The notes under the pieces: generated by a model
Told to the model about the DNA's origin: nothing
The model's database searches: none
Seen by the model: only the letters and a program-made list of their open reading frames with translations
Part shown: positions 1 to 64,000 of the stretch, one piece after another
Layout of the letters: every line of letters begins with the position of its first letter
Position numbering within the stretch: position 1 is the stretch's first letter
From: Oikopleura dioica
Taxonomy: Eukaryota; Animalia; Chordata
Direction: 5' to 3'
Assembly (NCBI GenBank): GCA_907165135.1
Contig: OU015567.1
Span: forward strand, 7,688,001 to 7,752,000
Length of the DNA: 64,000 bases
Made by a program: the position numbers and the translations under genes

Positions 1-3000
1 TTTGTGACCTAGCGGGCAATACTCACAACTACTCGGGCTTGCGAATCCATACATTTGATTATTGTAAGTTTCCAAATTCTGGAATGTTCCTGATTTGCAT
101 GGTATTTCTACAGGAGTGCTCCTGGGGCAATAAGTTCCAAATCGACATTTAATGCAGCTCGTGATATTATGTTGGCCTGTCAGAGGTTGAATAGTTCCTG
201 GAGGACATTCAGTTTGTGAACTTGAACCGACTCCACAATAGTATCCAGCGTTACATGTCTGACAAGAGGTCGCGCGCTCTACTTTGTTATAACTACCAGC
301 CGGGCAGGGAGAACAAATATGCCAGCCTACTTCGTCTATTGTCTGGTAAGTCCCAGGTGGACAGGGGGCTAGGAGCTATTTAAAATTTAATCTTTATGAT
401 GAAAATCATCAATTTCTAATAAATGATACCTGAAACTCCAGCCGCATCACATGAGAATCCTGACTCGCATGGTCTACATGAGGTCTGCCCAGTTTGAAGC
501 GTGATGGTTCCCGGCTCGCAAGGTTTGCAAAGGGCAGCTCCAGGTTCATCTTGATAGGTCATCGAAAGACATGGTAGGGGCGACGGCGAGGCTGACGGAC
601 AATAATGACCTGTCAAGCAAGTCGTGCACTGATCACTTAGCCCCTCGATTGAATTAAAAGTCCCTGGCTCGCAATCAACACAAATGTAGTTGTTGTGCTC
701 ATCGATGATTTGTCGAGTACCAACTGGACATGGATAACTTCCGATTCCGTCTTTTGTGCAAAAAAATCCACTCTCACAGATATCACAGCTTGAACTGCCT
801 AAATTAGGCGCTGTAGTGCCATTTGCACAGACAATGCAATAGTTTTGTTCGATTTCGTCCTGATATTCTCCGGCGGGACATTGAAGGCAAGGGAATTTGC
901 CATTTCCGCCTTCAGAATAATATCCCTCGCCACAATTACAATCAGTTTCTGCAGTGGCTGTCTTGTGACATTCAATATGGTCATCAACAAAGAAACAATT
1001 GGTAAAATCACTCTGGACTGCGAATGAGATTTTTCCATTCTGGTAATGTCCGACTGGCCCAGTTGTCCAAAGATTTTCGTTCAGAGAAGTGTTTGAGACG
1101 AATAACATTGTGAATTGGTCTTTTTTATGAAGAACTCTTATCCTTAAATTCTGAATGTCCACTGTTGGAATGTATTTCTTCATGGAATGAAGGCCAAAGT
1201 CATTTACTGATTTCACGTCTACCGAAAGAAATCTTCCCTTTTCATCGACATCAGAACTGATTGTCAAATAATCAGAGTCATATAAATTCGGAAGGTAATC
1301 AACGGAATCATCAAAAGCTGAAAACCACAGTGAAGTACTAAACATATTTGCGGGTATTTCGTGGGGGATCCTTGGATACGTCGCGTCACCATCTGCAAGC
1401 TCACTAGTTATCTCATATGTCTCATTGAATTGGCCTTCGTGGAGCTCTGTTGTAAAGTGTGAGCCAGCAGGACATCGGGTTTCTACATCAGCGGAACAGT
1501 AATTATTATCCGAACATGGAACTGGCGTGTCTTGATAAATTCGATGTCCAACGTCTGGGCAGAGAAAACCATCTGGACAAACTTCAGGGTGAATAGTTCC
1601 AAGTCCAGTTCCTACCCAAAACCCAGGTTGCGCTCGAGAGCAATTGAATGATGGAGATACATTGCTGTACTGCCCAAACGGACATCGTGCGCAAAGTCCT
1701 GTGCCCAAGTTGTAATATTGTCCAGGCGGACAAGGCTCACAGAATTCATCTTGTCCACGCACGTATCCGTGATTGCACTGGCAGTCATTCACGGAAGTTG
1801 CAGTTTTATAGCAGCGAAGATAATTCTCAGTATCAAAGAAACAACCTGTCCAATCTGAAGAAACTGCAGTCATTATGTTCACCATTCCAATCCAAGGCTC
1901 AGAAGCATCTCCTGGATTGTCGATTGGTTGAACATCAATATGACAAAATTTGTCTGTATGGCATAAAACTGTAAACATATTCCACTGCTGAAGGTCGATT
2001 CCTGGTAGGTATTTTTTCAGTGGTAGGAGTCCATTTGTTTGTAACTGCTGTCCGAAGATGGATGCTGGGTTGCCAATACACTAGGAGAGATTGAGAATGA
2101 AAAGGGATGAATCTCCTTACCTCGACAACAAAAACATCATATTCTTTGTATGCGAAGCAGAAGAGATAGCTATCATAGGCAACGCCTTCGGGATTCTTTG
2201 TACGTGCGAATGTTAATCGACAGTTTAAATTCTGATGAATATCTGCCCAGTTTGTAGGACACTGCTCAACATCTGTGGTTGCATATTTTCCCTCAAACTG
2301 CATGCTTATGACATCAAAATATTCAGAAGAAGGATAATTTAGCTCGTGTCTTGTTAACCAATTGGACTCTGGGTCGGATGAAAGCTCGTAAGTGACAAAA
2401 TGAGAATTTTCGGGGCATGACTGAGAAGCTTCGCCAACACCTCTGTAAGTGTTGTCTCCAAGTGGATCTGGGTACCAACCGTTGATATATCCACGACCAA
2501 TGCCCTCACAGAGAAATCCAGCAGGACAGAGAACTTCCTCTGTAGCACCAACACCGCTATCAATAAACATTTCTTCGCTCGCCCTCGTGCATTCAATCAT
2601 CCCTTCACTTGGCGTGAACAACCCGATCGGACACGGAACGCATTCTCGTGAAACGGTTCCAAATGTTCCAGCGGGACAGGCAATGCATTGTCCATTCGAG
2701 TTCAATTTATATCCTTGTGTGCAGTAGCAGTCGCTTGGTTGCGAAAATTTCTTCTGACAAATGAGCTTTGGCGGATCATTATTAGGAGTAACATAACAAG
2801 CAGCAGTGCCATTCGCATCATATATAAAGTCGTAATCGCCGATTTCTGCCCAGTTATTTCCATTGTCATACAACTGATCAAGAAGATCTTGTGTTCCACA
2901 GATTTGTTTTTCTGTTCTCGCGAAGATTTCATCTGTACCAGAAAGGAGCCTCATCTCGGTTATTTCCTTGAACCAAGTTTTTGCGTATCGAAACACTTCT

Positions 3001-6000
3001 GGCCTATGGTTATCGTGATTGCTGTTGATTGCGTTTTGAAGGATGTTGATGTTGTTGTTGCATTCGTCGCTTCTACTCTTCGTCGCATAGAAAATTTGAT
3101 CATCAATAAAGACTTTAATTGTTAGCAAGTTCTCTTCATCCCACTTCTTGTCCCAATTGTAAGTAACTTTTAGCTTGTAGATTTCATCAAGCAAAAGAGT
3201 CTTCGTTCCGAAAATATAATCTTCTTCGCTGCTTTCAAAAAGCTCCTGAGCCACGCTGCATGGTTTCTTCAAGAGCGTTAATTTCTGGGAGCCAGAGTCG
3301 TACTTGAACACAATATCTATCACAGGGTACGTCAGTTTCCAAATAATTTTATTCACATATGTTCCCGTTGTTCTGAAATAAGAGACAAAATATTGAACCT
3401 TTGCATGCGCGCAACCCGCAGGAAGTTTGTAGAAAGCGTTTTCAATGTATTCACTGTCATATTCTCCATCGGCCCTCAAATCGTATTTCAACCGCATGTA
3501 GTACTGTGAAATATCTTCGTTATTTCTAAAGTTCTTTAAAGTCCTTTCTGTAAATCCGTATAAAAACGGCTCGAATTCCACGATGCCTAAATATTCCATA
3601 TCCGAAGTTGTATTCGCCGGACACACGAATTTTGACCCACCAGTACAGTAATGTCCATCTTCACAACTTTTTGGATGAGCTTGTCCCGGGGTATCGCAAA
3701 TGGATCCTTCTGGACAAGGTTGGCATATTCCATTTGCATACGCGAACGTTCCAACAGGACATGGTTCGCATGTCATTGTTTCATTGTTGTAGAAAGCTCG
3801 GCTGAAATCGCATCTTGAGCATTTCTGAGGATGATTTGAACTTAGCTGAAGAGCAGTTCCGTCAGGGCATTTGTGACAGAGAGGATCTGCTACGTCTGCG
3901 AAGTATCCATCAGGACATTGTACGCAATTGCTTGAAACTGGTATTTCACCAAGAGGACACTTTTTAGGGACATTAAACGGGCATATGAATCCAGGTGGAC
4001 AACTTGCACAGGTTTGACCGGGCGTTGAGAACTCTCCAACAGAGCAAACTCGACATGTTCCTCCAGTTTCTAAGAAGAACCTTGAATCAACAAGTTTCAA
4101 ATTGCCTTCGTAACCGGACCCAATACTGCAATGAGTGTTCAACTGATCAGTGTAGCTAATTCTGAATGCTGGGACATAACCAGAAATCTGTTGATAGATC
4201 AAGTCCTGAGCAGAACACTGGTTGTTCGATGCGCTAACTTCAGAACAGTAAGAATCATAATTCCGCGCATCCCAAACTTCTTGATCTGGAACTGTTCCGT
4301 CTAAAATGCATTGATCTCCGTGCCGATACTTTCCAGCTCCGCAATATGTGAAATAACATTGTTCAGTGAACCAGTTGTAATCTCCATCAGATCCACTAAA
4401 AATTGCGTCGTCTGCAGATATGAACGACTCGGAAAACGCATCTCTTTGCGTATAGTAAATTTCTTCCGAGGAAATTTCCAAATCTTTAGCCGGAGTCTTT
4501 TTGGCAAATGTTATGCCAAGCGCTTTTGGTCGAAAGTTCTCGATTCTCAGCCCGTGTAAGTCAAGATCAAAGGTACTCCCAAACACAAAATACGCGTTTG
4601 AAACACCTGATATTGATTCAATGGGAAGGTATATTTCTGAGCTCATCGAAAGCACTTGGCTTCCGCCGCTGTATGAGATTTTTACTTCGTAACTTGGGAA
4701 ATTCTTAATGTTTCCGTAGAATTGTGAGATTTCAAATTGGTAAATGTCATTATCTGCAATGTATATCCACGCTGATCGGTACTGTATGTAAGCAGAATTA
4801 TCATCATCCAGTCGGATAGTAAACATTATTTGTTTTCCAGGATAATCAATTTTATATTCGACGTAAATAAAACTCTCGTCGGCTGCGTATTCGATCAAAA
4901 ATTACGATTACCTTATTATCAAAAAATATGTATATTAATTATTTTTGACCTTTGCTGATTTTCTTAATCTGAAAAGAGTGCATCCAAGCAGGCAGTATTT
5001 ATTACCTTCTTTAGTAAGTTTCATGATTTTTAATCAACAAAATTTTAAACAAGCAATTATCATATTTTCAATTTACGTTTCATCAAAATATGAAACCACT
5101 AACTGAATTCAGCGGGATGTCAACGTCATTCTCAATATTCGATCGGAGTGGCCCAGAGAAGGAAAGCATGATATTCAGAAAATAACTTCCAGTGAAAGTA
5201 TCCATGGTCATGTGCGAAGCATCAGAAGTACCAATATTTCCAATTTTTTGGTTATTTGTAAGTTGGAAGGGATAATTCAACTGTTCCCGAATTTTGAAGT
5301 CTTTGATCAGATAATTATCAAGGCAGGACGAGACAGGCGGGCCATCAAATCGCAGATAGTATTCTTTTCGAAGACTACCTTGAGTTTTATTGATCGAATA
5401 AGTTTTGACATGAACTTCATTGAGGCGTACAACTATCTTCTGCCCTGGTACATCATGGTTGAGCTGTGTAATGATTTGGATCGAATTCCATTTATTCAAC
5501 CTGAGATTGAGTTCTTCTACCAAATCATCGTCAAAAAGAATAACCAGCTTCTTGTCTGTTCCCAAAAGCTTTACTTTTATATGATTTGACCTAAGAGTGC
5601 CAGCATACCAGTGAAAAATGACATAATTTGAACATAACATATCCTCTTCAGGAGCAAAAATTTGAAAGCGAAGGCGATTTCGAAAGCGTAAAAAGTTGTA
5701 CTGCACGTTCAAATGAGAACCAAGGCTTTGAAGAGTCAGTTCATCATCTGGAGCTATAACTACGCCATCATCTTTGATGTACGATTGTATCCAAAAACCA
5801 TCTTCTTTTTCAACATAGAGGTCACCGTTTCTTGTCATCAACTCGTAATCGAAAATCGTTTTGACGGAAAGTGATTCTTCTGAAAGGAAAATGGAGCTGG
5901 CGCCTTCTATGTAATTGTTATAGTTGATCATTGTCTTATAAATCCAGCTTGATGGGGGAACCGATGGAATAACTGCTAGTTCTAGGGGAGAAATGGAGCT

Positions 6001-8741
6001 TCTCTCTGTATTGACTTTGCAACAGCCTTTGAACCAATTTACAGATTTGTCGGGACTAACATAAAACGACGGAGAAACACTTTTAGCGGTAAAATACTGC
6101 GTCTTTTCTTCTCGCCAATTTGTGGAATCTTGATTGTAATCCGCGCCCAGAGCATTCGTTATTACTTTAGGAGTTGATGATTTATCCGGCTTTAGAATTT
6201 GCAGTTCAAAATTTTGCGGGTCGAATCCTTCATATTCGAAAGCAACGAGGTCAAAGTCGACAGCTTTGTTGTGTTGCCAAGGCGGGTAGAATATAACATT
6301 GACTGGTGCTTGATCTAATAAACGTCGAGTAAATGTCTCAGAGCAGACTACATTCGACACTAAGATTTCATCCTTTTTGAAGCCGATTCGGTAAGTGATA
6401 TGTCCATTTTCCAGCATCAAAGTATCTATTCGAATCTGATATTCAGAATTAGCAGAAAATTGTGCATACTCCGTCTCACAAGAAGAAAATGAAGGATTTC
6501 CATCAATTATACCAAATTTGATAATCGGGAAATTCTCGTGCGAAAATTTGAAGTACAAAAGAAGATGATGAAGTAAGTCGATAACAACAAAGTCTTCTGA
6601 TTCGCAATTCTCGTAGTCAATGGAACTCATGCCATCGAAGTCACCAAAGTCATCGATTGAATGGCAAGGTACGACGTCCATGTTACTTATTATGACATTG
6701 ATAGAAAATAATCCAGTAAAATCGTGCAATAACCATCCTCCTGCAGGAAAATGAGACCCAGAATTGTGATACTCGTTTAAAACGTTAGCAATTCTTCCAG
6801 CTGTATTTTCTTTTGTGATGAATTTGTAGCGATTGTGTTCTTGCAAGGTTCAATTTGGTGTTGGTTTTTGAAAGCGATAAAAATTGTTCGAATGATAGTT
6901 TCAGTGACTTTAAAATCAAGAACCCGTTCCTATTATAGTGAAGTCTTTGATCCAGGACCTTTCAGATGGATTTTTGGTTGGAAAATTGACGTCGAACGGT
7001 TTTTTCGAGTAGTAAGCTGACTTTGGAGAAAGTTCAAAAACGTTGAATAGCTTCATCGGTGAGCTCGCCCATTCGTTTCCGGCCTCGTCTTTTCTGATGA
7101 CTTTGACGGTCAAAGAATGAGAATCTCGTTCTTCGTAAACTTCAAGTTCGATAAGATTCCATTTGTTTGCCGCGAGATTCTTTTGCCTGTAATCCCCGTT
7201 TTCATTTTTAACCACTATAGCTGAAGCTTTATCTTTGTATTTTACTTGCAAAAATGTTTCGCCTGACTCAGCAAATTTTATATTGAAGAAATAATTAGTC
7301 GATTCTCCCGGGCCCGAAAATGGAATCTGAATATAAATGATATTTTATACGATTATAGAGAGCTTGCTTACATTTTCATCGGGGTAGATTTGAAATCGGA
7401 CTCGAAATGAAGCCGGAAATAAATCGATTTGCGTATCATAAGAGCTCATTAACGATTGTGTTCGGACAGGGCCAGAAATAATTGTATGCTCAGGGTTAAG
7501 ATAAGCTTTTCTGAAGTATCCGTCTTCTCCCAAAGATACTTCAATTTGAGATCTAACGGAACCAATGCTCTCTGAATGAATCAAGTCTAAGTTCGTGTAT
7601 TCTTCAGAAGCTAGAGATTCGATATCTTCTCCATAGTTGTGAGCCAGATTGATAATGGAAGTGTAAGTCCAGGCGCGTGGCTCTACTGATGGTATTTTGT
7701 CAAATTGATGAGGACTTATTGTTGTTCGAGGTGAGGTTGGATCAGCATCGCATGGAAGAAGAGTATGAACGCCAGTAGAGTCACACACAGCTCCGTAAGG
7801 ACAATCAAAGCATTGACCTTCGACAATATATTTGTCGGGAGAGGCACATGTCTCTTCAACTTTCATTTCTGGGCAGTACTCTTTTCGGCAAACAACTTGA
7901 AGAATATCTGCAGAATCTGCCATTTGAATCGTTTCTGTTGTAAGTAGAATCTTGGCGTACTTTTTCACATCCGAATACTGCTCACCATCTACCCAAGGGT
8001 ATTCATTCCAACCTACGAAATTGGTATAGCTTTCGTCTGGATTTTTAAACACTCCCGAGGTATCCAAGGCTGTCAGACCTGTCCAAGCATCAAGGAACCC
8101 ATAAGAAAGGTATTTTTCAAACTCTTCTTCAGTTTTGAAATACGCAAGCTCCATTCCATCTGCTTCGCATTCTTCGACTCCCGAAGAATAAGGACCGGGA
8201 ATACCAAGATCCGTGAAATGAACACAATCAATTGGAGGTGCGCTTGGAGTGCACTCATAGATCCGACAATACAGGTCGCCATCAACGGTTGATGAACTAC
8301 AGTCTTCACTGTTCGTGACGAGAAGCTCTCCATCTTCCTCGATTAAACGAGCGCACTGGTTACCATCGTCGAATAAATCAATTGTGACGTTAGTAAATCG
8401 AGCGATATCACTAAATGATCCGTCGGGATTCCACCAGTTGTAATCTTTGAGAGTCAATCCAAGCCAGCCAACGGAGTTTTCAGTAGTCTTTCATTCTGGT
8501 TAAATAAGTATTCTTATCTCGTCAAAACAGTGCATTTGCTAGCCATGTCCTGAAGGTATTTCTCGAGCTCCTCGTTCGAACTAAAAAACGGAAGTGTCCC
8601 TTGCCTACTAGCACAAGAATCAGCCGCACTTGCATAAGAAATACCCACTCCATTTGAAATTGTTTTCACAAAGTTAACACACTCAATGCCTTGTGCTTTT
8701 ATCACTGGTAGAAAAAGAAATATAAATAGTCTCTCCACCAT
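1..8741 (-). CDS. Giant multi-exon secreted/surface protein: signal peptide, C-type-lectin-like domains, LamG-like beta-rich segments and many GCC2/GCC3 (ephrin-receptor-like) Cys-rich repeats; 3' end lies beyond the window
   Basis: Consecutive minus-strand ORFs 8514-8741 (MVERLFIFLFLPVIKAQ signal peptide, then CASRQGTLPFF), 7345-8457 (CEADGMELAYF...AWTGL lectin-like), 6916-7251, 5083-6846, 1935-4898 and 416-1978, separated by short gaps. Repeats of type CPAGTFGTVSRECVPCPIGLF. Frame still open at base 1 (…SCEYCPLGHK). Confidence 0.8.
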
Positions 8742-8912
8742 TATTACGACGAATGAACTTTACTTTAGACAAAATAAGCTTGGATGTCATTTATGAATAT
8801 TTGATGAATATATTCATGGATTCTGACGGAAGCATCTTCGCGAATTTTCGCCCTCGAACTCTATTCATTATATTATATTTCGTTACGAATGTCTTCTTTA
8901 TCATCAAATCTT

Positions 8913-9083
8913 AGGTGCACTTGCTAAGACAGCTGCAGATCATAAGGTGCATTAATTAGTTGTCTCTGATGATCCGAGCGCAGACTAGCAGCTGGTAAGG
9001 TGCACCAACGGACACCTTGAGCTTTCATCATAATTTCATCTACAAGGTGCACTTGGCGCCATTGAGTACAGGTTCCATATAAA
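8913..9083 (+). promoter_or_regulatory. bHLH proximal promoter/enhancer: 5x AGGTG motifs, 2x CAGCTG E-boxes, TATA box
   Basis: AGGTGCA at 8913, 8945, 8998 and 9045; CACCTT at 9013; CAGCTG at 8930 and 8989; TATAAA at 9078. Retained in the duplicate. Confidence 0.6.
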
Positions 9084-9155
9084 CAGACAGTTGAGAGCAA
9101 ACGATCATCAAATCAAAATCAAAGCACTAATCAACAACAAAAACCAAGAATCACC

Positions 9156-9698
9156 ATGACAGGCAAAATCCTCTTCACCAAGTCAGGCAAACGCAAGCAA
9201 TACCGATCTCCAGAAGCCATTCTCCGTCGAAACGACCAAGAACGCGCCCGTCAAAAAGAAATGAACGAAGCTTTCGACGCTCTCCGCAAAGTCATTCCAA
9301 ACGGCGAGTGGAAAGGAAAGAAAAAGTCCAAATGCGAAACTCTTCAAGGAGCGATCGAGCACATTGAAAATCTTCTCGAACTTCTTGCAACTCCTGGACC
9401 AACTGTTTACGATCAGAACTGTGCAAACTACTACTCTTCGCCAACTTCGTCCTTGGATCAGAGTGGCTATTCCTACGGCTCTTCCGGCTACGGTTCGCCT
9501 AATTCATCATTGACTCAAGACCAAAATTGTTTCCCGCAAATGCCTCATCTTCAGACAGCAAGCCCAGAATACCAGTATTTCGAGCAATACCCTGATCTCT
9601 CCAACGCCCTTTCGTGCTTTCCTTTCATCCCGACTGAAGAAGACACTCCTTTGCCGCCTCTAGTTTCTTCATCTTCTGCCCGTTACTCTCCCTATTAA
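9156..9698 (+). CDS. Intronless bHLH transcription factor, achaete-scute (ASCL)-like, 180 aa; copy 1
   Basis: RRNDQERARQKEMNEAFDALRKVIP...KKKSKCETLQGAIEHIENLLELL fits the ASCL pattern RRNxxERxR...KKxSKxETLxxAxxYIxxL. TATAAA at 9078-9083 and AATAAA just after the stop. Confidence 0.85.
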   Translation: MTGKILFTKSGKRKQYRSPEAILRRNDQERARQKEMNEAFDALRKVIPNGEWKGKKKSKCETLQGAIEHIENLLELLATPGPTVYDQNCANYYSSPTSSLDQSGYSYGSSGYGSPNSSLTQDQNCFPQMPHLQTASPEYQYFEQYPDLSNALSCFPFIPTEEDTPLPPLVSSSSARYSPY

Positions 9699-10035
9699 AA
9701 ATGCACCCCATGTATATATCAAAAATAAAAAAAAGACTAACTACCGACTAATAAACCGCCCGTTAGAAATTATCCGTCCTTTGAGTTACTAAAGCGCCCT
9801 CTATCGACCAGAAAAAATGTTTTTTTCTCGGCGACAAACCTCCATCGCGCGTGATTGGCCGTCAACGGAGAAAGCTGCTAAAGGAAATCGCCAAAGCGCG
9901 CAAAAACGCGCTCGCGCCGCTTTTTCTCTTTTTATTTTTCTGAGTTTGAGTTTTGCACATTTTCTGTTTGCCAAGCTCTGCCTCACTCAATCATTCGATT
10001 CTTTACGAACATGCTCCGGTAGAGAATAAACCGAA

Positions 10036-13000
10036 ATGGCAAAAATAGAAGCCGAGCTAGAATCGGTGAAGAGCCATCTGGCGCTTCTTAGGGGCGAGTT
10101 CTCAAAGTGCCAAAAGAGAAATTTGGAGCTAGAATCGCAAATAACCGCCCGTGGAGGAACCGTCAATCAGTTCAATCTACCTGCAAGGTACTCCCAATTC
10201 TCCAACTTCAACTAATCTTACAAAATCAAGTCTATCAAAACAAGCCCAATCCCTCTTCAAAAATGCTGCCTTATCAGACATCGAGCTTCAAATCTCCGAA
10301 AAAGAAACCTTCAGTGCTCATAGATTTCTTCTCGCTGCAAGATCCGATGTTTGGTCTCCAGGAACTCTTCAAAATACGAATTCTCTTGATCTTTCGAAAT
10401 ATTCTCAAAAGGAAAAGTTGCGATTTTATTTTTCTTGCAAGTCAAATCTAAATAATATCTGTTTTCTCAACTTTAAAAGTGCAATATGGCGATGCTAAAC
10501 TGGCTCTACACAGATCTCGTCCCTCAACTGGAAGAAAATCACGTGATAGAACTTATGCATATGGCGAAAGAATTCCAGCTAATCGACCTTTCCCGCAGAA
10601 CAGAAGATGCTCTCAAGCCGATGGTAACGAGGCACAATTGCGTCAAGTTCTATCAGCTGGCGGAGGAAATCGAGTCTAAAAGCCTCATCGATTACACTGG
10701 CGAAATCGTCAGTCAACACTGGGAACAACTCGGCGCGAAAGAACTAGCCGCAGTGAAAGCTCCTCTCCTTTACGAAATGCTGAAGAGAAAGTCCAACGAT
10801 CCTCTTCATCGAGCTATACGAGCAGAAAGAGAAGACGTGGTGTTCCTCTATCTGATTGAATTCGACAGCCAAACTTCTCAAAAACTCAACGAAGCAAACG
10901 ACGCCGGGCTCTTTCCTTTGGACATAGCAATAGCAGCGCAGAATGAGTCGCTGGCGAAAGTGTTGACTTCTCACAATGCGAACATAAACAGGAAAGACAA
11001 ACAAGGGTCCACCCTCGTCCAGCGTTATATCAGCGAGTCGAACAAATGGGCTGTGGAATTTCTTCTCGACGCTGGCGCGCGACTTGACCTTGTGGATAAT
11101 AAAAACGAAAGCGTGCTGCATTACCTAGCGAAAAAGTAAGCCTTGGCGACTTGAAATCGACGACGGAGAAGATTCTCATCAGCTCAAATGTCAATTGCCA
11201 GAATGAAAATGGCGAAACGGCGCTCCATCAAGCAATAGAAACGAACAACCTAGATCTGATTTCCCTTTTGCTTTCGCAGAATCCGAATTTGGAACTTGTC
11301 GATGATCAGCAACGAACTGTTTTGCTCAAAGCTCTTGAATCGAAGAACGCGTCTAAATTGGCAAAGATCTTGATCGAAGCTGGTGCCGATTCTACTGCGG
11401 CGAATCCGGAGGGTGATTCTATCGTGCAAGTTTTAATCAAAGCGAAGAAATTCAAACAGGCAGAGATTCTCATACAATCGGGCGATCCTGACTTGGAACA
11501 TGCAAATAACGCTGGCGAGGCGGTTATCCATACAGTTTTACTTGAAGATAATGCCAAATTGGTTGATATTCTAGTGGAAAACAGGGTCAATGTGAATTCG
11601 ATTATGCCAGATCGTGAGATGAAAGGGCAAATCATCGGCGGCAGCGCGCTACATTTGAGTCTACAGATGGAGAGCGAGAAAAACACGAAGCTCATTCTAA
11701 ATAAAATGAAGGAAGATCAACTCAAAATTGAAGGGGATAACAGTTCACGATCTGCACTTGACCAGTGTCTGAAAAACCAATGGACGGACAAGGCCGAAAC
11801 TCTTCTTGAACTTGGAGCAGACGTAGATCAAATCCTGGGTGGAAATCCAATTCTGATAAATGCTTTAAATTCAAGTGCCGAGAAGTCTGCGCTTTTCCTC
11901 CTTGGCAACGGGGCTGATCCAAATCTCGCGTCATCTCTTAACGAGACTCCATTAGAGTTAGCGGTGAAAAATTCTCTTGGCCAGGCAGTTTGTACTCTTT
12001 GCATCAACGGCGCTGATAAAGAGAAGCCGGATGTCAATGGAAATGTCCCTCTTTGGAATGCTATCAATATGGAGTTATTCGACATTGCCGAGACACTCGT
12101 TCACCAAGGAGCCGATGTGAACAGCTGGTCAAAAACGGCAAATGGGGCGGTAGAATGGACACTTCTACACAGGACGCTAGAAATTGGCAACGAAATGGGA
12201 GCCAGTTTTCTGATCAACAACCGTGCGGATATCGACGTCTCGCCCAAAGTTGATAAAGACTTGTTGAATGAGTTCGAATTGACGCAAAAGGGAGACGAAG
12301 AAGAAATCGAAAAACCTTCTGAAGCATCATCTTTTGGCGACAGACCAAAGACACTAGAAGAAATCTTAAAAGGAGCTGGAGGAAATTCGAAGAAAAAGAA
12401 GAAGGAGAAATCGCCAAATCCATTCGGGGACGATTCAGATTCGGATGACGATAATCCTTTTGGCAAGGACTCTGATGATGACGAAAGTGAATCGAATCCA
12501 TTTGGATCGAGCACGAGGAGTTCCAAGAGGAGTTTTTCCTCGACAATTTCAAAGGAAAGGTGCTTTATAAATTATAAATTATGATATTGAAAATCTTTGA
12601 AATTTGTGTAACTAAAAATGTTATCAAGGTTTTCCAAAAGAAAGCATCTCCAAGGCATCGTCTCGCGGCGGAATCGTCCAAAAACCACCTCAGAAGAAAT
12701 ACCAATTCCCTCTTCACACCGTGGCCAGCCGCGGCTACTACATCGTCCTGAATGCGTTACTCGATAGAAATGTCGATTTGAATAAAGCTGATTCTGATGG
12801 AAACACTGCCATGCACTTGTCGATTATTTATGAGCATAAGGATGTGACAGAAATGCTGATCGACCATCGGAACATTAATTTGCGCCTTCAAAATAACGAT
12901 GGATTGACGCCTTTTGCCACGGCGCTCAGGGTCAAGAACACGAAAGCAGCTGAGAGGTAAAACGTGTTGTACGGGTTTTGCTGAATCGCGATCTTGTTCA

Positions 13001-14161
13001 GAATTTTGGACAAAGAACCAACGACTGCGGAGCAATACGATCGCCTCGGTCGAAACTTCCTGCATCTCGCCATTAACGAAAAAGACACCGAGAGCGTCCT
13101 TTTCCTTATCCAAGTTCGCGTGGACGTGAATTCCAGGACGAAAGATGGCGACGAGGCAACTCCTCTTCATCTTGCGGTGAAAATTGGGGACGACTTTATC
13201 GTCCGAAATTTGACTTTGGCCGGAGCCGAAGTCGATGCGGTCGACAAAATGAGCCAGACGGCGTTGCATTATGCGGCTGAGCGCGACTTGGCCGAGATAA
13301 CCAGGATTTTGCTTCAAAATGGATGGAAACCCGATCTCCTCGACGAAGGTAAGAAATTCTGACCATACCGAGGATTAATCGTTTTCAGAGGGCAATAACG
13401 CGCTTCATCTCGCAGCGAAGCACGACGCTTCACAAGTCACTCAGGTTCTACTCTCTGAGTCGTCCGTCGATCCAAAAGCTCCCAACTCAAAAGGAAAATG
13501 TTTCCTTCATCTTGTCGCTTTCCACGGAGAAGACAACGCCGTTCAGCAGATGAGTATTCTCCAAGAATATTGGTGAGGCAAAATTTTCGAAAATATAAAC
13601 TGATCAAACATGCGTCTCTAGCCCTGATTACCCGATAAACGAACAAGATCTCGATGGAAACACGCCTCTACTGATTGCTTACATGAACGGACAAGCAGCT
13701 CTATGCGTTGCGCTAGCCAAAGCTGGATCGGTTCTTGCAAAACCAAATAGCGAAGGAATAACAATATTCAATTTGGAAGTCGCTACTAAAAGGTGTCTGT
13801 TTTTGTTCGCTAAATATATAAATACGTGTGACATGTGTAACTTGAAGTTCAGGTTGCTCAATCGAGTTTTGGACCAGGTGGAGAAAGAGCCGCCATGGGT
13901 AGAAACTGATAGATGCCAAATTACTGACGAAAAATTCTCGATGCGACTCCGGAAACATCATTGCAGGCATTGTGGAAGCTGCGTTTGTGAAAAGGTACTG
14001 ACCTAGGGAATGAAAAATGGTTTATTTGATGCTTATAGGTATCGAAAAACCGTCTCCAAATCGCGAAATTCGGTTCTGGCGAGAAATCCATGCGCGTTTG
14101 CGATATTTGCTACGATGTTCTGACACTCAAAGACGCCGTGAAATCAGGCTACGCTCTTTGA
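10036..14161 (+). CDS. ANKFY1: Rabankyrin-5 (BTB + ankyrin repeats + C-terminal FYVE), multi-exon
   Basis: N-terminal MAKIEAELESVKSHLALLRGEFSKCQK coiled coil; BTB (SDIELQISEKETFSAHRFLLAARSDVW); ankyrin repeats in ORFs 10486-11139, 11151-12584, 12721-12960, 12994-13362; FYVE RKHHCRHCG...MRVCDICYDVL; stop 14159-14161. Confidence 0.93.
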
Positions 14162-15478
14162 AACTTGAAAACTGCTTCAGCTTCTTATTACTTCGTAAAC
14201 TTATGTTTTTTTCTACTTCTGTGCCCAGACGATTGTTCATCCCATCAAACTACTCATCCGTTCAACTGTTCATTGCCATTGATACCTCCGCTCATTTCTG
14301 TACTAGAATCCAATAATTGCTAAACATGATTTAATAAAGCATAATTTAAATTGAAACGCCTCCTTGATCCGGCCCAGAGTCTCTCTGACTGGATTTATGA
14401 AGACAAATGAGTGAATATTGATATGCTTTGGAAAAATAAGGAAATAGGCCTCTCTGTACTCTAGTTTAAAATTGATGATTTGCGGTTTTCCGCGTTCCAG
14501 CGAAAACAGAGATTAGTTTAAAGAATTTCTAGCCAGAGACAATGCGACGTATCCGTGAGTGATCCTGCATCTCAGATGCATTTTTGATTGCATTCTTTCT
14601 GATTCGCGAAATACTTTATTATTCTTGCGTTAATTTCGCTGAAGTATTCTGCTCGTTTCCTATGGAAACTTGATATTGAAACGTTAATAAGAGGTCTGTC
14701 ACTTACAGACTGATAGGTTAAAGATATCTGATCAAGTTTAATTAATTATATTATGACAAAGGAATTCGAAAAATATATAAAAACTGGCAAGAAGAGCAGT
14801 TAAATAGCATATCTTGCGATGATTAGAGAAAAAAACGAAATCCTATAATGCAAAAAATAGCAGTAACCTCATTTTTATGCCCTTATTCAGAAGGATAAGG
14901 TTCTATAAAAAGGAAGACTTAGGTTGTACATTCTATAATGAACCTTGCATGAGAAATAAAGATTTCCAGTCGTGTTTTCACACATCGTGGTAAGTAAAGG
15001 TTTTACTATAAAACAACCTAGTTGACACTAGAATTCACTTTAGAATTAACATTGTTAATGATAATTAAACCCTAATTGGATATTTAATATTCTATGAGTT
15101 TTGATAAGAACATTCTAACAAAGCATATCTGAAGTACTTTAATTCATTCATACAAAGGGGTGCATTCTGATTCTCCCACAAGATGGTGCGCGGCGCGTTC
15201 AATCTTGGCATTAGTTCATAACGAGCATGAAAACATATTGCGCGAGGATAGAGTTGAGCCCCAAGCGTTCTCTTCAAGTCAGTCAATAATCGGCTAGCAA
15301 ATGCAAAAATAATCTCATCGATAAACGAGATCGCCTTTTTCATTTTATCATATTGCTTTTTCTGAGACGCCAGTGGACAAAAGAAAATGAGAACACGCGG
15401 CGCGAATAAATGAAGAATTAAGGGTACCAGAGACGAATAAATGCTCAGAGAGTTGTAGTCAAGAAGGACGGGAAGAAT

Positions 15479-18400
15479 ATGAGGTCGAACACGAATGTGC
15501 TTGAAGGCATTATTCGAAGGAACGCTTACAGTAGCCAACGTAAGTTTCGCTTCTTTCAGATCCAGGGGAATTCTTTTTTATCTGTAGACGGTGTCTTTGT
15601 TGTCGCAAATGCAGAGCTTCCGGAGTTCCCTGTCATTTATGTGTCCGACAAATTCACCAATAAACTCGGCTACACAAGGGCCGATCTCATCGGCGAACCA
15701 ATAACGTTAGATTTTATGGGGAATAAAGACGTTACACAAATGCTCTCCCAGTTTTTGATCAATATCAGCCGCACCAGTGCTAAACTACTTCCTCAGGAAC
15801 GGTCTTATTACCCGTAAATTATGGTAAACTGATGATTTTCGGGACCTCCGAAAAGCTGGAAGACGGGCCGAGCTTCCAAACAGAAGGACTCCTGACGCGC
15901 AAAAACGGTATTCCTCGACTGTGTCGAATTCGCTTGTCTCCAGGTATAACGGGCAGAGCAAGATATAATTATAAAGTCATTATCGACATGCGTTTTCGAT
16001 TTTCTGCCCCACTCGCTCGCTCTCAATCTACTCAGACTTACAAAGCGTCGCTCTGCCCCTGCTAAGTTATAAATAATTTAAAGGTGACGTTCATCGTCAT
16101 TAATCTCTACGAAGTAAAGGACATGGAATTAAATTTATCACAAAAATGTTGCTTTATTGGTAAAAAATGATAAGTGCATAGAATTTATAGAAACAATTTC
16201 ACGGGCGCCTGCAAACTTTCCACGCGCAAATTCCACAGATCGTCAGAACAGAAAGATTGAATAGACCACTCCAGTAGTTTCTCTCTTCTTTGTCATCCTC
16301 CAAATCAATCACTCTTCTTTCAAGCTCCTGCATCCAATCGTTCATTTCGATTTGTTGCTTGAAGAGCTCTTCAAGTTGTTCTTCAACTTTTTCATCTTTG
16401 AATTGATAAAAATCGATTCGAAGTTTGAAAGATTCATATTATATTTTTATCCGCGCCTAAATATCTTGGAGTCATGATAGGATTTGGAGTGCTCGTCTGC
16501 TCGCGAAGCATTCTAGCACTAGGATCTGGGACGATTTCTTGCGGGCACGGCTGGGGCATTTCTTGGAAGCTGAGGTTGATGCCTTGCATCTGGTCCAAAA
16601 ACTCCTCCACAACGAGTGAATCGGCTCTAATGTTCCTTGCTGGAGCCTTCATGCTGTACTCGTCCGCATCCAAGAAGTCGTAACCTGATTCCCAGACCAT
16701 GCTTGCGCTCGTCAATCCAACGGGATGATCAAGTTCGGTTCCAGCGCCATTTTCATCGTCTTCGTAGGGAGCGATCATTCGTGGTGCATGCATTTCCAGA
16801 TCTGCGCTTGGATTCGGAACCTGATCATCCAGATCGACGTTTTCTCGGAGACTGAGAGAACGAGGAACTCGCATGTTCTTGTTGATGCTCTCGGAAAGCT
16901 CCTTTTCGATGGGAAGATCAGCCAAGCTGCCGTTAAATGAGTCCATTTTAAATTCTGAAGCGATTCAAACAAGTTCTCTTGAAAATCAAAAAAGACATCC
17001 TACCTCGATAAATGAAGGGGTGAAACTGAATATTTTTCGCTACGAGTAAATATGTCCAAATAAGTTCTAGAAACCTAACAAAATATATTGATTCCAATCA
17101 AAGATAAAGGCAAATAACGCCAGCACGCGTAAATTTCGACAATCTGTCTACCGAAAATCAAGGAAGAATACGATCGACCACACTGTAACAAGCATTTCAC
17201 ATATCGAAACAAACTCGACTTCAAATAATCATGATACGAATCAGAAATCGGAGAATGCAAAGTTAGATCAGCTAGAGGAACCGACGAGCCAATCTAGGAG
17301 ACTGTCTTCGACATCGCTGATTTCGCACAGATCTTTAATAGAATCGCCAAAAGCAGAAGGAAGAGTTGAAAAAAAATAGTAGATCAACTAATCAGAACTT
17401 TGATTAACTCTATCAAGGAGACCGGCTCACAATATCTCATTACGGTTCTTTCAAAACCTTGTGGGTCTGGTTGATTCTCCTGCTCACGATCTATTCCGCA
17501 CTGTTTGTTCCATATAATGTGGCATTCTCCGGGACGCACCATGTCGTGTCGCATAATGTTGTTTGGTTGCTGCTCGACAGCTGCGTTGATTTCATTTTCA
17601 TCGCCGATGTGTTCATTTGCTTCCTGACGACGATTGTGGCTGAGAATGGGGAGACGATCGACGACAGGAATATTATTCAGATGAATTATGTCTCCAGTTG
17701 GTATTGTTTGGATCTACTGAGTTGTCTTCCGCTTGATTTGCTGAACTTTATCACGACAATGGGGCAAGCTCAATCGGGCGATGGAGGAATAACTTCGTTA
17801 TTTACAACGCTAAAGATTGCTCGGCTATTGAGAGTATCTCGTGTAGCGAGAAAGCTCGATCAATTTGCTCATTACAGCTCTGTCATGCTTCTTTTACTTG
17901 TCTTGTCCTTCCTTCTGTCTGGCCATTGGCTCGCTTGTGTCTGGTATGCAATAGGTAAGAACAAAGTACAAATTACGGTGAACTATAATTTCCTGAAAGG
18001 CGTGACCGGAAGCTGCTCAGAAGGGATCGTCCAAAACTCCTCCTGGATCGTCAAGCTCGCAGACGACCTAGGCGAGCCCATCGTCTTCCGCAACGATTGC
18101 ACAGTTCTCGAGATCCCGCCGTCTTCCAAATGCTATGTCGCTTCTTTATATTTTGTCATGACTTCTTTAACTTCCGTCGGCTTCGGCAATATATCCGCTA
18201 ATACGAAAGAGGAGCAGATATTCTGCGTCTTTGTTTTGCTTTTTGGTGCTCTTGTTTATGCCACTATTTTTGGTAACATCACTACAATTATACAACAGCT
18301 ACATACCGATACGAACAGATATCATGATGCGATCAACTCAGTCTCGGAATTCAGGTAATTTTATTCGATTAAAATATTTTGAATGGAAATTATTTGATTT

Positions 18401-20464
18401 TAAGTCGGCAATTCCACGTTCCTCAAGAGCTGCGTGACCGAATTCGTGACCATATCGTATCATCTTGGACAATGAACAAGGGCATTGATGCTAGGAAAGT
18501 AATTGAATTCTGCCCTGAAGATCTCCGTGCAGGTAAGTTCATCGCACATCGAAATTTTATGACGTTGGTGTAAGATATCGCTGTCCATCTCCATCGGAAG
18601 GTTTTCAACGATCACAAGGCCTTTCGAGAAAGTTCCGATGCCTGCCTGAGAGCGTTGGCTACAGAAATCAAGGAAAAGAGATTTTGCCCAGGCGATATCA
18701 TCTATCACAAGGTTCCGATTTTTTCTGACTAGTATTAATGATTTCAAAGGGCGAAGCTGTTGATGAAGTTGTTTTCATAATGTCCGGGTGTCTTGAAATC
18801 CTGGAAGATGATGATGTCGTCATTGCGATTCTTTCAAATGGGGACGCTTTTGGAAATCAAGTGTGGAAGGTAACAATAAATTTCGTTCCAACTTTCGTCA
18901 AAAAAATTCGAAGGACAACGAAGCTGCTCGAGGAAGTCATTTTTACGTGCGTGTTCTTGCGCCTACTGATTTGCGCATTTTTAAATCGGACAGCTTGAAG
19001 AAAGTGCTTCAATTCTACCACCACTTCAAAGAGTCTTTCGATGCAAATATGGTGCTTAGTTTCAACTTGTGCAATCCGCGGACAAAGTCATGTAACGGGG
19101 AGCGCAAACTGAGTAGCTCAAGTACATGTTCAAAGAAAACACCTGTTGGCCGTCTCTCAAGGTGATTTGTACGCGCGAGAATATTTTATAGAAATTTTAA
19201 AGTCTTCCAAATATAACGCACAGAAAGTCACTCTTCTCGCCAGCAACCAAGAGGGCTACTATTGGAGGCTCGTTTCCAATAATTGATGTCGACTGTGCAA
19301 TACATGGTGGTATGCGGTCACCTGGGTTTTTAAACCCAGAGTCGCAAAATGCTCAGTTTGGGATTACCAGTCCCAGATCGTCCAATTCTTCAGTCTGGGA
19401 TTTTCAAAACCCAGACTCACCACTTTTGTGACCCTGGGTTTGCCGAACCCAGGTCACCGCATTTTATCAGTAAGTTGAACCTGGGTTTTTTGCTCGTACC
19501 AAAACAATTTCCACGTCGTCTAGAAAAAAAAAGATAAAATTTCTACCAATCCTGCTAAACACCTACTTTTAAGACAAAAACATTTTAGTTTTAAGTACTT
19601 TCTATGACTTGAGGTTAGTGTTAGGGGGCACTGTGCAAAATGACGGAACAGTCTTACCCGAGGGGGATAGGCTAGGGTTAGTTAGGGTTACCGAAGGTAA
19701 CCCTAAGTAACCATAGACTAGACCCCGGCATCTTAGGGCCTAAGGGGCGAAGCCCCGTGGCTAGGGGCACTTAGATTTAGTAATTTTCTGCTGCCGAATC
19801 TGTCTTTTTCTTATCCTCTGAAGCTTGTGAACCCTAGAAACTTGTTTGGTCAAGCAAAAAAAAACCCAGGCTCAACTTATTGATAAAACGCGGTAACCTG
19901 GGTTTGACAATCCCAGGCTCGCAGAAGTGGCGAGCCTGGGTTTTGAAAAACCCAGACTCAAGAATTTTGCCTCCTGGGACTAGTAATCCCAAACTGGGCA
20001 TTTTGCGACTCTGGGTTTAAAAACCCAGGTGACCGCCTACAACCGCAATACATCCAGCCAAAAATCGCGGAACTCCGAGTCCAATAGCAGCGTCAAAGCA
20101 GACTCAACTCAAGAATCTCATCGCTCAGGTTATCAAATCTTCAATTTGTTGCTAATCAAATTATTAGATGAAAGTCTTGACTGCAACAGCAGAGCATCTT
20201 CTTTCGAACTGGGATGAAACACCAGACTCAAAATCGACGCCAGAACCCTTCTGCCGAAAAGACTCACTTCTTGTCGAAGGAAAGTCGAGAATCATGTCTA
20301 GTTCTTCTTCCAGAAAGAGCATCATTAGCGACAATGATTATCTTCATCCAACATTGGAAGAGGTCGACGGTGAAACTTGCAGCGAACAAAGAAAATCGGA
20401 GAACAGAAAATCCAGAACTCTGTCTATCGAAGATGTGCTCTTTGTTGATGAGTCTGAGTCCTAA
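15479..20464 (+). CDS. eag: Ether-a-go-go (EAG, KCNH1/5-type) voltage-gated K+ channel, multi-exon
   Basis: PAS N-terminus (NVLEGIIRR...[18 protein letters not shown]); S1-S6 in 17459-18358; pore [18 protein letters not shown]; C-linker/CNBHD ([15 protein letters not shown]...[18 protein letters not shown]...SDACLRALA) matching the EAG rather than ERG/ELK pattern; last exon 20168-20464. Confidence 0.92.
16199..16946 (-). CDS. MFF: Mitochondrial fission factor (MFF)-like tail-anchored protein, 2 exons, nested antisense in an EAG intron
   Basis: N-terminal [16 protein letters not shown] and MHAPRMI resemble the MFF repeats EYTEGISQRMRVPEKL and MQVPERI. Manually translated exon 2: [65 protein letters not shown] (coiled coil + TM + basic tail). 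Joining needs a GC-AG (16396-16456) or GA-AG (16396-16465) intron. Confidence 0.7.
19306..20044. mobile_element. Non-autonomous DNA transposon (MITE/foldback), ~200-bp TIRs, 9-bp TSD GCAATACAT; MULE- or Merlin-like
   Basis: Ends GGTGGTATGCGGTCACCTGGG / CCCAGGTGACCGCCTACAACC; TSD at 19297-19305 and 20045-20053; TIRs contain CTGGG..CCCAG palindromic subrepeats. Confidence 0.92.
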
Positions 20465-21026
20465 TAAATAAATCACAGGAGACCTGTTATGCTAAACTTT
20501 AAGCTTTGTTTCGTAGGAAGTGAGATTAGTTTTGGATAAAATAAAGAGTGTTTATTATTGGTACAGAAACTCGAATAATTAGCTCTCTTCAGACGAACCG
20601 TTCATGTTAGACAAAAATACTGCCAGCAAAACGATAAATACAACTTTCTACTCTTTGTATCTTTAACTTTTCGCTCAAAAAAATTCAAGTGTGCTACCAA
20701 ATGGTTAATCTATCAAAGAATGCGAAAGAATTTCTTATCACTTTGAATTTCATTCATAAATTTCGGGGTTAATAAATAACTCCTTTAAATTTATTCTGTG
20801 GCCACTTTTATGGAAGGAACAAGAACTAATTGATAATCATCTACCATAATCAATAATCAAACGTAAGAACTTTAATAAATTACAATGAACCTCATAATAT
20901 TTTCACCAGACACATTCGCATTCCTCACTACCGTTACATTAATGCAGCGCCACCTGAGCTAGAAAAGTAGCCCCGCAATTGTTTCAAACTCATTCAGGGA
21001 AGAATAAATTTTTAAGAAATAAGAAA

Positions 21027-21555
21027 ATGAAACTTTTATCTATCGTTGCTGCTCTTGTTCAGGGAAATACTGACATTGAAGCAATAAAGAGCACCTTCGA
21101 GGTAGAACAGAGAAATTGGATGAATATCGATTTAGAAATTTTAGAGCGCGATCCAAGAAATAATTCCAATCGTCCGGGACTCTTCTCAATTTGCAGGACT
21201 ATCAGAAGCAGTCAAAAGCTCAACGCTTGAAAAGCTCGATGAAATTACAGCCGTTGCCTCCTACTGGCAAGACTTTCTTCTTACAGAAGAGGAGCGCGTC
21301 GACTGTAGCACTGATTCTGATTCACAAGAAGATGAGGAATACTTTGGTCCAGTTCTCAGTGCCGACGATGTCTGCCAGAGCACTGCGGACATTTACTTCG
21401 CTCTTCATAAAATCATCCGAAACTACGCCTGCTCTGAGGAGAAAAACGGAAATATAATCAACGCGAAAGCGATTCAGACCGATCTTTTCAACAAAATCCT
21501 CCGAATGAACAACAAGCTTGGCTGCTCAAGAAGAATTCTTTATGAAAGACTGTAG
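21027..21555 (+). CDS. Small secreted 4-Cys protein (161 aa), 2 exons, no recognised family
   Basis: MKLLSIVAALVQG signal peptide; GT-AG intron 21102-21144; exon 2 open to TAG at 21553-21555 (…DVCQSTADIYFALHKIIRNYACSEE…NNKLGCSRRILYERL*). Confidence 0.75.
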
Positions 21556-21682
21556 AAAGTCTCTGCAACTGTACAGAATAAAGATTTTATACTGACGACT
21601 AAACTAGAGACTACTTTACTTAGAGAACACTTGATGATTTTTTAAAAATTTATTGTTAAAAAAAGCATGAAAAGAGAGTGCA

Positions 21683-22450
21683 TTTATTCGTCGACGAAAA
21701 AAGGTCTCCATGGGCGGGCAGTTCTGGTCTTGGACGATTTTCGAGTAGCAGTCGTTACTCGTGGCGGCTTCCAAGGACGACTGGTGCTCTTCGATCGATT
21801 GATTTGGACCTCTTCTTCTGGTTCTTCCAGCTCATCTATATTTTACGTTAAGAAAGGATGGAATTTGTTCCCCGTGATACCTGAGGTTATGGTGGACGAT
21901 TGAGAAGAAGTGAGTGGCTCGTAGAGCTTGTCATCAGAAGCGATGCCAGATTCTGGTGAAGATTGACGTTTGAAAGAGCTATAAAAAGATAATTTTACAA
22001 GTAGTCTGTCAACGAATCGGTTTACCTCTGCACCTCCATTCTCTCAGGCTGTGTCTCCTTTATCATCTTCTGAGTGATCGTTTCCGGCACAAAAATGGGC
22101 GGAGAAGGTGGGGCCAGCTTCACAGACTGCACTCCCGAGTTGCCAGCCATGAGCATCTGTGTCTTGCTCATCTGGGTCTGTGTCTGCGGATTGAACACCT
22201 GAGTTGGACCGGGAAGAAACGCAGGACGCTGCGTTGGCCCCATCAAAAATTGAGTCGCGCCAAATTCTCTTTCTAAAATTCTTTTTTGAAGTCGTTTATT
22301 AAAAGTTTCGAACTCTTTTTCTCTTCAGATGGTTCAAGCGTCGAGTCGATTCTTTTGATGATGTCATCAAGTCGTCTTTTTAGATCTCCGTAGTCGGATC
22401 TGCCGAGATTTGACCTTTTATGAGGATATGACAGGATCAATTTACTGTTA
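21683..22450 (-). CDS. Unknown multi-exon protein (Pro/Gln/Ser-rich); 5' end not resolved
   Basis: Exon-like stretches DYGDLKRRLDDIIKRIDSTLE, REFGATQFLMGPTQRPAF...MEVQR, SFKRQSSPESGIASDDKLYEP and DELEEPEEEVQINRS...RPWRPFFVDE*, separated by short introns. Confidence 0.5.
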
Positions 22451-24592
22451 TTCAGTATCTCTACTGTATGTTAACTATTCACTAATTTTTTATTAAAGAA
22501 ATATCTCGAATTTTTATTAGTATCCTTTGCTTTTGCCGCTCTGCATCCTGGAGAAAAATGAATAAAATGAAGCTAAATGAAGTTGTAACTCGACTTTATA
22601 TTGACCAAGATGCCATTTTTTGATACAAATGCGACTCAAAATCCTTCTAGAAAGTCCTCGTTGATTTCAGTCTTGCCATTTTTCTTTTGACACGAACGGT
22701 CCGGCCCAAACTGAAGCTTTTTTCATGGAAAAGCGATGGAAAGAAAACTGGACGGAAGATTTGAGAGGATAATCCCGCAGGTGCACTCTTTTCCAGACCG
22801 CGGCGAATGTTCTTGACTTTCGAGGACTCGAGTGAAAATTCAAACATCCGGATTAACTCAAAAAGTGCCCTCTTTTCAGCTTTTCTGACAAAATGAAATT
22901 TAATAATGAGAAGTTGTGTTTTTTGGAAATTTAATTTTTAGCGAATTTTTTCTTTCTCGATGGTGGTTTGGGAGCGGCGGTTACGGTTACGGTTGAGCTC
23001 GCGGTCGCCAATCGGGACAAGGTGCAGGAGCTGCGGTCAACCCTCTCCCGCTGCCAGCTCCGGAGCTACCCGGCGCGGAAGCGAGCTGGTAGACCACGTC
23101 ACTCTTGAAAGTCAAGTCCTCGAAAGTCCGCACTTCTTTCTTTCTTATTCCGTTTTTCTTCCTCAAACAAAAGATTCGTGCAAGAATTCAAGTTGCATTT
23201 CCAACTAAATTTACTCACGTCTTACTAGTTAAACTTGGCTGTATTTACCGTTGTTACAACTTCTACTATTCTACGTCTAGTAATACAGTACTCTGCTTGT
23301 AGTCATGCTTCACTGCCAGTGCTAATAGAACTAGTAAGCTGCAAAGAATCTGATTTTTTGACAAAAATGAAAGATTTTTTTTATAATTTTTATTATTTTT
23401 TTTGTTCTTATTCGTAATAATTGTTACAAATTTGTAAAGCAAAAAATAAATATTGGCTGAACGCTGTCGTGAAAAGAAATTTACAGAAATCAAGTTTGGT
23501 TCGGTTTTTTTAACATTTTCAGATTCAGTAAGGAAATATTGAGAAATCTCAGTAAGGAGGAGCTATTTTTTGGGAAGTTTATTTTGTGCACCATATTTTT
23601 AATAAAAAGTTCCGAGTTGACTATTGAGTGCTAAAATGGGTGTTTGGAATTTCTGTTTCGATAGATTTTATACAACCCGAAACTACGCTTGCTATTTATA
23701 TAGTAATACGAAGTCAAATTCTAATAAAGTTACAACTTTTGTGAACTTCACCTTGGAAAGGCTAAATCGAAAAGATAAAATGTAAAAATATAATTTCAAA
23801 AACGAACAAACGCTTTTTTGGAATTTGGTCGAATCTCAAAGTGCATAGAAAAGTTAATTTCTCATAACTTCACATTTTTATCGAAATTTTTGGGCACGAG
23901 TTCGCGAAAATCATCGAATTAGGCTGGTTCTTGTTTAGCAGGGGATTCGGACGAGATTATCTCAATTAAAATAAAGGATCCAAAAGCAAAAGTATTTTTG
24001 GAGCGAATAAGAAATTTCTTCAGCCTGAAGCAAAGCTGGGCCGGAAGAGCTAAGAGATCTTAGCTGCTTTCACAGCCCGTTTCGGAATAAAGAGTTGAAA
24101 GCGTTTTTTTTTTGAAAGAGGCAGATTTCCGATTCTTCATTTTTTTGGTAAAATAATAATTAACTCTTGCATGAAGCGATCTAGGAAAAACTGAAAATGA
24201 AGTCGGAAATGTGCGTCTTTCGAAGTTTAAAAATTTTGGTCAGAGAAAATGAGCACGACCAGCAAAAATACTGTCTGTTATCCGTGATTATGATGGCACA
24301 TCAATGTTGAAATGATAATTTTGTGTCTTTTAGGCACACGCGCGTCTTGGAGAAGTGAGAATGTTTGTGTACCGTTTTGAGATAAGCGTATCTATGGGTC
24401 CTATTTTTTGAAGCAGATTCAATTCTAGCGAGTTGGAGAAGGAAATCCGGGCACATGTCGGTAGTACACAGTTTCGTCAAAAAGAGCTGAAGTAGGTCGA
24501 GAGGTCGTCGTGACTGTTTTTTAAAAATCTATCATCGTCAGGAGGTCTGGTCCGAGGTCAGTTCCAATTCTGGGCTCGTTTGTGTTGGGTTC

Positions 24593-27368
24593 TTACTCGA
24601 ACTCGGCCTCGCGGCGGACCTCATCGTAGATCGGCAGCCTGGTCGGACTCAACGGCCCGAGGACCTTGTTGAGGATGGAGCGGACGGAGTTGGTGGACCG
24701 GTCGCGGCGCTCCTTGACCCGGCGCTTCGTGTTGTCGACTTTTCTTTTGCTCTTGTACTTGACGAATTCGGTCATTGTCACTTCATCCAGGGGCGAGGCT
24801 TGCTTGTTTTTTCCTGATCGCTGGCCGGCGACGGGCGTCGTGCTCATTTTCTGCGGCGGTTTGGTGGATGTGTAGCCGGTGCCGGACGCCATCGACGAGT
24901 TAAATCCGGCACCTGCGAGGGGTTGCCCCTTGCTGGGCCCTTTCATTGGGGCGAACGACCCCATGCCCCCTTGGGCTGCTGATGACTTCCCGCTACTGGC
25001 GGGACCATCCCAGGATCTGAACTGAAAGTCATTTAGAGATTTTTTAAGAGATAATATCCGTTTCTGTGCTCTAATGGGTTTTCGAAGGCGGGTGTTGTGA
25101 CAATCATGTTCCTAGTGAACGGTAAGCAACAAGCAAATAATTAATTTCAAAATAATCAATTATTTTGAAGGTTTTGGGAAGTTTTCATGCTAAAAATATA
25201 AAATTTGAGAAACCGAAAAAATCATAGTTTTTTCGTAAAAGCTATGAAGCGATTGATTTTTAAAAAGGTGGACCTACGAGTCGTCAGAGTATTCCGGAAT
25301 GCGAGTCCTAAGAAATTGAGCTTTAGCGAAAATTTGGATGTGTCAAATAAAGCAGATGTTTTTTTATGTTTTGGGGAAACAGGGAAGCTAAGGGTGTACG
25401 TACGATTTAGGGCCTGGTGCGAATGAGTTGAAGCGCGAAGGTGTGGGCGCGCTCGGCTCAACCGGTGACTGCTTTAGCTTCGTCGACTCATCGCTGGAAT
25501 CACTGCCATCGCTGTCTTTTGACCGGCTGAATAAGATACAGTTAATGAATTGTTTCACACTCAAGCCGGGGACAAAGTACAGCGACTTGGCAGCTGTTCA
25601 AAAACTTATGATTTGCTTAGACGCGCTAGAATTGGCCCTATACACCGTGACCGAGGATAAATTCGATTCAGAAATTGGATTTGGAAGTGATAAAGTATCC
25701 CTGCCAAAAAGAGGGATGGTGTTACAAGAAAATGTTTTCAAAGAAAAGTTTCGTTCAGAAAGTTTTCAATTAGGAGTTAATTAATTGCGACATTAATTAA
25801 ACCCCGCTCAGAGTAGCGATAATTTGATTGTTGCTGATTGTGCCAATTTGGAATAATTTGGGCCTAAGTGTGAACAACTACTGATTGACGGATATTATCT
25901 CGCGTGTGAATAAAAGAAGACGTTTTTATTTTCGCCTGAGAAGGTCGGCGACCTTTGCTTTACGACTGGCGGCTGTCTCTGAATGGAACTTACCCTTTGT
26001 CGGAGTCGTGGGGCCTCCGCGAGGTTGAACGCGAGCTCGAGCGGACCGATGAAGTGGCGAAGCTCTCCGAGTTCGCTTTTCGCTGCTCGACCAGGTAATT
26101 ATTTTCGGCGTAAATCGCCGCCGAGTACGAGTTATTATGGTTGTTCGGGTGGATCATTCGCTGCTGCTCCAAGTCCCGCGCGCGCTCTTCTTCCTTTTTG
26201 TTGAAACGCACGTACCAACAGAAACCTCCACCACACATACACACTGAAAATAAATTTCAATACAAGAAATAAAAAATAATATAAAAAAAGCTCTTTTATT
26301 TATCTTTCAAGGCTGATCTGAGGCGATAAATTGTTGGCCAGCTAAGCTAAATTGAGCTTCATTTCGAGGAAATTTCCTCGACAGGAACTTGTTTAATAGG
26401 CTTTCTCCTGTTGTGTCAACAAAGACGATATTAGACTTTTTTATGAAATAATAATCCCATTGAGTGAGATTTTATGAATCGGATTAAGGATGCATCAACG
26501 ACCTTTGTCGCAATCGCTCAAGCCACAGAGCGTTGTAAGAAAGACCACTAATTGTAAACGAACCGGTGCGCTGGAAGACGTTTTTAAGGTCTCCGTAATT
26601 GTTTATTTATCCAAGCGCTAAGGCGATTATATATTTATATACGCAGCAGCGGTATTTTTTCGAATCAACGAGTGATGATGAAGACATCTCCTTACGTCAA
26701 TAATAACAAATAATGGCAAAAATGGACGGGGAAAATGTCATGTGCAAAATAGGCTGTTTTACTTGACATTAGTTACTCGACTCGTAAAACTTGACATTTG
26801 ACTTGGGAAGAAAAAACAGCTAAAAAGTCGATAAATAGATTTCATCTTCAGTAGACTATGACTGTATTTTCAAATTGTTTTTTGATTTCTAAGCGGGGAA
26901 ATTTTCGGCTAATCTTGAAATTGCCGAGATTTGCTTATTTGATCATGTCTTAGGGAGGGCAAATTGCCCGGTAAATTGGCGCGCAGCATCAATTTTTTTA
27001 TTTCCTGATGGAGATGAAAATGTTGTAAATCAAGTTTTACTCAATTAATGATGCTCAAGTGCCAGATTTTTATTATAATCCGTCTTGAATCGACCATAAA
27101 CTATACGAAAACATGGTAACAACAGTTCGCTTTTATGATAAATACGTGGATTAACTTACCAACTACTAAAACAGAAACAATGACGAGGGAGGCAATGAGG
27201 ATTGGGGTGAGGTAAGTCATCGGATTATTATACTGCGACACTATCGCTTGCTGGTGTAATAGATCGCGTTGTGAATTAAGGAATTCTTTTTCTTCTTGCT
27301 TCGCTATCACATAGTCCAGCTCCTCCATGTCTGCTATCACTTTGTGGGGATCCATGTCTTCGTTAGCT
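24593..27368 (-). CDS. Single-pass transmembrane protein (3' exons only; upstream exons not resolved)
   Basis: Phase-compatible exons ~27161-27368 (…MTYLTPILIASLVIVSVLVV|, GTAAGT donor), ~25993-26244 (CMCGGGFCWYVRFNKKEEE…, GTAAGT donor), 25404-25526 and ~24595-25016 (GTAAGA donor). Confidence 0.65.
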
Positions 27369-29011
27369 CTGAATAATAATGTTACACACAATTCTTTCTT
27401 GATTAATAAGCAACAAGGTTTATAGCCTGTTTTATGAAAGTGACATAATACCGTTAGTTTTTATTAATGACCACCACTTGAACCTATTTTCGCGCTCTCA
27501 GACCCCACTTTTTAGGGCGATGAATAAATTCTCTCGTTCATCTTTTCTGTTTAGCTTTATTTTAAAAATAAAATCGCAGTTAATCGCGTTTGTTGAATTT
27601 TGTTTTGAAAATCGATTAGCGACACGTCGCGAGAAGGTGCGCTTTCGAAGGTCTTAGGACTTTTCAGAAGGCTGTGGACAGATATAAAATGTCCGTGAGG
27701 CAGGTTAGGAATTCGCCCAATGCTGCCTGTCTCAATGAATCCTCGAGAAGGTCCTAATCACGTGCCCATTCACGGTCCCGTCTTCTTGCTAATCGCGTTA
27801 TATCGCAAAGTGTAATGTTTAGGTTAAATAAAAGGACAAGACCGCACCAAAATATTTATACAAAAGATACCAATTCAGCCCTCGACGGATTGAATTCCGA
27901 CGCAAACATTATTTTATATCTAATTATCAGGCTATCCTTGAGAGCCTATGAAGAAGATTAAGAAGCTATATATAGACAATTTCAAAAATAACTGTTCAAA
28001 TAAGCATTTTCCTCGTTGTCTTCCTTGATTTCAAAAACATCATTACGTAAGCGTCTTGAGTTACGTACCAGTTTCTGGGGATAAACTTCTATAGAAGGTT
28101 TCATAAAAATTGAACTATCCTTTGTTCATTTCGACTCCGTGATTCTTTCTTTCCTGTGCTTCTGAATTACTCTCTCGGTGGGTACCAAAAAGTGGCGTTT
28201 TTCGAAATAAGATTTCTACAGCGCGTGACTAGCTCTTTTCATTTATTAGACAAGTGCGCCATTAAATCGTGCTCAGTCCTTTATTCATTGAGTCAATACT
28301 AAAATTGGAGGTCTGTACGCACCGGCCACCATGGCGACAAAAATCAGTGTGGTAAGATAGCCAAAATAGTACTCGTAGTAATGTTTATTCGCGAAAGGGC
28401 GCGCTACTACGAGGCTCTTTTCGGAAGATTGAAATAGTAGCTGGCGCTGTTGCCGTTTTCTCGGCCAATAGGAGAGCGTTACTGTCGGGGAAGGGGAGAG
28501 GCGGCCCGAGGCGCGGAGAAAATCACCAGTAGCGCTAGGTCAGGAAACAAGCTGCCATGGCGACTGTCTGATAATATTTTGACAAGAATGAAATGCGAGC
28601 GGAATGTCAAAACGTGAATTATGCCACTGATGATAGTCAAACACCGTCATCAGTTGATCTTTCTACGATAAATGACAGGCGAAAACACTAGAACTCGCCT
28701 TGGCTACAACGAGGCAGCAAGGACAAGTTCTGCGGTAATCCTTAGGTCATCTCGGCGCTTAACTTAGCATAAATCTTTGCAGAAGAGAGGCGACGCAGAT
28801 GAGTTTGCAAAACGGAAGCTTTCCGACTTATCGGCGGGCGATAAGGGCGAGTCCCTTTTTCGTTGAACATGGCCCAGGTTGCAACCGCGCGCGCCCGCGA
28901 AATTCTCATTTACAATTATTTCATTTTCCATTTTTTCCCAAGAATATCTGGCTCGCAGCTCTTGAATTCGAAAAGAACCGTACAATTGTCAATCGTCTTT
29001 TAGTCCCTTAA

Positions 29012-29290
29012 CCCTACGCCGCCAAATGTGCCATATATGGCACAAGGGCTTTCCAAAACCCATTTTTCTCTCCGTCATCATTTCGGGTTCTTCCATTTTT
29101 ACTCATTTTCGGGCAATAGTCTGGGCTTTGGTTTGGGTTCATTTTTGAGCTCGGGTTCTGGTTCGAGTTCGGATCTTGGTTAAGGTTCGGGTTCGGCCAT
29201 TATATGGGGCCTAGGACGACGGAAAAGATGATGTGCCATATATGGCACATTTGGCGGCGGGGGGTGAAATTTTAGTTTGGCGGCGTAAGG
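29012..29290. mobile_element. piggyBac-type MITE (279 bp), TTAA TSD
   Basis: TTAA at 29008-29011 and 29291-29294; 15-bp TIR CC(C/T)TACGCCGCCAAA; subterminal palindrome TGTGCCATATATGGCACA at both ends. Confidence 0.88.
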
Positions 29291-32200
29291 TTAAAATTAG
29301 TTGGAAAGATAGTTGAAGATTTTCTTTCTTTGATCCCTTTTTCGCCCCTTGTATTTAAATTGATACGGTGTTTGGTACAGATGATAAGAATGCTAAATAT
29401 ATTTCGCGCACGTGTGATTAAGGCTTCCCACCGAGCTAGTTTAGGATTTATCCGCTTTTTCGGTGTACCGATAAGTATTGATAGCGCCCAGGTCCGGTGC
29501 CCGTGATGTGGTCAGCAGCCAGGGACGATTACTTTCGCTATTAGCGAGAGATAAGCAGCTATCGTGGCTCTGTAATAGCTTGCGGAACGGTAGGGACTCT
29601 GCTTGTGCCAAAAGTATGTTCCCAAAACAGCGATAATGATTTTGAGAATAAACACTAATACACGGCGGAAACAAGTGTACTAAGCACATTTATCAGGCGG
29701 TTGATTAGGGCATCAAGTCGTTGATTAACGGAAAAGACTACCTGACCACGCCCGGCCACTCAATATGCTCTTTATCCGAGTCAAAGGATGAAAAATGCAG
29801 TGAAGATCTGAAGAAGCGAGAATTTCAAAGGAAGCGCTTCTTGCGAAAATTGGGCGTTTTTCATTTGTAAATACGGTTGTAACCCTTGATAGCCGAAATC
29901 GCGAAGAAGACGAGAGAGAATCATTACTGGCTCATGAAAGTTTGTGAAGATCGAGTTTACAGTTGAAAGAACACGTCATGCTTCAGTGATGATAGAATTA
30001 GTCGCGTTTGAATATTTTATTAATACTTAATTGACATATTAATTGACATATAATACATAAATAGACAGCTTGCGTTAAAAAGTGACTCTCAGAATGGAAA
30101 GTAATTAGCCCTGAAAGGAGGATGGAATTAACCGGTAAAATGGAACAGGCGCGGGTATAACGAATGAGCAGATCCGGTCGGAAGAGCTCGGCGTGAAATC
30201 GATCGCTAATTAGCATTAAAATATTGGGCGGACGGATACACACAGGGGCGCGATTAGAGCGCCATTCAGTTGACAAAGCGACCGGTTGGTAGCGGTTGCT
30301 CCCGCCGTTTGGACCGCCACCGCGGCTGGTTTTATGCATTTGCGCACGCCGCAGAGCTCAAATCCGCAGATAATCGCGAGTAAGGAGTTGACGCGATTCA
30401 CGCATTTTTCAACGCCGCGGAGTTATGTCACCTTGTTTTCAATAAGAAGCCTAAGCCGCGTAAAAAAGGGTAACAACGGAGTAAAGCTCTTGTGACTTTT
30501 TAGACTAAAGAAGGAAGAAATCCGCGGTTCCAAGGGAAAGAGATAGACATTTCCAGAAATTGTAAGCGGCTCAATCTACCCGGAAGCGGATCGATCTCAT
30601 CGATTTTAGCTAGAGCTGCGGATGATCCTTCCGGCGGGTAATTCGTAAAAATCCCGCGCGCCCACAACTTCGCCACAACCCTGTCTCATCCATCAGAATA
30701 AACGGGGAAGCCGTTTTTAGGTCTTTTGACTTGCGGTTTTTCATAGTACTATTATCTCACGAGAAAGGACGCGCACGTGAAGATCCAGGTCTAGAAGCTC
30801 TACGGCGGTGCCTTTGAAGCGCTTCCGGCTCGGCTAGGTCGAGTACCGTTCCGTCAAAAAGATCACTACTGAATTGAATTTCTCCGCCGCGTACGACCGT
30901 CAATTAACCCTCACAGGTGCAACGGGGCGCGGCTCGGCCGAGGAGACCCAAATGCACCGGAATAGCGCAATTACACACACTTGCTTATTACACCAACGAG
31001 ACCTGATGCCAAATGCTATTTTCAGAATTTAATTCAAGTAAAGATCGTAGTTACGATTTTTCCAGAAAAATATTCTAAAAAGGCGAAAACATATTTTTTG
31101 AATATCGAGTTGGGCTAAACAAAGCTGTGTCGTTAGAATCGACCATGTGAACTTCGATGACATCAAATGTCAACGCTAACATCAGTTTTCGACATGTGCC
31201 ACCGTGTTCCTGTGTGCTAGAATGCGATTACGTAGCTGTTTGCTGTCCGATTCAGTCATTTTCTTGGCATTTTTGTTTGAAATAAGAACATTTTTTCCCT
31301 TTTTGCATGATTTAAATAACGTCAGTTATCAATTTGAGCTGTCAAAGTTAGGATAATTTAACGATAAACAATAACGATTTTTGGCTGTACGGGAAGCAGC
31401 TGAGCAAAAGTCATCAACACGCTCGCGCAAAAATAGTATTTTACGATGTCTTTTCGCCGCATCGAATGATCAGGTTTCGTAAAAGACAATCGCAGCGGGG
31501 GAACTCAACTAAACACGGGAACAAAGGAGCGCACCTCTCTCGTGGGAAATGACTATCTCAGACTGAGCGACAAAGTTTTCAGGTGAAGGGTAAGCTTGTA
31601 AGACTTGTCATTGAAATCAAGTCGAGGTTTTCGATGTCGCAATTGCCAAAAACTGAAGACATGGAGGAAAACCGCCAAAAATCCGTCCTATGTCGATTGT
31701 GGCCGATCTGTGTAAGATAGAAAGTCGCCACATTATGTCCCGGTGGTGGTGGCGCAGGTGCATCTTTTCAGTCACGTCCGTGCCTCACCTTGACATGGTT
31801 GGACTCTCCCCACCCGCGGTTTGTCAAATGGCGTTATTTACTCAGCCAACATCGGAGGCGAAATTTCATTTTTCTTTCGATTTCGACAGGACGAAAGAAA
31901 AATTTTTGAATAAAACAAAACTCAAGACGGGACAGCTCACACACAGGGCTCACGCGCCTCGGGGCAGGCCGAGTGCAATCGTGGTTTGTCTTCAAAGAAC
32001 TGTGGGAAGTGGCGAAACTGCTACTTTACTACACGCCCGGGTCGGAAAATTGAGTCGTTAAAATGTTTCAATAGATTAACTCTCGCTAGCTCGTAGTAAA
32101 TCGAGAAAAAACCAGTGAGTAAGCGATTTATTTACTACTGAGCGTAATCATCCTCCAGCACGCTTCTCAGGAAAGAGCGAAGGTCAAAGGAATAGTAGTA

Positions 32201-35200
32201 GCTTCACGTAATGGCTATAAATGGAACCGTTTCAGTGTTATCAGCGGTGATGCATTGTGTCTCCCGCTGAGCCGATGTACATGCGAAAAAGGCGGTCTGA
32301 CAAGTAGTCAACTGGTGAAATCGGAGAACTCTGTCGGCACGGTGCATTACCGCCTCATCTCCTTTCCCGCGTCCGGTGAGATCGCACCTAAGGGCCACGG
32401 GCACCTACGGGAGACATCACATTTTTCACCTCTTGACTAAACACCGTATGTTCCCTTCAAATAGCCCGTGCGACGTCCCGTCATGTCAGGGTTGATATTT
32501 AAACTGGTTTAACCCGGTTACGCTCAATTGGGAATTCTGGAGTTCTGAGTTTATTTTCATCACCTGTTCTATTTTCGTTCTGTAGGATGATAGCTTCTCT
32601 TGCTGCTCTTTTTCTCCGCCATGTGTAGCGTGGGAGAAGGAAAGTAGATAGAGCTGTTCAGAGAAGCTACAACCCGAGAAGTGGAAAGATACTAGCCAGT
32701 TTGTGTACTTTACTTGGACACAGTTACTACTCGTCCTATCTTTCCCCGCGCCGAGTTCTATTTAACCACGTGCTACGATTGAAAAGGAAAAAAGTGCGAT
32801 CGTAATGTCTATCGCGACGCGGGCTGGCAAGCTTCCAGTTCTGGACAGAAGAAATTTGTAAAACAGTAACACTAGCCGATGAAGATCCCCTCGAGCCTGG
32901 AGTAGAAGGAGAGGACTCGAGGGCACAAGTGCCGGTCTAGGCGGAAGTACAAGGAAGATGAAAAGGTCAAAGAGGGCCAGGCCAGACACTTGAGATAGCC
33001 GGGTATCATATCAAGTGATCGGGAAATGATAGCTCGAAAAAAAAACGTAAAGTGGGCCATGCGGAGATACTTTATGGCTGCTCGTAAATCTACCCCTCAC
33101 GAGCCCTTTGAATTCATTTTCTGCTTGAAATCATATCAATACAATCGCGCCCTTTTATTGAACCCTAAATAAGAATCACGGGAAAAAGGGCTGAATATTC
33201 GAAAATTTTCGCAACTTGCGCTTAGCTTGGGTTTAATCCTCAAATTTAAAAATTTCCATGAGCGCTCAAGGAATCACTGGAGCGGGGAAAATCACGGATT
33301 CTGGCATTTTCAAGCGTGGCATTTTTCAAATATGTCCGACACGTACCTGCTATGATAGGACCCTCCTACGTCCTGTAAAAGGCGTTCCATGACCTTTTCT
33401 TAGGTCACAGAGGCTTGATTCTGATTTTTCTTTCTTCTGAAAAATCTCTAGTTCTCCTTTTTCTTGGGAGTTTTTTCGTATCTCTTTTTGGTTTTAGGGT
33501 TTTTTCACTCTTCGGCGATGTTCTCGGTATTTCTTCCGTTCACTTGATTTCCGTTTGCTTTTGATCTCCAGGTCGTTTTTTATACAATCGGGATGAGTTT
33601 TATCTTTTTCGGTGGAAAAAATTAACTCAATGGAAATAGTGTTGATGGATGGTTGTGTGCTTGGTCGCCGCCGTGCGGTGGAGCTTGCGAGAGAGAGGAG
33701 CACGGCGCAATCATCAGGCAACCCACGAGGTCGTAACTGCGCCCTGAAGCGTTTAGAAGTTGGCTATGCTCGCCGGAAACTTAACCCCGGTAGGGCCAGA
33801 GGCACCGTGGAGGTGGAGCCGAGCCGCGTTACTACGCCAGACCAGACTAGGGTGGAGCATAACTTCATATTTTTGTTACTCTTCGTCTTATTATTTAATA
33901 ATTTTTTCAGGGAAACATCCTCATCATCTCCGTTATTGGAAAAAGGCTTTGTTAATTCCATTATTTCGATCTATCATTTACCTTCTTCACATCATTTACG
34001 ATTATAAGAACCAACATAATGAAAATTTATAGCCACAAATCTTTATTTATGGCCATAAATACAAATTTATGACCTTTATGAAGCGGTTTTTAGGGTATTA
34101 TTTCGGTAGATTTCAAGATTTTTATTTTCGTAATTACGAAATCATCGAGCTTCTCCGCTCACCCTATCCATGAGTCAACGCTCATGATCATCCCTTTTTT
34201 TGTTCCAAGCGCGGCGAAAGTAGTAAGAAGCGCTGGAGGAAGCGCGCGTTGGCGGAGATGCTGCTGGTGGTGTTGGACGTAGACCCCACCTGGTGGTGGA
34301 GACAACAAGACGCCACCAAGATGGATAATTGGGGAGAACGACAGGAAGTTAGGGAACGAAATAAGTGCCTTTGCCGACAAGAATAAAATGCGCGCACAGC
34401 GTTGTGTATACCATGACAAGAAAAATGTTCCTGTTCTAATTCCAGCGACGATGTTGGAAATTATTATGTTCTCACCAACTAAAGACCTACTAAAAACACT
34501 CGGAACTTCATTGAATTCTTCATAAAATAATTTCAAGGATAATAAATAGCGTAACGATGAGACTAGCGATAACATTTTATCGATATTTTCAACCGTATTT
34601 CTTCATAAAAGATTCTTCTCATCCTGATTACACTTATCCTCACCTCTATCAGCCGTCGTTCTATGAACCGTGAAAACGATAATTACGAAAGCATCATTCT
34701 GGCAAGGTGTATTCCGTAGGCGCATATCTAGGCTATCATTTTTATGGAAAAAGATTTGGAGACCTGTTTGGAAGGAAAACAAGATCAAAGCGGCAGCTGA
34801 CCGTGTCGGTACAACTGCTCGGCCGATAAGCTCCCCACCGAGCGGTTTCGTTTCTTCTGTTGCATTTCTTTTCTTTCTTATTTTGAACAATTCGTGGCTG
34901 ACGATTTAAAATTGCCGTAATCATTACCACAAAAAAACGGTCACTTAGAAACCATAAAGAAGAACTTGGTAATAACATTTTATGCCGCCATAAGTAAAAT
35001 GATTTGAGAGATTCACACGCGCTTACGATTCACGAGCAGTATCCATGATTCTTTCAAAGAAATACGACGCAATTCCGCGGACGTCCGCCGAACAATCACC
35101 CGGAACATTCGAAAAGAACCGCGTAGAAGAAGAAGAACGGGGCGACGAATCTTTGAATGCGGTTCTTTTTTTTGAAAAGAAAGGAAACTTATTGTCCAAT

Positions 35201-36948
35201 TATGAATTCTTTTGTAGTTCAAAATCGTCGCTGATTATTCTTCTTTTGAGAAAAAACTACTGTTTCTGAATAGAACTCGTGGAATATTCTACAGCCTGGG
35301 CAGATTCTACGCCGTGAAAAAGGATCAAAAGCGTGAGAAGTTTTCGGAAGAACGCGTTTGTTGTCTCAGTGATCCATCCAACAAAAGGTAGTATTGTTGT
35401 ATTTCCGTCGAAGAATAAAAAATACGTATAACTTGGCCGAGTACCAAATTGAGATAATTTGATGCCAGTTTACAGCTCCGTCGAGCATCAATGATGATAA
35501 AATGATAGTTGCCAGAAGACAGGAGTGTTTTGTAAGAAGCTACTCGACAAGAAACGTGTTGTTTCGGGAGCAAATTTAATCAGCCTCTGAAGAGCACTCA
35601 CGAGTTAGTAATTTTTTCTAGCGTCGAATAGCTAGACACTGACTACTAACAACTTCTAATAACAGTCATTTTGAGCAATTTGCTGAAGAAATTCTTAATT
35701 GAACTTGAATTATAAAGCTGGAAAAATCGAGCCGAATCGTCAAGAAAGAAATCTTCAAAGCAAGAAATAAAAGTTCAATAAACATAAATTCCTTTTTCAG
35801 ACGAGTGTTCAAAAAGAACCACTGTTTGAGGCAAAACAAGATTTGCCCAGAAGCGCGTTATCTCCTCACACAAAAATAATCGTCCAAACAATGCCTGCCC
35901 TATTGTCCCGTGGCTTTAGTTTTTCTTCGGCAATGCGCCAAAAGCACCCTTTAGGCCGGCGCCTTGAGCTGCTTTATCTCAGCAGCTGTCTAAATTTACA
36001 CACTCTCTTTGGTAAATTTAATTTATTCAATTTATAACTCTCCAGGAAAACCTTTGAAAATCGGAAATATTCAAACACTAGAAGCGTTTTTTTTTGCTAA
36101 AAAGACTCATCAAGGGTGCTCTAGATAAGAAGAAACTTACGAAACGTCATGTTTATTTGGTACGAAAAAGATTTATTGGCGACTTTGAAATGGAAGTCAA
36201 AGACTTTGTAGTTTTAAGCGCGCCTCGTAACTCACAAACATTTCGGATCATCAAACCCTGCGGTCACTTTTATGTCTTTTCTTTATTTTGGCGGCGAGTT
36301 CGAAAACTAAATTTCAGCGGGTCAAATTCTAAGTGGACTTAAAACTATATGTTTGCCTCTAAACAGCGAGTAAAGACAATTTCAAGAGCTTGCATTTCAT
36401 TTCAGTGCTCGAGGAATAAACTAAAGAGTTAAAGGCGATTACTAAGGCAAACATTTTGGCCAAGCACGTCAAATTGGCTAAACGAGCCACTTCCGAAATT
36501 TCCGAAAAAATTTTTAGAAAGAAATTTTTGAAGCACGTCCGGGCGCATTTTCCTCTTTTTCGCGGGTAATTGGCAAATAATCAAATATTTTGAGGACAAA
36601 AATTTTGAAGCAATCAACTGAAATTTTATTCTCCGGGCAGAAGCCCTGAATTTATTATGTAAGTAAATAGCCCAGTAGTCTGGGAAAAAGGTGTCGAGTG
36701 TTCCAATTTTGAATTTATTATCTTGACCTTCTTTTTGAAAAGATAAAATCTCACCACTAAAACTAGGAAAGTGGGCTTGAGTGCACCCACCTGTTCCATT
36801 TCCCCAGCTCTTACCCAGACTCTCGGCCACAGAGCCTTGAGCCTTGGGTTAACTGACCTTGAAGACCTGATTTGATCATCAAATAATTGCTAAGTTTGCA
36901 TCATAAAATCACGTAAACATCCAAATTGGAAGTCGAAAACACAGAGAA

Positions 36949-38094
36949 ATGAAACTCTTTCCCGCGCTCGTTTCCACCTTTCTTGCTGCAGAAACTTGCA
37001 GGTTTACAAGCGAATGAATACGCAGCGAAATTCTCCTTTTAGTGAGAAATCTTCTTGCGATGATTTGAAAAAGTACGAGCGCGTAGAAGCGGGCAACTTT
37101 GCGCGAGTACAGTCTCATGTGAACATGAAAAAATGGGGCAACTTATTTGGAATCAACAAGTTCTTTCACATGCGAAAGGTTTCAGGACCAGAGGATCCGA
37201 TTCCGAGGCCGAACGCGGACACGCTTTACTCGATCGGGGTCATTGATCTTTCTGCTGGACCAGTTGGACTTTCGGTTCCAGATGTTGGCGACAAGTACTT
37301 CTCCGTCACGTGTTATGATGAAGATATGTACATCACCGCGTACGAAACTGCTCCTGCGCAGTTTAAACTGAAGGACGACGATGAGATGAGTCGATATCAA
37401 GTTTGTGCGCTTCGTATAGCCGTAAACAGTAAAGAAGAGCTTCCTGAATTACACAAGATGCAAGACGAAGCCAAAATCTTTAGTCCTCAAGGTAACTCTT
37501 TCTAAAGCCTTTTTCCTGAGTTATAAATAAGAATCGTACCCGCCAATCGATTTGCCAGATTATGATCAAGAGCAGTACAAAATTGTTTACTCCAATTTGC
37601 TCACTCTTTCCCATCAAATGTCTGAGCTCGGCGATGCATACGCTTTCAAAGGCCAAAAGGATGATATTTCACGAATGCTTGGTGCCGCTGCAGGGTGGGG
37701 CGGTCTTGGAACTTCTATGGCCAAGTATGAAGGCGGAACTGTTCAAATCAACGATGGCAAGACCGAGTATATGATCAAAGTCGTCGGAGAGGTACCAACT
37801 GATTGCTTTTGGTCCGTTACAACTTACAAGGAAGAGTAAGATTCTAAAAAATCTTTTCCACTAGTCGAGTTATTTAGCCGGCTGACATACGGCATCAATA
37901 ACATCAATTCCAACAACTTGAAACGCGACAAAGATGGCAACGTCGTCATCATCTTCTCAAACAACCACACGGACGAGTCAGCCAACTATCTCAACATCGA
38001 GGAAAACTGGAACTACATCGTTCGAATTTACGAGCCAAAAGCGCCTGTGCGTGATGGAAGCTGGAAATTTCCTGAGCCAGTTCTTTACCAATAA
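36949..38094 (+). CDS. DUF1254/DUF1214-domain secreted protein (340 aa), 4 exons
   Basis: Signal peptide MKLFPALVSTFLAA; DUF1254 motif RPNADTLYSIGVIDLSAGPVGLSVPDVGDKYFSV; DUF1214 motifs FWSVTTY, KRDKDGNVVIIFS, WNYIVRIYEP...DGSWKFPEP. GT-AG introns 37002-37042, 37492-37531 and 37836-37877 all keep frame. Confidence 0.88.
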
Positions 38095-41000
38095 ATATTT
38101 GGCCATTATTAAATCAGTGTTGTTGACAGTTGTGGGTTAGAAACTTGTTTTAAAAATCGGATTTTCATTTCATCAACCATTCATCTCATTTGGCTAGACA
38201 TTCGACACGTGACCTTGAAGGTTCACATTGTGAACTCATTAAAATGAAATCTAGCCGATCTATTCTAGCGCAAAGAGTATAAACATGTAAAAATCAGGCT
38301 AAAACCTCTTGTAGGAAGTGTTCTGACACTATCTTATCAGTATCAATCTTTCCAAATGCGGTTTCTACTCTTAAACGTACTCGGATTGGTATTTTCCTTT
38401 CTCCATAAGTGCAGGGTTGAGAAAAGAATGAGGTATTTGAGCCTCGGAACTGGTAGTTGGAATATAAGCCTTAGTCCGTCACGCTGGGTTAAGAAAAAAG
38501 GTTCCGCTTTTTTCGAAATACCAGCTCAAAATACAACACCACGTATGTTACAGTAATCGCTCTTTTCGAGCCTTTTGGACACATGAAACCGGAAGAGCAA
38601 ACGAACACGTACACGAGAAATGCTTTAAAAGATGGGACTGGCATTTGAGCGTTTATCTGAGGCGATTATCCGGCTGATCGTGGGGCGACCGCGCGCATCA
38701 CCCACCGCTCGTGTTATCGCCAGTCCAGCCCTGTTATCGGGGATTTAGCAGGGATCCCGCTGGATTTCTATCTTCAGAACACTTCTACCCGCTGGTTTTA
38801 ATACTTCTTGGATACGTCTTGCTTTACAATTCTCGTCGATGCTCCAATTTTCAAGCGAAATCCAGCATTTTTATGATACGGTAAATAATAACCCAGTCAT
38901 ATCTTTCCCTCTCCTCATTTTGCTACTAACAAATGGTCTTCGTTTCCGAAGGGCCACTTTGTTTTTACAAAATCACCACTCGGGCAGGTGCTGATTTGGG
39001 AAATGCTTTCCTTTGCTTTTGCGAAAGAAAAAATGTAAATCCAGAGTTTACTAATCATTTCGTCTATTACCAAAACAATAAAATGAAAGTTGCTCTGGAA
39101 TTTGGAAAGTTATGTTTTCGCTGTTTTGGCAACAGCACTTGCCGCGCCGGCCGTCTTTCTTGTTGCACCGCAAGCGGAAGCAGTTATGATTTACAAAAAT
39201 CAAGCGAAAGTAAGCACCTAAAGGCGCTTTTTCGGTCTTAGAGCCTAAGCCACCTGAAAGTCTACGCTTTCAAAACTGCGCACTTTTCGAACGAGCTGGA
39301 GTTTACTTTTCTAAAAGACACGTGACATTGATTCTCCTTTTTATCCTTTCTAAAATGTAGCAATATTCTTGACACCCCGGCAGAACGCGAAAGCAAGCTA
39401 CCACAAGAGCTTATGTTTTAGATAAATAAAGAATTTTTAGCCAATTTGTCAAAAATTCAGTACCAACCGGCGGTGGCATTTAGCTCGTTGATTTTGAGAC
39501 TAAACAGAGACACCGCTAAGATTTATCCAAAATCAAAAGCCGAAATAACAAATGGACGTCTTTTTTAACTGCCGTAGTTGACGATTTTTAATTTAAGATT
39601 TTTGAAATTTCGATTTTGATAGAGCTTGAAATCTCTAATCGCTCGATTGGATCAAAATAAATCAAATAAAGCGAATGATAAATTCGCGCTCCTGTGAAAA
39701 TACGAATTTAGCAAGTAAAAAATCTGCGCGTGGAATGGCGAATTTGGTTATTTTAACAAAGAACTGGATCAAGTATCGGCCCGGAATCTGATTATGCGAC
39801 GGCCGTCACCATAATGTAAAACTGGCGGCACCTGCCACTTCGCCCTGAATACAAAATCAACCGCTCGCCACTTGTGGACTCGTCTTTTTTAGAATATCTT
39901 TTAAAAATCAACACTTATGCATTCTTACCGTAGTTATTGTTAGACAGGCCTTTTTCGTAGACAGTTTGAATAAAAGTTGGATTCTGAATATTTTTATAGT
40001 AATTTTATTTTTGACTAAAACTTGATAGACTCCAATCTTCGTCCGAATTTATGAAGAAGATTGAAGAAAACACCCTTTGTATTCGTTTTTTATCGTCCGA
40101 AACCCCCGAAAATGTACCTAACAACTTTACCATCGATCGAAAATTATTCTTTCAAGAAGAATACGGATAGCTTCTTCAAAGAGAAAGAAGAAGAGAGGGA
40201 ACATGACGATTATCACGACAATGGGATACTGGTTCATCCCGATGACATTTCTCCTTTGTAGTGGAGCCGTCTTGGTAAGAGAACTTGTTGAAAGGCCGAG
40301 ATATATTTTCTTAGTTTGCGTTACGCCTGGTCTACAAAACCCACAAGCAGGTTTGTGCAATTTCTAAGTATTTGCGAGTTTATGAGAAAATCTGGGGCTA
40401 GAATTGATGCAATTACTCTTGAATATTCGCGGTGAATTTAGCGTCTAAATTTTAGACGAACGAGCTGCTGCTGTTGAATTATGCCAATTATTTGAGCAAA
40501 GGATGTCGAATTCCGCCGACAGCAAAAGTGCTTCGCGTTTTTAAATTTTTGGCATTTTCCCAAGCACAAACTCAGATTCGCACAGAAAGACGGCGACTTA
40601 CAGTAAGTTTTAAAAACTAACAGTCAGTTTTGGAACTTCTACGAAGGAAACCGCGTCCAAGTTCAATATTTGCCCATGTCAAAGTACAAGATAAAAAGTG
40701 ATGGCTTGCAAAAATTTCGAAAAATAGGAGACCGGAAGTATTTTGGGATTCTAATGATAACATGCATTATTTGCATAGCAATTACGGGTGAAAGTTTTCC
40801 CAGGTCAAGCCAAGTTCATTTATCCGGGTTTTATCATATCGTGTTTTTTATCCGGGCATTTTTATTCTCGAAATTTGAGAGTCTTTAAATTAGACTTTGA
40901 ATTATTGAGACATAAAAATTTTAAATGAAGGCATAAGTAAAGGTTGATACTTTTTGATAGCCTTGAAAATAAGATGAATTTATAATTTTTCTTATAAATA

Positions 41001-41780
41001 AGGCTCTCATGAGGGACTTAGGGTTCATTGTAAGCGCTTTTACAGTTGTTAAATCATTAACTATTATCATTATGTACTGAAACATTATCCTTCTTGCCAA
41101 GAGCTAAAGCTAAAAAGCTTTTGACGCAATAAGAAAGGTCTTGTTAAACAAGAAAGACACTCTGTGTTGTCCCCTTTTCTTTTAAAAATTATCTCTGAGG
41201 CGTAAAAGCTAATTTAATTCCTTTGCTGACGTTTGAAGACTAGTTCATGTTAGCATTATCTTATCTTTAGTTTACTACTCTTATCTGCTAGAAAACATAT
41301 CAACTAGAGATCCTCTTTTGAAAAGTATCCAGAACATTTTGTTAAAAACAAATATTTCGATGATAAAAAGGTTCTTGGTGGAAATTACGGTGTCTTTGAA
41401 GCAAATTGCGACGCGCGGGCTCGAGCATTCCTTTGAAAATGATTCTGGGAAAGACATTAGTGCTCTGTAATGATGATGGCTGCCGTTCCGTTTCTCACGC
41501 GCTTCCTTCCAACCTTCCCAAAAAATGATAGAACATCTCGAAAGTGGCGAAATTTTGAGAGGAAGGAGGCGACCGCCGACCGCGTAAAATCAAGATTGTC
41601 GGAATTGCGGACATTGCCACTAATTCTAGTTATATGAGAATTATTGCGCCGAATTAGCTATTTCATAAGTCTCCTTTTTTTCTTCGCGGTTTTGAGGGTT
41701 CGCCCTTGGATATTGCGTTCTGACTGAAAATTTTATGAGGAAGCAGAAGTTCTGATATCGATACATATGTTTTTATAAAA

Positions 41781-42327
41781 TTGGAAATGATAGGTTTGAA
41801 GTCACTTATGATAAAATTGAGGGCGCGGGGGGAAGCACTCGCAGACCAAAGTGTTCTCTCTCATTTGCCGACTTATCATCCCCTCGCCGGCTTGTCCAGC
41901 TTCTACAGTAATTTCGCTAGGTTGAGCAGCTACTACTCACGTAAATGTAAATATGTTTCTGCCAATATGAGAGTAGCCCTTGAGCAAGCGCTGATTGAAA
42001 AGCGATACGACGATGGCCTCCACTTGTACACTCCAAACTACTCGGACAAGAGGACTTTTAAAAACATCTGCACTTGGGAATCTAAAGTTTCTCCAGATTT
42101 TCACTATTTGGATAGACTATCCAAACCAATAAAAGAAATCTATAAGCACTCTTGTTTCAAGCTATGGAATCTCTTTCCAGCAACAGTGGAAGTGACAGTG
42201 CTGATGTCGATGAAGCTATGGCAGAGGTAAATTATTAGATCAATCTTCGTTTCAAGTTGAAAATTTACTTTAAAATTAAGGAAGCGGATGCCGATGATGC
42301 TGATAACAACTGCTCCAACTGTTGATT
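41781..42327 (+). CDS. Unknown multi-exon protein with acidic C-terminus; boundaries uncertain
   Basis: ORF 41781-42230 plus downstream exons NSGSDSADVDEAMAE|EADADDADNNCSNC*, with a GTAAAT…TTAAG intron and a probable GC-AG intron. Confidence 0.4.
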
Positions 42328-43008
42328 AAATCATCTTGATATTCTAATAAAAATAAGTCGTTTGTTCTAATGTGACTTACTGTACCGAGTAGAATTACTG
42401 TCCAGAGATTACTTACAAGACAAAAAGACTTGCAGACCATATCCGATAATCGTTTAGGTCACTACGTACTCTCTTGATGAATTTTTAATAAAGTCTTTGG
42501 CCAAATATAAATGCGGAAATCTGAGCACAAAACTAGACAGTAACAATGAGAATACAAAAAGGGTTCGTTCTGGTACTTTTTAATATTTTCAGGAACAGAT
42601 TGATGAATTTTTTTTGACTTGAAATCGAAGTTTTTATTCATGCTTATGAATAGAAATTATTTAAATCTGAGAAAGCATTGTTCTTTGCAAATTTCAGCGA
42701 GTCGGGCTTCATGGAATGTATAACAAGGTATGGATGTATCATCAAAGTTAATGGTGAGCTTTAAATTAATCTAGCAACCGGGGAAAATGGTCCGAAGGCG
42801 GGAAGGTCAAGTAGCCTGGAAACATCATTCGGGCAACAACAATGCAAATCAACAACAACAAGACGACGCTCTGGTCCTTTGGCCTTACAACTGGTTTATG
42901 CGAAACAACTACTTTCAATCTGAATAAAGTCCAAACAGAATGTTTCCATTTTCCTGAAACAAAACACCAAAATGCATAATTCACCCGGGTCTAATCGGTA
43001 ACTTCACC

Positions 43009-44792
43009 ATGGCCGCCATGTGGTGAGATTATAACTCAAGCGGCTGATCCATAATTCATTTCGCATCCAATCAGCTGATTATACAATCAACCCTTCGTCT
43101 TTTTATTTCCACCCGGGAAATTACTTTTTTATTTTCCGTTTTTATTTTCCCCATGCGAACAGTGACGATACGTCTCTGTACTCAGAGAGAAAAGTAGAAT
43201 ATTGCATCGAGGTCTGCACGACGCCTAAAGCGAGAGAAAGATTGATAAGTCGAAGATTAAGGCTTTCGACAGATGGAAAAGACAGTTTTTATACCGAAAT
43301 GTGTGGTGCAAGAATTCGAACTCAGTTATCGGCTTTGACAGACGACAAGGGGCGCAGAATATTTATTCTGAATTAGATATTCGATTGCTTCGAAGATTAG
43401 AACGATTTTTTAGACAAAAATAAAGTGAAGCCGACATAAGAGAGAACAAAAAATACTTCGAAGCCATAAGGTTTTCTATCAAATAAATTAATGGCGACCT
43501 ATTAATTAGCCACAAAACAAAATTAATCAAATTCAGAGAAGAAGATTCATTAGAGATCCCTCCCGACAGGCTAGAAAAGATGGACGAAGATCCAGAATAC
43601 TGGGAAAAGTACAGCTGGAATAATTTATTTTACTACCGAAGTTTAAGTCCAAGCCGACACTTCAGGTACAGCAAAGTATCTACGTGCATTCTATTTAAAA
43701 ATTAAGCGGCCACTTTAAAGCAACGCACGTCTTTTTTATCGCAGCCGTTAAGTGATCCTTTTCGGAGGACTTATGATGAAAATTCAGATATCACGTGCTC
43801 ATATCGGTGATATGGATGTTTCTTGGGGGCTTGATTTTAGGTTCCAAGACTTTCCATTTGATATCTATCGAGCCGATCGCGTGTGGTTTCTTGCTCTTGT
43901 GCTGCTCGATTCTTGCGGTAAGGCGATTGACCACGAATCGCGAGCCACTTGAAATTGCGGATTTTAGTTCTCCCTCAAGTCTCCAAAAGCGACCATAATT
44001 GTTTCTGTTCTTGGAGCAGGTATTGGGTTGCCTTCTTTTCCTCTGCGGTCGATCCAAATTCATACAGTAAGAGGTCAACCGAGCAAGTCTTGTCCATTAT
44101 CATTCTGTGCCTTGTTGGAATGGTTTTTACGATCGAGCATTATAAAGTCGTCCAAATAACGAAAACTAAAACGAATACAGTTCCTCTTTGGTCTTTGATC
44201 TTCCTTTTCATGTCTTGCTTCATCGAGATTCTACTGCTATGCTCATCCTGTTCCGCAATTCTCAGGTGAGCGCGGTGCTAGTTTTCATAAGTTACGAAAA
44301 GTAGGTATTCAGACTCTGTTACCCGAATCCGCCTGTACAATCAACTCGCACGTGTCCAACATGAAAATCACCAGCCACGTGATCAACCCAAACAAGAGCA
44401 TATTTTTTATTTTCATTGCTTGAGAAAACAAATCCAATAAGCTCAGAACAACCCGTTCTTATTCAGTTATATGATCACAAAAACAAGATATTTGGCGATA
44501 TTCTTGATCACTGGAGTACAACCGATGATTCTTCCGATGATGACCAGGAAAGGTGCTGAATGATGCTCTAATAAAAAGAGATATCTGTAAGAAAGCATAT
44601 CTTCTCACTCTGTAACAGGAGGATCACGAAAAAATACACAAGAAAGACAACATTGATGATGTCAATGCTGCTGAGCAAGAAATGATGGAAGTCGACTTCG
44701 CAGCAGACGCGATGGAAATGGCCGAAATGGCTGACATGCAAGAGCAGGATGCTGAAATGGATATGGCCATGAACGAATTGGGCAATGAATAA
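43009..44792 (+). CDS. Unknown multi-pass membrane protein with acidic Met/Ala-rich C-terminus
   Basis: ATG GCC GCC ATG TG|gtgag start; exon-like stretches (EYCIEVCTTPKARERLISRR…, EDPEYWEKYSWNNLFYY); hydrophobic helices in 43949-44269; last exon EDHEK…MDMAMNELGNE*. Confidence 0.5.
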
Positions 44793-45247
44793 TTATTTTT
44801 GAGGATCTGGAAATATACTCTTCCTTGATATCAATTTTATACGCGATCTGAACGCATCAGACTGCATATTTTTTACCACATTTTTTGGTCTTTAAATTTT
44901 CCGTTTGAAAGGAACAGAGATTAATTATTAAAATAGCACTTATGTGAGCTACTTTTGAAGGGAAAAGGAAACAAATGTCTCATCTGCATGTTTTGAGTCA
45001 AAAGTTTTGACGCTTGAAACACGGTCTTATGATATCTTTAAATAAAATTTTATTTCTATCGAGTGATGGAAGTCAAAATGATAAATAAGGAACAATATTT
45101 GAAGACTTTTGACAGAAATTGTGGATTGAGGTTCGTTTCTGCTTAAAATACGGAAAGTAAAAGCTGAATTGGAAATGCGATTTCCACTTTGTGAACAGTA
45201 AGTTTGTACTTTGAAAACACCAATTCTAAAGATGAACTGAAGAAGAA

Positions 45248-46452
45248 TCATAATTCTGATGAGGCACAGTTGTTACCAAGCTCAAGGCGGATAGCTCGTA
45301 GATTCGATAAAGCATATGCTTGACAAAGCGCTAGAAAATCATTAGTTCAATCAATAATCGAACCATCTCACCGGCAGCAACGACAAAAATATGAAAAATT
45401 TGGTGGCTATGAAAGAGCAGGTCAAATTTTCCGGGCCAGACGCATTCGGGAAAGCGCGTTATGAAGAAGGAAACTCCGATGCCGTACAAGAGACCCATAA
45501 GAAGAAGTAGATGCATTTGACCATTTTCAATTGAGTGTTCCCATCCGTACTGCACAAAATAATCACATGTTTTTCTTCAAATATATTACCTTGTAAAGGG
45601 CGTGACTAAATGGGAAAATGCCCGTCAGTCCGAAAGAAGCAAAAAGCATTCCACGGAAAGTTCTGTATTTCGGAAGCTGAAATTTCTTGGAGAAACTGAC
45701 GCAGGTGCAAACCAATCCCAAGAACAGAATTGTGGACATGTAGACTAATTTCGTCGTCGGCTCGCAGTAGAAATTGTAGTAGACCCACGGAAGATACGAG
45801 CCAGTAATGAGAACAGCGATTCCAGTGTAATCTAGTCGCCCGCAGAGAAGACAGACATTTGGAGAGTGGCAACTGAAAACAACAAGAAATCAACAAACGT
45901 AAGAAATTTGCTTGCTTACCCAAACAAATGGAATGAAACCGAAAAGATGAGGCAGATAAAGGCACAACTGAAGAAAATGAGGCCGATGGATTTTTCCTCG
46001 ATTGGAGAAATGAATTCGCCGTTACTCTTCAGGACGTAGCTCAGAATGAGACCAAGGAATGAGACGGCGCCGAGGAGGTGAGACCAAATATTGCCGGTCT
46101 CGTTGTGGTACTGGAAGATTGTCTTCAGGCAGGTCTGAAAATACGCATTGTTTCTATATGATAAATTTTGGTGATTTACCCAAGAATCTCTCAGCTCCGG
46201 CCGGTAGAAGTCACGAATGTATTCATTGTCTTTCATCCACTCCGCCAGTTCCGTGTATTTCACCAGCTTTCCGTCCCATAGTTTCTCCTTGAGCGCCTTT
46301 GAAAATGAGCTTACTCTTTCTCGGATCTCCGTCGCATTTTCGCCGAGCTTTTCTGCCAGGCGCTCTTTTCTCTGCTTCAAGTCTTCTTTCACTTTTCCTG
46401 CTGATTCTTTTGATCGCTCGCGCACTTTTATTATTGCCTCTGAATTGGACAT
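45248..46452 (-). CDS. ADIPOR: Adiponectin receptor (PAQR family), multi-exon
   Basis: WMKDNEYI...HNETGNIWSHLLG, FSVSFHLF and FPECVWPGKFDLLFHSHQIFHIFVVAA are ADIPOR1/2 signatures. A further upstream exon (~46620-46712) is possible. Confidence 0.9.
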
Positions 46453-47518
46453 TTTAAAGTTGATTTCGGTCGTTAATTTTGGTATAAGGCTAACAAGTTA
46501 TTATTCTGTTAGATTGTAGACATCATGTTTATTGTAAGATGTTCAGCTGAATGTCTGACATTTCATTGTTTTCAAGTTTTTTGAGGATATTGTTTCTAAT
46601 GAAAGCTCTGCCCACCTTTGACTTCTTTTTTGACATATTGCTCTCCATTCTGTAGCTCTGCGGGAATCTCCTTGAGCAAAGGTCTGTAATTATGGTTCTC
46701 TCCTCTGATCATTTCTTTACGGATCGTTTTCGGGGAATAAATAAAAATGTGGTCTAGTTATTAATCACGTTCACGGCTCAATTGCCTGAGCTCAGGGCGC
46801 GTAAATAGAGACGTATTCAGCGCTTTTTATCCGAAATTGAAAAGAATCGAAACCGAGCGCCGAATTCAGCCTAACAAAAGCTTACATCAATATTGCTCAA
46901 CGTAATTACTAAGAAAAAAAGAAACGTATAAAACGACCAAAAATGTCCAACAACATTTCTTTTCACCTTCCTTATTCACTTTTTATATGATCTTACCTGA
47001 GTCATATTAAGTCAATATGTATTTTTGAACCATTTCCTGTCATTACTCGTCGTATTTCTATTCGTATCCATATTAATTAATAATTCTTCTCTTCGTAGAG
47101 TTTCTTCATAAAATTGCTCTTTCAGTGTATAGTTCGTTAGACAGTAAACCAATTCGACCGTCTGAATCTGGCCTGATCCAATCGTATCACAACCGGGTCA
47201 AAGGTCAGGCAAACAGTTGCTACTTGCTCACGAGTTTGACTTGGAAAAAAAGGAAAATTCTTATAACAGGGAATTTCTTGGGGGTAGGTTGGTGGCGCTT
47301 ACCCCGAGGGCGACTGGAAGGTTCACAAAATAACGGAGTCTTTGGTTGATTCTCTGCTTGATTCTGACTCGACATTTATTTTGGGGAGCCATTTTGCGGT
47401 TATATAATATCGCGCGATATTCATGCATCATCGCAGGGCATGCAATAAACAACTCGATTGAACTCGACCTTGTCAGTAAGGTCATATCATCTGACAGTAA
47501 TCAATGATCATTTTGGTA

Positions 47519-48381
47519 CTTTTTTTTATTTTTGATATATACATCGGATGCATTTTTAATAGGGAGAATAACGGGCAGAAGATGAAGAAACTAGTGGCGG
47601 CAAAGGAGTGTCTTCTTCAGTCGGGATGAAAGGAAAGCACGAAAGGGCGTTGGAGAGATCAGGGTATTGCTCGAAATACTGGTATTCTGGACTTGCTGTC
47701 TGAAGAGGAGGAATTTGCGGGAAACAATTTGGATCTTGAGTCAATGATGAATTCGGGGAGCCATAGCCAGAAGAACCGTAGGAATAGCCACTTTGATCCA
47801 AGGACGAAGTTGGCGAAGAGTAGAAATTTGCACAGTTCTGATCGTAAACAGTTGGTCCAGGAGTTGCCAGAAGTTCGAGAAGATTTTCAATATGCTCAAT
47901 CGCTCCTTGAAGAGTTTCGCATTTGGACTTTTTCTTTCCTTTCCACTCGCCGTTCGGGATGACTTTGCGGAGAGCGTCGAAAGCTTCGTTCATTTCTTTT
48001 TGTCGGGCGCGTTCTTGGTCGTTTCGGCGGAGAATGGCTTCTGGAGATCGGTATTGCTTGCGTTTGCCTGACTTGGTGAAGAGGATTTTTCCAGTCATGG
48101 TGATTTTTGCTTTTTGTTGTTGTTTGTTGTTTAGATTTTTGATTTGATGATCGTCTGCTCTCAACTGACCGTTTATATGGAACCTGTACTCATTGGCGCC
48201 TAAGTGCACCTTGTAGATGAAATTATGATGAAAGCACAAGGTGTCTGTTGGTGCACCTTACCAGCTGCTAGTCTGCGCGCGGATCATAAGAGACAACTAA
48301 TTAATGCACCTCATGATTTGCAGCTGTCTTAGCAAGTCCACCTAAGATTTGGCGATAAAGAAGAGATTCGTAACGAAAATA
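47519..48381 (-). repeat. Segmental duplication unit B (inverted copy of 8876-9735)
   Basis: Direct manual alignment. Confidence 0.95.
47556..48098 (-). CDS. Achaete-scute-like bHLH, 180 aa; copy 2
   Basis: Same protein as 9156-9698 except 4 substitutions outside the bHLH (Y/F, Q/P, M/I, H/P). True ATG at 48096-48098; the ORF track extends upstream into the promoter. Confidence 0.85.
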   Translation of the reverse strand: MTGKILFTKSGKRKQYRSPEAILRRNDQERARQKEMNEAFDALRKVIPNGEWKGKKKSKCETLQGAIEHIENLLELLATPGPTVYDQNCANFYSSPTSSLDQSGYSYGSSGYGSPNSSLTQDPNCFPQIPPLQTASPEYQYFEQYPDLSNALSCFPFIPTEEDTPLPPLVSSSSARYSPY

Positions 48382-48590
48382 ACCCCCGAACATGCATAAT
48401 ATCAGAGACCTGCGGTTGTCATGTCTCCTGTTTGTCTCTGTGAAAAATTTCAAAGGCAATAAAACGCAGCGGAAATCATTGATAGGCAGTGATATACTCA
48501 TGATTTGAGTCGATAATTGACCAGCTATCGCATCAATAAATGCACCTGTTAAATATAAAAGCTCGTTAGATTTCTTAATTTCATTAAAAA

Positions 48591-51290
48591 ATGAGAGTTT
48601 TTGGAGCTTTTGCTCCTTTTGTGATAGGAGATGTGTACTTGCACTTTCCGAGAGGATCAAATAATCGGTTGAATGAGAACACCGAAAATCGAGCGAACGA
48701 TAATCGCGTTTTTGATTCCCAGGTACGATTTTACCAATAGTTTGGTGAGTAAATCTTTCAGAACAACAATAGAGGCGGTTATAACGTCGGTGATGTTACC
48801 GACGCCGCTGCTGGAAACAACAAAGAAAATCAAAATCGAGCCGTCTACTTTGAATCCACCTCTGAAGCTCCGACTGAAATTCAAATAGAATGGTGGAATC
48901 AGCATGGATGCGGGAAGCGGGATGAAAACGACGGGAATTGGGTGAACTGTCAGATTGTTCTTCAATACATGTGCGAAGATAGTGCAACGGCTTCTATTCA
49001 AAATGGACTTCAGACAAACACGGCTCAATATACCGATGCTGGAGAAGATGAAACCTTGGAGGAGTTTCAAGCGCGAAGAGATGCAGATATCCAAGGTTCA
49101 AAATCCTGCGTGATAATTATTTTTTTCATGAATATTTTAGAGAGTGAGAATCGTGGCATCCACGAGTCTTGGGATAATTACGAAACCTGTGTGAATCGAA
49201 ATAGAAACTACGGGCTTTTCAACGCAGATCAAGAAGTTCAACGAGGCGGTGCAATTTACACTCGTCAAAACCCAAACGGAGGGCGAAGTGGATATGAATG
49301 CTCGGAAGAACGCGACTACTACCCTTACTGGCATCCAACTCCATGGAAAGATATCGCGATTCTGACTTCAGAGCCAGAAAAATGTGAAGAGATCGTAGAA
49401 TCAAGCGCGAATCGACAAATGCGGTTTGAGTGCATTGAAAATATGCGTGGTTACAGGTATTCTTTCGTCGAAAATTAAATTTCTGAACAATCTCAGTAAA
49501 TGGAATACCGAAAAAGAGTGCGCCGAAAATAATGGAGAATGGGTTGGGTTTTACAACGGCAAGTTTACGTTTCCAAATATCGAAACAGAAGAAGATTGCT
49601 CAAAGCTTTCTCAAGAAATTGGACTGTCTAACGACGTAGTTTGGGGACGAGAATATCCAAAGAATGAGATCGTTTTCAATAGAAAAGCGAACTCCTGTAT
49701 TCTTCTCGAAGAAATCCCTGAATGCATCAAAGCACCGTGGTCGAGAGCAAATCATTTGGGCCATTCAGATCAAAACAACTATTTCTCAACTTATCGTTGG
49801 GCTCTTCCTAATTTCCATGGCTTGGTTGAATCTCAAGAGTGTGTTCTTAGAATCCGTTACAATATCACTACCAACGACTATCACGACGAGTTCGACAATG
49901 AAGAAACATCCACTTATTTTCCCGGAAAAGAAGCTAACGAAAATCCAGAGGTTGTCTATAAAGGACTCAACTTACAGGATGGTTCAATAGTTTTGCAAAA
50001 TAACTATTTTGATAACTTTTATTTTGTGAATGAAATAATTTCGGTATGAAACTGTTAAAAGCTTGCAATAAACACGGCCCAAACAGGGAGAGTATTCCAA
50101 GATCGCAGTCATGTGTTCCAGCTAAAGCCAAGACCAAAAGAAGTAGCCGTCAACAAGCGAATTGTCAATCTTGGTGTTCGAGGACGGCGCGGTAATATTG
50201 TGCAAACTTTCCCAGGTCTATTATTTCTCCGGTAAAATTTTTTTATATTTTGATTTGAAGCTGTCGAATACGATTTTTCGCCAACAATCCTTGAAATCTA
50301 CGAAGATGATTTGGTACACTTTCAGTGGGAAGGAAGCAACACTGTTCCCGCTTCAGACGGCGAAGGGACAGAAAGCACCGATCGAAGTAACATCGTCCCA
50401 TTCACTGTAAACAACGGAAATATTCCATCTGGCGAAGTGATGAACAACGGGAAAAGAAACTATTTTTCGATCGACAATAAAAGTCACTTTCATGTGATGT
50501 TTGTGAAGAAAAGTACCGTTTCTGAGATCCGTCATCATTGTGAAGAGGCGAAAATGGCCATTCCGGACATCAATTCGACGGAATTTCACGAAGCGTTGAT
50601 TGAATTTATTCAAGGAAGGGATAAAAATAGCATAAAACAAGCATTAAAGTTTAATGATTAAACTAACGGAATATCCCAATAAAAGCTAAAAATGCTCTTG
50701 AAGAAATCCCAATAACGACGGGCCTAGTCGAGCTACAGATGAGCAGCAACAGTAGCTTTCATGTTATGAAGAAAAATGGCACAATTGTTGAGGTCGATGA
50801 GAGGGAAAAGATATTCGAAGAGGCAATTTGCGTCACCTCGCTGGATCATGAAGTTTTGAGGACTCAAATCGGTGGACCCGACATGTTCGAAAAGTGGATT
50901 TGGAGCTCCATGAATATTCGGTAAGACGATGCAGGAACAAAGTTTCTCAAAATATTCAGAGACATTGAAGATCTCGAAAACCTCAAGCTTCAATTCGCAA
51001 GCTCAGGATACTACGGGTGTTACAAACCACAGCACTGCGACACTTCGATGGCTGAGAAAACTGAAGAGCTGCAAAATCAGCTCAACAATGCTCCAGCTTC
51101 ATTTCACGGCAACATCGTTCAAATGAAGATAGGAAGGCATCATTACATGGGCACGCGAAACAACAACTTCTCAAACAGAGCTCAGAAAGGGACAATCATC
51201 GTCAAGGAAGGAGAATATCCAAATCCTCGAAGCTCTGCTGAAATCATGAGTTTTTGCATCTTGCTTTTGGCTTTCGTCTTTATGATTTGA
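48591..51290 (+). CDS. Protein DD3-3-like, multi-exon; signal peptide and C-terminal hydrophobic tail (TM or GPI signal)
   Basis: [16 protein letters not shown]...[68 protein letters not shown] and [10 protein letters not shown] are DD3-3 family motifs (recalled); ends …[12 protein letters not shown]. Confidence 0.8.
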
Positions 51291-51745
51291 TTGAAAACAT
51301 GAAACATTCTTTTGGAGCTTTTCCAAGCCGCAAAATTCTTTCAGTTCTTTTGCTGGAATATATTCTTGGCAGGTAGAGATAAGCATTTTAGGTTCACCTT
51401 GAATCTTACTTGATTTGTTGAACTAAAACGACTGGTTAGTAAAAATGAAAGTAAACAAAATTGAAAGTGATCTGAATGGTGATAAATGAGATGATGATAA
51501 ACGAGGATGTAAATGTTACCTAAATTATCCCTGGCCCTAGAATATGTCAGTTAAAGTTGGTGATAGGAAATCAATTGGAAAATGTCGGAAGAAGTTGAGG
51601 TGAAGAGTGAGAAAAATAAAGAAGAGAGGTTAATCTCTATAAACTTAAAAATGAAGAAGCCTCAAAGTACAATACAGTGAGGTGGAACGGAAAATAAAAT
51701 ATGTACAAAATTGAAATGAAAAGATGAAAATGAGAACTCTGAACT

Positions 51746-53226
51746 TCATTCAGAGGCATTATTGTTATTTGGGGTCTTACTGGTAAAGAGCTTGGCTCCG
51801 GTGGACGACTTCGATTGGCGGCAGAATTTCGATATGATTGCGGAAGCTTGCTTTCCTGGAGGAGTGACGCGTTTTGCGAGCGCTTGAAGTTCTGCTTCCG
51901 TCCACTTGAATGATATTTTATAAGTAGCGATCTTTACCCGATGCCAAACCTGTTTTTTGAGAGAGAAAAGGTAATTGAAAAGTGTGAGCGGCTCTCTAGG
52001 CAAACTCATCGGGTTGAGATAGTTGATGACTTCTGTGCTTTTTCCTCTTGACGAGTCTGATGAGAGATAGGCGAATCCAAACAAGTCGTTTAATTCTGGT
52101 GTTACTTCGCTCGGAAGCACTGCACTCCAAACTTCCATAAATTCGTCCAAAATGATAGATTGGCCAGTTTTCTCCGCATTATCTTTGAGGATGAAAAGAG
52201 CAACTTGGATAGAAAGCCTCTTCGGACAGAGTTCGAAAGTTCCCATGTTCTCACTGATCGACATATTCTTCAAGCAATGGTAGATTGCCCACTCAGGATA
52301 GACTTCCCCTGCGTCGTTGACAGTCTGAGCCAATCCTTCTGCGTCGATCGCTGCTATTGACCAGGACTCGGAATCTACGATATTTGTGAGCTTTATAAAC
52401 ATAAAAATTTCATTCTATTTAGAGAAAAAGATGTTGTTATTGACAACTTGTTAGGATTCTCTTTGTATACCCTTCAAGCCATCAAAATGTACTTTCCAAA
52501 ATTTCTAAACGAATCTTTATAAAAGACAAACCGATCGTCATGCAAATTGCCTGCGCTACTTTCTCCATGTCCGTAACAAGTTTCCATCCATCACGATTAA
52601 CTGCACCAAGCCGATCTAGTTCGTCTAATATTTGAGTTTTTGAAGCTTGAACGCGATCAAGTAGTTCGTCCATAGAGACTCCTTTTGGTTCGCTTTTCTA
52701 GTTTAACCGATTGAAAAAAAATGTCGAAAATGAATATCGAAAACTATTCCTGTCGCCTTCAAGACTAAATTTGGGAAGCAATCGTTGTAATTTTTCAAGT
52801 TTGGGGAGAATTTCTTTTGGTTCCATGTAATCGTGCACGCGAAGAACAAGATCTGCCTTGGCTACTTCAGGCCCTTCCTTGTTTCGGGAAATAATCAAGT
52901 CTGGGCTGACAAGAAGTTCGTTCGATGTAGTGCACATTTTGATGTCAAATGTCTTCGTGTCTGTGCAGACGACAACGCCGTCTTTTGGATCCCCTAAAAA
53001 ATAAATCATAGAATGAAGAAAATTCCGGTTGCAGACCTCGGATAACAACATCTTCTCCTCTTTTCAACGCTAATTCCAAATCTTCATTGAGTTCAATCAA
53101 ACGAAACTTGTTCTGCTCGACAAAAGGAGAGAAGCTCACCGAGGCCGATGGAAGATTTATCTTTTCTCGATTGACTTTCGCATAATCTGCGCGCAGAAAG
53201 AACTGCTCGCGTTCCTGCTCATTCAT
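51746..53226 (-). CDS. DSCC1: Sister chromatid cohesion protein DCC1, multi-exon
   Basis: FRLIELNEDL…VVIRG(D)…VVVCTDTKTFDIKMCTTSNELLV; RVQASKTQILDEL; FMEVWSAVLP; LPREPLTLFNYLFSLKK.WTEAEL; ISKFCR. Confidence 0.85.
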
Positions 53227-53337
53227 CTTAATTTGTAAAAGATTAATTCAAAAATAAAATAGAAAAATAAACTCATTTTTAGCAGTAGTACAAAACAAAT
53301 AATAAAAAATCTAATAAAAATGAAGAATCAATTAACT

Positions 53338-55410
53338 CTAACAAATAGGATGAGAGATGACGCGTTGTGAGCCGTACGCCGAGAGTAGAATTTTTCCATT
53401 ACTTTCCCAGTTTACTCCAGTGAGCAAATAATCGCCTATTAATTCGCTCTTTATGACAGAGCCGGATGAAGTGAATAGAAGGATTCGCCCATCTTCGCCC
53501 GTGGAAACGCATAATTGAGGGGAAACATTTGGATCAGCTTTTGAAACTATGCTCGTAACGCCGGCTGTATGGCCATTTATTCGAAATTTGACGGTGTCTT
53601 TTTCAAGTCCGATAATCGCACCATCCATCGTTCCGATCAGAAGCGTTTGAGGCGCTACACATACTGTTGTAGCGATCGTTTCCTGGAAAGTTCGTCGAGA
53701 CTGTTACAAAGTGGCTTGACTACCTGGAGTTTGAGACTGTATAAAAGCTGGTTGTTGACTTCAATATTCCAAACAGTTACCCAGCCAGTCTCATCGACAA
53801 CGGCAAGAGTTTTGCCATCGCAATCCATGGCCATGATCGAGCAGTCCTTCAAGAATTTATAATTGGATAATCAGTAATAATATACTAATTACTTTTTTAC
53901 TTGATGAGGAATCTAAAGTCACATCACTGGCAAAGCCCGAGCCAGTAATTTTCATAATTCTAATCCTCCCATCTTCATGTCCAAAGAAAACCCTCGAAAT
54001 GTCTTCATGACTTGTTGCTGCAGTAATCGGTGTCTTTGAATTCCACGTCGCAAAGTGGCAGTAGGACTTGTGACCGTACAGAAACACCTGAGAAGAAGTG
54101 ACGATAACGATGCGCTGCTTCGAAACTTTTCCGATTTTCAACGGGTTTTCCGTAAAGTTGATCTTTATTTTGCCGCTTTTCTCGTCGCCAGTGACGACTG
54201 CGTTTTTCGAACAAACTAGAGGGACGATTTTGCCGTTCTTCTCGACAGTGATTAGATTGTCATTAACAAGAGAAGTGGTACCACCAAGAGAGAGGGTGCT
54301 ACTCATTCTTAAGAAAATCACCTAATGGCTTCTGACTCAACCGGAATCTCACTTTTCAGCAACTGACCTGCGAAAATCCTGCAAGAAAAGAGACAAACGA
54401 AATTGGGCTCTCATAGATATCATTTATTAACAGTAATTTCCTAGAAGATGATTGAATGCGAGCTAGAAAGAGCAAAATTACATGTACCGTTGCACAGAGG
54501 CCGCACAGCCGGGCTTGCGCCCTATGCATAGGCTTACCGGACTAAATTTCGGCACATTTTTCTAGCTTAATTTGGGGGTCATGTAACATATATTTAGAAA
54601 GCCCATGTCCTGAGCTTTCATTTGGGCACAGAATAAAGGGGTCTGAGTCATGCCCCCAAGCAATTTATGGGACCGGAAGTCTCAATATAGGCACTAGAAG
54701 TCTTCAATCAAATTTTTCGATACGTTTAGGAACTCCTGAGCCTTTAGGAACGGCTGGAATAGGAAGCTCAGACTCTGAGCTTTCTGTAGAGCCCATAAAA
54801 TCTAGCTGCCCTTCGGTCTAGCGGCCTCTAGTGGTCAAAGAAGGTGAGAATATGGGTATTTTTCGACAGGAACCCGAAAGGAAATTGAAAAAACCTTCCG
54901 GTTCTACCGCGGTTCAATTACTAAAGACTCATATATTGTTTATAATTGTTTTATAAATATAACAAGTAAGTTAAGAAGTCGGAAATTCGACTCGAAACCA
55001 GAAGATTCTCGACTTAAGCACTTATAAAGTCAACTTCTAGGGCCACAAGAGGGCGCTAGAGCCGAGGGCAGCTAGATTTTATGGGCTTTACAGAAAGCTA
55101 AGAGTCTGAGCTTTCTATCCCAACCGCTCCTCAAGGCTCTTGAGCTCCTAAACACATCGAAAAATCGATTGAAGAGTTCAAGTGCCTATTTTGGAACTTC
55201 CGGTCACATAATTTGCCTTGGGGGCATGACCTTGACCCCTTGATATTGTGCCCAAATGAAAGCTCAGCTTCTGGGCATTCTAAAGCTGTATCATAAGACC
55301 CCCCAACTAAGCTAGAAAAATCGACAAAAATCAGTCCGGTAAGCCTACCTATGCACAGCCACCGCAACAACCATATTTTGAAGATAGTGAGGGGAAACAC
55401 AACTAATATT
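53338..55410 (-). CDS. WD40-repeat protein, possibly F-box/WD; 5' exon interrupted by a MITE
   Basis: WD-like segments FFGHEDGRIRIM, LAVVDETGWVTVWNI, GHTAGVTSI…CVSTGEDGRILLF in ORFs 53857-54321, 53655-53852 and 53338-53628. The 5' exon and F-box call (DPILVVFPLTIFKIWLLRWLCIGRKPGCAASVQRY) are tentative. Confidence 0.65.
54529..55347. mobile_element. Non-autonomous DNA transposon (819 bp), ~310-bp TIRs, 8-bp TSD CCTATGCA; hAT-like
   Basis: Termini TAGGCTTACCGGACT / AGTCCGGTAAGCCTA are perfect inverted repeats; TSD at 54521-54528 and 55348-55355; arms align over ~54529-54835 vs ~55040-55347. Confidence 0.95.
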
Positions 55411-55587
55411 GGATCTAAAGAGAGCAGTATTTTTCAATTATAGACGCGGGATCAGAGACGGGGAAAGTGGCTCTTTTGCCGTCTCAAATCGGCCGCGCTA
55501 GAGGTTAGAAACATATTAACGGACAAAGGACGAACATTAATAGGCGGAACAGCTTGGTTGACGATCGGGTTTCTTTCAGTTGTCCGG

Positions 55588-57922
55588 TTAATCGACCTCC
55601 TCAATGGTGGGTCCGCCAGAAGCAGCGCCGGATTGGTCACCGCCAGCGGCTCCACCGGGAATCCACCTGGCATACCGCCTAAGAAGAAGTTGAATTCATT
55701 GAAAAAGATGTCGATTTTTACCTGGCATACCGCCGGGGGCGCCACCAGCACCCTGGTACATCTTGGTGATGATTGGGGTGCAGATCTTCTCGAGTTCCTT
55801 CTTCTGGTATTCGAACTCGTCCTAAAAATATTAGGAAAAGAGTCTTCCATTTTATTTTTACCTTCTCGGCAGTCTGGTTGGAGTCGAGCCACTGGATGGT
55901 CTCGCTGCACTTGTCGGAGATGGTCTTGATCTCTTCAGCGGAGATCTTGTCCTTGACCTTGTCGTCCTCGACGGTCTGCTTCATCTGGAAAGCATAGGAC
56001 TCGAGTTCGTTCTATAATATACAGTTAGTATTGGAAGGCAGTCAAACGAGTTTCACCTTGGCCTGGATCTTGTCCTTCTGGGCTTCATCCTCAGCCTTGA
56101 ACTTCTCGGCGTCGTTGACCATCTTCTCGATGTCCTCCTTGGAAAGTCGGCCCTTGTCGTTGGTGATGGTGATCTTGTTCTCTTTGCCAGTGGACTTGTC
56201 ACAGGCAGAGACGTTGAGGATACCGTTGGCATCGATATCGAAGGTGACCTCGATCTGGGGAACACCTCGTGGAGCTGGGGGGATCTGGGTGAGATCGAAC
56301 TTGCCAAGGAGGTTGTTGTCCTTGGTCATGGCTCGTTCACCTTCGAAGACCTGGATGAGGACACCGGGCTGGTTGTCGGAGTAGGTGGTGAAGGTCTGGG
56401 TCTGCTTAGTTGGGATGGTGGTGTTTCGCTTGATCAAAGCAGTCATGACGCCACCAGCGGTCTCGATACCGAGGGAGAGTGGGGCAACATCGAGGAGAAG
56501 GAGATCCTGGACTTCCTCGGATTTGTCACCGCAAAGGATGGCGGCCTGGACGGCGGCACCGTAGGCAACGGCCTCATCGGGGTTGATGGACTTGTTGAGT
56601 TCCTTTCCGTTGAAGTAGTCCTGGAGGAGCTTCTGGACCTTGGGGATTCGAGTGGAGCCACCGACGAGGACGATATCGTGGATGCCGTTCTTGTCGATTC
56701 GGGCGTCTCGGAGAGATTTCTCGACGGGGTCGAGGGTGCCTCGGAAGAGGTCGGAGCAGAGCTCTTCGAATCGGGCTCGGGTGATGGAGGTGTAAAAGTC
56801 AACACCCTCGAAGAGAGAATCGATTTCGATGGCGGCCTGGGTGGAGGAGGAAAGGGTTCGCTTCGCTCGCTCGCAGGCGGTTCGGAGACGTCGAACAGCT
56901 CGCTTGGATCCGGAGATGTCCTTCTTGTGCTTTCGCTTGAACTCCTGAAATATTTTTTAGAATAAGGGCTTCGATAATTTCGAAGCGTAAGTCAGATCGA
57001 GTTTGACAGCTCAGGGTTAAAAAGCTCTTTTGTAACTTCCAGGGAAAGTCAAGACAAATTGGGGTTAACATCCTTGCTGTCGAGGATAGCAAAATAAAAG
57101 TATATGAAGTTCACTGCCGATGATTGGCTTATGGTTTCGATATTTACCTGGGTGAAGTGGTTGACGAGTCGGTTATCGAAATCTTCACCACCCAAGTGAG
57201 TGTCACCAGCAGTGGATTTGACCTCGAAGATACCATCTTCAATGGAGAGGACGGAGACATCAAAGGTTCCACCGCCAAGATCGAAGATGAGGACGTTTCG
57301 CTCAGATCCGACCTTCTTGTCAAGACCGTAGGCGATAGCGGCAGCGGTGGGTTCGTTGATGATTCGGAGGACGTTGAGACCAGCGATGGTACCGGCATCC
57401 TTGGTGGCCTGTCGCTGAGAGTCGTTGAAGTAGGCTGGGACGGTGACGACAGCGTTGGGGACGTCCTTTCCGAGGTAGGCCTCGGCGGTGTCTCGCATCT
57501 TGGTGAGGACCATAGAGGAGATTTCTTCAGGGAAGAAAGTCTTGGTCTCGCCCTTGTATTCGACCTTAATCTTGGGCTTGGTGTTGTCGTTGATGACATC
57601 GAAGGACCAGTGCTTCATGTCGGACTGGACGACGGAATCGTCGAACTTTCGGCCAATCAATCGCTTGGCGTCGAAGACAGAGTTCGATGGGTTCATGGCG
57701 ACCTGGTTCTTGGCGGCATCACCGATAAGTCGTTCGGAGTCGGTGAAGGCGACGTACGATGGGGTAGTTCGGTTACCCTAAATAGAAGATGTAAGAATGT
57801 TATAAATGAAAATATCTAACCTGATCGTTGGCGATAATTTCGACTTTTCCATGCTGGAAAATACCGACGCAAGAATAGGTTGTTCCCAAATCAATACCAA
57901 CTGCGGCTCCCTTGGCGGCCAT
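55588..57922 (-). CDS. HSPA8: Cytosolic heat-shock cognate 70, multi-exon
   Basis: [48 protein letters not shown] repeats and C-terminal GPTIEEVD*. Confidence 0.97.
57005..57081 (-). ncRNA. SNORD36: Box C/D snoRNA, U36/SNORD36 (snR47) homologue, in a ~200-nt Hsc70 intron
   Basis: Terminal stem GACAGC/GCTGTC; box C-like AAGGATGT; 13-nt guide GAGCTTTTTAACC complementary to the conserved 18S GGUUAAAAAGCUC, directly followed by box D CTGA. Confidence 0.85.
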
Positions 57923-58467
57923 TTCGCTGTGTATTCGACTCGAAGCTCTGAAAACGTTGGAGATTAATTCCGTGTCGAGTGATTAAACCGGCGGTCAGGC
58001 AGTTGTATTTGTTCTACTTGATCATTTAACCTAAACAGATGACATTCTCGGGGCTGCCTTAGGGTCACGATGTTTGGGGTCAAATCGAAATCGAGCCGGG
58101 TTCGATTGAACTAACGGTGAGCGCATGAAGATCTCTGGGTTATAATTAAAATAAACAAGTATAAATTGAGGTGGCTCGACATGTCAAAGGCGCATTTAGC
58201 CAATATCAGGGGGAGGGGATTTCGAAAGGGGACAAACACACAAGTCAAAATGCGATAGGATTTTGGGCTCTTTGGTCTAAACTTCAGTTGAAATAACGTT
58301 ATGTAAAGCCTAAAATCTTATCGCATTTGATCACAAAAAATAACAAAAGGAATTTTGAGTAAAGAAATATATCCTAGTGGCGAAATGCCCCAGCGACAAA
58401 GTGGGGAAGTCGTGTACGTGTCTGGGTGGTAGTGATCGACAACGGACAGAGCTCAGAAAAGACGGGA

Positions 58468-61172
<2,705 letters not shown>

Positions 61173-61513
61173 TTATCTCTAAAAACGAAACGTATTTAGC
61201 CTTTGCCGGAGGGGTGAAAACCCAATAAAGGATGAAAATTTGAAGAAAAAATCGAACCCCTAAATCCACCACTCGAGCGCCACCCAGTCACGGGGACGCC
61301 CGAGATACGGGAGGTACGATCGAAGTTTGGGAATTATCAGCAGGGAGGTAAGATTTGAGGTGGATAAGAAAATTCTCTAAAAATGGTTGAAAAATGCTCT
61401 CTCTCGATTTCTTCTGACTGAACAGGAAAGCGCGTTCACCGATTCAGCTCGTCGTCACGTGGGCGGAGTCGATGGGCCAATCAGTGAGCGTATTTAGCCT
61501 CCCCCGCCAATCG

Positions 61514-61538
61514 AGAAGCTTCGCGAACTTTCGAGAAT
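61514..61538. promoter_or_regulatory. Perfect five-pentamer heat-shock element
   Basis: aGAAgcTTCgcGAActTTCgaGAAt, ~360 bp upstream of the Hsp90 ATG. A second, imperfect HSE at 61593-61612; CCAAT boxes near 61477, 61507 and 61584; GGGCGG at 61461. Confidence 0.88.
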
Positions 61539-61848
61539 GAGGCGGCTCCGCACTCCGAGCGGGCGCTACTACGAGCTGCGCGGCCAATCATCGTTCTCGA
61601 AGAATCGAGAAAATGGAAATTCCTCTGAGTCAAGTTGAAAATCGGCCAAAACGGCAATTAATCGTGAGAACTTGCATCATTAGAAGATTCATTTTCGATG
61701 AGAAAATACGAAATCACTTATTAGTTTCAAATAATTTGATATTAGCCCATTTTAATATGCATCATCTATTCACTTATCACTAGTTCAACCCTCTGTATAA
61801 CTACTCATTGAGTCCCTTGAAAATTTCATCAATTTCATTACTTTTAGA

Positions 61849-64000
61849 ATGGGCTCAACAGGTCCCTGCTGGAAAGCGGCCTTTGAAAAGCTTGAATTTG
61901 GCGCTCCGGACAGGTAATTTCTTAAAAATCAGTAGATCTGGCATTTCTCTAACTGATCATCAATCGCACTACCAGTGACTTTATATTGATCATTTATGTA
62001 GGACTAGAAACGTTAAGAAGGGGAAAGAACATTCTAGCATTTTCCAGTACAATTACAATTGTCGATCGAGAATCGAATCAATAGAATTACGACTACAAAG
62101 GTCCTTATTTATTACATAGGATGTTTGTAGGAAAAATACAATCATTTGGTGAATGAATATTTACTTTGAACAAATACCAATAGCGTAGTAAAACTTTGAT
62201 TCAATTATTCAGCTATCTTACGATGCTGGACCACATGGGCGACCGGCTGGATCCGTCTTCCGGCCGCGAGCTCACCGAATGGGCTTTGGCGAATGAAAAA
62301 TTTAACAGGAAATATTCGCAAATGCATGAAAATTTCACACCTAAGTGAGTTCGTCTATTCTTGTCGCAGTTTGTGTTTATTTTTGCATTGTTGCGAATCC
62401 TCGAAGCCAAAAGTTCGAAAAAGTAGAGTTCAACAGGGATGAATTTTCTAATTGGAGTCCTCCAGGATTGTTGGAAGCTGCGAGAATCTAATTCCGTTAA
62501 CACTAACTATTAGCACTATTGATTATTCATCCTAATCGCTAAAATACTTTTTTCCAACTCGAAGGGGCAGCGTACCTCGAAAATGTCGATAAGAATCACT
62601 GGGTTGAGATCATTTCCTCGTCGATAAAACAGGCTCAAATCGATTTTCAACCCTTGAAAAGCCAGACATGAAGATGGAAGTCGATCAAGATTCAGTGGCC
62701 AGCAAGCAAGAAACTCCTTGGTACATGGGCAAAGCTGCCAATCGAGTCATTTATTATCCGCCAGCAAAGTCGGCTCCACACCCTGATGATGTGGAAATGA
62801 AGGAGCAGGAAAGTAAGAAACGAAAAAGGAAAGCAGCCAATAAGAAGGAAAATGACCCGTGTGGAAAAGGAAGAGTTTCATCGATTCATATTAGTCTTGA
62901 TTTTTATTATCACAACTTGAAACTTGAGTCAGCCCGAAAACCAGCCGTCAGTGTGCCGGCGCCTTTTTTACACACTGCTGCTGATGAACTCGTTCGCCAG
63001 GCCGAAAAGCAAAACAAGCCGGTTACATCTCCTCCATCAACCGGCAGACCCGTCAAGATTCCAACCTTCAGCACGCCATACATTGGAAGTGTATTTACTA
63101 AAAACAAGAAAGAAGAAGAACATGATGGGATCAAAGGAATCGACAAGAAACTGGTGGACATAATCGAGAATGAAATTATGAACACAAAGAAGAATATGTC
63201 CTGGGATGACATCGCTGGATTGAAAACAGCCAAAGAGGCCATCAATTATGCTGTTATAGCACCGATGAAACGGCCCGATCTGTTTACGGGCATTCGATCA
63301 GCCCCCAAGGGGGTTCTTCTTTTTGGACCACCAGGTTGAGATTCATTAAATTTGCTCGATTCTTTATTGTTTTCTTAGGAACAGGGAAGACATTGATTGG
63401 AAAATGTATCGCAAGTCAAGCAGGAGCCACGTTTTTCTCGATTTCTGCTTCTTCCTTGACTTCGAAGTGGATCGGGGAGGGAGAAAAATTGGTGAAAGTC
63501 CTGTTCACCCTTGCGAGAAGAAAAGCTCCAAGTGTCGTGTTTGTCGACGAAATTGACTCAATGTTGAGCGCAAGATCAGAGCAAGAGCATGATGCTAGTC
63601 GACGAATCAAGGAAGAGATTTGCGACTTCTTAGATTTCACTTTCTTATGAAATTTATTTTCAATCTACGCAAAGACAGAATTCCTGGTCCAAATGGATGG
63701 TTGCCGAGAAGACGAAGACGGTAAAATTGTCCTCTTGATCGGCGCAACGAACCGTCCCGAGTGCTTGGACGAAGCTGCCCGCCGTCGTCTTACTCGACGT
63801 TTATACATTCCACTGCCTTGCCACGATGCTAGGCGACAAATTATCAACGATCTGCTGAAAGATCAGACGCATACGCTTACACCCCGCGATTTTGACAAGC
63901 TGGTCGAGGGAACAGAAGGGTACTCTGGTGCTGATTTGAACTCTCTCTGTCGTGAGGCCGCACTCATGCCGATGAAGGTAATTCAAAAACTTGGAATTCA
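61849..64000 (+). CDS. FIGNL1: Fidgetin-like 1 AAA+ ATPase, multi-exon, truncated at the window end; start codon tentative
   Basis: [10 protein letters not shown]…[15 protein letters not shown]…[25 protein letters not shown]|[36 protein letters not shown]…TEFLVQMDG…[16 protein letters not shown]…EGYSGAD. Candidate 5' exons from ATG 61849 (preceded by TTTTAG) and ~62213-62344. Confidence 0.88.

Follow-up and report, generated by a model that had tools for sequence, protein, structure and literature searches.

Intron turnover in Oikopleura dioica is notoriously extreme, and the origin of most introns specific to its lineage can no longer be read from their sequence. Introns derived from transposon insertions have been listed for Oikopleura in Table 1 of PMC3443670, which cites Denoeud et al. 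2010, and according to the review PMC11282704 MITE-derived introns dominate the genome of Fritillaria borealis (Henriet 2019). The same review describes introners in Micromonas and Aureococcus (Huff, Zilberman & Roy 2016) and in other aquatic eukaryotes (Gozashti et al. 2022). In the EAG gene analyzed here, contained in a window of 64,000 nucleotides (the whole stretch of DNA under study), the origin of a candidate intron is still visible, with intact transposon hallmarks, an uninterrupted exon in sister lineages and a predictable Pro-to-Gly scar. This locus is most likely a clean but not unprecedented example of intron gain in O. dioica.

The host gene occupies approximately positions 15479-20464 on the plus strand and encodes a voltage-gated K+ channel of the EAG (KCNH1/5-like) type, as established from Pfam hits and nearest relatives. 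Matches to PAS_9, Ion_trans, Ion_trans_2 and cNMP_binding correspond to the PAS domain, the voltage-gated pore module and the C-terminal cyclic-nucleotide-binding homology domain by which EAG (KCNH1/5) channels are recognized, and the closest named relatives of the protein are KCNH1/KCNH5 of the ascidians Ciona, Clavelina and Styela. A homology search with the Ciona protein as query retrieved only vertebrate and ascidian KCNH proteins, and none from Oikopleura. The introns of the gene are tiny (39-62 nt), the median intron length in O. dioica being 49 nt (PMC8008620). The insertion described below is located in the exon of the variable C-terminal tail, beyond the last domain with detectable homology. 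No homology of this tail to Ciona KCNH1 or to PDB chains was detected, and the proposal that the element lies just upstream of a recognizable tetramerizing coiled coil was dropped on these grounds.

A protein cluster look-up has identified the public protein CAG5111835.1 (Oidioi.mRNA.OKI2018_I69.chr2.g6106.t1, Oikopleura dioica), and 9/9 of its exons map to the window (17885-20461) without mismatch. Since all the exons are identical, the window corresponds exactly, over the EAG gene, to the assembly of Okinawan O. dioica. The OKI2018_I69 gene models were produced by AUGUSTUS with RNA-seq hints (PMC8008620), and CAG5111835.1 may be partly ab initio. It is N-terminally truncated, beginning at an internal Met, and it removes an open in-frame stretch of 45 nt (17957-18001) as a doubtful intron. 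Being a prediction with these two defects, it provides weak evidence that the junction is real; the model is consistent with splicing of the element and is no proof of it. Neither an assembled transcript nor a full-length protein of the EAG gene was found in the protein collections searched.

The tail exon is interrupted at 19306-20044 by a 739-bp non-autonomous foldback element, hairpin-shaped and non-coding. It consists of a left terminal inverted repeat (TIR) arm (19306-19491, 186 nt), a non-coding core (19492-19858) and a right TIR arm (19859-20044, 186 nt), none of them assigned to a strand, and the two arms are 87% complementary to each other. A perfect 9-bp direct repeat, GCAATACAT, adjoins both arm ends on their outer side. 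Its left copy (19297-19305, no strand) supplies the codons Ala-Ile-His, and its right copy (20045-20053, no strand) is intronic under the annotated splice. Both hallmarks of a transposon, TIRs and a directly abutting target site duplication (TSD), are thus present, and the preliminary description of a foldback MITE with a 9-bp TSD inside an EAG exon is borne out by these features together with the Pfam and ascidian KCNH1/5 matches.

The 24-nt terminus of the element has only two sites in the 64-kb window, both at arm ends, with 0.00 expected by chance. The arms are built as a series of CCTGGG-loop-CCCAG mini-hairpins, mostly spaced by about 37 nt, and each of them is also an internal palindrome, that of the left arm covering 19312-19462. 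The core carries a 65-nt palindrome (19662-19726) with TTAGGG-like motifs. Folding of the element RNA yielded a hairpin of about 200 bp, with a minimum free energy of -393.7 kcal/mol (z = -21). Rfam and tRNA scans of the element gave nothing above threshold, and no protein relatives were found either for its longest ORF or for an arm-borne ORF used as query for family copies.

Further genomic copies of the 739-bp element would be recognizable by the sequence GGTKGTAKGCGGTCACCTGGG. Neither the 64 kb of the window nor 13 fetched loci showed another copy, and JGI metagenome contigs gave no match to the TIR pattern. In the DNA run X29 three contigs reach the element exactly at 19306, each from a different flank, and this position is therefore the true terminus of a multi-copy family, for which X29 implies a few further copies. 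Another MITE, at 54521-55355, shares no similarity with the 739-bp element and thus belongs to a different family. The length of the TSD (within 9-11 bp) and the long TIRs with sub-terminal repeats are those of Mutator-like/Foldback elements, and in these features the element resembles Foldback or Mutator-like (MULE, Phantom) DNA transposons. Merlin elements likewise make TSDs of 8-9 bp. Any assignment to MULE or Merlin is a resemblance based on TSD length only.

The ancestral state of the exon was examined in contigs (metagenome and Logan) that belong to a divergent lineage of O. dioica and were reached via protein-cluster members. These contigs show 72-79% nucleotide identity to the window with conserved gene order, and their synonymous divergence (dS) in the terminal exon is about 1.7. 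In six of them (L005, L006, L007, L008, L010 and L011) the orthologous exon is uninterrupted, and about 21 nt separate the counterparts of window positions 19295 and 20062. The claim that a transposon inserted into an EAG exon which was once continuous is thereby upheld. A check for empty sites encoding AIHPAK had also been suggested; the six contigs have an empty site, and the L005 exon reads ...IIDVDC-INQHHLR-NRGTPSP..., with a 44-nt intron and then the terminal exon behind it. Because the exon is continuous in these six divergent-lineage contigs, the insertion, and any intron at this position, is derived on the Okinawan branch, which split from other O. dioica lineages about 25 Mya (PMC11067885). 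In the contigs L002-L004, from a more distant lineage, no recognizable tail exon was found.

The divergence between the arms (13%) sets an upper bound on the age of the insertion of about 0.065 substitutions/site, if the arms were identical at insertion. Look-ups with the terminal-exon ORF for alleles of close relatives yielded short contigs only, among them L013, which starts 34 nt upstream of the exon, and a look-up with a 100-aa upstream ORF retrieved no record. The metagenome contig L001, from a close relative, begins at 20052, which falls 2 nt within the right TSD and is suggestive of the insertion but ambiguous. The run X29 represents a sister taxon ('organism B'). Its contigs covering the left arm and the core have a depth of about 116, versus about 100 in the flanks, and are 4.6-7% diverged, similarly to the X29 UTRs. 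A flank contig of this run fits the window only to 19305 and ends 14 letters further, and the bin 20040-20106 is a hole. The single-copy-like depth and UTR-like divergence suggest that X29 shares the insertion, in which case the insertion would not be brand-new.

The public model divides the interrupted exon, on the plus strand, into an upstream half (19203-19309), which matches residues 353-388 of CAG5111835.1 exactly and whose last 4 nt (GGTG, 19306-19309) are derived from the element, and a downstream half (20058-20128), reading (G)CC AAA ... CAG. The gap between residues 388 and 389 defines the annotated and predicted new GT-AG intron at 19310-20057 (plus strand). An ordinary GT-AG intron of 39 nt follows (20129-20167, plus strand), conserved in position in L005, where it is 44 nt long, and then the terminal coding exon (20168-20464, plus strand; 98 codons and a stop), which is conserved across lineages. 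The preliminary description had correctly placed the 20129 donor and the terminal exon (from 20168), but the acceptor that it located before 19224 lies 21 nt too far downstream, the public model using 19202|19203. The 19203 acceptor is supported by conservation in another lineage of the seven extra codons that it adds (SLPNITH), which in L005 show three synonymous changes and one replacement. Across the upstream half, the L005 protein keeps the pattern SLPNIT(H/N)...(I/V)....

The predicted intron comprises 748 nt, that is, the 739 nt of the element plus one 9-nt TSD, shifted 4 nt rightward. Since the insertion had added precisely this number of nucleotides, the predicted splice keeps the reading frame. 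With the element and one TSD removed, ...IIDVDCAIH continues into the downstream codons in one frame, as previously proposed, and both proposed splice signals, the donor GTATGC at 19310 and the acceptor CATCCAG| ending at 20057, are present. As a consequence of the 4-nt shift, GGTG from the element substitutes CCAG from the host and CAT CCA GCC becomes CAT GGT GCC, so that CAT GGT GCC AAA (H-G-A-K) would be read with Gly in place of Pro. CAG5111835.1 ends its exon at 19309, resumes at 20058 and reads AIHGAKNRG, in exact agreement with the intron and the peptide (AIH-G-AKNR) predicted beforehand. The exon-exon junction expected from this splice is ATACATGGTG|CCAAAAATCG.

Among nearby GTs the donor GTG|GTATGC at 19310 has the best consensus (G at -1, GTA, and G at +5). 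The acceptor is the first AG past the element and consists of host sequence 4 nt past the right TSD; its pyrimidine tract is only modest. When donor/acceptor pairs were enumerated, 19310/20057 was the best canonical one. Read as its reverse complement, the right arm opens with GGTT|GTAGGC, with a GT at the same position as in the left arm, and the right arm contains no AG in its final 16 nt. The element has, in consequence, a donor in either orientation and no acceptor near enough to the tip at either end. The donor is embedded in strong stem pairing, long-range as well as local (19312-19328 with 19446-19462), which could hinder binding of U1.

These features point to the following course of events. 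On the Okinawan branch, a foldback transposon inserted into the tail exon of the EAG gene, duplicating the 9-bp target GCAATACAT, and the pre-mRNA would be rescued by splicing. The donor would be the GT located 4 nt inside the element terminus (GTG|GTATGC, 19310), and the acceptor a pre-existing host AG ending at 20057, the first one beyond the element, with the change of CCA (Pro) to GGT (Gly) as the only scar. Pairing of the arms into the hairpin of about 200 bp could set the donor beside the acceptor, and in this way it may make the removal of 748 nt easier for a spliceosome that normally handles introns of about 49 nt. We consider it probable that the insertion has been neutralized by this predicted 748-nt GT-AG intron, a reading inferred from the DNA and the public model.

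Sequence constraint was estimated in the codons that follow the element. Compared with L001, the 123 downstream codons show 11 synonymous and 1 non-synonymous changes, together with a change of the stop codon (TAA>TGA), which corresponds to dS 0.147, dN 0.0035 and omega 0.024. For the terminal exon compared with L005 omega was 0.07, and in X29 five of the six differences listed for this exon were synonymous. By these codon comparisons, strong purifying selection acts on the coding sequence that follows the element; part or all of this signal may predate the insertion. Read-through into the element leads to a stop after 44 codons, and either exon skipping or joining of 19309 to 20168 causes a frameshift into a stop. 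Without in-frame removal, the conserved tail would therefore be lost under each of the alternatives examined.

A splice at some other in-frame junction than the annotated one seems distinctly unlikely, although alternatives are abundant. Around the element there are 69 stop-free in-frame donor/acceptor pairs when the non-canonical G[ACG] donors of Oikopleura are allowed, among them ATG|GTGGTA 19307/20057 and the donor 19310 with acceptors at 20087 or 20090, and because so many pairs exist frame compatibility is weak evidence and not statistically remarkable. The GT at 19307 would delete only the Pro, as the preliminary description had noted, giving the product AIHAK (AIH-AKNR). About 11% of the introns in OKI2018_I69 are non-canonical (PMC8008620), and the patch around the site differs between lineages (AIHPAK versus INQHHLR), so that several splice outcomes would be tolerated. 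Nevertheless, the donor consensus is matched more closely at 19310 than at 19307, no AG lies between the element and the one ending at 20057, and the public model uses precisely this pair. Retention or poor removal of the element is also unlikely. It would mean a channel truncated after about 44 element codons or an mRNA targeted for decay, the insertion being then a young, possibly segregating loss- or reduction-of-function allele and the annotated intron an ab initio convenience of the predictor. Three RNA runs (2026; one single-cell and two oligo-dT) bearing the species label, which probably derive from another cryptic lineage, gave 0 reads on 18700-20700, exons included. The truncated N-terminus and the doubtful 45-nt intron of the public model would agree with retention. 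The insertion could be recent, given that the TSD is still perfect and the other lineage lacks the element, and the site lies beyond the last detectable domain, in a tail without homology to Ciona KCNH or PDB chains. Set against this, the tail is conserved both across lineages at saturated synonymous divergence (omega 0.07) and in close relatives (0.02), and its loss should therefore be costly; moreover, DNA runs from at least two samples contain 83-92% of the sequence words of the region, more than the 59% that the flanks by themselves could supply, and X29 probably shares the insertion.

That the insertion is an assembly artefact, a mis-joined repeat absent from the EAG gene of the animal, is hardly credible: a perfect 9-bp TSD abuts both termini, independent DNA runs contain most of the stretch, words of the element included, and the flank contig of X29 follows the window no further than 19305, the last base before the element. 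Such an error would be favored by the difficulty of assembling foldback repeats, and the break of the metagenome contig L001 coincides with the right edge of the element. Neutralization through the predicted 19310-20057 intron continues to be our preferred reading. A more specific version of it, in which the locus records an imprecise and datable intron birth, a foldback element with two donors and no acceptor borrowing the first host AG while its hairpin juxtaposes the splice sites, is given about an even chance.

If RNA confirms the junction, the locus, with its conserved host gene and constrained downstream tail, would provide a test case for the neutralization of exonic transposon insertions in a compact chordate genome, for whether TIR hairpins help or hinder splicing, and for the frequency of imprecise intronization. 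Among the signs expected of an intronized transposable element, the following were found here: TIR and TSD hallmarks, an uninterrupted orthologous exon, and a preserved frame with constrained coding sequence downstream. The known larvacean cases are the closest, since they belong to the same clade and involve a non-autonomous DNA element with TIRs and TSD at a lineage-specific intron position in a continuous exon, with the insertion proposed to be neutralized by the spliceosome. However, the Fritillaria introns are AG-AC or AG-AT, whereas the EAG candidate is canonical GT-AG. The EAG element is also large (739 bp, with 186-nt arms), and its predicted splice is shifted by 4 nt and leaves the Pro-to-Gly scar.

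Introners also consist of DNA transposons with TIRs and TSD, place one splice site inside the element end and have a removed length equal to the element plus one TSD. They differ in that their second splice site comes from the TSD and excision is scarless, whereas the acceptor AG of the EAG candidate (20056-20057) is host sequence beyond the TSD, for which reason excision would be imprecise at the protein level (Pro to Gly). In addition, introners occur as hundreds of near-identical intron copies, whereas one copy of the EAG element was seen in 64 kb and X29 implies a few more. With Foldback/MULE elements it shares the 9-bp TSD, the long TIRs built of sub-repeats, the lack of coding capacity and the folding back, but no terminal motif of the EAG element was matched to a curated family. 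A stable structure that draws the intron ends together is also a feature of fungal introner-like elements and of the non-conventional introns of euglenids (PMC3609843, PMC11282704); those elements are short or non-spliceosomal, while the EAG hairpin is formed by a pair of 186-nt TIRs and would have a putative role in splicing. Compared with these systems, the EAG case extends the existing picture of intron gain by one example and leaves it unchanged.

In the region 17885-18001, the public AUGUSTUS model of the EAG (KCNH1/5-like) potassium channel gene, CAG5111835.1, starts at an internal methionine located within the pore module. It thereby lacks the exons for PAS and S1-S4 (15479-17884), and it looks fragmentary. 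A segment of 45 nt that is open and in frame (17957-18001, encoding 15 residues) is spliced out in CAG5111835.1, probably as a GC-AG intron.

The sequence comparison revealed no detectable similarity between the MITE found at 54521-55355 and the 739-bp foldback element of the EAG gene (19306-20044), and therefore at least two unrelated MITE families are present in genes within 64 kb. An independent metagenome contig from a close relative (L001, 95% identity) begins at the edge of the EAG element, with its position 1 corresponding to window position 20052, 2 nt inside the right target site duplication. This start could reflect an assembly broken by the foldback, and it is compatible with either a carrier or a non-carrier population. 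In the DNA run X29 of the sister taxon, the summed contig depth was 6,000-54,000 over the element core (19571-19771); it was 180-890 over the element arms and about 100 in the flanking sequence. A 65-nt palindrome with TTAGGG-like motifs is located inside the core (19662-19726). The high depth is attributable either to telomere-like contigs aligning there or to a core repeat far commoner than the arms.

The EAG intron at 16130-17088 has about 960 nt in the window, whereas it has only about 56 nt in the contigs of the divergent O. dioica lineage (L005, L007-L012). Two open reading frames are found on the minus strand of this intron, one of 170 amino acids (16434-16946) and another of 48 amino acids with a hydrophobic C-terminus (16199-16345), neither of them with a Pfam match. 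The intron may host a nested gene that is present only in the Okinawan lineage.

In three metagenome contigs from a more distant Oikopleura-like lineage (L002-L004; e.g. L002, 4773-6850), the single 900-nt exon of the window (17459-18358) is divided into several exons, separated by introns of hundreds of nucleotides. In the pore region, this lineage shares about 98% amino-acid identity but about 79% nucleotide identity with the window. Taken together, the EAG genes of this lineage and of the window strongly exemplify intron turnover within one and the same gene.

Follow-up and report, generated by a model that had tools for sequence, protein, structure and literature searches.

How did a chordate come to carry a gene of an overwhelmingly bacterial protein family, and is the gene in use there? 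These questions are raised by a DUF1254/DUF1214 gene of the appendicularian Oikopleura dioica. The window examined here is a stretch of 64,000 nucleotides at 7.69-7.75 Mb of contig C5 in an O. dioica assembly of 64.3 Mb and 19 contigs (G000), and positions in the window are counted from its first letter.

The gene model was read by hand from the sequence and comprises four exons on the forward strand (Table 1). Exon lengths sum to 1023 nt, equal to 340 codons and a TAA stop, and all three introns have to be removed for the frame to be restored. With intron 1 unspliced, the frame from the ATG runs into a TGA within the intron. At intron 3, splicing to either of two AG acceptors further upstream would run into a stop, and only the acceptor at 37877 leaves an open frame. 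An AATAAA motif, read directly in the sequence, overlaps the stop codon and is likely to be the polyadenylation signal. An in-frame ATG within intron 1 was considered as an alternative start and ruled out as a conserved one: in the related locus on contig L003, described below, the intron-1 ATG is out of frame with exon 2.

Table 1. Features of the DUF1254/DUF1214 locus in the window and of the related or neighbouring sequences discussed in the text
Feature	Sequence	Position	Strand	Remarks
Upstream non-coding block	window	36672-36810	not assigned	about 130 nt, about 140-280 nt before the ATG
DUF1254/DUF1214 gene	window	36949-38094	+	four exons
Exon 1	window	36949-37001	+	ATG, 17 codons and 2 nt; hydrophobic, signal-like N-terminus, judged by eye
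Intron 1	window	37002-37042	+	41 nt, GT-AG, phase 2
Exon 2	window	37043-37491	+	DUF1254 domain; includes both clade-specific cysteines
Intron 2	window	37492-37531	+	40 nt, GT-AG, phase 1
Exon 3	window	37532-37835	+	linker and first part of DUF1214
Intron 3	window	37836-37877	+	42 nt, GT-AG, phase 2
Exon 4	window	37878-38094	+	remainder of DUF1214; TAA at 38092-38094
AATAAA	window	38090-38095	+	likely polyadenylation signal
ORF matching NAD-GH (PF10712)	window	57124-57816	+	E 5.7e-56
Spliced-leader copy	G000 C5	7682391-7682430		exact; opposite orientation to the next
Spliced-leader copy	G000 C5	7683035-7683074		exact
Intron 2, second lineage	L002	516-576		61 nt, GA-AG
Extra intron, second lineage	L003	680-744		65 nt, GA-AG
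Extra intron, second lineage	L002	225-289		65 nt, GA-AG
386-aa ORF	L013	7237-8397	-	on the contig of P0186
386-aa ORF family locus	G000 C5	4689269-4690602		no Pfam domain
386-aa ORF family locus	G000 C4	6692786-6694706		no Pfam domain
386-aa ORF family locus	G000 C4	4818866-4820205		no Pfam domain
386-aa ORF family locus	G000 C4	2707343-2708880		no Pfam domain
P0020 marine contig	L009	1-957	-	C5 cytosine DNA methylase, DUF1254/DUF1214 gene, WRKY19/EsV-1-7-type zinc-finger protein
P0020 marine contig	L010	1314-2240	-	as for L009

Pfam, BLASTP and tree searches were run exon by exon. Exon 2 matched DUF1254 (PF06863) with 64.4 bits (E 1.6e-17, cut-off 22.2) over profile positions 1-57 of 133, and the remainder of the domain in this exon aligned to homologues in BLASTP and MAFFT. 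DUF1214 (PF06742) was matched by exon 3 over profile positions 14-42 (18.1 bits) and by exon 4 over positions 57-111 (35.2 bits, cut-off 25), which indicates a single domain split by intron 3 with its order kept. Exons 2, 3 and 4 covered residues 29-181, 191-286 and 298-356 of the homologue P0003, colinearly and without gaps or overlaps, and residues 32-166, 174-266 and 276-338 of the Pseudomonas protein WP_207887614.1. Because the exons tile uninterrupted homologues of about 340 residues, every splice junction receives independent support. A sequence-only reading of the region had proposed a 340-residue protein with both domains and three GT-AG introns of 40-42 nt, and the hand-read model, the exon-wise Pfam matches and this colinearity confirm it.

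The exons also retain the residues that characterise the family. The family alignment contains many conserved aromatic and polar residues. Conservation in at least 88% of 66 references defines 48 columns, of which 42 were identical in the window exons. The remaining six comprise two changes of G to A, one each of R to K, D to E and G to N, and one gap. Exon 4 was 41-49% identical to the C-termini of homologues. By all sequence criteria tried, the gene is a short member of the DUF1254-DUF1214 family.

The gene is single-copy in the assembly and physically integrated in a chordate chromosome, with the features of a host gene. Animal genes surround it at some distance, namely an ELAPOR/ephrin-receptor-like cysteine-rich gene, ankyrin repeats, a voltage-gated channel, a bHLH gene (47.6-48.2 kb) and Dcc1 (51.7-52.4 kb). 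Pfam gave no match for the seven ORFs of 95-149 aa scanned from 31.7 to 42.2 kb, so the gene-poor setting among animal genes that had been noted from the sequence is real. Coding GC was 46% and GC3 was 51%, both inside the span shown by the window's host exons; the introns are AT-rich. Elsewhere in the window, one ORF matched the Pfam profile NAD-GH, a profile that picks up Hsp70 genes on their antisense strand. The spliced leader published for O. dioica (40 nt; PMC6883708) was present in the assembly in 49 exact copies and two copies with one mismatch, and was absent from a reversed control, which identifies the genome as O. dioica in the broad sense. Two of the exact copies lie in opposite orientation about 5 kb before the window.

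Exon 2 was searched against 1.84 billion representative proteins and gave 1038 matches at E ≤0.001. Only three clusters exceeded 50% identity, all of them short fragments at about 74-76%, encoded on contigs L002 and L003 from ENA metagenomes of a second Oikopleura lineage. L003 showed the ATG, the exon 1 length of 17 codons, the donor position and the hydrophobic character seen in the window, with a dN/dS of 0.13 for exon 1. Its intron 1 occupies the same position, with 43 nt and GT-AG ends. The exon 3 start was conserved in L002, and intron 2 of this contig was found at the same position as in the window, but with 61 nt and GA-AG ends against 40 nt and GT-AG. The donor dinucleotide of one orthologous intron thus differs between the two lineages. 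The contigs of the second lineage do not reach the site of intron 3.

Both contigs carry an additional intron inside the stretch that corresponds to the window's exon 2, after codon 73 of the in-frame exon 2 reference. This second intron with a GA start is bounded by a 10-nt inverted repeat: in L003 it opens with the arm GATCGGATAA, which shows 90% complementarity to a second arm whose end lies 8 nt upstream of the acceptor. The inverted arms are reminiscent of hairpin or MITE-type intron births. Parsimony favours a gain in the L002/L003 lineage rather than a loss in O. dioica, since the outgroups are intronless.

Comparison of the window with L002 and L003 over exon 2 gave a protein identity of 74-75%, a dN of 0.14-0.20 and a dS of 1.9-2.0 or too saturated to estimate, and a dN/dS of about 0.1 or less. 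The low ratio and the maintenance of the frame in two deeply diverged lineages argue that the gene is functional and under purifying selection, and this conservation also suggests that it is expressed and spliced. Upstream of the gene, a non-coding block exhibited long runs of identity with L003, whereas the DNA between block and ATG had diverged and synonymous sites are saturated between the lineages. The block is single-copy in the assembly; conserved and unique as it is, it identifies L003 as the same locus and not a repeat. It gave no Rfam match and no covarying structure as a small RNA, and is probably a cis-regulatory element, for which it is at present a candidate.

Outside Oikopleura, identity to relatives was 33-40% and flat over many proteins. 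Named bacterial relatives came from Pseudomonas, Roseibium, Lentisphaera, Variovorax, Ruegeria, Pelagimonas and several actinobacteria. Contexts of bacterial homologues included an OprB porin with a sulfatase and a group II intron reverse transcriptase, a TonB-dependent receptor with a TetR regulator, and a DUF4136 protein. Contexts on the contigs of P0158, P0004 and P0189 were read from gene lists only; P0189 has a photolyase-related neighbour (PF04244), a domain with no match in the O. dioica assembly. No named animal or other eukaryote was found among the best 120 profile matches or the 20 clusters looked up, in a database that includes mollusc, rotifer and EukProt proteins. These results support a foreign, non-animal type for the gene and hint, indirectly, that ascidians and vertebrates may lack it.

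Unrooted maximum-likelihood trees combined 75 references with the row of a single exon. All three exon trees placed the window gene in a clade of five with P0003, P0187, P0025 and P0186, supported at 98/71 for exon 2 (careful search), 96 for exon 3 and 91 for exon 4 (quick searches). The O. dioica branch was long (1.49 in the exon 2 tree). Two cysteines, at residues 90 and 121 of the exon 2 product, are common to exactly these five members among 67 rows. As a shared derived character, the pair provides support that is independent of the tree method. Searches of 1.84 and 5.8 billion proteins turned up no bacterial sequence within this clade or adjacent to it.

A full-length tree of references only grouped the other four members at 100/98 and joined them at 97/82 to a clade of Tetraselmis virus 1, P0020 and P0188-P0190; four of these five virus-clade rows have a deviant amino-acid composition. 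The exon 4 tree joined the five-member clade to the same virus clade at 97. By contigs or names, the rest of the tree is bacterial. The animal-like clade and the virus clade are reciprocally monophyletic, so the direction of transfer is not readable from the tree. Taken exon by exon, the window gene shared about 32-38% identity with the protein of Tetraselmis virus 1.

To whom do the members of these two clades belong? The best placed member is P0186, encoded on Tara Oceans contigs (L012-L014) of 31-37% GC with sparse ORFs. Its contig carries kynureninase exons parted by GT-AG introns of 50 and 42 nt. Over four exon pieces, this kynureninase was 61-67% identical to the O. dioica gene, with 256 bits in total; human kynureninase scored 234 bits across that stretch. 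The contig also contains a 386-aa ORF that was 54-68% identical to four O. dioica loci (Table 1); among species-named proteins, the closest, from molluscs and rotifers, reached no more than 43% identity. Because of the introns and identity of the kynureninase and the closeness of the 386-aa ORF to O. dioica, we assign the contig, with moderate confidence, to another appendicularian-like animal.

The 386-aa ORF was also considered as an appendicularian-specific marker and was rejected as such, as it has relatives in molluscs, rotifers and Bigelowiella at 39-44% identity; the O. dioica copies are still closer. With these relatives and those in many metagenomes at 38-45% identity, the spread of this family is oddly patchy.

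The P0186 gene itself is a single intronless ORF of 369 codons with an N-terminal membrane anchor. P0025, 60% identical to it, is likewise intronless and lies on a sparse contig of 8.4 kb. The contigs of P0003, P0185 and P0187 are hardly longer than the gene itself, and three of the four other clade members are on contigs too short or too bare for an owner to be assigned. The gene is therefore not private to O. dioica but belongs to a small clade with at least one other member that is probably encoded by an appendicularian-like animal.

In the neighbouring clade, P0105 is a protein of Tetraselmis virus 1 (YP_010783612.1), a giant virus of 668 kb and the only named virus there. P0020 was found on marine contigs of 23-26% GC, with a C5 DNA methylase and a protein with three WRKY19/EsV-1-7-type zinc fingers as neighbours. 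The nearest Atlas clusters to the zinc-finger protein were all Nucleocytoviricota, and the contig probably belongs to an undescribed giant virus. IMG/VR scans with P0020 alone and with a five-row alignment (A3) returned pattern matches and no confirmed relative; as these scans covered short exact patterns only, they say little. The sister clade is best read as giant-virus genes. The horizontal transfer from bacteria that the sequence-only reading had proposed is thus borne out in part: the gene is of foreign type and nested among non-animal sequences, and its nearest outside relatives appear to be giant-virus genes, not marine bacteria.

We are largely confident that the locus is a functional single-copy O. 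dioica gene that entered the appendicularian lineage by horizontal transfer. A gene of this family would have reached an appendicularian ancestor and been retained there under selection. It would have stayed intronless in at least one descendant lineage, while three tiny spliceosomal introns would have been gained in the lineage of O. dioica and an additional GA-initial one in the sister lineage. Such an order, with introns added after acquisition as had been suggested from the sequence, is supported by the appendicularian-like homologue, which is intronless although introns of 42-50 nt interrupt the kynureninase gene of its contig. The signal peptide had been described as part of the domestication of the gene, and this was not upheld. 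A hydrophobic signal or anchor is present at the N-terminus of bacterial homologues, of one virus-clade homologue (P0020) and of the appendicularian-like homologues, and the signal peptide was therefore probably inherited with the gene.

The route may have led through a giant virus or, with equal plausibility in our estimate, through a bacterium related to the source of the virus clade's own genes; we would not call either one probable. Transfer from another eukaryote appears unlikely. The sister position of the virus clade fits virus-mediated transfer, and an unsampled bacterial lineage could have fed both the animal and the virus clades. Appendicularians filter and retain virus-sized particles, which makes contact with giant viruses plausible. 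A more specific scenario would have a giant virus of the marine plankton deliver the gene to a filter-feeding chordate, whose lineages then record a stepwise birth of introns: none in one, three in O. dioica, and at least three in the sister lineage, where the intron-3 site is uncovered and one intron is absent from the window gene. We offer this scenario tentatively and regard it, as a whole, as rather doubtful.

The strongest competitor is a direct transfer from a marine bacterium to an appendicularian ancestor, with giant viruses acquiring the gene independently from related bacteria. Domain architecture, length and N-terminal signal match those of hundreds of bacterial proteins, and in identity (35-39%) bacterial proteins are no more distant than the virus clade. 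Moves of DUF1254/DUF1214 genes from bacteria to eukaryotes are also known, in haptophytes (PMC7190310) and in Malassezia (PMC7488429). However, the animal-like clade joins the virus clade before any bacterial row, both at full length and in the exon 4 tree, and searches of the two large protein collections found no bacterial sequence in or beside the five-member clade. We give direct bacterial transfer a substantial minority chance. Vertical inheritance of an old eukaryotic gene, lost in nearly all other animals, would account for the patchy occurrence of the family in eukaryotes. The nesting of the clade among bacterial and viral sequences, the lack of named animals or other eukaryotes among the best 120 profile matches and 20 clusters, and an intronless homologue within an intron-bearing genome argue against it and make it improbable.

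Only the bacterial type of the domains would speak for contamination or mis-assembly of microbial sequence. The sequence-only reading had argued from the introns against this, and its argument was upheld and extended: each of three spliceosomal introns is needed for the frame, the contig is chromosome-scale with animal genes on both sides, the composition of the gene is host-like, and the same locus, with its upstream block and intron positions, was recovered from an independent metagenome of a related lineage. The chance of an artefact is negligible. A decaying or silent relic, integrated but unused, would be in keeping with a gene that stands alone in a gene-poor stretch. This is very improbable, as both lineages keep an open frame despite saturated synonymous sites between them, at a dN/dS of about 0.1 or less, and the conserved family positions (42 of 48), the splice sites and the upstream block have all been maintained. 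Acquisition by horizontal transfer, followed by retention as a working gene, is the reading we prefer.

What the product might do was approached through its fold, which was examined on P0186 as a proxy (38% identical to the window protein; AlphaFold model with pLDDT 91.8). The P0186 model matched 3U07 (Z 24.4), 2P3Y (Z 24.2) and 6ANS (Z 17.6), and these three structural-genomics entries, all labelled uncharacterised, were its only strong matches. Otherwise the fold search for functional relatives gave just a weak beta-sandwich likeness to galectins and to accessory domains of beta-galactosidases, located in the C-terminal sandwich of the model, with Z at most 5.8 and under the tool's own meaningful level. 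The product is most likely a protein of two beta-sandwiches that would be exported or displayed outside the cell and would bind or process a small ligand or glycan. Sulfatase, porin and TonB receptor contexts of homologues, the conserved aromatic and polar residues, the signal-like N-terminus and the cysteine pair, each a weak indication, lead us to commit to an exported ligand-binding or glycan-binding protein as our guess, which we hold as possible and somewhat short of probable.

The closest known counterparts in architecture are the short bacterial DUF1254-DUF1214 proteins, such as WP_207887614.1 of Pseudomonas sp. 30_B (343 aa), which share the domain order, a similar length and the N-terminal hydrophobic signal. 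In contrast to these, the O. dioica gene is encoded by an animal, contains three spliceosomal introns, is 33-40% identical to them and specifies two cysteines found only in its clade. The Tetraselmis virus 1 protein and its AT-rich marine relatives form the sister clade and have C-terminal signatures in common with the O. dioica protein, for example F(S/T)N..N..NI..WNY.VR.YEP. Unlike the O. dioica protein, that of Tetraselmis virus 1 has neither the N-terminal hydrophobic segment nor the two clade cysteines. Solved relatives of the family, all uncharacterised, are 3U07 (VPA0106), 2P3Y/3VB9 (VPA0735) and 6ANS. The O. dioica gene provides an animal handle on this large family with three crystal structures and no known function.

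In the literature searched, we found no report of a DUF1254/DUF1214 gene in Oikopleura or in any animal. Earlier transfers of the family are a Synechococcus-like contribution to haptophytes (PMC7190310) and the DUF1214 genes of Malassezia (PMC7488429). They concern the same Pfam family, with different recipients (algae and yeast) and different donors.

Well-documented foreign genes in chordates are few, and tunicate cellulose synthase is the textbook case. The O. dioica gene adds a clean and checkable, though not unprecedented, example. Its apparent nearest relatives in giant viruses raise the question whether a virus brought it into this animal, which filters such particles, and an intronless copy in what appears to be a related animal would offer a dated starting point for intron gain in O. 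dioica, including the non-canonical GA-AG type. The locus may be most valuable for work on how introns are gained, and as a possible instance of transfer from a virus to an animal. The tunicate genes CesA (cellulose synthase) and GH6 (a glycosyl hydrolase) are of bacterial origin and became fixed in tunicates (PMC3390340; PMC7464555; PMC10334666). Like them, the O. dioica gene is foreign, integrated, intron-bearing and, by its conservation, functional. The enzymes that CesA and GH6 encode have known roles, and both genes are common to tunicates, whereas the DUF1254/DUF1214 gene has so far been seen only in Oikopleura-like animals and its nearest relatives appear to be viral.
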